The translations under genes and the position numbers were made by a program. A stretch of DNA of 64,000 nt from assembly GCA_963773875.1 (NCBI GenBank), contig CAVZCV010000020.1, positions 294,818-358,817 on the forward strand. The letters run 5' to 3'. This DNA is from Pirellulales bacterium (GTDB taxonomy: Bacteria; Planctomycetota; Planctomycetia; Pirellulales; JADZDJ01). Below, piece after piece: positions 1-64,000 of this stretch. The stretch's first letter is position 1. Each line of letters starts with the position of its first letter. A model generated the notes under the pieces. That model did not search any database. It was not told where the DNA came from and worked only from the letters and a program-made list of their open reading frames with translations.

Positions 1-3000
1 CCGATCGGCCTGCACCCACAACTCGGAGTGCGCCACATCCACTTGGAAATGATGGCCGCGCGAATCCATTGCCGATCGCACCGCCTGTTGCACCTCGGGC
101 ACAAGCTCGCCGAGATTAATTGGCTGCCGATCCAATTTGATCTTCCCCTCCGTGACTCGAGCGACATCGAGCAAATCGTCGAGCAAGCGGGCCATTTGCT
201 CTGATTGCCGTCGAATGATCGAACTCGCTTCTTGCTGCGTCGAAAGATCGGCCTCGCCATGTGCCAGCAAATGTGTCGCCGTCAGAATGGCCGACAGCGG
301 ATTGCGCAACTCGTGCGATAGAATTGCCAGGAATTGGTCGCGTCGGCGGACGGCTTCCTGCGCCGCTTCTTCCGCCGTTCGCAGTTTTTCCACCGATTGC
401 TGCAGGTCTCGGTTAGCGACCTTCAGTTCGGCTGCAAAACGATGGCTTTCGTCCTGCGCCGCTTTGAGGATCCCGATATTTTTTGCAATCGAGGCAATTC
501 CAATCGGATTGTTCGCGTCGTCTGTCAGCAGCGAAAGCGATTTCAGGACCGGTTGCGAATCGCCAGATTTTGTCAATCGTTGCGTTTCAACGTTTCTAAT
601 CTGCACGTTTGCCAGGCATTGTCGCCGCAATTCATTGGCCTGAGCGCGGGTCGATTGCGGCTCGAGCAGTTCGGCCTTGCGTCCAATGAGCTCGTCGCGC
701 GTCCAACCATAAGCTCGTTCCGCTTCGCCGTTGAGATCCAATACAATGCCTGAAAGATCTTCGATAATAATTGGATCGGCGCCATCCATAAACACCTTCG
801 AAAGCAGCCGGACTCGTTTCTCGCTCTGTTTCAGCGTCGTGACTTCCAGCAGCTTGAGCACCACGCCTTCCACTCGGGTGCGCGTTTCGATAGGGTGTAA
901 TTCGCAGCAGATACGTGTTGCCTTGGCGATCGCGAACTTCGCGCTCCGTGCCGCTGTAATCGGTCATCACGCGGCGCAGGTCGTCGATTAAACCGTCGTA
1001 TAGGATGTTGTGAGCAAAGGTGTCGATTCGCCGCCCAACATCTTGCGGCAAAAATTGGAAGACGCGCGCCATTTGCGGAGTGAATTTCCGCACACACAGA
1101 TCGCGATCCAAAAACGCGACGCCTTCCTCCAAATTTTGGAAGAGATTGTTCAGATCGTCGGTCATCTCGGTCAGCTCGACAATCTTCCGCTGGTACTCCG
1201 CGTTGACCGTGTACAGCTCTTCGTTGACCGAGTGTAATTCCTCGTTCGTGCTTTGCAGTTCTTCGTTCGACGCAATCAATTCCTCGTTCGTGGCCTGCAA
1301 CTCTTCGTTGCTGGTCTCCATTTCTTCCAGCGTTGCCTGCAAATTCTCGCGCGTGTATTGGAGCTCGGCTTCAAGTGAGCTGAGCTGCTCTCGCGAAACC
1401 TGGCCCAAATGATACGTCTCTTCGTCAGTTTTACTTTGCGGCGGACGGACCGCGCTTTCCAATAGCACGATCAGGTGCTGATTCTCATTATTCCGGCCGG
1501 CGACCTGCCGTACGGTTACGGAGATTTCTTCTTGTCCTTGCGAAGTATTGATTCGCACGCCGGTATAACGCACCGGATCGCTGCTGGTTGAAGCGCGATG
1601 CAGTGCACCAGCGAGCGCCATTTTTAAGTCGTTTTCGAGCAGCTCCAGCACATCGGAGCTGGGCCGACCATCGCGATATTTTAGAAACCGGCTCGCGCCG
1701 CCAAAGGCGTGCACCACCTCGCGCCGATCGTTCAAGATGAACCCCGGCGGCATGTATTCATCGAGCAACGTGTCGTACGACGCGCACCAGCCCCGGTTGC
1801 GGCATCGCTGGCGCGGAAAGCGTCCCGCCCATCGGCAAGCGCGACAAGGGAAAACCGGGTGCATGCGGCACACGCAAATCGGGCGGTAGTCGGATGTCGC
1901 GCCGCTTCCGATAAATGCGCCAATGTGCATTCAGCGTTTCAAACTCGTCAGCGAGCTCGCCCGGCGTCTCACTCGGTCCCAGGCATAAAACCCCGTCCGC
2001 CTTCAGTCCAAAGTGAAACAGGCCAATGACTTTTTTTTGCGCCGCAGGCTGAAAATAAATCAGCAAGTTGCGGCACAGCACCATATCGAGCCGCGTGAAT
2101 GGTGCATCGCGAATGACATTATGCGGGGCGAAAACGATCATCTTCCGCAACTCTGCGTTCACATGATAACGATCGTTCTGCCGTTGGAAGTAACGCTGCA
2201 TCCGCTCCGGCGAGACATCGGCAATGTTTTCCAGCGAATAGATGCCGGCACTGGCGAATTCCAGCGATGTCCGATGCACATCGGTGGCGAAAATCTTCAG
2301 CGGCACAAAACGTTTGGCGGTGGCCATCGCCTCATGCAACAAGATCGCCAAAGAATAGGCTTCTTCGCCAGTCGCACAACCGGCCACCCAAATTCGCAGT
2401 TCTTGGCCTTCTTTTGCCCGCGCGATTATTTGCGGTAGCACGTTCTGTTCGAGAAATCGGAACGCTTCCGGATCGCGGAAGAATCGCGTAACACCAATCA
2501 GCAAATCTTTGTAAAGGGCGCTCAACTCGCCGCGGTCTTGCCCCAGCTGGCGAACATAGGAGGCGAAATCCGGCGCTTGCGTAATCAGCAATCGCCGCTC
2601 CACGCGGCGCTCAACCGTGGAAGGCTTATAGTGGGAAAAATCGATGCCAGATTCATCACGCAACAATTTGAAAATTGTTTGCATCCCGTCAGCATCCGAA
2701 GCCGGCGCCCTTTCCGGTTCGCCATCGATTGGCGCTGACCGCTTCACATACCGAGCCAGAGCCTCCGGCATTCGCTGCGGCGGCAGCACCAAATCGACTA
2801 TGCCCGTCTCAATTGCACTCTTGGGCATGCCATCGAATTTCGCGGTGTCTGCGTCTTGCGCCATGACCAGACCGCCCGCCTCATGGATATCCACTATTCC
2901 GCGCGAGCCATCGCTGCCGGTGCCAGATAGGATGATGCCCACGCCGCAGGTGCCGCAGTCTTGGGCAAGCGAACGGAAAAAGGTGTCGATTGGCATCGAC

Positions 3001-3374
3001 AAGCTTTGCGTCGGATCCTTATCGGTGAGCAACAGCTTGCCGCCGGAGATGCTCATTTCCTTTTTCGGCGGAATCAGATAAATCGCGTTTGGCGCAACTT
3101 CCATGCCGTCTTCAACGCGATGAATCGCCAGCTTCGTGTGCCGCGAGAGCAGCTCGTCCATCAAGCTCTTAAAGTCCGGCGATAGATGCTGGATGACCAC
3201 GTACGCCACGCCAGCGTCCAGTGGTGCATGAGCGAAGAACGTTTCCAGCGCTTCCAATCCGCCCGCCGATGCGCCAACACCAACCACCACTAGCTGCGTC
3301 GGACATTCGGCCGGCAGTTTTGCGGGCGTGAAATCACTGCTCACAGATTCGCGGGTATCGAATTGCCTCTCCAT
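1..3374 (-). CDS. Fused CheB methylesterase / CheR methyltransferase / PAS / histidine kinase (runs off the window edge; frameshifts near 1775 and 885)
   Basis: GVGASAGG, HLSPD and SGTGSDG (CheB); VTRFFRD, GCATGEEAYS and CRNLLIY (CheR); EELQSTNEEL coiled coil; two PAS-like segments; manual translation of 1-885 gives RRDQFLAILSHELRNP (HisKA). ATG at 3374 follows GAGGAG. Confidence 0.9.
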
Positions 3375-3477
3375 CTCCTCTCTCTTCAATTTCAGTGGGC
3401 ATCGACGAGCAAAACGAATGCCGATGTGGAATCTATTAATCCGACCTCGACCAATTCGGTTCTCGCAAAACGTCGGT

Positions 3478-3978
3478 CTATTGCGGCGCCGTTTGCCCTG
3501 CTTGCCAAACACCACTCCGCCCTCCGCTTTTTTCCTCCAATTGAATGCGGTCAATTACAATCCCACGCTCGGCGCTTTTGCACATGTCGTAGATGGTCAA
3601 AGCTGTTGCGCTGACAGCGGTTAGTGCCTCCATTTCCACGCCGGTTTTTCCAGTGCAATGGACCTCGGCTTCAACGCGAATTGTGGCTTCATCAGGTAAG
3701 CTGAACGACACTTGAACCGAATCGAGCGGGAGCGGATGACACAGCGGGATAAGTTCGGCTGTACGTTTCGCGGCCATGATGCCAGCCAGGCGACCAACCT
3801 CGAGCACATCGCCTTTTGCCAACTGCCGGTCGCGGATCAGCTTTAACGTTTCGGCCTTCATCCGCACCAAGCCGCTCGCCCGAGCCATCCGCTTGGTGAC
3901 CGGCTTGTCGCCGACATCGACCATCCGGCTGGCGCCTTCGTCGTCGAAATGCGAAAGTTGTTTGGTCATGGCGTTCAT
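3478..3978 (-). CDS. moaC: Cyclic pyranopterin monophosphate synthase MoaC
   Basis: [31 protein letters not shown] and KSGGRSG motifs. Confidence 0.97.
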
Positions 3979-4214
3979 TGTAACCCAGCCCCTTTCAAAT
4001 GTGAGGCGGAATGGAATCGGTCAATAAACTACACAGTATCGCCGATTGATCCGCGCCGATAATAATTTCAATCACCCGATTTGCGATTTCTCCTAATTCC
4101 TCGCAGAAAACCACACGTCGATAGGCCCCAGTGAAATTCTCGCAACCACTTCTGTTGTTTTTCTCGAGCGTTTCAACGCACATTTTCGTCTCCGGCACGA
4201 ATTCTAATTTTCAA

Positions 4215-4295
4215 GTGAAATAACTGCAGCGCGCTTTTTCCGATGTCATGGCGTTTTTGTGTTTTCTGACCCCAGTTATTTCACAGTTATTTCAT
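4215..4295. repeat. GTGAAATAACTG motif array, copy A (one inverted copy plus two tandem copies at 11-bp spacing)
   Basis: gtgaaataactg at 4215; cagttatttcac at 4273 and cagttatttcat at 4284; same arrangement at 29741-29811. Confidence 0.8.
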
Positions 4296-4524
4296 GCCCT
4301 CCTCTCTTGGCTGATAAACTATCTCGAAATCGCCGCATCTTTGCCACTGTTTTTTCGCATATAGAAGATTCCTCCTGCCAGGCCTCGGCGCGGTGTCTGA
4401 TGTACGGCCATCGTCCGCCGCGCAAATCATCCCGAGGCTTCCGACCCGTTGCCAGCGTCGCCGGAAGCCAAGTTAAGTTTCAAGTTGGCAAAGGACAATC
4501 CAGGAACTCACACGTTCCATATGC

Positions 4525-4553
4525 ATAGTACTGTACACACGCTCCCGAGTCAA
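4525..4553 (-). promoter_or_regulatory. Putative sigma70 promoter of intergenic element A
   Basis: Minus strand reads TTGACT-17 bp-TACTAT with the spacer ending in TGTACAG; near-identical layout at 29591-29619. Confidence 0.7.
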
Positions 4554-4924
4554 TAGCAAATTTGGGCCATGCGAGAAATGCTGATAACGTTCAAGAAATG
4601 GACACCTAGTTTTTGGAGAGAAATCGCCAAAGGAGTGCACTGTCGTGCCGATTTAGCTCGTTTTCACGGAAAGCGCACGCAGCTGGTCAATAGAATCCCA
4701 GACCGCAAATCTTAGTCAGCGTCCGGTAATCGTTGCGGTCAGTAGCGAGTTCTGTAGCTCGCATATTCCCGCAGGCGTTGCTTGCGGGCCATTGCCAGCG
4801 GCAGCTGGGTTTCGGCACTGTACAGTGGGGCTGCAGCATATGCGTATGATAAACCGCCGGCTGGGGAATCTGGTATACTTGAAACAGCGCCCGTGGTCGG
4901 TAAACTCCTGACAATTTCACGCGC

Positions 4925-5539
4925 ATGGCAACTCTCATTCTCGATCCGCGGCAGTCGGAGCGGTTACAGGCGGAGCGCCATGCGCGAGGGCAGGACAAAT
5001 TCGACGAAGTTTGGGAAGGAGTTTATGTGATGGCACCGGCGCCGAACGATGAGCATCAACAATTGGCAACGCGATTAGCTCGGCCATTCTTAGACGCAGT
5101 CGAAGACCCGGGCCGCGGATTGGTCCGACTGGGGATCAATCTGGCCAGTGATCCAGCGGACTGGGAACACAACTACCGAGTGCCGGATCTCGCCGTGTTC
5201 CTGAATGATTCGCCTGCCGTATGTCACAATGCTTTCTGGTCAGGTCCGCCGGATTTTCTCGTGGAGATCGTGAGCCCCTACGATAAGACGCGCGAAAAAA
5301 TCGGTTTTTACAGCCAGGTTGGTACGCGCGAACTGCTGATCGTCGATCGCGATCCTTGGCGATTGGAACTTTACCGGCTCGAAAACGGGAAGCTCGCTAT
5401 TGTGCAAACCCTCGCGCCCGGTGATGCCGGCGCCATCGACAGCGCCGTCCTGCCAATTCGCTTCCGCCTCATCGCCGGCCAACCGCGCCCAGTGATTGAA
5501 ATCACCGCGAAGGAGACCGGTCGCAGTTGGACGATCTGA
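4925..5539 (+). CDS. Uma2-family (PD-(D/E)XK-like) putative endonuclease
   Basis: EVWEGVYVMAPAP..H, RVPDLAVF, PDFLVEIVSP, K..FY..VG and ELLIVD motifs. Confidence 0.9.
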   Translation: MATLILDPRQSERLQAERHARGQDKFDEVWEGVYVMAPAPNDEHQQLATRLARPFLDAVEDPGRGLVRLGINLASDPADWEHNYRVPDLAVFLNDSPAVCHNAFWSGPPDFLVEIVSPYDKTREKIGFYSQVGTRELLIVDRDPWRLELYRLENGKLAIVQTLAPGDAGAIDSAVLPIRFRLIAGQPRPVIEITAKETGRSWTI

Positions 5540-5784
5540 CAATTCGGCGAACGGATCTTTTCATCAAGGAGGCACAGAGCGGGCAATAATGAGAATGAAC
5601 ACGCTTGCCACAACTCACCGACCGCTCCAGTAGAGAGTCGGACTCAAGAAGGTTGAATTCCGACGGTTGATGCGCTCCAAGCCTTCTCCCAGCCCGCCGG
5701 TTTGCAGGTTTTCCGCTTTTTTACGCGCGTGGTTCCGACAGTCTACTTCGCTCACCTAAGCAATTGCGGCTCGGATGATTCTCA

Positions 5785-7748
5785 TTAAAGCAGCACGTTC
5801 TGCCAGCCTTCGCAATTATTCAGGATCGCGCCCCAATCCATTTCCACATAGGGCGTCTGATTTGAGCTTTGGGGGCCGTCGTGATTCCACAAACCGTGCG
5901 GATTGTAAACTTGAAACATTTTCGTCACCGAGTTGTAGCCCAACACGATGTAGTCGTGATTCGGGGTCAATCGAGGATTGGGCGCACTATCGAGCGTTGA
6001 AAGAACGACAGCATGTCCTCGGCTGATGGCATTGATCATCTCGGTGGGAGTTGTTGCTGGGAATTTGCTGAATTTGTGCACAGAAAACGATTTGCCACTG
6101 ACCTGCTTCATCGCAATCGTGGCCTGCCCCAGGTCGATGCCATGGTAAGAGTTCGTGCCATCCTGGCCCGTCCAACCCGACTCGTTGGCCTGCACATAGG
6201 CTTTCTCGGCCAAGGCAACCCACAGCTCATTTTTCGGGTCGGTAAAATTGTTTTGGAACATCATGCCATACTCGTCGTAGTGGACGCCAAATCCGGCTGC
6301 CCAGGCGGATCCAAATCCCAGACCAAACACTGGCAACTGGCGATTGACGGTGACGTAGTTGGCGACGCCGCCGTTGTAGAATCGAACCGTCCAAGTGCCG
6401 TCGCCGTTGTCGGCAAACATATTCTGAATGGTCGAGGGCGAATGCAGCGCGGTGTTGCCCAGCGCCGCCAGGAAGTAACAGTCGTTGATGCCATCGCCTT
6501 GGTCGATGTCGCTAAAGCTAGCGCCATTCACAAACAGACTACCGCTGACCGTTTCATAGCGAAGCGTGTGCAGTGAATTGTCTTGTGCGAGGGGTACGTC
6601 GCCACCCTTGAACCATTTGTCGACAAGCTTGTTCAAGCGATCGGCGCTACCAACGGCCAGATTTCCGAGTGCCGCACCTTGATAATGGCATTCGCGGCAT
6701 CGCCGTTGGCAATTTTCGTGGCGAAGAACCGGGTATCGGTTTGAAAGTTGATTTTGGTTCCAGCGACGAGCGCTTTCAGATCCGACAGTTCGTTGGCGCT
6801 GACGGTGCCAATATTTGGAATGACACTAAATACGCCGTCGGTCGCAATCTGCGTGTAGAGATTCAACATGTCGTTGCGATTGAGCACGCCGTCCTTGAAT
6901 TCGAGCCGAGCCAACGATCGCACGTCGGCATCTTTCAAGTAATGATCGAAAAAGTCGAAGGCCTGGTAGCCGCTCGCTGAGACGGTATTGTCTGGCCCGT
7001 AATCGGTGTATTTCGTGTTTGTGCCTTCGGAGTCGGTCAGCACGTCGGTCGCAGCGCCACCGTACAGCCGATCGTTGCCGGCTTCGCCAAACAGCCGATC
7101 GACGCCGTTGCCGCCGAATAATTTATCGTCACCGGCGCCGCCGTAAACGTAGTCGTTGCCATCGTCGCCAAACACGGCGTCGTGCCCATTGCCGCCGACG
7201 ACGGTATCGTTGCCTGCGCGGCCATCGATGTAATCGTCGCCGTCGTTGCCGTAAAGAATGTCGTCTCCGATACCACCGAGGATAATATCGTTGCCAATGC
7301 CGCCATCGACATAGGTGCCGATCGCACTACGGTTATCGAACGTGTCGTTGCCCGAATATCCGAGAAAAATAATTTGAGTCACCATCCCTGGATCAAAGGC
7401 CCGAACTTGCGGCGTGTTGATGTTGCTCAGCTGCACGGTGAGCAAGTCTGGCAAGTTGCCAGCTCCGTTGCCGGCGCGGTGATTGATGTAAACTTTTACT
7501 GAGTCGTCGTGATTGTCTGTGCCTTGAACAGTTACCACGCCGTTTGCAGGGTTGAAGCTGATGCTGCCTTCCGCCTGGGGTGGCGGTGGCTCAAAGACGC
7601 CCGAGACCGGCACGCGGTCGATGGGCCCGACAAGGATCGGGCTGACGCTTTTGCAGCGGCGATCTTCCAGCATTTCGACGGCTAATCGTCGCGTGTGGGC
7701 ACGATTCAGACGAGTGGCTTTCACAGCGGCACCAAAGAATCGACGCAT
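5785..7748 (-). CDS. Secreted protein with hemolysin-type Ca-binding repeats and C-terminal calpain-like (peptidase C2) domain; frameshift near 6680
   Basis: N-terminal RRLAVEMLEDRR export motif; GGxGxDxxx nonapeptide repeats; DQG..DCYFLAAL, LAEKAY, NHDY and YNPHG give the Cys-His-Asn triad. Confidence 0.85.
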
Positions 7749-7930
7749 GACTGAGTCCGTTTGATTTTGAGGAATGGCCGGCATACCTGCCGGTGTGGGC
7801 GGGGTACGGGTTTCAGCGGCGGAAAACTGGTGGCGTTACAAACTTTTTTGCACGCAGATTCCGATTTTCAGGATTGGTGGTCCGCGCAAGCTGCGAGGAC
7901 AGTGGAATCCGCCGGGCACGTGGTTTGCGG

Positions 7931-8317
7931 TTATCTCGTCGGGGGCGAAGCGAAGAGAAGAGGTGCAACCATGGCGGAGGAAAAGCAAAAGCACACGCAG
8001 CAGCCGCCGCATCCACGACCGTATAGTCTGCAAGCTGCTGTATCGAGATGTTGATCAACTAGAAAGACGCTCGTAACAGGCGCATAGAGCATTCCCTTGC
8101 TGGCGTTGTGGATTGTCCACTCGGGCCTATCATATATATCCGCGTTGATTGTGCTAGCGGACAAAGACGCGTGATAATCCTTTATCAGCTGAGCTGCGGC
8201 TGATTGTTCGGCCACTAGGCAAGAGCGTTGCCAACTGACGTAACCACATGGGAGAGCGATTACGATGAGTGACAAAAAGAGATGACGCACACTAAAGCGG
8301 AACAAAAGTAAAATCAT
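7931..8317 (-). CDS. Low-GC hypothetical membrane-anchored protein, candidate immunity gene (3' end possibly truncated)
   Basis: FRFSVRHLFLSLIVIAL N-terminus; lies directly after the putative toxin C-terminus; AT-richer than flanks. Confidence 0.45.
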   Translation of the reverse strand: MILLLFRFSVRHLFLSLIVIALPCGYVSWQRSCLVAEQSAAAQLIKDYHASLSASTINADIYDRPEWTIHNASKGMLYAPVTSVFLVDQHLDTAACRLYGRGCGGCCVCFCFSSAMVAPLLFASPPTR

Positions 8318-8338
8318 CTTTTCTGTCCGTTGCAGAAA

Positions 8339-8850
8339 TCACGCTGTCAAAAATGGCCTGGGTGGTTTCCAAGATGGCGAGTTAACATTGCAGTCAATAC
8401 TTATGTTCGTGTTGCAAATTCCCTTGGCTCGATCATTAGGTCGGAATATGACAGTACCATTGTCTGGGTTTTGTCCAGTGGTCAAGAGCTTGCTCATTGT
8501 ATCGTCACAGGTGACAGTTATAGTGACTGTGTCACAACGACGAAGTCGCTTGCCGCAATCGTAGTCCTCCTGCTCTTCGCCATTCTTAAAGAGTTTTCGA
8601 AGTCTGCATAGCGATTCACCAAAGTTAGCTGCCGCAATAAGTGCGTTTTTCATAGAGTCGTAAGCATTCTCAAAGCGAAGGAGGTTCTCCCAGCGAGGAA
8701 AATTCGGGATTCGCTGATCTTCTTTAATTTGCTCAAAATAATCGGGGGAGAAGCAGGAAACTACGCCCAAATATTTCCCCCCTTTGCGACAGAAGTTTTT
8801 AATCGGATCGATGCCTGGGGAATTTGCATCTATCCACAGTTGTACTTTTG
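8339..8850 (-). pseudogene. Orphan low-GC Cys-rich coding fragment, probable RHS toxin C-terminus
   Basis: Open frame with no credible start, downstream of the interrupted RHS core; composition differs from flanks. Confidence 0.45.
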
Positions 8851-9034
8851 GATTCACCTCCAGTTCCGCCGCGATCCGCCGCCCGGACCAGCCGTGCTCG
8901 TGCAGCGTCGGCGTTGCTCTGCAACCCGCCAAAACACTCTTACAGAGATGCCTCGCTAACGCGGCCTCTGCATGCGTTGCCGCAGCGCGCGTTGAGTCTG
9001 AATGATAAGGCGGGAAGTAAGGTATATTATGAAT

Positions 9035-10248
9035 GTAGCCGTAGCGAAAGCAGCACACGCGGCGGCGAATGCCGCGGGGGTCTGGTAATCCAACGCACTA
9101 TGAATCCGGCGATGATTGTAGTCCAAGCGCCAACGGTCAATCACCCATCGCGCATCATCTAAGCTCAGGAATACTTCCCGGTTCAACAGCTCATCGCGGA
9201 GCTTGCCGTTAAAACTCTCTACGTAACCGTTTTCCCAAGGACTGCCCTTGGCGATAAACAAAGTCTTCACCGCCGCCTGATCGAGCCACCGGCGCACGGC
9301 CCGAGCCACGAACTCTGGTCCATTGTCACTGCGTAAATGTTCCGGCCGATCACGCACCGCAAACAAATACTGCAAATTCTCGATCACGCTGCTCGGCGGT
9401 GAAGGAACGGGATACCTCCAAGGCCAAACACTCTCGGGTGTACTCGTCGATCACGGCCAACAGCTTCAACTGGCGGCCATCCTCGGTGCGATCGACCAGG
9501 AAGTCGTATGACCACACGTGATTGATCCGTTCTGACTCGGTGCCGAATACAGCTGTTCTCACTGCTACCAGGCAAACGGCGTCGACGCTGCTGCCTTCTG
9601 GGCACTTGCATCTGCTCCTGCTTCCACAGTCGATGGATTCGTTTATGGTTCACATCCCACCCTTGGGCTAACAAAAGTTCATGAATCCGGGGACAACCGA
9701 AACGGGGACGTTGTCCAGCCAGCTGACGCATGGCTCCGAGCAGCGACGGCTCGTCAGCCGAGCGACAAGCTTGATAGCGTTGCGTGCCCCGTGGTTGACC
9801 CAGCACCCGGCAAGCTCTGCGTTCGGAAACTCTGATCTGGCCCCAAACGACGACGGACTTCGGCGACCATCCGTCTGCGCCGTTCGGGGCTTACCAGTTT
9901 CCCTTGGCGGCCTCCCGCAGAATCTCCATGTCCAAGGCCTGGTTCGCCACCACTTTCTTCAACCGGGCATTCTCCTGCTGCAAAGCTTTCATCTCCTTGG
10001 CCATCGTCGGCGCCATCCCGCCGTACTTCTGCCGCCAGCGATAGTACGTTTGCTCCGTGATCTCCAGCATCTTGCAAACTTCGGGAACCTTCCGATCTTT
10101 GCCCAGCTCAACGTCTGCTCGGCGTAACTTGGCAATGATCTGCTCCACACTGTGACGCTGCTGCTTCATACGAAAGAATCCTTTCCGGGCCTCCGGCCCA
10201 TCAGGATTCTCTCACTTCCGCTGGCACAATTTTAGGGGAGATGGTCAG
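9035..10248 (-). mobile_element. IS3-family insertion sequence (orfA 10169-9891; orfB frameshifted; right end apparently truncated)
   Basis: orfA HTH (TYYRWRQKYGG..ENARLKK); orfB WSYDF, RSDNGPEF, SPWENGYVESFNGKLRDE and YNHRRIHSAL; left end TGACCATCTCCCCC at 10248; GGGAAAC slippery site at 9897-9903; no matching right IR found. Confidence 0.93.
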
Positions 10249-11192
10249 GATCGGTTCCGAAAATGGGCGAGTCACCTGTATAGATGTACAGATCGCTGTT
10301 GGTCAATTGGATGTGTTCCAGCGGATCTCTCGTCACAAACCTCCCCAGCTGCGGCTGGTAGTACCGCATGCGGTACAGGTACAGCCCCGTGAGTGCATCG
10401 TACCGTTGTCCGGTGAACAGGGTTTCCCAGTCGAAGCGGTTGCTGCTGGGGTCGAAGGCGTCGTCGAGGAACAGCGGGACGCCGTAGGCGGAGTAGGCGA
10501 TGCGCTGCTCCAGCGAACCGGCCGGGTTCACCAGCGCCACCACGTTCCAGTTGGCGTCTTGCAGGGAGTACAGCGTGCCGGTGAACGCGACCGAGGAGCT
10601 CGATGGCGAGGCCAGCGAGCTGCTGCTGGAGCTGGGGATGGCGGCCTCGCGGCGCAGCAGGTCGTCGATGTACCGCAGGCCCCAGAGGTACCGCCGGTCG
10701 GGCGTTTTGGCGTCGTTCAGGTTCTCTTCCAGCACCTGCCACTGGTCGGAGTAATAATAGTGCCGCACGCCGGACGACGGCTCGGCGAAGGTGGTCCGCC
10801 GGCCCAGGCCATCGTAGCGCAGCGTGGCCACGCTCGTGCTGCCGTCTTTCAGCTCGACCAGCCGGTTCCAGGCGTCGTACTTGGCGGTGTAGCTGGAGGT
10901 GATGCGCCAAGGGCTGCGGGAAGCTGGTGCTGTTGCCCGCCCGATCGTAGGCCGGCGTGGTCCAGGTGGGACCCAGCGTGGCCGCGATGTTGGTGATCTC
11001 ATTGGCCGTGTTGTGGTCGCGCTGCTGATCCAAATTCCCGACCTCGACAAACTCCTTCCAGTTGCCGGTGGCGTCGAGCGTCCAGTCTTGCTCCAGCGAC
11101 TGGCTGCTGACGCCCGTGTGTCCGCTGTTGAGCGTGCCGCGCTGCATGGTCGCCAGGCGGTCGGCCGTGTCGTAGGTGTACAGCTCGTCGAA
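10249..11192 (-). pseudogene. RHS repeat-associated core fragment (no N-terminus; frameshift near 10910; cut by IS3)
   Basis: YD repeats (YDAWNRL, YDGLGRR), YSAYG, FTGQRYD..TGLYLYRMRYY..LGRFVTRDP and PIFGTDP; visibly higher GC than flanks. Confidence 0.9.
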
Positions 11193-11409
11193 GGTTTTTC
11201 GGGAATCAAGAACCGGGTTTCACCGATGGCGGCGCTTTCGGACGTCAGCAGGACGATTCCGCATCGGGCGGGCAAGTCGGCGCGCACGGGCCGCTTGAGA
11301 ATACTGGCGGCACGATTCAGCGGCCGGTGTATCCATCCGGCAAAGCACCGAGTGAAAGTCCATCGCCGAAAGAGCCCAAAGATTAGAGATGCTTGCCTGG
11401 CGCTGAACG

Positions 11410-11452
11410 AAAAAAAAGGCCGGAGACAACTCGCAGGTGGTTGTCACCGGCC
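11410..11452 (-). terminator. Putative intrinsic terminator downstream of the MATE gene
   Basis: GGCCGG-GACAAC...GTTGTC-CCGGCC hairpin followed by T8 on the minus strand. Confidence 0.65.
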
Positions 11453-11701
11453 CGTGTGCTAATCGGATTCCAGCTGCAATTGATTGAAGCGGCAGATCGC
11501 CAGTAATTGTTGTCAGCGAATCTTTGTTAGCTCTATGGTATTAAGCGGAAAGTGCCGGAAATTGTTACTCCCGTTGCGAATTATCTTTGCATAAAAGCAC
11601 AAAACCCTGTGGCGATGATTGCGAACTTCTGCACCGGCCGGGGCTTTGTAGGCCGGAGGAGTCGGACCGGCCGGCGTAATGCTGCCGCAGCCGATTACGC
11701 A

Positions 11702-13141
11702 CTAGAACGGCAGACCTTCTTCCATGGCCATTTGCCGTTCGGCGCTGTCCTCCAACTGCACTTCGTCGAGCAAGCGACGGGTTTTCCAAGTGCCACGCAG
11801 AAAATAGATGCCGGTGATGACCGCCGAAACCACGATTGAAATGGCCACCGCCCACCATATGCCGTTGGCCCCCAGTGACGTGCGCGTCGACAGCATCCAG
11901 GCCAGCGGAAATCGGACGACGAACAGCGAGGCGATGGCCATGACCATGGGTGCAATGGTATCGCCCGCGCCGCGTAGCGTTCCGGTGAGCACCTGCTGCA
12001 GGCCGATGAAACCGAAACTGAGTGCAATAACGTGAATGAAAGTTGCGCTTTCGTCGATGGCAGGTCCCCCTTGCGGCATGAGAAACTCCGAAAGTCTCCA
12101 GCCGACAAAAAACAGCACGATGCCTGCCCCCAGCAACGACGAGAAACTGATCAGACAACTAATGCGATTGGTGCGCTCTGCGCGATCGATGCGGCCCGCG
12201 CCAATATTCTGACCGACAAGCGCCGACGTGGCGATGGATAAACCCATGGCCGGAACGATGACGCAGCTAAGCACGCGCGTGCCGACGCCGTAGGCGGCCA
12301 CCGGATCGGTGCCGAATGAGGCCACGAGCATCATCATGATGGTCATGCCCATGGCCTGCGTACCCTGTTCAATGCTGGAGGGCGCACCGATGCGCAAGAT
12401 TGTCCAGAGCAATTTGAAATCTGGTTTGAAATCGCGCCAGCGCACATGCACGCCGGCGGTCCCGCGGAGCAGCAAGAACAATCCGACGGCCATTGCCAGA
12501 GCTTGCGTGCACAGCGTGGCCATGGCGGCGCCGGAAACACCCATCGCCGGCACGGGCCCAAATCCGAAGATAAAAAACGGATCGAGCAGAAAATTGAGCA
12601 GCACCGTCAACAGTACGATGAACATTGGCGGGTACACAATGCCGACGCCGCGCATCAGTGCCTGATACGCAAAGAATCCGAACACGAAGATGAAGCCCAG
12701 AAACGTGACGCGCAAAAAGGCCACGGCGCTGGGATACACATCGTCGGCAGCGCCCATGAATTTCATGATCGGGCCGGAGAGCGCAAACCCGCCGATGGCG
12801 AACACGAGCGAAATCGCGAAACACAACAGCAGCGTTTGGGCGGCAACGTGATTCACCGCCTCTTCATCGCCACGTCCGCGAAATTGCGCAATCAGCACCG
12901 TACCGGCCACTGGCAATCCGCCGCCCAACGAGACGCACAGGAAAGCGATTGGAAAGGACAGCGAAACCGCGGCCACGGCCTGGGCGCTAATCCGGCCGAC
13001 CCAAAACGTATCGGTTAGCTGATAGCCGACTTGCAGGATGTTTGCCAGGATGATTGGCACCGATAGTCGCAGCAGCGCGATCCAAATCGGTCCTTCGGTC
13101 AGCGCGGGGCGATTTCGCGATGTCTTTCGCTGACTGGCCAT
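11702..13141 (-). CDS. MATE-family efflux transporter
   Basis: LTEGPI, DTFWVGR, GQNIGAG and LRGAGDT motifs; about 12 hydrophobic segments. Confidence 0.95.
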   Translation of the reverse strand: MASQRKTSRNRPALTEGPIWIALLRLSVPIILANILQVGYQLTDTFWVGRISAQAVAAVSLSFPIAFLCVSLGGGLPVAGTVLIAQFRGRGDEEAVNHVAAQTLLLCFAISLVFAIGGFALSGPIMKFMGAADDVYPSAVAFLRVTFLGFIFVFGFFAYQALMRGVGIVYPPMFIVLLTVLLNFLLDPFFIFGFGPVPAMGVSGAAMATLCTQALAMAVGLFLLLRGTAGVHVRWRDFKPDFKLLWTILRIGAPSSIEQGTQAMGMTIMMMLVASFGTDPVAAYGVGTRVLSCVIVPAMGLSIATSALVGQNIGAGRIDRAERTNRISCLISFSSLLGAGIVLFFVGWRLSEFLMPQGGPAIDESATFIHVIALSFGFIGLQQVLTGTLRGAGDTIAPMVMAIASLFVVRFPLAWMLSTRTSLGANGIWWAVAISIVVSAVITGIYFLRGTWKTRRLLDEVQLEDSAERQMAMEEGLPF

Positions 13142-13168
13142 GAATTCCGATTGACGATCCTTGTCAGA

Positions 13169-14257
13169 TTAGTTCGGCAACACGCTGGCGGCATCGATCT
13201 CCAGCGCTGCGCCAAAATGCCGGCGTGCTTGCGATTCGCACAGCAACTTGCCGCGCGCGAGGCTGCCGTTGATCACTTTCACATGAAAATAAACCGGCAG
13301 CGTCAGGCAAACGAGATTTGCCAGGCGAAAATGCCGCAGGGCATCGTCATACGAATAATTGGCAACTCCATTTTCGATGAGCGTCTCGTGCCAGGTGCCG
13401 AGCACTTTGAATGGATGGCCCCGCCGCTCGGCGGCCAGTTCGCTCCCGCCCTGGATGCTGGCCATGTCGTAAGCGCCCATGCCGCGAATCGCGAGTTGCC
13501 AATCGACAATTAGCACTTCTTCCGGCGTATTTGGCGGGCCAAACAGCAAATTATCTTCGCGCAAATCGCAGTGCACGATGGTGGGCGGCGCCGCGCTCAT
13601 TTGATCAATGATCCACTCGAAATGCTCCGCCACGCGCCGACCAAGCAGCATGTGCTCAGGACCGAGCCATTGATGGCAGTGCTCCACAAACGAGGGCCAG
13701 TGATCTTTGAAATGCATCCAAAGCTGCCAGCTGTTCGGCATCCAATTTAACTCATGGAGTGCCGCGTTGTTCCAGAACTGCGCTTGCAGACGACCCATGA
13801 TGCGCGCGGCGGTGAGCACTTGCCGTTCGTGCATGCCAGCCAGTTGATCGCCGGGCGTGCAATACCCCAGATCTTCCATGACGATGGCAAATTCGGGCGG
13901 CTCGGCGAGCGTATAATAGATCTTTGGCAAGCGAACCGGCACGTGCCCGGAAACTTCGCGATAGAAACGGATCTCGCGCTCGAACGCATGAAACTCTTGC
14001 CCTAAGCGCCGAAATTCTTCGCGTTCCGGTTCGATTTTTACGACGACCGATGCCGGCGCTCCGTTTTTCGCGACTGCGGGCTTATCGTACGTCAGCCTGA
14101 CCCGTGCAACGCTGCTAAGATATCCGACGCCTTCGCCGATGACGGTGGACTCGACGCCGGTGACATGCGCATCGGTAATTGCGCCGCCGTTATGCAAGAT
14201 TTCGTCGAGCCAGCCGGCGGAGATTTCATTGACGTGCCCTGGGTTCGCAATCGGCAT
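13169..14257 (-). CDS. APH/choline-kinase-like phosphotransferase (ecdysteroid-kinase-like)
   Basis: GEGVGYLS, VVVK, REIRFY, HCDLREDNLLF and IVDWQ motifs. Confidence 0.88.
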   Translation of the reverse strand: MPIANPGHVNEISAGWLDEILHNGGAITDAHVTGVESTVIGEGVGYLSSVARVRLTYDKPAVAKNGAPASVVVKIEPEREEFRRLGQEFHAFEREIRFYREVSGHVPVRLPKIYYTLAEPPEFAIVMEDLGYCTPGDQLAGMHERQVLTAARIMGRLQAQFWNNAALHELNWMPNSWQLWMHFKDHWPSFVEHCHQWLGPEHMLLGRRVAEHFEWIIDQMSAAPPTIVHCDLREDNLLFGPPNTPEEVLIVDWQLAIRGMGAYDMASIQGGSELAAERRGHPFKVLGTWHETLIENGVANYSYDDALRHFRLANLVCLTLPVYFHVKVINGSLARGKLLCESQARRHFGAALEIDAASVLPN

Positions 14258-15261
14258 TACTGCAACCCTCGGAACACCTGCTGGTAGAGCTGATTTTTTT
14301 TCGAGGTCATCGGGCCGGGCGTTTTGTCATCGCGGAGGGCACTGTAAAGCATCGCATATTTGGCGTCCAGGTCGTCGGCGTAGTGAACGATCATCGCCTC
14401 GGGCGTCATCGGAATTTTTGGTGCGCCCGATTCCAGACGGCCTTGATGCGCTACGATAATATGCTCGAGTCGCAGCAAAGTTTCCGGCGGTAAATTTCGC
14501 TCGCTCAACTTTTCGCGGACAATATCGCGGCCCTGCAACATGTGACCGATGAGCGCGCCTTCGGCGGTGTATGCAGCGCCGGCGGCGCCGTGATCGTACT
14601 CGCGCAGTTTGCCGATATCGTGCAGAATGGCGCCGGCAACGAGCACGCCTTTATCGAGTCGCGGTTGCATGTCGGGATAATAATCGTCGTATTTGTCGGC
14701 CAGGTGCACACTCGTGCGAGTAACACTTAACGTGTGTTCCAGCCAGCCGCCGATATACGCGTGATGATTTTTTCGTGCCGCCGGCAGTGTCAGCAGCTCG
14801 TCGCGGTTGGCTTGCAGAATGTCGATCACTAGCCGGCGCAGTTCTTTCTCTGTGATGCGCTCCTTGGCGATGGCGACCAGCTCGTCGAACATTTTCGTCG
14901 AGTCGAACCGCGATTTTGGTTGGCACATCAACGGGTCAAAGCCCTCGGCCGCATCGCCGTCGATCACCGCGCGAATTTTTTTGATTTCCAGCTGCGGGCC
15001 AAAGTTCGTTTCGCGGTATGTAGCCCGCATTTTAAAGAACTTGCCGATCTCCCACGTGGTACGGCAATCGGCAGCCCAGGCGGAATCGTTCCAAATCGGG
15101 AAATTGACTTCGCGTGTGGCATCGCGAAACGTAACTTTGAAATACGGCTTGCCGTCGCGCGTGGTCAGTTCTTCTTTGCCGGAAAGGAGCGCGAAGAACT
15201 CGCCTTCCTCGCCATGTGCGAGTTCTGCCAAAGTACCAAGCGGAAATAGTCTTGCGGGCAT
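14257..15261 (-). CDS. yhaM: YhaM/Cbf1-like OB-fold + HD-domain 3'-5' exoribonuclease
   Basis: TRDGKPYF OB-fold start, PAARKNHHAYIGGWLEH, LHDIGK, LIGH, HIIVAHQG and HYADDLDA; likely start MPARLF at 15261. Confidence 0.85.
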   Translation of the reverse strand: MPARLFPLGTLAELAHGEEGEFFALLSGKEELTTRDGKPYFKVTFRDATREVNFPIWNDSAWAADCRTTWEIGKFFKMRATYRETNFGPQLEIKKIRAVIDGDAAEGFDPLMCQPKSRFDSTKMFDELVAIAKERITEKELRRLVIDILQANRDELLTLPAARKNHHAYIGGWLEHTLSVTRTSVHLADKYDDYYPDMQPRLDKGVLVAGAILHDIGKLREYDHGAAGAAYTAEGALIGHMLQGRDIVREKLSERNLPPETLLRLEHIIVAHQGRLESGAPKIPMTPEAMIVHYADDLDAKYAMLYSALRDDKTPGPMTSKKNQLYQQVFRGLQ

Positions 15262-15527
15262 TCTTGAGAATCGTGTCTTTAGTGTTGAACTTTGTGGGTA
15301 CCAATCCCAAGGGGTGCGGCACCATTGCCGCAATAGTCCCTGGGCATTGGGCGCAGAGCCGGCGCCGCTACAACCGCTATGCGCCGTCAAAACCGCCATC
15401 ATAACGGATCGCTTTACGCGGGACCACGGGCCGAACGTCGATGTGCTGAATTCGCAAGTCTGCACTGCCGATGCGCTCCAGTGGCGTCTTTGAAAACGCG
15501 ATCGTCCGACCGGTACTGTCGGACTGA

Positions 15528-16485
15528 ATGGTGGAACAGCAAATGTCGACGGCGAAACGACGCATTGATGCGAAGCGGCCCATTGCCGCAGGCAATCCAG
15601 CCAAACGCTGGATCGAGATGTTCCTCGATTACAGCCGCAGCGAGTGCCATCTGTCCGACAATACGGTGGCGGCGTACCGCCGCGATCTGGCAAAGTTTGC
15701 AATTTGGTTAGGCCAGCGAAAAATTCAGGACCTCAACATTCGAGATTTGGCCGATTATCCCGCTTGGCTCAACGCCCGCGGACTCAGCGCCGGCGAGCGT
15801 AGCGCGGCACCTGGTATCGCTCAAGGTTTTCTTTCGCTACCTGCAATTGGAAGCGGTGCTGAAAGAAAATCTGGCAGAGTTGCTGGGCAGCCAGAAACTA
15901 TGGCAGCGCGTGCCGAATGTGCTTTCACCAGAGCTCGTCGACAAGCTCATTGAGGCTCCACAGCCGTACGATCCGCTCTGGCGACGCGATCGAGCGCTGC
16001 TCGAATTGCTTTATGCCACGGGCTGCCGAGCTTCGGAAGTTTCCAACATGCGACAAGGCGATGTGCATCTAACGCAGGGATTTTGCCTGGCTCGCGGCAA
16101 AGGCGATAAGGAGCGACTTGTGCCATTGGGCCGCCGCGCAATTGACGCTGTGGAAGAATATCTGAGCAACGAGCGTCCCAAGCTTGCGGAGCAATCGCAA
16201 GTTCCACCGCGTTGGTTGCTGCTATCACGCCGCGGCCGTCGGTTGCGGCGCGAGCGAATTTGGGAACTTGTGAAGCAGTATGCGCTTCGAGCCGGCGCGC
16301 CATCATCGATGGGACCACACACGTTGCGGCACAGTTTCGCCACGCATCTGTTAGCGGGTGGCGCCGATTTGCGGCAAGTGCAAGAAATGCTCGGCCACGC
16401 CAGCATCCGCACCACGCAGATTTACACCCACGTCGATCCGTCGCGGCTGAAGAAAATTCACCAGCAGTTCCATCCGCGTGGGTGA
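15528..16485 (+). CDS. xerD: Tyrosine recombinase XerD (frameshift near 15790)
   Basis: NTVAAYRRDL, LYATGCRASE, GKGDKERLVP, HTLRHSFATH and LGHASIRTTQIYTH..FHPR. Confidence 0.9.
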
Positions 16486-16539
16486 GTACTCATCGTCTCC
16501 GCCGTTGGAAACTTAACGACCTAGCTCAGCAGCGCAGGG

Positions 16540-17265
16540 TTAAGTCTGGTCAAACGTTTCCTTGATCACTCCGGCCAGGTCGCTGAGCAGCCGTTCGCCC
16601 GGGCCAATGTACGACGACCCGTGCATGACGGCCAGTGTCTGGGGTTTCAGTTCGGCCAGCGAGTGCAGGACGCCTTCGGTCTGGCGCGTGTAAGGCATGT
16701 AGCCGGCCAAAGGGCCTTGCTGCAATTGTTGCATCGCATTGCGCGTGGGCTCGATTAGATCGGACGCGGTGACCGGTTCGACATTGCCGAAGTGATGAAA
16801 GAGATCGGAACAAAACAGCGTCTGGCGTGTCTCTTCGAACAACACGCCTGCGTCCCACCCATGCGGAATATGCGGCGATCGATAGAACCGGTAGCGATAC
16901 TTGCCTGTGTTCAATGTATCTTCGGGCGTCATGCCGCGCGCGGGGCGGATCGAGAAATCGTCGACACTCACAAGCTTGCCGACCAGGGTGCAGACAGGTT
17001 CTGCCTGCGGGGCGAGTTGCAACCAATCGTTGAGAGCGCCACATTCGTCCGATTCAAAGTGACTCCAAGCGATGTACCGCAGTTTGGCGAGATCAATCAG
17101 CTTGCCGACGGCGTCGAGCAGGGCGGGAAACATGGCCTTCAACCCCGCGTGAAACAGCAGCGGCTCGTCGTCGCGCACAAGAAAATGATTGAACTGCATG
17201 TCCAATTCCGGAACGTAAACCGAGAGCCGGAACAGGTCGGGAGCGATTTCGTCGATGGCGGTCAT
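16540..17265 (-). CDS. MBL-fold protein of the flavodiiron N-terminal/ODP-like type
   Basis: [24 protein letters not shown] and MHGS motifs; no flavodoxin domain. Confidence 0.8.
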
Positions 17266-17361
17266 GCATCAGAAGTTACCAAGTCTGGATGATCTTGAAA
17301 ACTTCGCAGTAAAGTTGTGCGAGTCAACCGAATGACGCAACTCGGCCGCCCGGGCCAGCAT

Positions 17362-18547
17362 TCATGCCGTTTCGGGCGCTGACCCATCGTCGAGATTCAT
17401 GCACGCCCAGAGCGTGTCGGCAATTTCCGTGGGGCCGCGGCGTCGGGCCAACACGAAGTGGGCAACGGCAATCACCATTGATGCAGCAGCGATGGGTAGC
17501 AGGGCGTCGACGACGCGCTGAACGTCCCAAGTCGCAATCCCAATAAATGCCAATGCCGCAGTGAAAAACGAGACGCCGATCAGGATGCCAAACAGGACGG
17601 CTTTCGGTTTCGATTTACTTGCCCATGTGGGGCCGTGAATCGCATCGCGCATTCTGTAATAGAACAGTCCGAGCAGAAATTGGGCCAGCGGCGTCAGCAC
17701 CAGAAACGCGATTGGCCCCCGCACAATCGTCCCAATGTTGCCGTGGAAGCCAGCGAAGGCGAAGGTTCCGGCTGCAATTACGGCGCAGGCGACGGCTAAG
17801 ATCGAAAACGATTGGATTGCCTGGCGGACCATGTAACGGGCCGCCGATTCAGGCGCACGCCAACCGAACCAGCGCTCAACGAAGTACTGGCGACGCTCAG
17901 CGGTCGATAACGAAGTTTCCAATTCATGTGCCAGTTCCCCGGGATCGCCGAACCGCACAATTGCGGCGGCCATGGCGGTTGCAGGGTCACTCGCCCGCTG
18001 TTTTTCTTCGTCGTAAATCGTCGTCAGATGAGCGAGCAACTCCTCGCGTGTTTTTCGCTTCCACGGAGTGCCGGCATGCACCGGGCGGACGGCGCGCTCC
18101 ACCGTTTTCATCAGCTCGATTCGAGTGCGAAACACCTCATGCACCAAATTGCCGAGTTGCAAGCCAAGGTTTCGCAGGGCCTGCCCAGCGGCGCCATCGG
18201 GCTCACGGAGCAATCCCAGCAGCAAATGCTCGGGCCCAACGGCTTGTTCGTTCATCAATCGGATTTCGTCGCCAGCATATTCGAGGACGCGCTTGCGCAC
18301 GGCGTTAGCGGCAGTTTCGCAGCGGTCACGGGCTGCGCCCGCGCTGTACGAGCCGATCGATTTCGCGTCGCACTCGATCCGCATTTACGTTGAATGTTCG
18401 CAGCAAATCTGCAACCACGCCCGATTTCTCCGTGATGAGGGCGAGCAGGAGGTGCTCGGTGCCAATGTAATCGTAATTCATGGCCCGTGCCTCTGCTTCT
18501 GCCACGGCCATCACGCTGCGTGCTTGATCCGTCAAATTACGGAACAT
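17362..18547 (-). CDS. Clp N-terminal double-repeat domain fused to a PadR-associated (permease-prefix/HAAS-like) membrane protein; frameshift near 18340
   Basis: MFRNLTDQAR..YIGTEHLLLAL and VGPEHLLLGLL repeats; REELLAHL..AIVRFGDPGELAHEL; about 4 TM helices; no AAA+ Walker motifs. Confidence 0.8.
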
Positions 18548-18575
18548 GCGAGTCCTCCGAATTTCTAATGCCAAC

Positions 18576-18920
18576 TTACGCCGGAGCGGCGAGAATTCCT
18601 TCCAAAACCGAAACAAACGTTTTCCATTCGCCGCGCTGTTTGGCGAGTGCTTTCTTGCCTTTAACGGTTAACCGGTAAATCCTCCGCCGAGCGCCGCGGC
18701 GACCATGCGGTTCGGTTTCCCAATCCGATTGCACCTCGCCCGAGGCTTCCAATCGGTACAACGCCGGATAAAGCGAGCCTTCTTTGAGTCGCAGCAAACC
18801 GCACCCGGCGGATTCAAGCCGTTCCAGAATTTCGAGCCCATGAGCCTCTCCACGCTCAAGCGTCGAGAGCACCAAAGCTTCGAGGTGGCCACGCAATTTA
18901 TCGCCCATGATCGTTCCCAT
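18576..18920 (-). CDS. PadR-family transcriptional regulator
   Basis: LRGHLEALVL, HGLEI, EGSLYPALYRLE and RRIYRLTVKG..W motifs. Confidence 0.95.
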   Translation of the reverse strand: MGTIMGDKLRGHLEALVLSTLERGEAHGLEILERLESAGCGLLRLKEGSLYPALYRLEASGEVQSDWETEPHGRRGARRRIYRLTVKGKKALAKQRGEWKTFVSVLEGILAAPA

Positions 18921-18924
18921 GCGG

Positions 18925-18956
18925 TTATTTATAGACAGACTAAAGATAAATGTCAA
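18925..18956 (-). promoter_or_regulatory. Sigma70 promoter with overlapping imperfect palindrome (candidate PadR operator); probably leaderless transcript
   Basis: TTGACA-17 bp-TATAAA ending 7 nt before ATG 18920; TATcTtTAG-n5-CTAtAaATA dyad. Confidence 0.75.
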
Positions 18957-19049
18957 GCGGTGGATTGGCGAATTTGCGGGTGGGCGAGGCTGAGCACAGA
19001 TGACGCTGACTGATTCAGCCGTGGCTCGCTGCGGCAATCGATACCGCAC

Positions 19050-19097
19050 AAAAAAACCCCGACTTGGGCAGGAACAAGTCCTGCCCAAGTCAAAGGG
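19050..19097 (-). terminator. Intrinsic terminator after amt
   Basis: GACTTGGGCAGG/CCTGCCCAAGTC perfect stem plus T7 tract on the minus strand. Confidence 0.85.
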
Positions 19098-19179
19098 ACC
19101 TTCTGGCCAGGCGGTAGCCAGAATTACCAATCGAATTTCTGGCTGCACCGAACTGATTTAAAGTGCAATTCGAATCGGG

Positions 19180-20996
19180 TCACGCTCCGCCAGGCGCGGG
19201 AGCTAAAGCGTCTTCCGGATAGGCCAGGCCGCCGAACTCCGGAATGTCGAGGCCTTCGGTCTCCACTTCGGCGGACACTCGCATGCTCTTAATCGCGTTG
19301 ACGATTTTGAATACGATGAATGTCAGACCGAATGCCCACACAATATTGATGCCAGCGCCAAACAGCTGGCAGACAAACTGATTGGCGTTACCCCCTAGCA
19401 GGCCGGTGACGCCTTTCTCGATAGTATCCTTTGGCGCATCCGCAACGTTTGCGAAAGTTTTAAACGTTCCATCGGCCAACTTGAATAAGTGTGAACCATT
19501 CCAACCTGAGCCATATGTTCCGTCGGCGAAGATGCCCAAGCAAATGCCACCGAGCGTGCCGCAAAAGCCGTGCACGGAAATGGCGCCGCAAGGATCGTCA
19601 ACTTTCAGCACGCGTTCGTTGAACAACACACCCAGGCAGACCAGCACGCCGGCCAAGAGCCCGATGATGATGGAACTCGTAGCGTTGACAAACGCGCACG
19701 GCGCAGTAATGGCCACAAGACCAGCCAGCATGCCATTACAGGCCATCGACACGTCCGGCTTGCCGAACATGAAGTACCATAAGACCAGCGCAGCCGCGGA
19801 TCCAGCACAAGCTGCAAGGTTCGTATTCACGGCGATGCCGGAAATTCGCAAATCGGTGGCACCCAACGTGGAGCCAGGGTTAAAGCCCATCCAGCCGAAG
19901 AGCAGAATAAACGTGCCGGTGACCACAAACACGATATTATGGGCCGGGAACGCGCGCGGTTTCCCATCCTTCCCGTATTTACCCAAGCGCGGCCCCAAGA
20001 TGATGGCCAGCGCCATGGCGGCCCATCCGCCAACGCCGTGCACGACGGTGGACCCGGCAAAATCGCAATAACCATGCCCCAAACCCATTGTATTTCCCAA
20101 TTGCGACATCCAACCGCCGCCCCAGGTCCAGCAACCGAAGATCGGATACAGAATCGCGCCCATGAATATTTCGCACAACAGGAACGCGCCGAAAGTGATT
20201 CGTTCGCAGATTGCGCCGACGATGATATAGCCTGCGGTTTCCATGAACACGACTTCGAATAGCATCAGCGTGTTTACACTGGCATCGTAAGCCGGACCGG
20301 TGAGGAAAAATCCTTTACCGCCGAGCAGGCCGCCCCATTTATCATGCGACAGTAAAAAGGAATTCAGCGTGGGTGCCCCACCGATGTTCGCCGGTGCCAG
20401 GCGGTTCCACCAACACCGCCCCACTGAAACGCGAAACCAACCGCCCAATACGCCAGAAACGCGAAAACGTAGGCCGCAAAATTCAGCATCATCAAATGCG
20501 CGGCGTTCTTCTTTCGCACCAGACCGCAAGTGAGCAAAGCAAACCCCGCCTGCATGAACAGCACGAGATAGCCCGTGTTCAAAGTCCACGAGGTATTCGT
20601 GGCAATTTTCAGATGGCCCACCGAATCGGCCAGTTTCGTGGTCAGCGGTTCTTTGGCGGCTGCGGCCGTGTACTCGTCGAAATCGGCTTTCTTTTTGGCA
20701 TAGTCGGGATCCGTCTTATCGGTCGGTTCTGCCACGACGTACGAGTTGCCGCCGGCATCGGCCACCGAGGTCTTATCGCCGGTCGCCAAGCCCGAGGGAT
20801 CGGGTTGCGGCTCTGGAGGAGTTGTTGGAGTGGACGCCGCTGCATCGGGAGTCGTGGCCGCCGGTTTCTCGGTCGCGGCAGGAGGTGTTGATTCCGTTCC
20901 CTGCGAGTACACCCATTTGCACGCAAAGAAAGCCGCAATAATTGCGGCACACATCACACCGGTCCGCAAGTCGAACTTTGTCCGCCTGTCTAACAT
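19180..20996 (-). CDS. amtB: Ammonium transporter (Amt) with extended N-terminus; frameshift near 20400
   Basis: FMQAGFA, DFAGSTVVH, GPRLG, FGWMGFNPGS, NGMLAGLVAIT and DDPCGAISVHG (both conserved His present). Confidence 0.93.
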
Positions 20997-21098
20997 ACCA
21001 AGCTCCTTGAAATGAAGAGGAGTAAGGAGCGCGCACCAAGCGCGCAACACCGCTTTGCAAAGAAAGAATTAAAAACAGCAAAAGCGGTCGGTGCGGAA

Positions 21099-21114
21099 CG
21101 CAACTAGCATGCCG
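21099..21114 (-). promoter_or_regulatory. Sigma54 (-24/-12) promoter for amt
   Basis: Minus strand CGGCATGCTAGTTGCG has exact GG-N10-GC spacing about 100 bp upstream of the start codon. Confidence 0.7.
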
Positions 21115-21244
21115 AGCGATGCCAGCACGGGGTGATCGAACATTCAGTTCGCGAAGGTCCGCATTTTTTCGACGGCCGGCGGTGCACGTTCAGATGAGCG
21201 ACAATGGCAGTGGCGATTCATTTGCCGATGCGCAAAGCAGCGCG

Positions 21245-21280
21245 TGCTCTAAGAATTGGCGATTTTCACCAATAATATGC
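21245..21280. promoter_or_regulatory. Two degenerate NtrC-like enhancer boxes
   Basis: tgctctaagaattggcg and ttcaccaataatatgc resemble GCAC-N7-GTGC and lie about 130-170 bp upstream of the sigma54 site. Confidence 0.45.
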
Positions 21281-21292
21281 TTTACACCTGAA

Positions 21293-21313
21293 CTTTATAG
21301 AGATTCTATAAAG
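21293..21313. promoter_or_regulatory. Perfect AT-rich palindrome containing KdpE-like TTTATA/TCTATA repeats
   Basis: CTTTATAGA-GAT-TCTATAAAG; TTTACA also present at 21281. Confidence 0.55.
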
Positions 21314-21378
21314 ATATGCATAGGCATTCGATCAATCGCATTCGGCGTTGAGCGTACGTGCTTGTTGGACAGCGCATT

Positions 21379-22082
21379 TCAATCGACGGCCAAACGGTAG
21401 CCGATGCCACGCTCGGTCAGCACATATCGGGGCTGCGCAAATTGAGTTCCACTTTTCGCCGCAGCGTGCCCATGAACACACGAAGGTGCTGGGTATCTTG
21501 CACTTCATCACCCCAGGCTTCTTTGAGCAAATGCTGGTGCGAGACTACTTTGCCGGCGTTCTGCACGAGCGTTTGCAACAGCTTGTATTCGATCGGAGTC
21601 AGGTGCACCTCCTTGCCGCGCACCATCACGCGGCGCGCCGACAAATCGATCTTGAGGTTGCCCGTTTCGAATACCGGCGGAGTCGCAGCGGCATTGGCCT
21701 TCGTTGCATGCCGCAGCGCGACGCGAATTCGGGCCATGAGTTCGGTTGTGCTGAAGGGCTTTGTCAAGTAATCGTCGGCGCCACTGTCGAGTGCCGCCAC
21801 TTTCTGGGCATCCTGGTTGCGGACGGTCAGCACAATGATTGGCGCCTGGCACCAACCGCGCAATTGCACAATCAGTTCCTGGCCATCCATATCGGGCAGA
21901 CCCAAATCGAGAATCACTAAATGTGGGATGTGCTCCACGGCCACGCGCAGTGCATCGGCCCCCGTGCCGGCTTCCTCCACGCAATAACCGGCGCCGTCTA
22001 AAAACGCCCGCAGAAATTTGCGCATGGGCGTTTCGTCTTCCACGATCAATAGTCGAGCCAATTCGTTGTCGGTTGCCATCAT
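21379..22082 (-). CDS. kdpE: KdpE-like OmpR-family response regulator (frameshift near 21440; alternative frame ends AQPRYVLTERGIGYRLAVD*)
   Basis: IVEDE, LDLGLPDMDG, GADDYLTKPF, HLTPIEY and LRVFMGTLRRK motifs. Confidence 0.85.
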
Positions 22083-23665
22083 TATGCGGTTTCCACAGCC
22101 GAGTTTTTAGCCACCTTACTCTGCAGCTGCGGCTGTTCGCAAGGCAACGTAATCGTGAATTGTGCGCCGCCGCCAACCCGATTTGTTGCGCTAATCTGGC
22201 CGCCGTGCACCAGCACAATGCTCTTACAAATCGCCAAACCCAACCCCAGCCCGCGCTGACCATCGTCAATGCGTGTGCCGCCGCGAAAGTATCGCTGAAA
22301 TACTTTCGCTTCACTTCCGGCTGGCAAACCCGGACCATTGTCGGCCACGACGATTTCCGCATGTTCGCCATGATTACGGGCAATAATTTCAATCGTGCAG
22401 TTGGCCGGCGTATAGCGAACCGCGTTCTCCAATAAATTGACGAATACCAATTCCAAGAGCTCGCCGGCGACCCACAGCGGCGGGAAATCTTGATCGATTT
22501 CGATTTTTACCGTGCGCGCTTCCAGCTCGCGGCGCAAACGGTTCATGGCCGCTTCAATCAGCTCTTCAATTGCCTCCCATTCGGCCCTCGATTGAATGAC
22601 GCCGGAGCTCAAACGCGCTAATTCGAGGAGGTTTTCGACCTGCCGGCTCATGCGGTGCGATTCATCGACCACGGTTTGCAACAATTCGCGCTTGGTCGTC
22701 AGAGTGTTTTCCGTGCTACTGTCCAGTAAGCTCGAAGCCGTCACGGCGATCGTCGCCAGCGGCGTGCGCATATCGTGCGAGATCGAATTCAACAATGAAT
22801 TCCGTAGCTTCTCCGATTGCACTTCGAGTGTGGCCTGTTGCACCTGCAATTGGGCGCGATGGGCCTCGACATTTGACCGATCCCGTTCTAGCGAGAGCGC
22901 CACCAGGTGAGCACAGATTTTGAACATGCGGACTTCATCCGCGCTGTCGAATCTCGCGGAATCTCGCGATCGCACCCCTAATACGCCGATCATCCGTTCC
23001 GCTCCGCTCATCCCGGCGAAAACAGTTTCGGGCGTATCAGACTCAATCATCCCCGCGCCATCTGCCGACCGTTGCAGGCAAGCTTGACGAGCGGCTTCCA
23101 AAAGGCGCGGATCATTGGCCAGGGCGGTGTTGTCGTTACCAAAGCGAAGGTGGACGGCGCGATCGGCGTCGCACAAGTAGATCGCCACGTCGCCGTTGAA
23201 AATCTGCTTAAGTTGCTCACCTGCCGATTGCAGCAGCGACGCTTCGCCAGACAACTCGCTCAACCGTTTTGTCAACTGGAAGAGCTGAGCGGTACGCCGC
23301 TCGCGCGTTTCTGCGCCACGAAGCTGGACTTGCAGCTTGGAAGTAAGCGCGCTTATCAATAGCCCGATGCCAAGCATCACACCCAGCGTAATGAAATACT
23401 GGGTATCGCTGACGACAAACGAAAAAGGCGGATTGACAAAGAAAAAGTCGAAGACCAGCACGCTGATAATTGCCGCCCCAATGGCCGGCCCTCGCCCGCA
23501 GCGTGCCGCCGCCACCGCCACACCGGCCAAAAAGATGATGACGATGTTTGCTTCAGTCAGCTTGTACGTGTGGCTGAGCCAGCCTAGTAGGCTGCAGGTG
23601 GCCACAATCGCGAGCATTACGGCATAATTGCCAGTATCACGAAATCCGTACATTCTATTTGTCAT
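22082..23665 (-). CDS. KdpD-like sensor kinase (DUF4118 TM + GAF-like + HisKA + HATPase) lacking the N-terminal KdpD/Usp domains
   Basis: FDFFFVNPPFSF, EKLRNSLLNSISHDMRTPL, NLLENAVRY, DNGPG and GLGLGLAIC motifs. Confidence 0.88.
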   Translation of the reverse strand: MTNRMYGFRDTGNYAVMLAIVATCSLLGWLSHTYKLTEANIVIIFLAGVAVAAARCGRGPAIGAAIISVLVFDFFFVNPPFSFVVSDTQYFITLGVMLGIGLLISALTSKLQVQLRGAETRERRTAQLFQLTKRLSELSGEASLLQSAGEQLKQIFNGDVAIYLCDADRAVHLRFGNDNTALANDPRLLEAARQACLQRSADGAGMIESDTPETVFAGMSGAERMIGVLGVRSRDSARFDSADEVRMFKICAHLVALSLERDRSNVEAHRAQLQVQQATLEVQSEKLRNSLLNSISHDMRTPLATIAVTASSLLDSSTENTLTTKRELLQTVVDESHRMSRQVENLLELARLSSGVIQSRAEWEAIEELIEAAMNRLRRELEARTVKIEIDQDFPPLWVAGELLELVFVNLLENAVRYTPANCTIEIIARNHGEHAEIVVADNGPGLPAGSEAKVFQRYFRGGTRIDDGQRGLGLGLAICKSIVLVHGGQISATNRVGGGAQFTITLPCEQPQLQSKVAKNSAVETA

Positions 23666-23696
23666 GTGTTTGACAAACGTGCATCGGCATTTGTCG

Positions 23697-24737
23697 TTAC
23701 TTATTCCACGGACTCGACGGATAGCGCGTCTTCAGCAAATCCGCGGCCTGCTTGGCACGATCGGCTTTGCCCAACTGCGTCCACAAGTCTTTAAGATGAC
23801 TGAGCGCTTCGGCGTGCTGATCGGGCAATTGATTGTAGAGCAAATCGACCCGCAAGTAGGCATACAGCGCGTCCTTGGGTTGATTCAATTTGAGATACGC
23901 ACTGCCCAGTGCATTGTAGGCGTACGCGTAAACGTAATTGTTTTCCGGCGCCGCTTGTTCGATGGCTTCATTGAGAATCTGCACGGCTTCTTTGCCGCGG
24001 CCCAGTTCCACCAGGCTTTTCGCTTTGCCGACCCGGGCGGTCAATTGTTGCGATTCCGCCGCTTTGCCTTTGGCTTCCATGTTCAGCGCGGTTTCGAATT
24101 GCTGCACGGCTTCGTCGTGCTTGCCTTGCGCTTGCAAAGCCCGGCCGAGTGCTACAACGCCGCGCATTTTGTAATCCGGCCACGGTGCAGTGGCCAATGC
24201 GCCGTAAAACGTTGGCGCTTGTTCGTAGCGGCCGATATTCACCAGCAAATCGCCCACGGCTTCATTGGCTTCATAGAAATGGTAACTGTTTTTGTTGGCG
24301 TTGATGAACGCCACAAGCGCACTGCCAGCTTTAGTGGCATCGCCGGCGCCGGTGGTCGCCAGCTTGGCGTTGGCCAGTGCTCGGTAAAAATCGACATCTT
24401 GCTTGACCGGTTCATTGCCCAACTGCGGCGGCGGAATTTTATCCAGCGCGGCCAGCACATCTTCATAATGACCATCGACTGCAGCATTGCGAGCTTCCAT
24501 CAGCTCGCGAGGCTCGCCGGGAATTTGCAAATACTTGATCTCGTTCACCTGGTAGCTTTTCGGCGGCGTGGAGATGAGCGAAATGCTGTCTTTCGTCACA
24601 TCGCCTAAGCGGCCGGGCACGGTCGCGCCGTTCAGTAAATGCACTCGATAATACTCGCCTTGGGCAAACACAGACGAACCCGCGCCCAGGATGGCAACGA
24701 GCAAGATCGACCGCAAAATAGATTGCAATGTTTTCAT
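23697..24737 (-). CDS. Secreted TPR-repeat protein
   Basis: Signal peptide (..SVFAQ), helical TPR-like repeats, C-terminal L..RYPSSPW. Confidence 0.8.
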   Translation of the reverse strand: MKTLQSILRSILLVAILGAGSSVFAQGEYYRVHLLNGATVPGRLGDVTKDSISLISTPPKSYQVNEIKYLQIPGEPRELMEARNAAVDGHYEDVLAALDKIPPPQLGNEPVKQDVDFYRALANAKLATTGAGDATKAGSALVAFINANKNSYHFYEANEAVGDLLVNIGRYEQAPTFYGALATAPWPDYKMRGVVALGRALQAQGKHDEAVQQFETALNMEAKGKAAESQQLTARVGKAKSLVELGRGKEAVQILNEAIEQAAPENNYVYAYAYNALGSAYLKLNQPKDALYAYLRVDLLYNQLPDQHAEALSHLKDLWTQLGKADRAKQAADLLKTRYPSSPWNK

Positions 24738-27700
24738 TTCTTTTCCGTGCTCGGCGTGGGGGTGGCATCAAGTCCGGGAAGGCCGATAGGTTCTTTCGAT
24801 AATCCGGTTTGAATTTCTTTGAGCAGGGTCTCGTACTGCGGCCTCCACTTCTCGCCCCCCAGTGTGGGATCAAACTGTCTGGTATTGCGAATGTCGTTTT
24901 CGGCCTTTTGAAACGCAACGCTTTTTACATCGGGTTTGTCGCTAGCTTCGGCGAAACGCTTGCGGCTCACCGTGAGGTTGTACCGGGCTTCGTGAAAAAT
25001 GTCGCGGAACCGTGGATCACGCGAAGTCTGCACGGCAAGTTTCCCCCACCCCCAAATGGTGCCTCCATCGCCTTCGATGGCTTTCACGAAATACGTGGGA
25101 TCGCCGGCGGCGCCACGTGCTTGCAACGTGCGGGCTGCTTCGACCTGCACCGGTAGCAGCGTCGGTTTTTCTTTCAGCATCTGCGAAAGGATCGCCAGCG
25201 ATTTTTCGTAATCGCCGACGCTGCGATAATCGACTGCCACGTTTCGCTTCACGCCCAACAGTCGATCGGCGGGAATAAAATTGGCATCCGATTTCGCACG
25301 CGTTTGAATTTCTTCGTACGCCTTGATCGCTTGCCGGTAGTACGAATCGGCTTCCGGCGCCGGTTTGCCGCCGGTGGCCAATCCACCGGCCAGGCTATCG
25401 TAAGTTGCCGCGACCCAGCTCAGCGTTTTGAAATCGGCAGTTCCGCTGCGCTGCGGAATGCGGCTCAAGAATTTATCGAACGCTTTGGTAAGGCGTGCCT
25501 GGCGAGCGCGATCGCCTTGCCGCGCCAATTCTTCGAGTTGCTGCTTCAAGTCGACGGCAATGCCCACGAGCAATTGCGTCAGTTTGGCCGAACCTTGCGG
25601 ATCCTGCGCATAAATCTTTTCCAGCGCATCGAGCGCCGCGGTGGCTTTATCCAATTGTTGCGGCTCGCTGTCGATGTACGAGCGAAGTGCGGTTTTGTAA
25701 ATCTCCGCCGCCATGCCTTCGCCTTGCGTGGAAGGATGTTTGTGCTGGACCAGCGTCAGCGGCCCGATTTTCGGATCTTCAAGCAGCGCGATAGCCTTTT
25801 CCGCTTGCGAGCCGTTTTCGTACAGCTGTGCTAAAGAGATGACGGCCAACATGGCACGTTCCGATACATCGTTCATTTGTCGCAGACTGGCCAGCCCTTG
25901 TTCGAGCGCGGCTTTGGCCTGTTGCGAAAGGGCGTCGAGTTCTTGCTTGGTTTTGGGGTCGTCGAATTCCGCCCCCGTGGCTGCTTTCTGTTCCCGCGCT
26001 TGCTGGGCAGCCTTCAGATATTTCGCCCACAGCGCCTGGCCGTATTTCAGCTGAGCTTCCGTGCGCGCCGGAGAATTTTCGGCCAGGTGTGAAAGCGCCT
26101 CCGATGCCTTGTCATATTGGCCGTTGACGGTGTAAACGTTGACGAGCAGTTCCGAAGCCGCGCCGGCCACCGGATCGTCGGGCCAAGCTTTGATGATGTA
26201 GCTGATGAGGTCCAGCAGCTTTGCCGATTCAAACGCCACGTCCTCGTCCGCCGCCTTGCGTTGACGGTAAGCGGCGTCGAGCGCTGCCAGAGCAATTCGG
26301 GCGGCATCGCGAGCATTCGTGGCCTTTGGAGTTTTTTTGATCATGGTCTCGCCAATCACCGCGGCATCGTCGTAGTTGCCCTTGGCGTATTGGAAGTAGC
26401 AGAGCAGATAGCGAATGAGGCTCAGCTTCTCCGGATCGGTCTTCTCATCGGCCAGATTGATGGCGCGCTGGCAATACGCGAGCGATTCCTCGCGCTTCAG
26501 CTCGACCGTGGCCTTGAGCTCCGCAATTTGCTTGGGATCGGCGGTTTTATCTTGCTGGGCGAAATTGATTTCGAGCTGCGCGGTTTTGATATCGTCGGCG
26601 GCTTCCGACGCTTTATCGTAGGCAGCATCGAATGTTTTCAGATCCGCCGCATCCTTTTCGGCGGGCGATACCGTTTCTTTGGTTTGCGCAGTCAGCTGCA
26701 TCTGTTTGCCGCCGGCGGGCAACACGAGTTTTTTGCCCGTTGCAGGTGGCGCGGCTTTTTGATGAGTCTCTTCGCCAGCGCGGCCAAGTTGCGTCAACAA
26801 TGTTCCGGCCTGCGGCTGAAAGTCTGGATGTTTCGATTTCAGGACCTCGAGCGTCAGCGCACGCGCGTCGTTCAGATAGCCGGCGGCTTTTTCGTCGCCC
26901 GAGGGCAACGTGCCGGCCAGTCCTTGCAGCGCTTTGGCAGAGAGCAATTTAAGGGCGAGCCAGTCTGCATCTTGCAACTCGGCGCCGCGGGCTGATTTGG
27001 CCCAAGCCGCCGATTTTTCCGCGGCCATGGCGAAGTCTTTGTCGGATAACCACAACGCAACAGCCTGTCTTAAGGCTTGCGTTTTCAAGAGCCGAAACGC
27101 CGAATCGCCATCGGGCAAATCGACGATCAAGTTGTTATAAGCCTCGATCGCTTGTTTGGGATCGCCAAGCTCTTCGTCGCAGCGGCCTTCGTAATAGCGA
27201 GCCGTCAGGCCGGCCAAGCGCTGCGGGAAATCTTCGTAGAGTTTGCCGCATTGCTTGGCCGCCTCGGTCAGCAGCCGAGTTCGCTCTTCGCTTTGCGGGG
27301 CTTCCACGAGTGCCATATCAAACGCCGTACGGCCGACATTGAGACTGGCCCCAAGCCATTGGCCACCTAATTGTTCGCGCTGCTCGCGTTGCGATTCCCC
27401 CTTCGGCAACGCATCGAGTTGAGTTCGAAGTCGCTTCGCGGAATCTTGAAATACTGTGCGGGCCTCGGCGTACAACGCCTGTGCTTGTTTGCGAACGGCC
27501 ACTGCGTCGGGCGAAGCGTTTTGAACGCGCGCCGCCACATTCCCGGCACGGTAGCGCAGTATATTCGCCAGCCGATCGCGGGCCGATGGCGCCAATTCAT
27601 GGTCGCCGGCGGAAGCCAAAAAATCCTTGAGCTTCGCTTGCGCTTGAGCCAGCTTCTCGTCGCGGCTTTGTGGATCGCGTTCCATCGCCGCCGTATCGAT

Positions 27701-27925
27701 CAGCACCATCGCCTGCTCGTATCCAACGATTTTTTTGGTATCCGACGCCAAATTCGGACCGGCAGCCAATTGATCGAGATATTCCGCGGCCGTATCGAGA
27801 TAGCGGCGTTCGCGCAGGGCGTCGATAAACTTGCGCGGATCGTCGGCGGCCTGGGCCGGACGATTTGCCAGCGGACAGAACTGAATCAGCAGCAAGCAAA
27901 TTGCGGTGATCGCAAACCTGTTCAT
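24734..27925 (-). CDS. Large secreted helical/TPR-like protein
   Basis: Intact ORF of over 1000 aa, signal peptide MNRFAITAICLL..AQA, Ala-rich helical repeats; overlaps the start of the next gene. Confidence 0.8.
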   Translation of the reverse strand: MNRFAITAICLLLIQFCPLANRPAQAADDPRKFIDALRERRYLDTAAEYLDQLAAGPNLASDTKKIVGYEQAMVLIDTAAMERDPQSRDEKLAQAQAKLKDFLASAGDHELAPSARDRLANILRYRAGNVAARVQNASPDAVAVRKQAQALYAEARTVFQDSAKRLRTQLDALPKGESQREQREQLGGQWLGASLNVGRTAFDMALVEAPQSEERTRLLTEAAKQCGKLYEDFPQRLAGLTARYYEGRCDEELGDPKQAIEAYNNLIVDLPDGDSAFRLLKTQALRQAVALWLSDKDFAMAAEKSAAWAKSARGAELQDADWLALKLLSAKALQGLAGTLPSGDEKAAGYLNDARALTLEVLKSKHPDFQPQAGTLLTQLGRAGEETHQKAAPPATGKKLVLPAGGKQMQLTAQTKETVSPAEKDAADLKTFDAAYDKASEAADDIKTAQLEINFAQQDKTADPKQIAELKATVELKREESLAYCQRAINLADEKTDPEKLSLIRYLLCYFQYAKGNYDDAAVIGETMIKKTPKATNARDAARIALAALDAAYRQRKAADEDVAFESAKLLDLISYIIKAWPDDPVAGAASELLVNVYTVNGQYDKASEALSHLAENSPARTEAQLKYGQALWAKYLKAAQQAREQKAATGAEFDDPKTKQELDALSQQAKAALEQGLASLRQMNDVSERAMLAVISLAQLYENGSQAEKAIALLEDPKIGPLTLVQHKHPSTQGEGMAAEIYKTALRSYIDSEPQQLDKATAALDALEKIYAQDPQGSAKLTQLLVGIAVDLKQQLEELARQGDRARQARLTKAFDKFLSRIPQRSGTADFKTLSWVAATYDSLAGGLATGGKPAPEADSYYRQAIKAYEEIQTRAKSDANFIPADRLLGVKRNVAVDYRSVGDYEKSLAILSQMLKEKPTLLPVQVEAARTLQARGAAGDPTYFVKAIEGDGGTIWGWGKLAVQTSRDPRFRDIFHEARYNLTVSRKRFAEASDKPDVKSVAFQKAENDIRNTRQFDPTLGGEKWRPQYETLLKEIQTGLSKEPIGLPGLDATPTPSTEKK

Positions 27926-28299
27926 AGGCACTACTTCACGGCACTTGGCGTGATGAGCAGCCATCGATGAATCGATTGAAGAGCAAGCCATCATCAAGAA
28001 TCGATCCCGTTGCGCCGTGAGCAAAGAAACCAGACCGCTTGCCAGGCGGTATCACAGCGAGTTCCGGGTCGCCGTGTGTTGCACGATGTCGACGGCAAAT
28101 GCAGCTGCCTTTAGCGTATGCCATCTTGCCCGCCGCCGCCGACAAAAACGCCTCTCAATCCATTATAAGGTGGCCAAATAAGCGTACAACCAGCGAGAAA
28201 TCCTGCACTTTTGGCGTTTGCTGGCTTAAATGCGTGGAGCGAAGTACGATGGGCGTGCTCGTCGAAAAACATGCTCAGCACCGCTAGTCCGAGGCCATC

Positions 28300-29358
28300 A
28301 TGCCCATCGATGTTCAGTGTGCTGCGTGCGGAAAAAAGCTGCGGGCGCCCGATGCGCAGGCCGGCCGCGTGGGAAAGTGCCCAGCGTGCAAGTCCGATAT
28401 TGTGGTGCCGGGCAATGCAGTCGGAGCACCAGGTGGTGTATCGCCGGTGCGAGCCGGCACGCCGGGTTCGATGCCAGCGATGGGCTCGTCACCGGCTGTC
28501 ACTTCTCCTTCGATCGCGCGAAGCGCGCCAGTAAAATCGGCGTCCCCTTTTGCTTCCACGATGGACGATGAGTTTGCACTGCCGCCGCCGGCTGTGCCCA
28601 TGAATGGCGACCGGCAGCCCACAAACGATTTAAACGTCGAGCCGGAGGAAAAGCACTGGTACACCATCAAGGCGGTTCTGAAATTGACGGAGCTAGCGCT
28701 GCTCGCCGAATGGATTGGCGCCAGCATCCTGGGATTGGGCATCATTGCGATTGGGCTCATGGCCGGCGGAATGTCGCGCGGCGATGTGACGACAATTCAA
28801 GTAATTACCGTCCTGATGATGTGGGGCGTGGTTGCCATGCTGCTAGGTTGGGCGGCGCTCGTAACTGGTTGGATAGTTTTAATGATGTCGTGGCCAAAGG
28901 ATCGCAGGCTGCTCATCGGGGCCGCGAGTTCGGCCGGTGTTTGCGTGCTCATCGTGCTGATTGTGGTTTCATTCGGGATGCTGGGATTCGGCAGCTCGGC
29001 GATGCGCGGACCAGGCGCCCCCAGTCCCCTGCCGAATTCAACGGCCACGACGGTGATTTTCAGTTTAGCGTCCTGCGTATCGCTGATTTTGTTCAATTTC
29101 TTTCTGGCCACCGTCCAACAGCGGATCGGGCGCGTGCACATCGATAAGCAACCGTACATTTATGCCGGTGTTGTCGGCGCGCTGACGCTGTGGTGTTTGA
29201 TTTGCAACCTGGCAATAACACCCACGAGCAGATTTGTGTACTGGATGGTGATCGTTTCCAATCTGGGGTTGCTCATTACCGAACTCTTATGGCTGTGGTT
29301 GATTAACGCCTTCACCTCGCGTGATTTACGCGTGAGCCAGGCCTGGAAACGGCTGTGA
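28300..29358 (+). CDS. Zinc-ribbon membrane protein
   Basis: CAACGK..GKCPAC N-terminus, Pro-rich linker, about 6 TM helices. Confidence 0.8.
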   Translation: MPIDVQCAACGKKLRAPDAQAGRVGKCPACKSDIVVPGNAVGAPGGVSPVRAGTPGSMPAMGSSPAVTSPSIARSAPVKSASPFASTMDDEFALPPPAVPMNGDRQPTNDLNVEPEEKHWYTIKAVLKLTELALLAEWIGASILGLGIIAIGLMAGGMSRGDVTTIQVITVLMMWGVVAMLLGWAALVTGWIVLMMSWPKDRRLLIGAASSAGVCVLIVLIVVSFGMLGFGSSAMRGPGAPSPLPNSTATTVIFSLASCVSLILFNFFLATVQQRIGRVHIDKQPYIYAGVVGALTLWCLICNLAITPTSRFVYWMVIVSNLGLLITELLWLWLINAFTSRDLRVSQAWKRL

Positions 29359-29383
29359 CAAAACTTCCTGGCCGAAACAAATA

Positions 29384-29470
29384 AGGAAACCAGGAATCCA
29401 GGAGCCCGGACAAATGCGCGATTCAAGTTGAACGACCGCTTTCCCTTTCCTGGCTTCATGGCTTCCGTAT
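29384..29470. repeat. REP-like imperfect inverted repeat built from 9-bp units
   Basis: AGGAAACC AGGAATCC AGGAG ... TTCCTGGC TTCATGGC TTCC. Confidence 0.55.
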
Positions 29471-29590
29471 ATTCTCTCCGCTCCGCCCTTCCGCTGAACC
29501 ACGATTGCACGCCAGGGCTGCGGAAGTGTCGTGCAAAACCGGCGGAATTGCCGCGGATTTAGCGACCTACAAAAAATTGCTCGTGGCCTA

Positions 29591-29619
29591 TTGCCTTTCA
29601 GACACATGTACAGTAATAT
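29591..29619 (+). promoter_or_regulatory. Putative sigma70 promoter of intergenic element B
   Basis: TTGCCT-17 bp-TAATAT with the spacer ending in TGTACAG, as at 4525-4553. Confidence 0.65.
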
Positions 29620-29740
29620 TCAGATGCATGCCTTGGCAGTGTTTTCTGACGAATAAAAGGAGCGCCTTGTAATGACCTCGAACCACCAGACACTAAGCGA
29701 ACAGGCAGCAGGCGGGCCGCATGCTACTTCACCCCAAAAA

Positions 29741-30041
29741 GTGAAGTTACTGCGAAATAACTGCCGCACTTCGCTCGAGAAATGCCGAGCGGAGCGCTGC
29801 GGTTATTTCACTCTGAATCGAGGCGACTCGAGCGGAGAGAGTGAAATAACTCGTTTTACCCGAGGAAAACATGCAGGCCGGATGAGGGCAAGTTGGGCCA
29901 AGATGAAACGTCTGAGCGAAACTGACCGAGAAAACGCGAGTGAATTCAAGAAATGCGATATTGAAATGAAAACGATCAACTCCCATCATTCGAGCAGCCA
30001 GAAAGCTCGTGAAAATCGAAAAGACGCGCCGGTTATTTCGC
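29741..30041. repeat. GTGAAATAACTG motif array, copy B (five direct/inverted copies)
   Basis: gtgaagttactg 29741, gcgaaataactg 29752, ggttatttcac 29801, gtgaaataact 29841, ggttatttcgc 30031. Confidence 0.8.
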
Positions 30042-30049
30042 GGCTGGCG

Positions 30050-30916
30050 TTAATCGCGATTGAGAGACAACACCCAGGCTTCCCAGCGTTTTTGGAAGTC
30101 GGCCATGTCGCGCTCGCCAAGGACGGCTTGCAACGTGTCGTAGCCTGTGGGATCGGTTTTTGCGCTGTCGTGAAAGCTGCGGTAGAACTTTTCCAAGAGG
30201 TCGTGCTGTTGCAGGTACAGGCACAAATAGCGGGCCTGGCCGTAATTCGCGCCGGTGTCGTGATTGTAGAACTGATCGGTCGAGGTGCTGCACAGCGCTT
30301 CGAATGCCGGCAGCCGGCCGGCGCGGATGGTTTGTTGCAATCCGGCGAGTCGCCAGTTCACGAGGCCGACGATCTTGCCGTGCTCTTCGCTCGATTGTTC
30401 GTAGAGCGAGGCCAGGCCTTCATTAAACCACGAAGGGCACTGCGGAAAATTCGTGGCGATGTAGGGGTGCACAATTTCGTGCACCAGCGTGCCGCCGCCG
30501 GTGGCGATGTTCATCACCAAAGCCCGATGCTGCGGCGAGTAATATCCATAGGGCGTGTGCGGCTTGGCGCCGAAGAGTTTTTCCGCGTGCTTTTCGTAGC
30601 TGTCTTTGTCGGCGAAGAGCCAGACATCGATAATCAGCTGCGGATCGCGCTCGAAGTAGCGGTCCTTCAAGCGATCGACCGCCCATTTAACCGTGTTCGT
30701 GGCCCGTTCTTCGACGCGCTGGGCCGGCTCATCGCCAATGACCACGAACGGCGGCTTGACGACGATGGTGAAGGACTCGTCGCCAAGTTTGGCTTTCAGG
30801 GCCTCGATGTGCCGGTCATACTCAGCCTGCGTGAAGGCCAGCGCTGGCCTATTTGCAACGAGCTGGACGCCGAGGATCAAAACTCCGACGACATGCGAAA
30901 TGAGCAGGGTTTTCAT
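30050..30916 (-). CDS. Secreted HExxH zinc-metallopeptidase-like protein (MA clan / DUF1570-like)
   Basis: Signal peptide, TLVHEIVH and WFNEGLA motifs. Confidence 0.8.
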   Translation of the reverse strand: MKTLLISHVVGVLILGVQLVANRPALAFTQAEYDRHIEALKAKLGDESFTIVVKPPFVVIGDEPAQRVEERATNTVKWAVDRLKDRYFERDPQLIIDVWLFADKDSYEKHAEKLFGAKPHTPYGYYSPQHRALVMNIATGGGTLVHEIVHPYIATNFPQCPSWFNEGLASLYEQSSEEHGKIVGLVNWRLAGLQQTIRAGRLPAFEALCSTSTDQFYNHDTGANYGQARYLCLYLQQHDLLEKFYRSFHDSAKTDPTGYDTLQAVLGERDMADFQKRWEAWVLSLNRD

Positions 30917-31149
30917 GGTTGCCTCCGAGCTCATTCTGGCAGCCGGCCACATTTCGGTAAATGTTTGCCGGGCGAGATGATACAGCGGCGTTACAATTCA
31001 CGGCCGTGCGGGTTCAATGGGCTATCTGGCGTCGCCGTGGGGAGAATTGCGAGCCAGGTTTGGCCGGGCTATTCTCGACAGTCTCGCGGGATGGTTATCT
31101 TCCGACTGGGACGGTTGGACTATTTTTCGCAAACACACAACGCTTTTAT

Positions 31150-33572
31150 ATGAATATCGCCTCTCGAAATATTTGGTTGGTCGTGAATTTCGCTGCGACG
31201 ATTTTCGTCAGCGCGTTTTTGCTGTTTCAGATTCAGCCGCTAGTGAGCAAATACATTCTGCCCTGGTTCGGCGGAACGGCAGCCGTGTGGACCACTTGCA
31301 TGCTGTTTTTCCAGACGCTGCTGTTCCTCGGCTATGCCTATGCCCATTTGAGTGAACGATTCCTAACGCCGAAAATGCAAGGTATCGTGCACCTGGCGCT
31401 GATCGTGCTCTCGCTGGTAATGCTTCGCGTGGTGCCGGATGAATCGTGGAAGCCGACCGATAGTTACGACCCCGCCTGGAAGATTCTGGGACTCCTGGCG
31501 GCCAGCATCGGGTTGCCGTACTTCGTGCTCTCCTCCACCGGCCCGCTGTTGCAGGCGTGGTTTGCAAAGACGTTTCCGGGCAAGACACCGTATCGGCTGT
31601 ACGCGCTTTCGAACATTGGCTCGCTTTTGGCGCTATTGAGCTATCCGTTTTTGTTTGAGCGGATGTTCGCGATCAAAGATCAGGCGACGATCTGGTCGAT
31701 CGGCTTCGTTGTGTACGCCGCTTTGGCCGGATACGCCGCTGTGAGTTTGTGGATGATCTTCCGCGACAACCGGCTGTCCCAGATAGCCCGACTGCTCCAG
31801 TCGGAAGCGCCGCTGCCGTTCCGGATGCAAATGCTGCTGCGAGCCGCGAGGTTCCGCAAGTCATCACACCGGCCGTATCAACACCGACCGGCCCACCGCC
31901 GATCCTCCACTACGCCTTGTGGCTCATCCTGCCGGCGATTGCATCGACCGCGCTATTGGCGACGACGAACCATGTTTCCATCGACGTCACGCCAATGCCG
32001 TTCCTGTGGGTCATTCCGCTTTCGCTCTATTTGTTGACGTTTATCATCGCCTTCGATCATCCGCGCTGGTACCGGCCGATTGTGATGTCGATCTTCACGC
32101 TGTGCGCGATCTATTTGATCGGCATGGTGTACTCCGACGATCAATCGGGCATTTTGCTCAAACAAACTGGCGCCCCGGGCCGCGTGCTGCAGGGCATGAT
32201 CAAGTCAGTAAATTGGGTGCAGGAGAAACTCCATGTGGATTCGAAGCACCGCATCGACACGAACGAACCGGACATCAGCTTTATGGGCTACGCGGCGATC
32301 AACTTTGCCGCGCTGTTTGGCATTTGCATGCTGTGCCACGGCGAGCTGGTGCGGATGCGGCCCCATCCGCGGCACTTGACCGCATTTTATTTGATCGATC
32401 GCCGGCGGCGGTGCGCTCGGCGGCCTGGCAGTCAGTTTGATTGCGCCGCGCAGTGTTCGTGACGTACTTCGAATGGAATTTGTCGCTTTCCATCGGGTCT
32501 GGTGCTGGCGTTCGCGGTTATCTTGAGCGTAGTTTGGCGATTCGCGTTTGAGCGTTATCGGCGCACATCGTCGACCGATTCGCTGTGGCTCGTGCCGGCC
32601 ATTGGCGTGCCTATGCTGTTTCTCGCATACTTCAGCGGCCGAGATTTGTACGAGTATTTGAAATCGAATCGGCCGGCCAATGAAACGGTACTCAACCAGC
32701 GGCGTAATTTCTTCGGCACTTTGACGGTCCTCAATCGGGAGAACGACGATCCGGAAGAGGCAGTTCGCAAGTTGATTCACGGCCGCATTACGCATGGCGT
32801 GCAGTTTTTGGATCCGACGTTGCGAGAGTATCCGACATCGTATTATTCGCGCGAAAGCGGCATTGGTTACACCGTGGGCTATTACCACGCCAGCAAGAAG
32901 ATCGACGGCGTGCGACTTGGCACAGTCGGTCTGGGAACTGGCACGATGGCGGTGTTCGTGCGCGACAAAGAAGATCCGAACGCAAAGGGCAAAAACGATT
33001 CGATCCATTTTTACGAGATCAATCCCGAAGTGATCGATATCACCGAGCCCGGCAAATACTTCACGTATTTGCAAGACGCCAAGAAACGTGGCGGCGATTA
33101 CAAAATCACGCTGGGGGACGCGCGGTTATCGCTGGAAAAAGAGGTGAAGGACGGCGACTTTCAGAAGTTTCACGTGCTCGTGCTCGACGCTTTCAGCGGC
33201 GACGCAATTCCGATGCACCTGCTGACCGAGGAAGCGTTTGAGACGTACCTCAAACACATGGCGACCGGCAATGAGGGCAAAGGCGGAGCGGAAGCAGACG
33301 GCGAAGCCGGCGCGATCGCGGTGCACATTACGAATCGCTACCTCGACCTGGAGCCGATCGTGCTTGGCCTGGCCGAGCGATTCAAACTAGGCCACGTGCT
33401 CATTGTGAACGGCAACGGCGGCGAAGCAATGTATTCCTCGGACTGGTTAATTCTCAGCAAGAACAAAGACTTGATTAAAGAACTTTCGCAATATGAAAAC
33501 CCGGAGACTGAACCGAAGAAACCAATTTTGTGGACCGACGGAAAGAGCAACCTGTTCGACGTGCTGAAGTGA
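31150..33572 (+). CDS. Fused membrane / spermidine-synthase-like SAM-dependent methyltransferase (frameshifts near 31770, 32395 and 32480)
   Basis: LPWFGG, YRLYALSNIGS, CHGEL, HGRITHG, GLGTG, YEINP, GDAR and DAFSGD motifs across three ORFs. Confidence 0.85.
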
Positions 33573-33577
33573 CGTGC

Positions 33578-34441
33578 TTAACGCGGCTTGTTGGGCGATT
33601 CGTCGGCCAACGGAGCCATGAATTGCTCCACTGGCAGTGCATACTGCGGCGCCCAGCCCAACGGCAGCGTAATGCCGGTGATCCAACGGGCATCGTCGGA
33701 AGCAAGAAAGGCGACGGCACCGGAAACATCGTGTGGCAGGCCAACACCTAAAGGATGAATGGCTTCCAGCTGGGCATGAACTTGCGGCGTGAGATGATCG
33801 AGATGCTTGAGCGTCATCGGCGTGGCGACCAGCGCCGGAGCGATGGCCACGACGCGAATTTTGCGTGGAGCAAATTCCCAAGCCAGCGATTGCGTAAGCC
33901 CAATTAAACCCGCTTTCGCAGCGCTGTAGATCGAAAAACTAGGGCACCCGCCCAGCGCCAATGCCGAGGCAACGTTCACAATCACGCCGCCCGGCGACGG
34001 CAAATGCGGCAGGACAGCACGAGTCATGCGAATGGCGCCGTGCAGATTGATATCGAGCAAACTTTGCCACTCGTCGTCGGCAAAGTGCTCGAAGCGTTTT
34101 GCGTATTCAATGCCGGCGTTATTGATGAGCGCATCGATTCGGCCAAATTGGGCGACGCATTGGTCGACCGCACTGGTAACTTGATCCGACTTGGTGATAT
34201 CGCAATGAACCCAGCTCGCAGCACTCGAGAGTCGTTTCAAGCGCTTAAGCAGCCGCTTCGGCTCGTGCAGCGAGAGCATTGCCACGGCCGCGCCCTCCTC
34301 GGCCAATCGTTCGGCAATTGCGCCGCCGATGCCGCGATCGCTGGCGCCGGTCACGAGCACGACTTTGCCCGCAAAGCGGCGCAGCGGGTCCGCCGATTCC
34401 GCTTGCGGCTCAGTCGGTTTACTTGGAATATCGATGGACAT
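33578..34441 (-). CDS. SDR-family oxidoreductase
   Basis: VTGASDRGIG, NNAG, YSAAK and ITG motifs. Confidence 0.92.
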   Translation of the reverse strand: MSIDIPSKPTEPQAESADPLRRFAGKVVLVTGASDRGIGGAIAERLAEEGAAVAMLSLHEPKRLLKRLKRLSSAASWVHCDITKSDQVTSAVDQCVAQFGRIDALINNAGIEYAKRFEHFADDEWQSLLDINLHGAIRMTRAVLPHLPSPGGVIVNVASALALGGCPSFSIYSAAKAGLIGLTQSLAWEFAPRKIRVVAIAPALVATPMTLKHLDHLTPQVHAQLEAIHPLGVGLPHDVSGAVAFLASDDARWITGITLPLGWAPQYALPVEQFMAPLADESPNKPR

Positions 34442-34681
34442 GCCTGTGTGCATCAGATGAACAAGGTCTCGCTATCATACCCGATTCGCCGCGGTTATCA
34501 CGGTGCTTGCCGCCCGTCGCTCGCAGGCTTTGACGCGTCGCCGAAGTTGGGCGGCCGCACAATTGACAATCCTGTTACAAACGAACTGTTGCAGTCTAAA
34601 TCTGGCGACCCCTATAATGGCGGGCGCAAGGGCATCATGCCGTCTTGCTGCTTTTCGCTCCTCTATTTGAAGAGGCTCATT

Positions 34682-36562
34682 ATGAGCGCGTCATCGATCA
34701 TGAAGTACGTGGCGGCGTCTTTAGCGGCAGCATTGATCGTTGTAGTCGTGACACAAGCGGCGGAGCGGTCTACTGCATCCAACGGCAAGAACGGCTTTTG
34801 TTTCGACCACGACCTCGGCAGCGGACGGCAAAGAGTTGTTTACCCGAGAGTGGCTGCCAAACGACCCCCGCGCGCATGGTGGCGATGGTTTGGGTCCGGT
34901 GTTCAATGAAAGCTCCTGCATCTCGTGCCACAACGAAGGCGGCTCCGGCGGCGGTGGCGTGAAGAATGTCGATATCATCACGGCATTCGCCAATACAGTG
35001 CCAGCGCAAGGACAACAGGCAAACATCGATGTACAGCCGCGAGCAGAAACTTTGCCCGGCGCAATTCTGAATGTCGTGGTACGCAGTGTCACCAGTTCAG
35101 GCACCGCAACCAATGCCCGCAGCCACAGCCGACTGCGCCAGCAGCAGAGCCCGCGACGCCGGAGACGAATGCCAATTCGCCGGCAGCGCCCGCTGGAAAT
35201 GTCGCCAACCGGGTCGAAACGAAAGAACAACTTGCCAAGCGTCAACGCGAAGAGTTGGGAAAGATACATCCGGGCTTTGCAACGGCGCGCAGTGTCGTTT
35301 TGCATCGATTCTCGACCGACGATAAATATGAACCGTGGCGTATGTCGATGCTCGGCATGGGGCAGCAAGCAATGTTCAATAACGTTGCAAATGCACCTTC
35401 TTTTACCGCTGACCAACCTGCTACGCCACAGCAACCCGCTGCGGCCAACGATTTCCATATCAGCGTCGTCAATGAATCGGGTCAGGCCGAACAACAGATT
35501 CAGCAGCAGCGAACGTCGGCTCAGGTTGCCCACGCCCAGGGCTTGCAAGGTCAGATCGGCAATTTTGCGTTCGTGCACTCACAACGCAATGCGACCGCCC
35601 TGTTTGGTGTCGGCCTAATCGACAAGATTCCGGACAGTGTGCTGATCGACCAAGCGAAAGCGCTGCACAAAGATTTTCCTGAGATCAAAGGCCGTGTGGC
35701 AAAGCTAAAGGACGGCAAAATTGGCCGCTTTGGCTGGAAGGCACAAAAGCCGAATCTCTATGAGTTCGCAATGACCGCGTGTGCGATTGAATTGGGACTC
35801 GATGTGCCCGAGCATCCGCAAGCCGGCCTGCCGATGAACGTCAGCTACAAGCCGAAAGCACATGATATGGATCAAGGCGAGTGCGATGCATTGGTCGATT
35901 ATCTCCGTAAGCTGCCAGCGCCTGCACGCGTTCAATCGGCAAGCAAAGAAGAAAGCGATTTCGTTGCAGCCGGTGCGAAGCAATTCGCCGCCGTCGGTTG
36001 TGCGGAGTGCCATGTTGCAAAGCTTGGCGAAGTGGCGGGCATCTACAGCGATTTGCTATTGCACGACATGGGTCCGGAATTGGGCGACGCGGGTTCCTAT
36101 GGTTCCTTCGCGCCGGATTCGCCCGAAGATGATGATGCGAAAGAGCCAATTCCCAGCTTGATGGCACAGCAGGTCCAAGAGCCTATTACGAATTTGACGC
36201 AGCTTGCCAATGTGAGTGCGACCGTGGCGGCGGCACGAAATCCGGCGAAAGTCGATCGCGAGAAGACGATCGGCGCGCTCAGACAAGAATGGCGAACACC
36301 GCCATTGTGGGGCGTGCGCGATTCAGCGCCGTATCTGCACGACGGACGTGCCAGCACTTTGGAAGAGGCCATTGCGTTCCATGGCGGCGAAGGCGCCAAT
36401 TCAGCGAAGAGCTTTTTCACCCTCAAGCCAGAGCAGCGCATGCAAGTTCTGGCATTCTTGAAATCGATGACCGCTCCTGAGCAGCGTGAAGCCGCCGAGC
36501 GTGCGACCGTTCAATTGGACAGGAAGTCGGCTGTCGCAGGCCTCGCGATTGATCGGCAATAG
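34682..36562 (+). CDS. Di-haem oxidoreductase (DHOR/DUF1111) family protein (frameshifts near 34770 and 35100)
   Basis: GDGLGPVFNESSCISCH, GRFGWKA, GCAECH, YSDLLLHDMG and WRTPPLWG..YLHDGRA. Confidence 0.88.
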
Positions 36563-36563
36563 C

Positions 36564-36601
36564 AAAAAACTGACAGCACGGGAAAACCCATGCTGCCAGT
36601 T
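36564..36601 (-). terminator. Hairpin terminator between convergent genes
   Basis: A-tract followed by AACTGACAGCA..TGCTGCCAGTT stem. Confidence 0.6.
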
Positions 36602-36647
36602 GGGTGTGGCTTACATCGTTCGTCCAGCACTTGAACGGCCGACGCGC

Positions 36648-37520
36648 TTAACGGTTGCTGCTGGTTTTGCTGACGCTCGCGCTATCGGGCATCAATTGTT
36701 TAAGGTGCTGTAAATGTTGCTCGGCCGTTCTTTTCTGTTCGCTAAGCACTTGTTGCAACTCGGGCGAAGCGTGGCGCTCGAACGCGGTGAGGGCGGCGAT
36801 CATTTGGATGTGTCCGCCCATTTGCTGACCGATGTAGGCGTGATCGAATTCTTCGCCGCGCTTTTCGCCGAGCTCCTTCTGGGTCAAGTCGAGACATTGC
36901 TGTTTGGCGTCGCGCTCGATGGCCAGCATTTGTTGACCGAGGTTCGCGTCACCCTGCGCGTTTTGACCGGCGGTAATTAGCTGATTCTGCGACTGACCTT
37001 GGCGTTGTGGCTGATTTTGCTGTTGACCTTGCTCCTGCTCCGAGTTGGACGTCAATTCGAGCGAGGTGACTTCTGGTGAGAATGGCTGAAGCTTGGAAAT
37101 GGCCTTTGAATGTTGGTCAACCATTTGCTGGGCGAACTGCTTAACCTGCTCACTGCTGGCATGCTGTGCTGCGAAGCGACCTAGGGCAACTTCCTCTTCG
37201 TTGCCCAGAATCAGGCAAGCCGCGAGATGGCTGTCGATCACGCGCGAGGCGTTCACCGCGTTATCACCCCGATAATTTGCCGTCCGCTGACCGGGGATCT
37301 GTCGGTTGCCTTGTTGCAATTGAGCGCCCGGTTGACCGACACCCTGACCTTGGCCCTGTCCTTGCGCTTGAAGCGCTCCCTGGCCTTGCACTTCGCCCTG
37401 ATCCTGTGCGGGCGATTGGGCCCGAGGCGCCGTGGGTGGATTTTGATTGCCTTGTTGTTGTTGAGCAAACACTTGGGTGGCGATAAGTGCCACTGCGAGC
37501 AGGCTGCAAGCTTTCCACAT
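36648..37520 (-). CDS. Secreted Gln-rich DUF4142 (ferritin-like) protein
   Basis: Signal peptide; VKQFAQQMVDQH, FDHAYIGQQ..H and EQHLQH motifs. Confidence 0.85.
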   Translation of the reverse strand: MWKACSLLAVALIATQVFAQQQQGNQNPPTAPRAQSPAQDQGEVQGQGALQAQGQGQGQGVGQPGAQLQQGNRQIPGQRTANYRGDNAVNASRVIDSHLAACLILGNEEEVALGRFAAQHASSEQVKQFAQQMVDQHSKAISKLQPFSPEVTSLELTSNSEQEQGQQQNQPQRQGQSQNQLITAGQNAQGDANLGQQMLAIERDAKQQCLDLTQKELGEKRGEEFDHAYIGQQMGGHIQMIAALTAFERHASPELQQVLSEQKRTAEQHLQHLKQLMPDSASVSKTSSNR

Positions 37521-37792
37521 AATTCCACTCTCCTAAAATGAGTCGTGTAGGAACAATCACGGGTGGAATGCAATCGCCTTGCAAAGGATATACCGGCGAC
37601 GTGCGCGAGCAGAAACCAGCGACCGATTTCCGCAAACCCGCCGATGATTACGGTTTAGAGTGTACTATTCCATGCAACCGCCCCCAAGATGCACGCTTGC
37701 ATGGGACAGAAACACGTCGTGATGGACGGTATTTGATAAGGCCTTGGGCAGAAATCGTTCAGGCGGGAAGCCATTTCTCGAACATGGCGCGG

Positions 37793-38845
37793 CTAAAACG
37801 ACGCGTGCGACTTTTGCAAAGACAACCGAAAATTCTTCCGCTCTGCGACGACCGTGCGCAATTCGTCGCCGAATATCCGACTTAGTTTCACGGCGCCGTT
37901 TTGGTTGAGATGATCGCTGTTGTAGAAATCGCTGGCGGTGAAACGGGGATCGCGAGTGAAATCGAAATATCGAATGCCGTGCTTCGTTTGCAGAAGGACC
38001 ACAGCGCTGCGAAATCGCGATTCACGATCTGGATCGAACCGCGAAAAGTAGGATGAATAAGCGGGCGTGGTCAACAATATAACTTCGATGCCGCGCTTCT
38101 GCAGCGTATCAAACAGTTCGTCGAGAATCGCGAGATTTTGCGCGAGATTCTCTTCATGCATCAATCCGTGGTGAGCCTCCACGCGTGCGAGCCCGTCGCT
38201 AACGGCGAGGTCTGAATTCTCCGGCACGGGATTGGCGGCCCAACCATTGGAATGCACGAAGGCCGAAAGATCGGGTGGTTCTCCGAACAGCACCTGTTTG
38301 GATATCTCAGGACCATACAGCAAATAAAGGCTGAAGTTCCGTAGGTCGAATTCGCTGATCCAATGCCGATGCGGGATGCCGAAGCAGCGCCGATAGTAAC
38401 ACGATCGCCATGCTTCAGTTGTTCGCTCCATATCGTACTCAAGGGTAAAGTACGATAGGCCAACGACGACGCACTCCAGTTGCGGCATGCGATCGAGATA
38501 TCGCGTTGCCAATTGGGCACCGTAATACAAGTCCTGGCTATACCCAGCCAAGTTAATGGCGGGCGTGCCCAGCTCATCGGGATTCAAACCGTTGAGCATA
38601 TGAGATGATCCAAGTATTAAGACGCGAGTGTCTTGGCAATCGGCGAGCCTAGCCTTTTTGACATTGTAAGGATTCGTGGCTTGCGAGAGCTTGAATTCGA
38701 CAAGGGTGAACAGGATCAGTTGCAACGCGGCGAATGCGGTCAGCTTGATCGCGAAGCGCTTTATGTCACTTGTCTTTAAATTAAGGAATCTCTTCGGCTG
38801 TTCTGCCGGAACCGCAGCAAAAGTCGATTGAATAGGCTCTATCAT
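37793..38845 (-). CDS. Membrane-anchored SGNH-like protein (DltD/AlgJ-type acyl-transfer partner)
   Basis: One TM helix, ILGSSH and FYNSDHLN motifs; directly downstream of the MBOAT gene. Confidence 0.75.
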   Translation of the reverse strand: MIEPIQSTFAAVPAEQPKRFLNLKTSDIKRFAIKLTAFAALQLILFTLVEFKLSQATNPYNVKKARLADCQDTRVLILGSSHMLNGLNPDELGTPAINLAGYSQDLYYGAQLATRYLDRMPQLECVVVGLSYFTLEYDMERTTEAWRSCYYRRCFGIPHRHWISEFDLRNFSLYLLYGPEISKQVLFGEPPDLSAFVHSNGWAANPVPENSDLAVSDGLARVEAHHGLMHEENLAQNLAILDELFDTLQKRGIEVILLTTPAYSSYFSRFDPDRESRFRSAVVLLQTKHGIRYFDFTRDPRFTASDFYNSDHLNQNGAVKLSRIFGDELRTVVAERKNFRLSLQKSHASF

Positions 38846-38854
38846 GTCGGCAGC

Positions 38855-40332
38855 TCAGAACTGAAAGTAAATGAACTGCCGTGCCTCGACCTGACCCAAA
38901 AGCACGATCGCAATTACCGCCATTTGATAGGCTCCCCAGCGGATGACGAGCGGCCGGCTGGCAAACCAATCGGAGAATGTCGCGTGGCGTTGCAACATTT
39001 CAATCGCCACGAGACCGGCAATCAATGCCAAACAAAAGACGAGTTCGACACTCGAAGTGAACAATGGCGCAATGCCGGTGTCGAATCGCGAGATGCTGCC
39101 GCGCACTAACGAGCGGATGAGTCCCCAACTCCCATCGGCAAGCTTGCGACAGATAAGCCAACCTTGAGCGACATCAGTTGCCCGGAAGAAGACCCAGCCG
39201 ATGGAAACGAGCGAAAACGTAGTGGCGATTTGCCACATCGCTTGCATTCGCGGCCATTTCGAAATGCGACTCCATCGCGCCAATCGGTGTCGCAGGCCCT
39301 CGGTCGCGCGGCCGGCGATCAAATAAAAGCCGTGCAGCGTACCCCAAACCACGTACGTCCAATTTGCGCCGTGCCACAAACCGCTAAGCATGAATACGAA
39401 AAGAATATTTCTGCTCCATCGCACGGCGCCAACTCGGCTGCCACCCAGCGGCACATACACGTAATCGCGAAACCACGTGGAGAGCGAAATGTGCCACCGC
39501 CGCCAGAACTCACCGATTGAGCGGGCGAAATACGGCCGATCGAAATTCGTCATCAGTCGAAAGCCCATCACTTGCGAGCGCCGAGTGCGATATCGCAATA
39601 GCCGGAAAAATCGCAATAGATTTGAAACGCAAACAGCGTCACCGCCACCAGCGGCGCAAGGCCGTGATAACCGGACGGATGGCTGAAATAAACGCCGACG
39701 GGCAGCACCAACCGATCGGCAATCACGATTTTCTTAACGGCGCCCCAGAGCATTAGTCGTAGTCCGGCGGTGACACGCGGCTCGTCAAAATTATGCCGCT
39801 CGCGAAACTGGTGCAGCATGTTCTGCGGCCTTTCGATCGGACCAGCCACAAGCTGTGGATAGAACATTACATAAAGGGCATAGATGCCGAAGTGCCGCTC
39901 TGCTGGCTGTGCGCCGCGATACACTTCGATCGTGTAACTCATCGCCTGAAATGTGTGGAACGATAAGCCCATGGGCAGCAGAATATCGAGCGCGCCAACC
40001 GGATTGTGCAGCCCCAGCGAACTGGCCAGCCAGGTGACGTTCGCATTCACGAAGTTGAAGTATTTGAAAAACGCCAGAAAGCCGACGTTGCTTACGATGC
40101 TGACCCAAAGAATCGGTTGTTTGTGCTGCGGATGCCGTTCCATCAAAATGCCGGCCGAATAATCAACGAAAATAGTGACGCCGAGAATCAACAGATACAT
40201 CGGCACGAAACAGGCGTAGAACCAACAGCTGGCCGCCAGCAAAAGCCTCCAACGCCAGGCGTGCGGAATCGCAAAGTACAACAGCGTGACCAGCGGAAAG
40301 AAGACGGCGAATTGCCAGGAGTTAAAGAGCAT
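38855..40332 (-). CDS. MBOAT-family O-acyltransferase (AlgI/DltB-like); frameshift near 39580
   Basis: MLFNS, FFKYFNF, LPMGLSFHTFQ, PQLVAGPIER, YCDFSGY, FWRRWHISLS and SGLWHGANW. Confidence 0.93.
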
Positions 40333-40547
40333 GCCTGTGGGCGGGCTGCGAGCGGCGCATGCAATGCACCGCGGGGGTGCGTAAATCGGGGGCGGCATGG
40401 TCGCAAGGTCGCCAATTCAGGTCAAGAGCGAGTCGAACCCTGCCCGCAAGCTATGAAGGCCGCACAGAGGACCACTGATTTTAATTCGCAATGTCGCAGA
40501 GTATCATAAGACTCGATATTAAATAGACTTTTGCTTAGGAGCTGGCA

Positions 40548-43294
40548 ATGCGTTTCGCGATTCGCTTGACGATTTTATTGTCATTCTCGCCGGTTTATTC
40601 TCCACGCTGCAGCTAGCGGCGCAGACTGAGGACGCCAAGAAGAACGCCAAAACGGATGGCGGCGCCGCAGCCGATCAAAGATGGTTCTCGCAAAAGCCGG
40701 AAGTTGTGGAAATGGAAGTTGTCGGCGCCGACAAGCCGGCGAAGGAGAATGCTGGCGAAAATGCGTTTCGTGTGCCGCGAGGCTTCATAGTCGAGCGATT
40801 GTTCACGGTGCCAAAAAATGAACTCGGTTCATGGGTTTCACTGTCCGTTGATAACAAGGGGCGAATTTTGGCCAGCGATCAGGAAACAAAGGGCCTGTGC
40901 CGAATTACACCGCCGCCAGTTGGCTCCGACGAAGAGACCAAGGTCGAGCATCTCGATGCCAAAATCAGCGCCGCCCAGGGAATGCTGTATGCGTTCGACA
41001 GTCTGTACGTGTCCGTCAACAAATATGGCAGACCAGGAACGGGTTTGTATCGATTGCGTGATACGAAAGGCGACGATCAATTCGATGAAGTTGTCAAGCT
41101 CAACGAAATTCGCGGTCCAGTTGGCGAGCATGGTCCGCATGCGCTGCGGCTTTCGCCCGATGGGAAGTCGATCTTCATCGTCGCAGGCAATCACACCGAT
41201 CTGCCATTCTCGCCTGGCGAGATGAAAGCACATCCGGAATACACTAGCCAACTGCCGGCCAATTGGGATGAAGATTTGCTGCTTCCGCGGTTATGGGATC
41301 CAAACGGTCATGCGCGAGGACGGATGGCGCCGGGGGGCTGGATTGCGGAAATCGATCCGGACGGCAAGAAGTGGAACATGTTCAGCGTTGGGTATCGCAA
41401 CGCGTACGATTTCGATTTCAACGCCGATGGCGAACTGATCACTTACGATTCCGACATGGAATGGGACATGGGCATGCCGTGGTACCGGGCCACGCGAATT
41501 GTGCATGCCACCGATGGCAGCGAGCTTGGCTGGCGGAGCGGCGCCGGCGTGTGGCCGTGGTATTACGTCGATAGTTTGCCGCCGGCGGCGGATGTCGGCC
41601 CGGGCTCGCCCGTCGGCGTAACGTTTGGTTATGGCACGAAGTTTCCCGCGAAGTATCAACGGGCTTTGTTCGCGTGCGATTGGACGTTCGGCACCATTTA
41701 TGCCATTCACGCTAGAGCCCGAAGGTTCTAGTTACAAAGCGATCAAGGAAGAGTTCGTCGCGCGAAATGCTTTGCCGCTGACGGACATTGTGGTCGGCAA
41801 CGACGGAGCGCTGTATTTCACCGTTGGCGGCCGTGGATTGCCCTCGGAACTCTATCGAGTGACTTATGCCGGCGACGAATCAACTGCGAAGGTCGATGCG
41901 CACGATCCGCGAAACGCCGACGCAGCGCCAATTGCGACACAAGATCGAGGCGTATCACGGCCACGCGGCGGCCGATCCGAAAGCGGCCGTCAATTTCGTG
42001 CTTCCGTATTTGGGAAACGCCGATCGATTCATTCGCTATGCTGCGCGTGTGGCGCTGGAATTCCAACCAATTGCACTCTGGCAAGACCGCGTGCTGGCGG
42101 CAAGCGATCCGGAAACGCTAATCACCGGCGCTGTGGCGATTGCCCATCAAGGCACCGCTGCGATCCAACCAAAGCTTTTGGCAGCACTCGACGCCGTTGC
42201 ATTTGACAAACTCACTGAGTTGCAGCAACTCGAACTATTGCGAGCATACGGTCTGCGTTCATCCGCCTTGGTCAGCCCGACCAGGCATTGCGGACGGCAG
42301 TCGCCAAGAAATTTGATGCATTCTTTCCAGGCAAGAACGAATTGGTGAATCGCGAGTTGTGCAGTCTGCTTGTGTATCTGCAATCGCCATCGATCGTCGC
42401 CAAGACGATGGCACTGATCAAACAGGAGACGCCGGCGGTAGCAAAGAGCGACGAAGAATTGATGCGCAGCGAGCTGATTGCACGCAATCGGACATACGCC
42501 CGGCCCATTGCCGCGATGATGGAAAATCATCCCGATCAACAAAAAATTCATTACGCATATGCGTTGCGGAATGCCACCTCGGGCTGGACGCTGGACGATC
42601 GCAAGGCGTTTTTTGAATTCGTCCGCGGGGCAGGCGAATCCAAAGGCGGGCATAGCTTTGCGGGCTTCTTGCGCGATATCGATCGCGAAGCGTTCGCCAA
42701 TGCCACGGACTCTGAACGGCTGGCACTGGAAGCCACGGGTGCACGCAAACCATTCGCTGCGCCCACGCTTCCAAAGCCCAAGGGGCCGGAGCACGACTGG
42801 ACGCTCGAAGAAGTTGTTCAGATGGCACAATCAGGACTGGTGAATCGCGATTTTAAGAACGGCGAAAAAATGTTTGCCGCGGCACGCTGCGTCGTGTGCC
42901 ATCGCTTCAACGGCGACGGCGGCGCAACCGGGCCAGACCTGACGCAACTAGCGGGTCGGTTTAACGTGAAAGATTTGACGGAATCGATCATCGAGCCGAG
43001 CAAAGTCATCTCCGATCAGTACCGCGCGTCGATTGATCACAACGAGTACGGGCAAATCGTTCAGCAGGCCGGATTGTGAGCGAAAACCAGGACATGCTGC
43101 TGTTGGTGACCGACCCGGAAGATTCCACGAAGGTAGTCGAAATTCCTAAACAGGAAGTCGACGAACAAAAAGTGTCGCCAATTTCACTCATGCCGGTCGG
43201 CTTGCTAAAGCCGTTGAACGAGCATGAAGTTCTCGACCTGTTGGCGTATTTGCTCTCTCGCGGCGAGGCGAAGAATCCGATGTTTGCAAAATGA
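40548..43294 (+). CDS. PVC-type haem c-binding beta-propeller dehydrogenase-like protein (several frameshifts)
   Basis: GEHGPH, GYRNAYD, YDSDMEWDMG, GPGSP, CDWTFG, CVVCHRF..GPDLT, IIEPSKVISDQY and SLMP..DLLAYL. Confidence 0.85.
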
Positions 43295-43365
43295 CGGTGA
43301 TTTAAGCCTTTGGTAGTGGCGTATAATTCGCAGTTGGGTTAATTCTTGGTCAGGCCGTCGGTTCT

Positions 43366-43828
43366 ATGCTTGCTTATGAGCATTGCTGCGCCGAATCTAT
43401 CGAACGTCCGTTGCCGACGCCCGAAGAGCGGCCGGGAAGTGATGTCGTCATATACGACGGCAACTGCCGCATTTGCACGGCGCAAGTAAGGAAGTTGCCG
43501 TGGTGGGATTGTCAGAAGCGGCTGTCGTATCTTTCGCTGCACGACCCGCAAGTGGCGTGAAAAATATCCCGACCTGACGCACGACATGCTGATGGACCAA
43601 ATGTACGTGGTCGATCAACAAGGTCGGCGATATGGCGGTGCGGCGGCCATTCGTTATCTTTCCCGTCGATTGCGCCGGCTGTGGTGGCTGGCACCGGTGC
43701 TGCACATTCCCGGCAGTTTGCCGCTGTGGCAATGGCTATATCAGCAAGTAGCCAAACGGCGATATCGCTTTGGCACGGTTCACGAATGCGACGGTGACGC
43801 CTGCAGCATCCACTCAGGCAAACGCTGA
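43366..43828 (+). CDS. DCC1/DUF393 thiol-disulfide oxidoreductase-like protein (frameshift near 43558)
   Basis: VIYDGNCRIC (DxxCxxC) and Y..VAKRRYRF motifs. Confidence 0.85.
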
Positions 43829-43977
43829 TTTCAATTTCGACACGCCGCTTGAACGCACGCTTTACCTCATTTTCACCTCGGCGATGCGGCGACCTGCTGC
43901 CGACTCACAATTGCCGTGATCGGCCGGGCAGTTTATAACATCGGCGTTGAACGAAATAAAAATCGGGGGCGTATATT

Positions 43978-44530
43978 ATGGGAACTTTCCGCTGTTTAAT
44001 GATTGCCGCGACCTCAATTGCAGTCGGCTGCGCAAATTGGGCGACCGCCGCCGAACCCGTCGCGATCAATCCGGTCGGCAAGCCCAAAGGGTTTGGGGCT
44101 GGCAAACAAACCGAGTATGCCATTTGGTATGGCGATGGCACATGGCACATTCGCGCGACTACCGTCAAAGGCACAAAAGTGCGATTCAGCGGCTCTGTCC
44201 TTGTTGAGGGTGGACAGTTTGTCGGCGGCGACTTCGATCAGCTCGAGAATACGAAGCGTCGCACCGCCAGTTCCGACTGGGCCGCCATCGATCGGTCGGC
44301 CAAGGAATTGCGATTCATCTTCGGCAACGCCGGTGGCCGCGATGGAGTCGATTTCCAGGTAAGCGAAACGGCACGTGCGGTTCGCTTCGCACCGCTACTG
44401 GGGTCCGACACCAGTCCACAAAACGTGCTGATCGGTCGCAGCGGTGCGCATCCGGCGACAGTGCCGTTTGAACTTCCGGCGCATCCCGACGAAACTCCAG
44501 ATCCGCCTGCCAAGAAAAAAAAGAAGGCCA

Positions 44531-44538
<8 letters not shown>
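43978..44538 (+). CDS. Secreted hypothetical protein
   Basis: Signal-like N-terminus, Lys-rich tail, overlaps the fumC start. Confidence 0.65.
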
Positions 44539-45954
<1,416 letters not shown>

Positions 45955-46048
45955 TTTGCATTGCCCATTTAGTCCATCCGTCCCGGTTGGACGTTTGCCA
46001 ATTTCCAGATTCGAGAAGTTCAATCGCACTTTTACATGGAGGTCCCAC

Positions 46049-47199
46049 ATGCGATCGGCTCACTCGCCCCGGTCGTTCGTTATCATTTCTTTGTTTCTCG
46101 CATCCGTGGTTTTGGTCAGCGGGCAAACTGTGCGTGGGCAGGCCACTGTCGGCCCGCAAGTGCCGGCCGGTCCCGCTTTGTCCGAAGGTCCGCAGCAGGA
46201 TTCGAAAAAGTCGCTCAGCCCGGCCGATCAAACCATCAAGGATGCGTTTCAAAAGTCAAAGAACGCGGCCACAATCGATGACTTTAGCGCTATCGTTAGT
46301 CTCTGTCAGGACGGATTGATGCAAGGCGCAACCGGCGAAAGCGCCGCATATGCCAAAAAGCTCCAAGCCTGGCGCTGAATAAGCGAGGCGAGAAGCAGGC
46401 CGACTCAGCGAACGACAAGCAAGCGCTCGAAGATTTTGAAGCAGCCATCAAGCTGGACCCGAAACTTTGGAAAGCCATTCACAACCGCGGAGTGAGTCGC
46501 GCCGGTTTGGGCGACGTTCCCGGGGCGCTTTCTGACTTCGACCAAGTCATTCGCTTGAATCCCGACTATGCCAACGTGTGGTATAACCGTGGTGAACTCA
46601 AATATGATCAAGGCGACTTCGCCGGCGCTTTGGCCGATTACAACCGCGCCATCGGCATCCAGCCGCGCGATGCGGGCTACTATAACAGTCGCGGGCACAC
46701 GAATTACCGGCTGGGTCGATTCAATCAGGCACTGGCCGATTACAACCGTGCCGTGGCAATCGATCCGAACAATGCGGCGGCGCTGGTGAACCGTGGCGAC
46801 GCTTACCGGGAACAAGCGATCTACGGACCGGCGGCGACCGATTATCGGGAAGCAATTCGGCTCGATCCAAAACTTGGCCGAGCGTATTTAAGTGCAGCGT
46901 GGCTGATGGCCACATGCCCTGATCAACGGTTTCGGAATCCGCAATTGGCCGTCGAATCAGCGAAGAAGGCGATTGAGCTGAACGGCGACAAAGATTACCG
47001 ATACCTCGACACGTTGGCCGCCGCGCACGCGAACGCGGGAGACTTTGATACGGCGAAGTCAGTTGCAAGCAAAGCCGTGAGCATCGCCCCGCCAAAAGAG
47101 ATGGCCAACGTCCGCCAGCGGCTGGAACTATATCAAAGCGGCCGGGCGTATCGGGAAGGTGCCCCGGCGGAGCCAGTACGGGCGGCGAGTGCGAAATAA
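46049..47199 (+). CDS. Secreted TPR protein (frameshift near 46370)
   Basis: NRG..A..DY..AI..DP repeats and AWLMATCPD..YLDTLAAA. Confidence 0.85.
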
Positions 47200-47209
47200 T
47201 CGCAGCCGT

Positions 47210-47971
47210 TCACATTAGCCACCAGTTATCGCTCGCCGCTACATACACGCCAAGCAATAAATTGGTGATGGCATGCGCCATTACGCAGTCCCAGATATTG
47301 CGTGTGCGCACCATCAGCCAGGTAATCAGCGAAAACCAAACAAGCGCCGCCACCGCTTCCTGCGGATGCATCAGCACTGGTACCGCCGTACCCACAATCA
47401 CCGCTGTCCGATTTACTTCGCCAAATGGCACTTCCGACCAGCGGTCTTTCATCACGTAGCGCATCAAAAAACCACGCAGAAAGAATTCTTCGATCACGGG
47501 AACGACGAAGCAAAGTCCGACCATTCGCAGTCCGAAGAGCGCACGGCGAACAAGCTCGCTGCTTCCATTTTGATCATCTAGCCAATTGAGTCCGCTGCGC
47601 TGGCCTAGCGACCGAAACCATTCGATTCCCGTCGCATCTGCCAGTCGCGGCATCCAGCCATGCTGCCAGACGGCGAGCGCAATCCAAATCAACGCTCCAA
47701 TGGTTCCCACAATCAGCGAAAGAAAATGCACAAGCCGTGGATGTTCTCGGTAGCTGGGCCAAACGAAAATCATCGCGGCCAGGGTAAGCGCAATCTTGGC
47801 CGAGTAGACTGTTATATAATTCTGCCGGTATTCGACGAGGGCCTTGTTGTCTTGCGGGCCATCCGCATTGACCGCTGCAGGTGGCGACGGCTCCAGACTG
47901 CCGATGAGCATAAACGTCACGAACGGCAGCAAATAGACTAGCCACGGATTTTGGCGTAACGATGGGTTCAT
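47210..47971 (-). CDS. CPBP/CAAX prenyl protease-related intramembrane protease
   Basis: VPVIEEFFLRGFL, LMH and AHAITN motifs; multiple TM helices. Confidence 0.9.
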   Translation of the reverse strand: MNPSLRQNPWLVYLLPFVTFMLIGSLEPSPPAAVNADGPQDNKALVEYRQNYITVYSAKIALTLAAMIFVWPSYREHPRLVHFLSLIVGTIGALIWIALAVWQHGWMPRLADATGIEWFRSLGQRSGLNWLDDQNGSSELVRRALFGLRMVGLCFVVPVIEEFFLRGFLMRYVMKDRWSEVPFGEVNRTAVIVGTAVPVLMHPQEAVAALVWFSLITWLMVRTRNIWDCVMAHAITNLLLGVYVAASDNWWLM

Positions 47972-49047
47972 TCTTGGGCCACGAATGATTTGAAACGATT
48001 TGATTCGAAGCTCTCAAACCGCGATGCCGAATCGACAGGTTCACCGCTAGTGTCGTTCTGTCGCATCACAAACGCTGCTGCGCCCGGCGTGGCTTCGATC
48101 AGCTTGAAGCCTTCTTCAGGTCCCAGCACGCAGATTGGCTTCGTATAGCTATCGGCCATCGTGCAATCGGGCGCGATGACCGTGACGGCAGCACGACCGC
48201 TGACGCCTAAACCAGTGCGAGGATCGATGACATGCGAATATCGCTTGCCGTTGAGTTCCACCGCTTGAAACGCATCGCCCGACGTGGTGATGGCGTAATT
48301 CTTCAATTGCACAAAACGTTCCGGCGGTCCTTCGCCGGATGGCGGCTCGATGCCGATGCGCCAGCCTTTCGTTCCTGGCGGTGAATCGCTGACTCCGATG
48401 TCGCCGCTGGCATCGATAAGGGCACTCGTAATGCCTTCGCGCTTGAGTACCTTCAGCGCTTCATCAACGCCGTAGCCCATGCCAATGCCTCCGGCGTCGA
48501 GTCGCATTCCATCCTTCAGCAACCGCGCAGTGTGTGCGTGCGGATCGAGCCGTAGCGCGCGATAATCAGTCGCTTCCCGCGCAGTCATTAACAGTTTGCG
48601 ATCTGGAAATTCTTTTTCTCGGCGCGCTCGCCGCCACAACTTTGTCAACGGGCCGATCGTGATATCGAACGCGCCATTTGATTTTTCGGAGAGTCGCTGC
48701 GAAAACTCGAGCACCCGCCATAAATCGTCGCTCACATGAACGGGTTCTGCCGTCGGCGCCGTTGCGCTCAGTCGACTCAGTTCGCTGGTCGGCTCGTAGT
48801 CGCTCAAAACTCGATTCAACTCTTCGATTCGCTCATACGCTGCTTTCGATGCGCGGTTTGCGACCGCTTTATTGACTGCATATAATACGATCTTCCACGG
48901 AGCTCCCATGTGGTTTTCGGTGAAAGTGAACCGCTGGAGACCGGGCGCGTTTTGCTCGCCAGCCAGCACCGCGGAGCCTGATGCAACCAATGTGATTGCA
49001 GTAAGTGCTAGAGCGACCGCAGCGTTGCGTTTTCGCAGAGATTTCAT
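47968..49047 (-). CDS. apbE: FAD:protein FMN transferase ApbE
   Basis: MG, FDITIGPL..W, LDAGGIGMGY, TTSGD, YSHVIDPRTG and AD motifs. Confidence 0.93.
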   Translation of the reverse strand: MKSLRKRNAAVALALTAITLVASGSAVLAGEQNAPGLQRFTFTENHMGAPWKIVLYAVNKAVANRASKAAYERIEELNRVLSDYEPTSELSRLSATAPTAEPVHVSDDLWRVLEFSQRLSEKSNGAFDITIGPLTKLWRRARREKEFPDRKLLMTAREATDYRALRLDPHAHTARLLKDGMRLDAGGIGMGYGVDEALKVLKREGITSALIDASGDIGVSDSPPGTKGWRIGIEPPSGEGPPERFVQLKNYAITTSGDAFQAVELNGKRYSHVIDPRTGLGVSGRAAVTVIAPDCTMADSYTKPICVLGPEEGFKLIEATPGAAAFVMRQNDTSGEPVDSASRFESFESNRFKSFVAQE

Positions 49048-49048
49048 A

Positions 49049-49149
49049 TTGAACCGCGGAATTCGCGCATCACACGGAGGGTTCAAAAGTTTTTGAGCTG
49101 CAGTTGTGACAAAAGTTATCCGCGTTCATCCGCGCAGAACTGCGGTCAA
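49049..49149. repeat. REP-like imperfect inverted repeat (AACCGCGGA / ATCCGCGTTCATCCGCG type)
   Basis: ttgaaccgcggaattcgcgcatcacacgga ... atccgcgttcatccgcgcagaactgcggtcaa. Confidence 0.5.
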
Positions 49150-49183
49150 TCCATTCTAATCTGCAAATAAGATTTCCCATCAA

Positions 49184-50305
49184 ATGTGCTTGAGTACCTT
49201 AGTTCATCGATCGCTTTGCTTGCAACGCCCACTGGCAATTATCGCGATCGCATGCATTGTGATCGCCGAGTCGCGCACCGCCGACCCTGCCAGCACGGAC
49301 GTGCCCAATGCGAAAGCTTCAACGGCTGCGGAGATGAAGCCCTACTCCGAAGTGATTGGCAACACCGATGTGAAATTTCCGTTGGTGCCGATTCCCGGCG
49401 GCAAGTTCGTCATGGGCAGCCCCGCGAGCGAGTCGGGACACAAACCCGATGAAGGCCCGCAGCACGAAGTCGACATCGACCCATTCTGGATGGAAGCGCA
49501 CGAAGTCACTTGGGACGAGTACGAAGTGTTCATGTACACGATGGACATCGAGCGCCGAAAAAATTTGGATATCAAAGCCAGCGACAACGACAAACAGGCC
49601 GATGCTCTGGCTCGACCCACGAAGCCCTATACCGACATGACATTCGGCATGGGCAAAGACGGTTACCCGGCCATCAGCATGACACATTTTGCAGCCCGCA
49701 TGTATTGCAAGTGGCTGAGCGCGAAGACCGGCCGCTTCTACCGCCTACCAACCGAAGCCGAATGGGAATACGCTTGCCGCGCGGGCACCAAAACGGCGTA
49801 TTCATTCGGCGAGGATGCGTCGAAGCTCGGCGATTACGCGTGGTTCACTGGCAACAGCGACGATCACTATCACAAAGTCGCTTTGAAAACGCCGAATCCT
49901 TGGGGCCTCTTCGATATGCACGGCAACGCGACCGAATGGGTGCTCGATGCGTACATTGCCGACTTCTACGAGCAATTCAAGAACCGCGTCGAGCCGGCCG
50001 GCATTTTTGCCGCCACGACGAAAATGTATCCGCACGTGGTTCGCGGCGGCTCTTGGGACGATGATCCCGAAGCCCTGCGCAGCGCCGCCCGCCGCGCCTC
50101 GAACAAAGATTGGAAGCAGCAAGATCCGCAGCTGCCGCAAAGTGTGTGGTACTTCACCGATGCGCAGTTCGTCGGCTTCCGCGTCATTCGCCCCCTGCGG
50201 GAACCGAGCGAAGCAGAAAGACAAAAGGTCTGGGACGCCGGCCTGGAGGCCGAAAGTGAAGGCGCCCGCATCGTTTGGCCGCTAGGCGAGCCGGGGAAGA
50301 AATGA
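49184..50305 (+). CDS. Secreted FGE-sulfatase (SUMF1-fold) protein lacking the catalytic cysteines
   Basis: F.MGS, EVT, RLPTEAEWEYACRAG, NPWGLFDMHGN..EW, RGGSW and GFR; no Cys pair after RGGSW. Confidence 0.9.
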   Translation: MCLSTLVHRSLCLQRPLAIIAIACIVIAESRTADPASTDVPNAKASTAAEMKPYSEVIGNTDVKFPLVPIPGGKFVMGSPASESGHKPDEGPQHEVDIDPFWMEAHEVTWDEYEVFMYTMDIERRKNLDIKASDNDKQADALARPTKPYTDMTFGMGKDGYPAISMTHFAARMYCKWLSAKTGRFYRLPTEAEWEYACRAGTKTAYSFGEDASKLGDYAWFTGNSDDHYHKVALKTPNPWGLFDMHGNATEWVLDAYIADFYEQFKNRVEPAGIFAATTKMYPHVVRGGSWDDDPEALRSAARRASNKDWKQQDPQLPQSVWYFTDAQFVGFRVIRPLREPSEAERQKVWDAGLEAESEGARIVWPLGEPGKK

Positions 50306-50608
50306 AAGTGCGACACAACCGGGCAATTGTGAGCGAAAAAATGGGGCCCCCTGCGAATTGCGCGCAATTCCAGAGTACGATTTGGCTCGAGAAATTGTGG
50401 GCGATCAGCGCGTTCGCATCCGACGTCGTTGCGTATTGGCTGCGACAATATTGCCCCAATCCGGTGCGTCAACGACGACCAATCCCGCGAATTCTTGCGA
50501 TTTTCTCGGGCTGCGGGTAAGCTCGCGATATCGAGGGGAGCTAGTTAGTGCGACAAAATTGACGGCGACCAATCGATCGCCGCTGGACCTTATCACGGGA
50601 GTAAAGCC

Positions 50609-51956
50609 ATGAGCGAAAATAATCAGGTGGTCAAACCAATCGAACCTTCACGCCGCGAGTTCTTAAAGACATCGGGCGTTGTGATGGGCGGTGCGCTGGC
50701 CGCTTCTCTCAACGTCGCTCGGCAAGCGCACGCGGCGGCGATTGACGACACGATCAAAATTGCCCTCATCGGCTGTGGCGGACGTGGCAGCGGCGCAGCC
50801 GGCCAGGCGCTGGCAACTGCGGGTAGCGTGAAGCTTATCGCGATGGCCGACGCGTTCCAGGATCGGCTCGATCAGAGTCTCAACAACCTTAAGAAGGAAG
50901 CAGCAGGGAAAGTCGATGTCCCAAAAGATCGACAGTTCGTCGGTTTTGACGCTTATCAAAAAGCATTGGCCACGGAATGCGATTTGGTAATCCTTGCCAC
51001 CCCGCCGGGATTTCGACCCATCCATTTCGATGCGGCCGTCCAAGCCGGAAAGCACATTTTTATGGAAAAACCTGTCGCGACTGATCCGGCGGGAGTCCGC
51101 AAGGTTTTGAATGCCGCCGCGGAAGCGAAGAAGAAGAATTTGGCGGTCGGCGTCGGATTGCAGCGACGACATCAAGCGGGCTACCTCGAAACTATCAAGC
51201 GATTACAAGACGGCGAAATCGGCGACATTGTGGCCATCGCGCGTGTACTGGAATGGCGATCGTCCTTGGAAGCACAAACGGTCCGATTTGGAAAGCCACG
51301 AGCCAAAAGAAGCTATCTGAAATGGAATATCAGATGCGCAACTGGTACTACTTTGTCTGGCTGTGCGGCGATCATATTGTGGAGCAGCACATCCACAACC
51401 TCGATGTTTCCAATTGGGTCAAAAACGCGCATCCTGTCAAAGCAATCGGCATGGGCGGCTCGCAAAAGCCGCGCGATCCGGACGATGGGGAAATTTTCGA
51501 TCATCACTTCGTCGAATTCGAATACCCTGATGGCTCCCGGACTTTCAGCCAGTGTCGGCACATTCCCGGCTGCTGGGGAAGCGTTTCGGAACATGTTCAA
51601 GGCACCAAAGGCATTGCTACGGTGAGCAGCTTCGATATTCGCCCAACCGGAGCCGGTGCTTGGAAATATCGCGGTCCCACGCCGAATCCGTATCAGGTCG
51701 AACACGACGATCTATTCGCCGCCATCCGTGAAGGTAAGCCTTACAACGAGGCGGAGACAGGGCGCATAGCACGATGACCGCGATTCTCGGGCGAATTGCC
51801 ACATACAGCGGGCGCGAAGTCAGCTGGGATTCCGCGATCAACAGCAACGTCAGCATTATGCCCGCCGAATTCACTTGGGATTCCAGCCCGCCAGTGCTTC
51901 CGGGACCAAATGGCATGTACCCCCAGGCAATCCCGGGGCTATCGAAAGTGGTTTGA
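50609..51956 (+). CDS. Tat-exported Gfo/Idh/MocA oxidoreductase (frameshifts near 51237 and 51755)
   Basis: SRREFLK, IGCGGRG, ATPPGFR, FMEKP, NWYYF and EQHIHNLD. Confidence 0.92.
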
Positions 51957-51983
51957 GTTTATCCGCGGCCATCCAAAAATCTT

Positions 51984-52030
51984 GCCCACGGACTCGCTCC
52001 GCGAAGCGCAAGCTTGTCCGTGGGTTTTTA
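51984..52030. repeat. REP-like hairpin / terminator
   Basis: CCCACGGAC ... GTCCGTGGG followed by TTTTT. Confidence 0.6.
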
Positions 52031-52047
52031 ATTGCACTTGAAAATCT

Positions 52048-52117
52048 TTGACAACGCTGCGCGAATCGCCTATGGTGATAGCAGCAACAACAAGTTCGAA
52101 GCTTTGATTTCGATCAG
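52048..52117 (+). promoter_or_regulatory. Sigma70 promoter for the PFOR operon with a downstream FNR-like box
   Basis: TTGACA-17 bp-TATGGT (52048-52076); TTGAT-TTCG-ATCAG (52104-52117). Confidence 0.6.
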
Positions 52118-52310
52118 TCTCTTTTCTCTCCCGGTTCTGCAACACGGCCTGTTTGAATTTTCCCGCTTCGTGCGGGGTTACTCCCGCGCGGTGCGTTAAC
52201 GGAGTTTAGGTCGTTTGAGTGAACCACACGTCCCATGGGACGCGTGCTCGTGGAGATTGTTGTTTCGCCGCGTGCAATTAACAGCACGCTTCGCGCTTCT
52301 GGAGCTAATC

Positions 52311-54318
52311 ATGATTGATCGCGCTGGATCGATTGGCGGCAATGGATCCTCTGCCAGCGTTCACGACCAGGTTTCGTCAGATCAGCAGACGATCCCGTAC
52401 CCGGGCGTTCCGACGACTTGCGATGGTGCGGAAGCGGTGGTGCATGTGGAGATCAACGTCACGCAAGGCGCTGGCGCATTTCCAATCACCAGTTCCACGA
52501 CGATGGGTGGCGGCTACAACAGTGCCGTGATGAATGGCTGGAAGAATCTTTGGGGCGATTCGCTTCTGTTCGTCGAGCCGGAGAGTGAACACTCGGCCGC
52601 CTCATTCTGCGAAGGCTTCGCTGCGGCCGGCGGACGGGTAACGAACTTCACTTCGGGCCAGGGGCTCGTTCTGATGAAGGAAGTGCTTTACACCATTTCT
52701 GGCAAGCGGCTGCCGGTTGTCATGAACATCGCGCGCGGGCACTTACGAGCCACTCCCTGAACGTGCACGCCGGCCATGACGACTTAATGAGCGTCGCCGA
52801 TTGCGGCTGGGGAATGTTATTCGGCCGGAATGCTCAGGAAGCGGGCGATTTATGTTTGATTTCCCGTCGCGCGGCGGAATCTTCGTCGACTCCGTTTTTC
52901 AACGTGCAGGACGGCTTCCTGACCACGCACACCGTCGAAAAGGTTCGACTGCCGGAAAAAGAGTTCATGAAACAGTACATCGGCAGTCCAACGGAAAAAC
53001 TCGTCAATCTGATGGATCCGGCCAACCCGATGATGTCGGGCGTCGTGCAAAATCAAGATTCGTACATGAAGGGCAAGATTGCCCAGCGCTGGTATTACGA
53101 CCGAGTCGGCGCCGGCTCTCCGCGAAGCCTTCGATGAGATTCACAAAAACACTGGCCGCAAGTACGACTTTGTGATGCCTTACCGCTGTGAAGATGCGGA
53201 GTTCATCATCGTCGGCATGGGCTGTTACATGGAAACGTGCGAAGCAACGGTCGACTATCTGCGAGAAAGCGGAATTCCGGTTGGTTGCTTGAACATCTGT
53301 TGCTTCCGTCCGTTTCCCGCGCGGCAAGTTGTCGAAGTCGCTGCGCAATTGCCAGGCCTTCAGCGTGCTGGAGCGTATGGATGACCCGCTTTCAACAACG
53401 GGCAATCATCTGACGCGTGAGATCAAGGCTGCGTTCTGCGATGCAATCACCGGCCAGAACGGCCAAGAACACTTGCTCCGCGTGCCCAAGATCTACTCCG
53501 GATCGGCGGGACTCGGCAGCCGCGACGTGCGGCCTGGCGATATCATTGCGGTCGTCGAAAACATGATGGAAGACGGGCAAGATTACTTCTGCGTGGGAAT
53601 CGACCATGCGCTGGCATTGAAAGTGACCGATGATCCCGATTTGCGCGAACCCGGCACATTCTCGATGCGCGGCCACAGCATCGGCGGCTTCGGCTCCGTG
53701 ACGACGAACAAAGTCATCGCCACGATCGGCGGCGATGTATTCGGCAAAGACGTGCAGGCGTATCCGAAGTACGGCTCGGAAAAGAAAGGGCTGCCGACGA
53801 CTTATTACCTGACGATTGCCGACCGCCACATTTATCTGCATAGCGAGCTGGAATATGTAGACCTCGTTGTGCTTAACGACACGACGGCACTTTTCAGCGG
53901 CAATCCGCTCGTCGGTTTGGTTCCAGGCGGGGCGATCATCATGCAATCGACGTACTCCGAACCGCACGACGTTTGGCAACGCATTCCAGAGCATCACAAA
54001 GACACGATTCGTGAGCGAAGGCTGCGCGTTTACTATGCCGACATGGTGCAAATTGCCCGCGAAGTTGCCAGCGTCGCCGACTTGCAGATGCGAATGCAAG
54101 GCATCGTTCTGCTTGGGGCATTCCTTAAGCTCACTCCATACGGCCGCCAAAGCGGCATGACGGACGCAGAGGTTTACGCCGGCGTCGAGAAGGCGCTGCG
54201 AAAATACTTTGGCAAACGCGGCGATCGCGTGGTGCAAGACAATTTGAAATGCGTAACGCGCGGTTACGAAGAACTGCGGGAAGTTCCGCAGGAGATGTTG
54301 GAAATGTCTGTGGTATGA
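52311..54318 (+). CDS. Pyruvate(2-oxoacid):ferredoxin oxidoreductase alpha+gamma subunit (frameshifts near 52735, 53110 and 53335)
   Basis: FPITSST, ESEHSA, FTSGQGL, HAGHDD, QDGFLTTH, SIGGFG..TNK and YGSEKKG. Confidence 0.9.
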
Positions 54319-56274
54319 ACAAAACTGAATCGATTGATCGTAAAGCCGAGGAATTCATGGCGACTGATACCAAAACGTTTTCGATGAACGCAGCGAATCC
54401 GCGGGATCCATTCAATAACAATTCCTACGGAACGCTCGTCGATTCTGACTATAAACAGGTCCGGCTGCCGATCCTGGACGTCAACGATTTCAATGAGCGC
54501 ATCATCCGCTGTTACGAGGAAGGCGATGCGGAAAAGGGTCTGCCGGCTGATCTTTCAGTGGCGCGATCGCTGATTCCCGCCGGCACCGCCACGCTGCGCG
54601 ATTTCAGTTACATCGCACCAGATATCCCGGAATATATCCCCAACAACTGCACGGGCTGCATGGATTGCGTCACGCTCTGCCCCGACACGGCCATTCTGGG
54701 GAAAGTCCTGGGTGAAAGCGAATTCGAAAAGCGCGTGCAAGCGATATCGGATCCGGGGGAGCGCGAAGACCTTTCGCCAGCAGTGGTCGAAAACCCGGAA
54801 GTATTACGAAGGCCCGGCAAAGAAAGTCGGCGAAGGCGGGCTGTTTTCGATCATGATCGATCCCAGCAAATGCAAGGGTTGCGCAGAGTGCGTGACCGTG
54901 TGCGACGACCTGGCGCTGAAAATGATTCCGAAGACCGAGCAGGTGATGACAAATGTCCGAAAGAGCCATCGCTGGTTCAAGCAAGTCGGTCCGTCCGATG
55001 AACGCTACGTCAGCGACAACTTGCTGGTCGACATGATGCTCAAAGAAAAGACGCATATCTACACGGGCGGTGCAGGCAGCTGTGCCGGCTGCGGCGAGGG
55101 AACGGCGCTGCGAATGATGTGCGCCGCCACCGGGGCGAAGTATGGCGACGATTGGGCCATCGTCGCCGCCACGGGGTGCAATACGGTTTACACTTCTACG
55201 TACCCGTACAATCCATATCTGGTGCCGTGGACGAACTCGCTATTTGAAAACGCCCCGGCGATGGCGATGGGCGTACGCGCCCGCTGGGATCAACTGGGCT
55301 GGGGTCACAAGCCGATTTGGTGCCTCGGCGGTGACGGCGCCATGTTCGACATCGGCTTTCAGGCGCTTTCGCGCATGCTGGCCTCCGGCATGAACATCAA
55401 AATCTTCGTGCTCGACACGCAGGTCTATTCCAACACCGGTGGGCAAGCTTCCACATCGAGCTACACTGGCCAGAACACCAAGATGAGCGTGCATGGCAAG
55501 GTCATCGCTGGGAAGCAGGAGCGACGCAAGGAGATCGCTCAGATTGCCATGATGCATCCACGTACGTTTGTGGCTCAAACGACATGTGCTCACGTCAATC
55601 ATTTCTACCGAAGTGTGCTTGATGCCCTGGATTTCGACGGCCCGGCAGTCGTGTGCTGCTACACGACCTGCCAGCCCGAGCACGGTGTGGCCGATAACAT
55701 GGCGACCGATCAAGCCCGGCTCGCCGTTGATACGCGAGCATTTCCACTGTTGATTTACGATCCCCGCAAGGGCGATACGATTCGCGAACACCTTTCGCTA
55801 CAAGGAAATCCGGCCGTTTCTGAAGATTGGTGGACGAACCCAAAGACGGGCGACGTTGTCGATTTCATCGAGTTTGCTCGCAGCGAAGGCCGCTTTGCCA
55901 AGCATTTTGATAAGGACGGCAATCCCAGCGAGACGCTGCTGCGAGCCAAGGCCGATCGGCTGGAAAATTGGCACCTGCTGCAAGAGCTGGCTGGCGTGCG
56001 TGGCGGAAAAGCAGCCGCGAAGCCGGCAGTTGACAAAACCAACGCTGCAAAGAAGCCGGTGGCAAACGGTCGTGCCAGTAACGGCGAATCGGCCATGTTA
56101 TCGGTTGGCGCCGAGATCAAGTACCGTGATCGAGATACGACAACTTGGATCACGGGTGTCATCGAGTCGCTCGAACCGCCAGTGCTTTCGCTCGATGACG
56201 ACACCGAAATTCGAACTACTACCGAAGCGCTTTCCGCCGGCATCGCGGAAGGAATTGTTGTCGCCAATGATTGA
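54315..56274 (+). CDS. Pyruvate(2-oxoacid):ferredoxin oxidoreductase delta+beta subunit (2x4Fe-4S, TPP) with C-terminal extension; frameshift near 54765
   Basis: CTGCMDCVTLCP, CKGCAECVTVC, GSCAGCGE, ATGC, NSLFEN, GGDGAMFDIG and VYSNTGGQ. Confidence 0.92.
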
Positions 56275-56363
56275 TTGACCACGCTCAATCTGAGGAGTTG
56301 CAACCCTCGGCTAGGCTCGAACGCATCCACACACGAACCCGTTCAATTCTGGAAGGAGCCCAC

Positions 56364-56650
56364 ATGCATGCGTTTCATCACGGCGAGTTGTTGATTGGCG
56401 GAATGGCGCTGCGCCATTTGCACGGCGAGCTGGAGCAGGAAGAGCCGCTGACCGATTCCAGCTGCTGGCGATTGGCTGGTAAGCTAAAAGTTTCCGACAA
56501 ACATCAAAGCCAGCTGGAACTTGAACGACAATACTTGCTGCGCGTAGACGATGGCCGTGAAGGGATGGTTGAACTAACGCGTGTCACAGAATCGGACGAG
56601 GGATTGGAAGCCGATTTCCGCCCACGTTCGCTGCCGCCGCAGCTCAGCGC
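56364..56650 (+). CDS. Small hypothetical protein (3' end uncertain)
   Basis: GAAGGAG RBS before ATG 56364; globular-looking MHAFHHGELL..ADFRP; frame continues antisense through the HTH genes. Confidence 0.55.
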
Positions 56651-56898
56651 ATCCGAACGAACCGCGCGTAGCCTGGACCATGCCCGTAGAGATGTTGAAT
56701 GGGCGTGGCATGTCCCCAAACAATTTCGTCGACGGGCAAATCGAAAACTGCTGCAATCTTTTGCCGTTCCGCAGGGCTTGGCGTCCAGCGGCGCATCGCA
56801 ATCGCTTTCACGCGCTGCTCATCCAAGCCTGATCGATCGACGAGTTGCTCGATCGATATCTGCTGCGCCACACACAATTCTTCGACCGTCGATGGCAT
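56644..56898 (-). CDS. Small XRE-like HTH protein, paralogue 2
   Basis: HTH-like helices; RWTPSPAERQKIAAVF..PVDEIVWGH. Confidence 0.8.
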   Translation of the reverse strand: MPSTVEELCVAQQISIEQLVDRSGLDEQRVKAIAMRRWTPSPAERQKIAAVFDLPVDEIVWGHATPIQHLYGHGPGYARFVRMR

Positions 56899-56912
56899 TT
56901 GACGTTACAAGA

Positions 56913-57164
56913 TCAAAAGTCTTCTTTAAGTCCAAACCGATGATACCGCACGTTCCGCGGGTTCATGGTGTGACCCCAGCTGATTTCGTTCATTGGCACG
57001 CCCAATGCCGCCGATAACTTTTCCCGCTCGGCAGGGCTCGGCGTCCAGCGGCCATCGGCAATGGCTTCGACGCGCTCCACCGGCATCCTGGCAACGCCCG
57101 CCAATTGATCGAGCGCAATCTGCCGTTCTTCGATAAGCACGTCGATCGTCTTCATCAATTGCAT
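56913..57164 (-). CDS. Small XRE-like HTH protein, paralogue 1
   Basis: RWTPSPAEREKLSAALGVPMNEISWGH aligns with the neighbouring gene. Confidence 0.8.
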   Translation of the reverse strand: MQLMKTIDVLIEERQIALDQLAGVARMPVERVEAIADGRWTPSPAEREKLSAALGVPMNEISWGHTMNPRNVRYHRFGLKEDF

Positions 57165-57220
57165 TGTAACAAAATCAACGACCCGTTTCCGCAGCCGCTT
57201 TTCCGATCGCCGTTAACTGC

Positions 57221-58206
57221 TCAATGAACGGCTCGGAAATTCGCCCATTCATTTGCACCGGCACATCCCAAGTGATTACCGCCGCCGGGCTTGCGAACAT
57301 TTTGCGTGTATTGCACCGCTTGTTCACTCGTGAATCGCGGCATGACCGTTTCCCCAGCGAGCCCCAAGAAAGCTAAGTACGTGTGCTTGCCGACCATCCA
57401 GAATGCCATCCGTCGTACGTTTGATTTCGACCGTCGCCGGATTGCTGATTTCGCCGGCTGTGTAATCTTCATTTGGGCTGACGGAAACGAGACGCGGCAC
57501 AACACCCGGATTGAATGCCACTGCCGATAGCGGATTGCCCGCCCGCGCGGCCGCGGCAAATGTTTTGAAGTTCGGTGCGTCCTCGGACCGGTACATCGTG
57601 TTCGGCCAGTAGCAACCATCAAACCACCAGCCGGAGACCTTGTCGCCCCAGCGCTGAGACCAATCGGCGATGATTTGCTGCCACTTTTCCTGGAATTCTC
57701 GATTGCGAAATTGCCCACTGCGCCAATCGAGCGCCTTGACCGCTGCTTTGTCACCGCCAGGGGCCTCCGGACGGTAAGTACACGATGAGTTTCAGCCCGC
57801 GCTTGTGCAGCGCATCGGCCATGTCGCCTATCAAATCGCGCTGCGAACACTTGCTTGGTTCAATGCCGACGAGTTTGTCGTATGTCGCATTTGGTGCATC
57901 GAAATAACCGGAGTTTTGCCCGATCGTGAGAATGTGATAGCCCGCGCCGACCGACTTGATTTGATCGGCCAATCCATCGACATCGAAGTGGTCTACCATG
58001 TCGTTCCACTTTTCGACATTCATCTGCAAGTTGTTCGACCGCGCTTGCCAATCTGCCAGATAGTGCGTCATAACGCCCCATTTTGCGGCCCGCATCCAAG
58101 CGATGCGATCGGCGGTTTCTTGACCCAGTCCTGGAGAAACCGAGAAGGCAACGAGCAATGCAAGCAGCGCTAGTCGTATCGAAGCTAATACTTTCATGTC
58201 CATCAA
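57221..58206 (-). CDS. Secreted alpha-L-fucosidase-like (GH29-like) hydrolase, several frameshifts
   Basis: Signal peptide, KWGVMTHY, GQNSGY, GLKLIVYLPS, manual-frame GWWFDGCYW, AFNPG and EDYTAGE. Confidence 0.7.
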
Positions 58207-58263
58207 TTCACCTGCAATCAGGAATTATGTCGATCGATACGATTCGCATTCCTGTGATTCGAA

Positions 58264-59519
58264 TCATGGTTGAATCGCTTCGACTGCCAACTGTTGCAAC
58301 TTCCGCCGCATTTCGGAACGGTCGCCATTGGGTTTTAAGCCGGTGCGTTGAATCAACAGGACGACAAATACGCCTTTGTTGGGATCAATCCAACCTTGCG
58401 TGCCATAAGCGCCGCCGTGACCGTAGGCTCCGACAGAAAGCGACTCCGTCACCTCCTGCGGCTGACGCACGACACCGACGCCCAGCCCATAACCCAAGCC
58501 TTTGGAAAATCCACACTCCAAATCGCCGGTATGAACCTGTCGTATGTTGTTGACCGCCGCTTCGGACAGTAGGCGATGACCATCAAGCTCGCCGCCACGA
58601 AGTAACATCTGATACAGTCGCGATAAATCCGCGGCCGTCGAATACAATCCGCCCGATGGATTGGGATTCTTTGGCTTCTCTGCGGGCATTCGGTCTTGTT
58701 CCGCCGGCACCAGTTTGCCTTCTTTTACCGCACAAATCTGGGCAAGCCGCTCGCGCTGCTCGGCCGATGGATAAAACGTCGTGTCCTTCATACCAAGCGG
58801 CTGGAACACACGTGTGACTAAAAACTCTTCATACGATTGCCCGGACGACACTTCGATAATTCGCCCCAGCATATCGATCCCCGTGCTGCAATATTTCCAT
58901 TTCGTGCCTGGCTCAAACTCCAGCGGTTGCTGCGACATGAAAATCGCGCCCTCGGCCAAGGTCCGATTCCGCTTGCCCGATAAATCAGCCAAGCCTTTGG
59001 GATATGCGCCGGGCAAACCAGACGTATGCGTCAAGAGATCACGAAGCGTAATCGGCCGCGACGGCATTTTGAGCGTGATTGTCGCGTCGTCATGCGTCGC
59101 CACAAGCATTTGTCCTTTGAATTCTGGCAGGTGCTTTTCGACACGTATCGTCGATCGCGAGCTTGCCTTCATCGACCAGCATCATGATGCCTATTGCCGT
59201 AATCGGCTTCGTCATCGATGCGATACGGAAGATTGCATCCTTCGGCATCGGTTTCGTCGAATCGAGACGCTGATTACCAATTGATTCACAGAATGCCAGC
59301 CCATTGGACGATCCAATGGCCACGACCGCGCCGGGGATTTCCTGCGCATCGACGAAGTGCTGCATCATCGGCCCGACGGCCTTTAGCTTCTGCGCGTCGA
59401 AGGTCGGCGGAGTCGCATGAGTGGTGGGGGCAGCAGCAATTAAGCTAATTGCTACCGCCAGCACAAATAAAAGTGCGTGCGGCCGTAAAAATCGGCGCAG
59501 TCGGCGCGAACTTATGCAT
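58264..59519 (-). CDS. Serine hydrolase, beta-lactamase class C-like (frameshift near 59145; start uncertain)
   Basis: FRIASMTK (SxxK), LLTHTSGL, EPGTKWKY, PLGMKDT and GHGGAYGT. Confidence 0.9.
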
Positions 59520-59703
59520 CGACCAACCTCCCCCGAGAAGTGCGGCCAAGAAAGCCCAGGCAGGAACGAATACCATGCTGTCCAGCAAATGTTGTAAACA
59601 CCCGCTGACCAAAGAGCAAGCAAATACACAAGTTGAGCCGCGCTGCGCTACTGCTAGACTTCGCTTGCCGATCGTTTCGACCAATGCGCCCAACCGTGAG
59701 CCA

Positions 59704-60634
59704 ATGAACGCCGTCGAATTGGAAAACGTCAGCAAAGCCTTTCGCAAACACCTGGCTGTCGATGGGCTCAATCTGCAGGTGCCGGAAGGCACGGTCTATG
59801 GTTTCATCGGCCCCAATGGGTCAGGTAAAACCACTACGCTGCGCATGATTTTGAGGATCTTCTTTCCCGATAGCGGCGTCGTTCGCGTGCTGGGACTTGA
59901 ACACGGCGAAGCTGCTGATGACCGCATTGGATATTTACCCGAAGAGCGTGGACTGTACAAGAAAATGCGGGTCCGCGAGGTCCTCCGATTCCACGCGGAG
60001 CTAAAAGGACGCCGCGATTGCAAACTGGCCATCGACGATTGGCTCGCACGGATGAACCTTTCCGATTGGGCTGACAAGCGCGTTGAAACATTGTCGAAAG
60101 GTATGGCCCAAAAGGCACAGTTCATCGCCGCGGTCATTGCCGAGCCGCAGCTATTGATTCTCGACGAACCGTTCAGCGGTCTGGACCCCGTGAACATGGA
60201 AATGCTCAAAGACGTCGTACTCGATCTGAAAAAACGCGGCACGACGGTCATCTTTTCCACACACGACATGGACGTGGCAGAGCGAATGTGCGACACAATC
60301 TTCATGATTTTTCAAGGCCGTAAGGTGCTCGACGGCAGCTTGCAATCGATCCAAGCGAAATACGGCGAGGACACGATCCGGGTACGGACCGCAAATTCGA
60401 ATGGTGCTTTGGACAACCTTCCAGGCGTCGTGCGTGTGAACGATTACGGTCATCATCAAGAACTGCGCATCGCGCCCGGCACGGATTCGCAAGCGGTGCT
60501 ATTGGAACTTGCCCGACGAACGCGAATCGAGCATTTCGAGCTGGCTCGCCCTTCGCTGCATGATATTTTTGTGCGCATCGCGGGGCCGCAGGCTCGAGCA
60601 CGGCGCCACTTCAGCGCCGGAAGAGGTGCGGTAA
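59704..60634 (+). CDS. ABC transporter ATP-binding protein (NatA-like)
   Basis: GPNGSGKTT, LSKGM, LDEPFSGLD and STH; natural TAA at 60632-60634 overlaps the next ATG in an alternative frame. Confidence 0.92.
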
Positions 60635-62093
60635 TGCGTAAAATGGTAATCCTCGCACGCCGCGAATATCAGGCGCTCATCCGTACAAAGGCGTTCATTG
60701 TTTCGCTCGTGGCCATGCCGATTTTTATGTTCGGCGCCATTTTCGTGCAATCCTTTTTACAGGAACATCTCGACACGGGCGAGAAAACGATTGTCGTGCT
60801 CGATGGCACCGGCCGATTGCTGGCGCCGCTCGAAGCACTGGCCGGACTGCGCGACAAAATCGACTCCGGCGGAAAGCCCACGACCGCTAGGCCGCGCAAA
60901 TCAATCCGCATTGAAGCTGGTCCCGCTGGTCCGGTCACCGATGAAATCCGGCTGGAATTGAGCGATCGGATTCGCCGCAATGAGATTTTCGCCTTTGCGG
61001 AAATCAATGCCAATGCGCTCAAGGCCAGCGATGATTCGCCGCTGATGCAGTTGTTGCACCAAATCGGGGCGCTGAAAGTCAACGCGCCGAAAACTGAACC
61101 GGAAGAATCTTCGACGACCGCCAGCGAAACGAATTCCAAAGCCGCCGATACTGAAAAAGACGACGAACCGACGAAAAAAGAAAACTCAGGCGCTGCCGTC
61201 AAACTTTACATGCAAACCATCGCCTACAACGAAATTGGGCAGTGGTTCATGCAGTCGGTCAATCAAGCGGCTTTCGCACTGCGGCTCAGCGACGCCGGAT
61301 TGAATCCCGCGGTAGTCGCACAAGCTGCAGCCCCCGTCGACTTCGCCGAATTGGCGCCGTACACCCAAACGAAAGGTGGCGAGATCCATAAAGGCGATGA
61401 AGGCAGTCGCGGTGTTTCGTTCTTCGTGCCGTTCATGTTGATGATGCTGATGTTTATGTCGGTCATGATCGTCGGCCAGCCGATGCTCACCAGCGTCATC
61501 GAAGAAAAACAGCAGCGCATTGCCGAAGTGCTGCTCGGTTCGGCCAGCCCGTTTCAATTGATGATGGGCAAGCTGCTGGGCAACGTCGGCGTGGCCCTTA
61601 CCATTGTGGCCATCTATTTGACGCGGCGGATATTTTCTTGCCCAGCACTATGGCTATACCGAGCTTAGTGCCGACGAGCTTGTTGATATGGTTCATCGCT
61701 TTCGAAATCATGGCCTGCTTGCTTTTCGGTTCGGTGTTCATTGCCGTCGGCGCTGCCTGCACGGAAATCAAAGAAGCACAAAGCATGCTCATGCCGGTCA
61801 TGCTTGTGCTTGTCATGCCCATGATGGTTTGGTTCAACGTCATGCAGGAGCCGCTCAGCAAATTCGCGATGTGGATCTCCCTGTTTCCGCCGGCCACGCC
61901 GCTCTTGATGCTGCTGCGCGTAGCTGCTTCGCCGATGGTGCCGATGTGGCAACCGCTTTTGGGCATGGTGCTCGTCGTAATCGCCACGGTTATTTGCATC
62001 TTTGCCGCCGGCCGCGTGTTTCGCATCGGCATTTTGATGCAAGGCAAAGCGCCGAAGTTGACGGAACTATTCGGCTGGATTGCCCGCGGCTGA
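60634..62093 (+). CDS. ABC-2 type permease (frameshift near 61625)
   Basis: ARREY..RTKAF, VIEEKQQRIAEVLL and LMMGKLLG; C-terminal TM helices. Confidence 0.9.
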
Positions 62094-62096
62094 TTG

Positions 62097-64000
62097 TCAG
62101 ATCACTCGCCTGCGCCGACGAACAGCGCAGAAGCCGCCAATACAAACAAGTACTACCGTCGCAGGTTCCGGTACGGCGCTAGATGAGCCGGAAGCGTGGC
62201 TGATTACATAATCCAACATCCCTTGAATGTCGCGATTGGTCACATCGCCCGAGGAATCGAAATCGCCGATCGACAGTAGCTGAGCGGGCGTCAGTGATTT
62301 CGTCACCGCGTAGTTCGCCAGATCGGCGAGCGCACCAAGCATGGCAGGAATATCGGACTCCGTCACGACGCCATCTCGATTCCAATCGCCGTGCAAATAG
62401 GTTGTCGCAACCGTTAGCGTTCCAGTCGTGTACAGCTGCGAGATATCCCAGCCAAGTGGCCCGCCAGACAGCGTCGGCAATTGCAGCGTGGAAAAAGTTC
62501 CGGACTGCGAACCTAAATCGAAAATATCGAACGATTGGCCAAGCTGTGGCGTGAAGTTGTTCACCAGGGAAATTTGCAATATTCCGCCCAGCGAAACGTT
62601 GCCGCTGGAAAGGATCGCATCGAACTGCGTGCCGCGTGTAAGGCCGCCAATCTCGATATTCGTTTGCGACCCGCCGGCCAGAGACAGCGAGCCCACGGTT
62701 AGCACGCCGGGACTATTGCCGGGCGCAGAATTCCACCAGTGCCAATCGTTGCCAATCCGCTCACGACTCCGCTGCCACGCAGCGTTGCACCGGAATTGAC
62801 CGTCACCGCGCCGGGCAGCAATCCATTCACTGCCAGCGTTCCGGCGTTTACGGTTGTGCCGCCGGTCCAGTTGTTGGTGGCGCTCGTGATGAAAACTGTG
62901 CCCGGACCGTTCTTTGTGAGGCGTCCGGCGCCGCTAATGGGTCCGGATAAATTCAATACTGCTGCCGCGTTCGGCGTTCCGCCGGTGAGCGCGCTGCCGG
63001 CATCCACGATTCCACCGACGCTGCCAACCGTAATCGCGCCGGCAAACGTATTTTGCGAGCCGGTGCCGCTTTCGCCCCAAATCGTTCCACCGTTCAGCGT
63101 GCACACTTTATTCATTGCTGCGGTCGTGTTGAAAAAGCCAAGCGTGCCGGTCTGCGAGATGGAAACCGTCTTGGTCGCATCACCCATCGACGTCGTGCTG
63201 GTCTGAAACGACAAGATACCAGTGTTAATGGCGATATTTCCCAGCGACGCGTCCACCGTAGCGCCGACCAACGATACCTGATTGGCGCCAGTCTTCGTAA
63301 GCGTATAGCCGACGCCGCCAGTGCTAAGCGTGGCGCCCGTGCCACGTATATCCCAGCGACCGGATCCGCCAAAAGTCGTGTTTTTGGTCAACGTCACTTT
63401 GGTCAATGCGTTTAACTGCGATGCTCCGGAATTCACGATCGCGCCCGTATTATTCACTCCTGCGCCTGCGGCACTGATCGGTTCCGTGGACAGATTGAAT
63501 CCGTTAATATCCAGCGTTCCGCCGTCGATTTGCGTACCGATCGTGGAGTTCGATCCCAAGGCCGTTGCTGATCCGGCTTTCAACGTGCCGCCGGTAATCG
63601 AAACGAGCGAATTGTTGCCAACCGAACCAGTGACAAGCAACGTGCCCGCCCGCACATCGGTCAGTCCAGGATACGAATTCGCAGTCGCGAGCGTGAGCGT
63701 GCCGGTGCCATCCTTGCGGAGCGTGCCGCCGGTGATGCTTCCCGTGCCAGAGAACGTGTAATTCTGCGACGAGTTAACATAGGTGAATCCGGGCGAAACG
63801 TTGCCGGCAATGCTGACAGCGGTATTGGCCGAGGAGTTCGTGAAGTTAACCTGATCGAGCAGATTAAAAACCGATCCCACGGCGCCATTGAGAAAGTTGG
63901 CGGTGGCGCCAGAGTCCCACCTGTTGCTGTTGAGCCCGCCCTGCCAGGTCAAGACGTTCGAAGTACCCATGTAGCCGGTGATGGTGCGGTGCTCGACCCA
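62097..64000 (-). CDS. PEP-CTERM surface protein with autotransporter-associated beta-strand repeats and dockerin-like repeats (N-terminus outside window; frameshift near 62720)
   Basis: KxGxGTLTL..NSY.G.T.V..GTL repeats; GDWNRDG..D and GDFDSSG..D; VPEP + TM + RRRRR. Confidence 0.9.

Follow-up and report, generated by a model that had tools for sequence, protein, structure and literature searches.

A dispersed family of promoter-bearing intergenic repeat units with rRNA-like leaders in a Pirellulales genome

Correia, ERIC and BIME-type repeats are 100-160 bp long and have terminal inverted repeats; they are high-copy, intergenic and mosaic elements which can carry promoters and form hairpins in transcripts. 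A further group is that of putative mobile promoters, which in the account of Nijveen, Matus-Garcia and van Passel have no known mechanism of mobility and mostly belong to no Rfam family; the same account names Correia, ERIC and REPIN sequences as promoter-carrying repeats (PMC3575422). Promoters followed by a boxA element are typical of rRNA operons, for which the gamma-proteobacterial boxA consensus is given as GYTCTTTAANA (PMC5725501). Here we describe a family of units that shares features with each of these systems. Like putative mobile promoters, the units place similar promoters beside non-paralogous genes, in a comparison made independently of the published window of -150 to -50 from the start codon, and in about half of the copies a boxA-like word follows the promoter with a hairpin before it, i.e., the arrangement of an rRNA-type antitermination site.

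Our starting point was a stretch of 64 kb (hereafter the window, i.e., the whole stretch of DNA analysed). A sequence-only reading of the window had described an unassigned intergenic element present twice (copies A and B), with -35 and -10 boxes 17 bp apart, TGTACAG against the -10 box and, downstream, two tandem words 11 bp apart followed by an inverted copy. All the strings it quoted were recovered in place, and both the promoter layout and the arrangement of the words were confirmed in A and B (Table 1). Two matches to TGTACAGTANTAT were found in the window against 0.01 expected, and a 12-mer with up to two mismatches matched 13 times against a mean of 3.0 (maximum 9) in 100 shuffles. The count of two copies is correct inside the window but does not extend to the genome, which holds 135 cores. 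Among the hairpins proposed for copy A, GGAAC/GTTCC and GGCTTCCGGC/GTCGGAAGCC do occur in the RNA fold, whereas the 321-nt fold as a whole is ordinary (z = -1.19; 11/100 shuffles equally stable). The 135 copies, the boxA-like leader and the extra words up- and downstream of the three originally listed are additions to that reading. Copies A and B are among the more degenerate members of the family; no boxA-like word was found in copy B, the end of which abuts a convergent gene (30050-30952).

Table 1. Coordinates of the parts of copies A and B in the window (s0, upstream word; m1 and m2, tandem words; m3, inverted word).
Feature	Position	Strand	Details
Copy A block with A/T upstream of -35, degenerate TGGCCCAAAAAGGCCC	4554..4570	-	family consensus upstream of -35
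Copy A promoter	4525..4553	-	-35 TTGACT 4553-4548; 17-bp spacer; TGTACAG 4537-4531; -10 TACTAT 4530-4525
Copy A leader hairpin H1, GGAAC...GTTCC	4503..4518	-	counterpart of GGAGC...GCTCC elsewhere in the family
Copy A degenerate boxA-like word TCCTTTGCCAACT	4483..4495	-	aligns with family TTCTTTGGCAATT
Copy A mosaic middle	4361..4482	-	GC-rich hairpins (e.g., 4469-4436), one AGACACC word
Copy A word s0 GCGAAAAAAC, ATG before	4349..4362	-	63 nt upstream of first tandem word
Copy A tandem words, 11 bp apart	4275..4295	-	m1 4295-4286; m2 4284-4275
Copy A inverted word m3	4215..4224	-	60 bp after m2, long class
Copy A 3' tail	4050..4214	-	further inverted TTTCAC 4138-4131; ends shortly before moaC (start 3978)
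Copy B A-tract and promoter	29570..29619	+	-35 TTGCCT 29591-29596; TGTACAG 29607-29613; -10 TAATAT 29614-29619
Copy B tandem words	29741..29761	+	m1 GTGAAGTTAC 29741-29750; m2 GCGAAATAAC 29752-29761
Copy B inverted word m3	29802..29811	+	50 bp after m2, short class
Copy B 3' tail	29841..30041	+	two words absent from the sequence-only reading: forward 29841-29850, inverted 30032-30041

Cores were defined as two GTGAAAWWAC words 11 bp apart with an inverted word 50 or 60 bp downstream, and it is this pattern scan of the 6.07-Mb source genome that returned the 135. The string GTGAAATAAC matched 204 times in the same genome, compared with nine matches for a reversed control word and at most 12 in each of 40 relatives. 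Family promoters, i.e., TTGAC-N17-TAnnAT with the TGTACAC/G block, numbered 104 genome-wide; 95 of them have a core within 600 nt downstream on the same strand, and 99 of the 135 cores have a family promoter no more than 1100 nt upstream. This linkage, together with the number of cores, supports the earlier proposal of a dispersed family of elements with their own promoters, while the description of the units as self-transcribed is inferred from such sequence features. The median unit is 718 nt long and the summed units cover 74.7 kb, or 1.23% of the genome. Best-partner identity among copies is mostly 70-90%. No gene call is overlapped by 117 of the 135 cores. The neighbouring genes had been called unrelated, which holds across the family since the biggest paralogue cluster among 269 flanking proteins has four members. 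A 5' UTR cis-regulator or riboswitch was considered and rejected, because the gene downstream of the 117 cores lies on the same strand in 71 cases and on the opposite strand in 46, and because the frame relation of units to downstream genes is random (24/27/31).

A typical unit of about 0.7 kb consists of an A/T block and a promoter, a leader with one or two RNA hairpins to which about half of the copies add a boxA-like word, a mosaic, hairpin-rich middle and a 3' module carrying the words. The family promoter is a near-consensus sigma-70 promoter (TTGACW, 17 bp, TAnnAT) with the TGTACAC/G block beside the -10 box, of which TGTACAC is the commoner form. Conservation reaches 80-99% in the -35 box, the -10 box and the TGTACAC block, the remainder of the spacer and the transcript start being variable, and an A4+ tract lies 3-16 nt upstream of the -35 box in 72 of 99 units. 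The boxA-like word TTCTTTGGCAATT, allowing up to 3 mismatches in 13, is present within 160 nt of 49 of the 104 family promoters, against 170 of 5000 random windows (3.4%), and in 48 of the 49 it sits 29-61 nt after the -10 box. The 16S leader of the source genome is itself built of a promoter, a hairpin and the boxA TCTTTGACAATT, which also occurs in the 16S leaders of the relatives G001 (same genus) and G010, and the family word matches the boxA region in the 16S leader of the source genome at all but 2 of 13 positions. The 48 boxA leaders fold with a mean of -13.1 kcal/mol versus -9.3 for shuffles. Their second hairpin keeps its pairing despite differing sequences. In the first hairpin 93% of cells are paired across ten leaders, but covariation is weak and compensating changes in these ten did not rise above shuffled controls. 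In the source genome and in G001 the 16S promoter has a unit directly upstream; none was found there in G010, and BLAST returned no similarity between the units and the true 16S leader or trailer.

The middle part is a mosaic among copies, with nested palindromic repeats and CA-rich AGACACC words, and words of the form AGAC[AC]C are enriched about 70-fold just upstream of the frame of the 3' module. This module, of about 350-450 bp, contains five to six GTGAAAWWAC words in fixed order and orientation, at -63, 0, +11, +71 (inverted), about +155 (inverted) and +213/+234 relative to m1; the forward word at -64 to -62 is present in 77 of 89 long-class copies. Copies fall into classes by the spacer between m2 and m3, with lengths of 50 bp (38 copies), 60 bp (70), 61 bp (16), 72-74 bp (2) and 82 bp (3), and the spacings of the words are near whole turns of the DNA helix. 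The words are better conserved than the sequence between them, they are common to the short and long classes while the spacer sequence is not, and conservation continues for some 200-260 nt past m3. Agreement at the WW bases stands at 30/135 copies for m2 and m3 and at 77/135 for m1 and m3, as expected from base frequencies alone; the words are conserved as sequence, and changes that would restore base pairing are not seen. GTGAAAWWAC occurs 403 times in the genome and 29 of these occurrences lie outside units, where the sole cluster of at least two words is another copy of the family and no word pair flanks a gene.

The design is also present, at much lower copy number, in close relatives. 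A scan for the promoter pattern gave 48 matches in the source genome, five in G001, one in G010 and none in 38 other relatives. G001 holds about ten units of the same design with a different word, TGCGACAAAATT, which matches 19 times in G001 and three times in the source genome, and GGCAAAATG-like words occur in a promoter-hairpin-boxA unit of G010. The view that the element belongs to no known class is in keeping with the Rfam searches, which gave no match at gathering score in the window, nothing relevant at E <=10 for copies A and B and only 16S rRNA at E <=0.1 for eight unit-holding loci. The units had no match in plasmid and phage collections, two exact patterns gave no match in JGI metagenomes, and a BLAST search with a typical unit gave, among 40 relatives, a match to a flanking gene in G001 only. 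An exact 17-mer was scattered over unrelated taxa in a collection of species genomes, where the one Planctomycetaceae locus among the matches listed (L005) is without a unit. A search of the Planctomycetes literature on repeats, promoters and boxA, with supplementary files outside its scope, found no such family.

How the units came to be dispersed was approached through their flanks and their ends. The orthologous flanks of copy A, copy B and a purH-linked unit hold no unit in G001, and synteny is broken at all three, therefore none provides a clean empty site. Four DNA metagenome runs contained the same sequence at low depth, and one relative about 97.5% alike holds the junction between moaC and the unit (3903-4147); no contig spans the unit, so that these data supply neither an empty site nor evidence against one. 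An alignment of two near-identical pairs of copies (93.6% and 85.6% identity), flanks included, showed no terminal inverted repeats at the ends and no evident target duplications, the boundaries being fuzzy, and a survey of the 403 words found no autonomous master copy with a transposase and the same ends. An assignment to MITEs was rejected on the lack of terminal inverted repeats in these two pairs and of a related autonomous element. As the copies are old and no empty site was observed, mobility is suggested by copy number and dispersal only.

The reading we prefer, and which we regard as evenly poised between right and wrong, is that A and B have diverged within a dispersed, lineage-restricted family of some 135 self-contained transcription units, which are probably Nus-antiterminated and whose words would be bound by a dedicated factor. 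RNA polymerase would start at the unit's own promoter, as suggested by two hexamers that are conserved along with the distance between them. The hairpin and boxA would then recruit NusB/NusE, given that the leader resembles the 16S leader of the same genome, and elongation would resist Rho over a long, untranslated and structured body. The words would serve as recognition sites on DNA for a putative dedicated factor, since they are nearly exclusive to the family, are kept as sequence and not as pairs, and are replaced in the sister species. The units are independent of their neighbouring genes; they would have spread within the species by a DNA-level route that left neither terminal inverted repeats nor target duplications in the two pairs compared, and may behave as selfish or domesticated repeat DNA and not as gene-specific regulators. 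A bolder account, which we offer tentatively and think rather unlikely, is that an rRNA-style cassette (A/T block, consensus promoter, hairpin and boxA) was amplified to more than 100 copies as Rho-proof, self-transcribing non-coding units, each with a phased array of a family-only DNA word at its end. The founder would be the unit upstream of the 16S promoter in both species, and the word, GTGAAAWWAC here and TGCGACAAAATT in the sister species, would co-evolve with its binding protein, making the family a new class of repeat that makes use of ribosomal antitermination and spaces itself along the chromosome.

Some observations sit awkwardly with the reading of antiterminated, factor-bound units. 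A recognisable boxA-like word stands at about half of the promoters, and that of copy A is degenerate. No candidate for the word-binding protein was found. Very strongly transcribed units would be expected to be co-oriented with replication, and no co-orientation is seen. Lastly, one forward frame through the words is depleted in stops, which a purely non-coding model does not predict.

That frame is the ground for an alternative which we consider improbable, namely that the 3' module is a multicopy gene family encoding a small basic protein of about 100-180 aa, with a start near s0 (ATG 67 nt before m1). The tandem words would read S-E-I-T-V-K, and the promoter, leader and CA-rich AGACACC stretch would be expression signals; AGAC[AC]C words are enriched upstream of the module, a similar stretch lies directly before a real start codon in G001, and one word-frame ORF is already recorded as a predicted protein. 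Over the whole core, the forward frame that passes through the words has no stop in 56/90 long, 27/39 short and 1/6 other copies; its open span has a median of about 420-440 nt, whereas the other two frames reach about 60-80 nt. Stops in frames 0/1/2 number 67/44/11 from s0 to m1, 50/67/18 in the spacer and 67/85/40, 131/134/84 and 122/122/66 over the first 300 nt after m3, and are equal among frames before s0 (114/114/111) and past +300 (115/106/95). In each of the three spacer classes it is the frame running on from m1 that is open, despite differences of 1 or 10 nt, and the WW bases of m2 are mostly AA or TT (86/135) and rarely TA (8/135), which would be a stop in the word frame. Several results speak against coding, however. 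Entropy at codon positions 1/2/3 is 0.72/0.62/0.76, i.e., with no codon-position pattern, and pN/pS is 0.78 in the word frame versus 0.85 and 0.95 in the others. Only 30 of 135 copies have an in-frame ATG at -67, the ORFs that begin with this ATG range between 28 and 1451 codons and share no stop, and m3, like the conserved bases that follow it, falls in three different reading frames in the three spacer classes. Copies A and B both have a stop at the second word. No Pfam family matched the product of a word-frame ORF, a search of 5.8 billion proteins returned the query alone at near length, and an AlphaFold2 model of one ORF with five paralogues (mean pLDDT 46.8, pTM 0.18) was too poor for use. 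Furthermore, five of the six frames are open in the G001 units, hence a composition that is stop-poor in itself, and because the copies share ancestry the frame asymmetry may reflect a few founder sequences.

The units might instead be structured non-coding RNA genes, in which the inverted word pairs with a tandem word as a long hairpin or a two-state switch and GT- and AC-rich arms act as rRNA-like processing stems; this too seems unlikely to us. Their own promoter and a leader with conserved hairpins would suit such genes, as would the approximately 40% of units that face a convergent gene, where an independent RNA gene could lie. The commonest forms of m1 and m3 are perfectly complementary, m2 is paired with m3 in the minimum free energy fold of copy A, and several copies show long inverted GT-rich/AC-rich arms. 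In 15 of 61 units, pairing between the arm before s0 and the region after boxA exceeds that of shuffles by at least 10 kcal/mol. Overall, however, this arm pairing is not separated from shuffles (-52.6 versus -48.8), the words do not covary, the fold of copy A is no better than that of its shuffles and Rfam offers no match, and RNAalifold recovered only a 5-bp helix with an energy of about -0.4 from 90 aligned 3' modules. Spacer classes about one turn of DNA apart, and words at multiples of the helical turn, point to DNA rather than RNA. The units could also be chromosomal sites of the host and not selfish DNA, i.e., evenly scattered, strongly transcribed and protein-bound nucleoid organisers (domain boundaries or supercoil barriers) or operators through which one global regulator switches them all at once, although we find this distinctly improbable. 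The gaps between units (n = 115) have a median of 32.7 kb and a CV of 0.67, with three shorter than 5 kb where about 14 would be expected by our own arithmetic under exponential spacing, hence the spacing is more even than random. Words and promoter elements are conserved at their positions even though the copies are only 70-90% alike, the word positions are phased, and G001 and G010 have kept low-copy units of the same design. Against this, long gaps are cut off by contig ends, and close pairs would also become rarer if deletions between neighbouring repeats are selected against. Nothing links the words to a known nucleoid protein, and there is no orientation bias relative to replication (25/51 units co-oriented; genes 559/911). 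The sister species has about ten units and another genus at least one, therefore a need for 135 sites is not general.

About 1.2% of a 6-Mb genome is taken up by units with some 100 near-consensus promoters directed into non-coding, hairpin-rich DNA, with a ribosomal boxA signal in about half of the copies. If active, the units would act as a large sink, so far unannotated, for RNA polymerase and Nus factors. They would also provide a natural example of antitermination beyond rRNA, and would feed read-through transcription into about 70 genes downstream of them. Two species of one genus share the design but differ in the word, which makes them a tractable pair for finding a new DNA-binding protein together with its sites. 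There is also a consequence for annotation, as the units yield spurious long ORFs, e.g., a 493-aa frame at 29672-31153 of the window, and the word frame runs open without a stop into the downstream gene of the same strand in 11 of 82 cases.

Compared with known repeat systems, the units have in common with REP/REPIN-RAYT elements, as these are described in the sources cited, hundreds of intergenic copies, inverted short words and vertical persistence (PMC3116915, PMC3337134). Nine Y1-transposase matches are present in the genome and a hand comparison placed eight of the nine within about 3 kb of a unit; two truncated Y1 fragments abut units, both in one duplicated subfamily, and the nested GC-rich palindromes of unit middles resemble those flanking intact RAYT genes. 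The three intact Y1 (RAYT) genes have their own inverted palindromes as flanks and not GTGAAAWWAC, and no conserved gene was found between RAYT genes and units. Membership was rejected on the absence of family words from the flanks of intact RAYT genes and of palindromic inverted pairs; unlike in a REPIN, the word is not palindromic, there are two direct words and one inverted, and the unit is far larger and has a promoter. The rRNA-operon leader shares with the units a strong promoter followed by a hairpin and boxA (PMC5725501), but no rRNA follows the units and the true 16S promoter has no TGTACAC block. Putative mobile promoters are similar promoter-bearing non-coding repeats beside unrelated genes, as are the units, and in their published account mostly occur as pairs about 92% identical along 50-100 nt upstream of genes (PMC3575422), whereas some 135 copies make up the present family, each about 0.7 kb long with a leader and with words in its 3' module, and some 40% of these copies do not face a gene. 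The units resemble the Correia, ERIC and BIME families in being high-copy, intergenic and mosaic, with promoters possible and hairpins in transcripts. In the two pairs compared, however, neither terminal inverted repeats nor target duplications were seen, and the units further differ from these families in being about five times longer and in carrying a complete canonical promoter with a boxA-like leader.

The two intergenic elements of the window, copy A on the minus strand and copy B on the plus strand, each comprise a promoter, a leader, a mosaic middle and a 3' module whose core is two tandem words, GTGAAAWWAC, 11 bp apart, followed by an inverted word. All strings quoted for these copies in the sequence-only reading were recovered where it had placed them. 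Both signals are above chance in the window: the 12-mer, with at most two mismatches, has 13 matches against a shuffle mean of 3.0, and the promoter block has 2 against 0.01.

Coordinates of features in the window (copies A and B) and of Y1 transposase matches in the genome that holds it (contigs C1 to C21)
Feature	Coordinates	Strand	Basis
Copy A -35, TTGACT	4553-4548	-	sequence
Copy A end of 17-bp spacer, TGTACAG	4537-4531	-	sequence
Copy A -10, TACTAT	4530-4525	-	sequence
Copy A tandem words	4295-4286, 4284-4275	-	sequence
Copy A inverted word	4224-4215	-	sequence
Copy B -35	29591-29596	+	sequence
Copy B TGTACAG block	29607-29613	+	sequence
Copy B -10	29614-29619	+	sequence
Copy B tandem words	29741-29750, 29752-29761	+	sequence
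Copy B inverted word	29802-29811	+	sequence
Copy B two additional words	29841-29850; 30032-30041 (inverted)	+	sequence
Y1 match (RAYT/IS200-like), near unit	C18:196379-196723		
Y1 match (RAYT/IS200-like), near unit	C13:87438-87779		
Y1 match (RAYT/IS200-like), near unit	C15:180376-180714		
Y1 match (RAYT/IS200-like), near unit	C7:80947-81159		
Y1 match (RAYT/IS200-like), near unit	C21:36912-37070		
Y1 match (RAYT/IS200-like), near unit	C6:685305-685553		
Y1 match (RAYT/IS200-like), near unit	C14:271830-272021		
Y1 match (RAYT/IS200-like), near unit	C1:7472-7591		
Ninth Y1 match, no unit nearby	C17:3303-3644		

The element, described from the window as present twice, is real but its family is far larger. 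Across the 6.07 Mb genome containing the window (G000, 21 contigs), a scan for the full design, in which a word with at most two mismatches is followed at 11 bp by a second and, after another 40-99 bp, by an inverted one, yielded 135 cores. Most fall into spacer classes of 50 bp (n = 38, including copy B), 60 bp (n = 70, including copy A) and 61 bp (n = 16), with others at 72-74 bp (n = 2) and 82 bp (n = 3) and a few copies at 51, 58, 59 and 62 bp. The string GTGAAATAAC occurs 204 times in G000, against 9 for the reversed control word, and at most 12 times in each of 40 relatives (6 in the same-genus genome G001). In flank alignments the words show 90-99% identity and the surrounding sequence 40-80%, although the census was built on words and their conservation inside it is partly by construction.

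The proposed linkage of the arrays to a promoter holds genome-wide. G000 has 104 matches to the promoter pattern, in which TTG[AC]C and TAnnAT are separated by 16-18 bp, the last part of which is a GTACAC-like block. Of these, 95 are followed on their own strand by a core no more than 600 nt away; four of the remaining nine have a core 640-775 nt on. Conversely, upstream of 99 of the 135 cores a family promoter stands at a distance of at most 1100 nt. Both hexamers, the distance between them and the block next to the -10 are conserved, and the rest of the spacer is variable. TGTACAC is the common form of the block, while the TGTACAG seen in the window occurs eight times in the genome, each time with a core nearby. 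Upstream of the -35 lie a conserved A5 tract (72/99 units) and, further up, a T4 tract (66/99), which we take to resemble the UP elements of strong promoters.

Downstream of the -10 the leader carries one or two hairpins, the first of which is the GGAAC/GTTCC hairpin reported in copy A, and then a TTCTTTGGCAATT-like word (at most three mismatches) after 49 of the 104 promoters, 48 of these at 29-61 nt past the -10, compared with 3.4% of random 160-nt windows. This boxA-like word is degenerate in copy A and absent from copy B. The 48 leaders bearing it have a mean fold of -13.1 kcal/mol against -9.3 when shuffled. Across ten aligned leaders the first hairpin has 93% of cells paired, with two pairs changed on both sides, a covariation not above that of shuffled controls; in the second hairpin pairing is kept despite quite different sequences. 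The G000 16S rRNA gene (C18) likewise carries a promoter of its own, and its leader contains a hairpin and TCTTTGACAATT; TCTTTGACAATT also stands in the 16S leaders of G001 (16S confirmed by Rfam) and of the more distant relative G010, and is evidently the boxA of this lineage. PMC5725501 gives GYTCTTTAANA as the gamma-proteobacterial consensus. In G000 and in G001 alike, the 16S promoter is immediately preceded by a unit of the same orientation; promoter and flanks still align between the two genomes, whereas the bodies have diverged. G010 has no unit upstream of its 16S promoter. The G000 16S gene (C18:161970-163450) is solitary, with a terminator-like hairpin and a sulfatase-like gene downstream; since the sole 23S probe match lies on the opposite strand elsewhere on C18, the rRNA genes are apparently unlinked.

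The middle part separates the -10 from the first tandem word by 109-745 nt (median 272) and is a mosaic carrying GC-rich nested palindromes; some copies also have long inverted arms, GT-rich and AC-rich. Real arms were not separable overall from shuffled ones, with 15 of 61 units standing out. A CCCCAACGGGG-type hairpin, a nested GC-rich palindromic module, recurs inside many units (e.g., C6:621147 onward and C8, minus strand), as does a module of about 200 nt with 18-bp perfect arms. Just 5' of the 3' module, AGAC[AC]C words number 1.24 per 94 nt, compared with 0.017 genome-wide. In G001, CCAGACAC-type words form a run at locus L097 (1440-1502), 5' of a purH-like gene and immediately ahead of a genuine start codon; as such words also precede the 3' module of units, they may have a part in translation initiation or in leaders in this genus. 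A palindromic repeat family of the GGCTATTTCCTGTCAG...CCGG type occurs in both orientations upstream of some family promoters, for instance 400-840 nt upstream of two units on C1 and C7.

In the 3' module of long-class copies (n = 89, counted from the first tandem word), forward words stand at 0 and +11, at -64 to -62 in 77 copies and again at +213 or +234, and inverted words at +71/72 in 85 copies and near +155. Conservation declines 200-260 nt past the first inverted word, and convergent genes typically end 210-295 nt past it. G000 holds 403 exact words, of which 29 lie outside units, about the chance expectation by our own arithmetic, and the sole outside cluster of at least two words is one further family copy. 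We saw no sign that the words are conserved as pairing partners: the WW positions of the second and inverted words agree in just 30 of 135 copies and RNAalifold on 90 3' modules gave nothing beyond a 5-bp helix, which argues that they are kept as sequence. The inter-word distances (63, 11, 60 and 84) are close to whole helical turns and the spacer classes differ in steps of about one turn, a phasing that fits recognition of the words on DNA, as we would infer.

Alternatively, the words could lie within a real gene, since, in each of the three spacer classes, the one forward frame that crosses the tandem words stop-free is poor in stops relative to the other two over a region that begins at the upstream word and extends some 300 nt beyond the inverted word (stops by frame along this region 67/44/11, 50/67/18, 67/85/40, 131/134/84 and 122/122/66, with equal counts before and after it). 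We consider this unlikely. The frame shows no codon-position pattern, its pN/pS is 0.78 where the other frames have 0.85-0.95, only 30 of 135 copies have an ATG, and ORF lengths range from 28 to 1451 codons. Furthermore, the spacer classes read the inverted word in three different frames, units of G001 are open in 5 of 6 frames, and the word-frame ORF had no Pfam match and, at near length, returned only itself in a protein search. The asymmetry could be inherited from a few founder sequences. One 493-aa ORF (window 29672-31153, plus strand), starting within copy B with a Shine-Dalgarno-like AAGGAG ahead of its ATG, runs antisense across a better-scoring gene (30050-30952, minus strand) and is most likely an artefact of stop-poor sequence.

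By the crude gene calls made in this analysis, 117 of the 135 cores overlap no gene, the downstream gene being co-oriented in 71 and convergent in 46. The 269 flanking proteins share no common family (largest cluster, four members), and co-oriented downstream genes show a random frame relation (24/27/31). The gene 3' of copy A (window 3478-3978, minus strand) is, we presume from its N-terminal sequence, moaC (cyclic pyranopterin monophosphate synthase); its G001 orthologue is on a different contig from the genes across copy A, so synteny is broken there. Unit orientation is unrelated to GC skew (25/51 units against 559/911 genes), and spacing is more even than random (median gap 32.7 kb, CV 0.67, 3 of 115 gaps below 5 kb), an evenness that may partly stem from contig ends and from selection against close repeats.

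Best-partner identity between copies is mostly 70-90%, with few pairs above 95%, and inspection of the ends of two close pairs showed neither terminal inverted repeats nor target duplications. Matches to the fixed-gap promoter pattern number 48 in G000, 5 in G001 and 1 in G010, with none in 38 other relatives. The taxonomic family of the host comprises only 11 genomes. Units of G001 have the same promoter and leader and a 3' module built on TGCGACAAAATT (19 matches there, 3 in G000), and G010 has a promoter-hairpin-boxA unit with another, A-rich word. One G000 unit (C10:524971-525400), 5' of a DNA polymerase I-like (polA-like) gene, bears the sister species' TGCGACAAAATT instead of GTGAAAWWAC, so both word types coexist in this genome.

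Nine Y1 transposase matches were found in G000, and their positions, compared by hand with unit coordinates, place eight at 0.2-3 kb from a unit, in every case upstream of that unit's promoter (neighbourhoods covered by loci L138-L141). Three of the eight are one duplicated subfamily. Two truncated matches directly abut units; inverted palindromes of their own, not GTGAAAWWAC words, flank the three intact genes, and genes between Y1 genes and units are mutually unrelated. The nested palindromes of unit middles resemble repeats flanking RAYT genes, and we read them as what look like REPIN-like insertions into units.

The finding is real, and the cautious suggestion that the elements form a dispersed family with its own promoter and outside any known class holds up. 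Searches of Rfam, plasmids, phages and JGI metagenomes gave no match. On sequence evidence, the best-supported reading is a species-expanded family of what would be self-contained transcription units whose leader is rRNA-style and whose words, nearly exclusive to the family, form a phased array; transcription of the units, Nus dependence, a word-binding factor and the mode of spread are what we infer.

MITEs, REPINs and Rfam families were each considered, and the units fail the features tested. Among the closest known systems are mosaic interspersed repeats and putative mobile promoters (PMC3575422).
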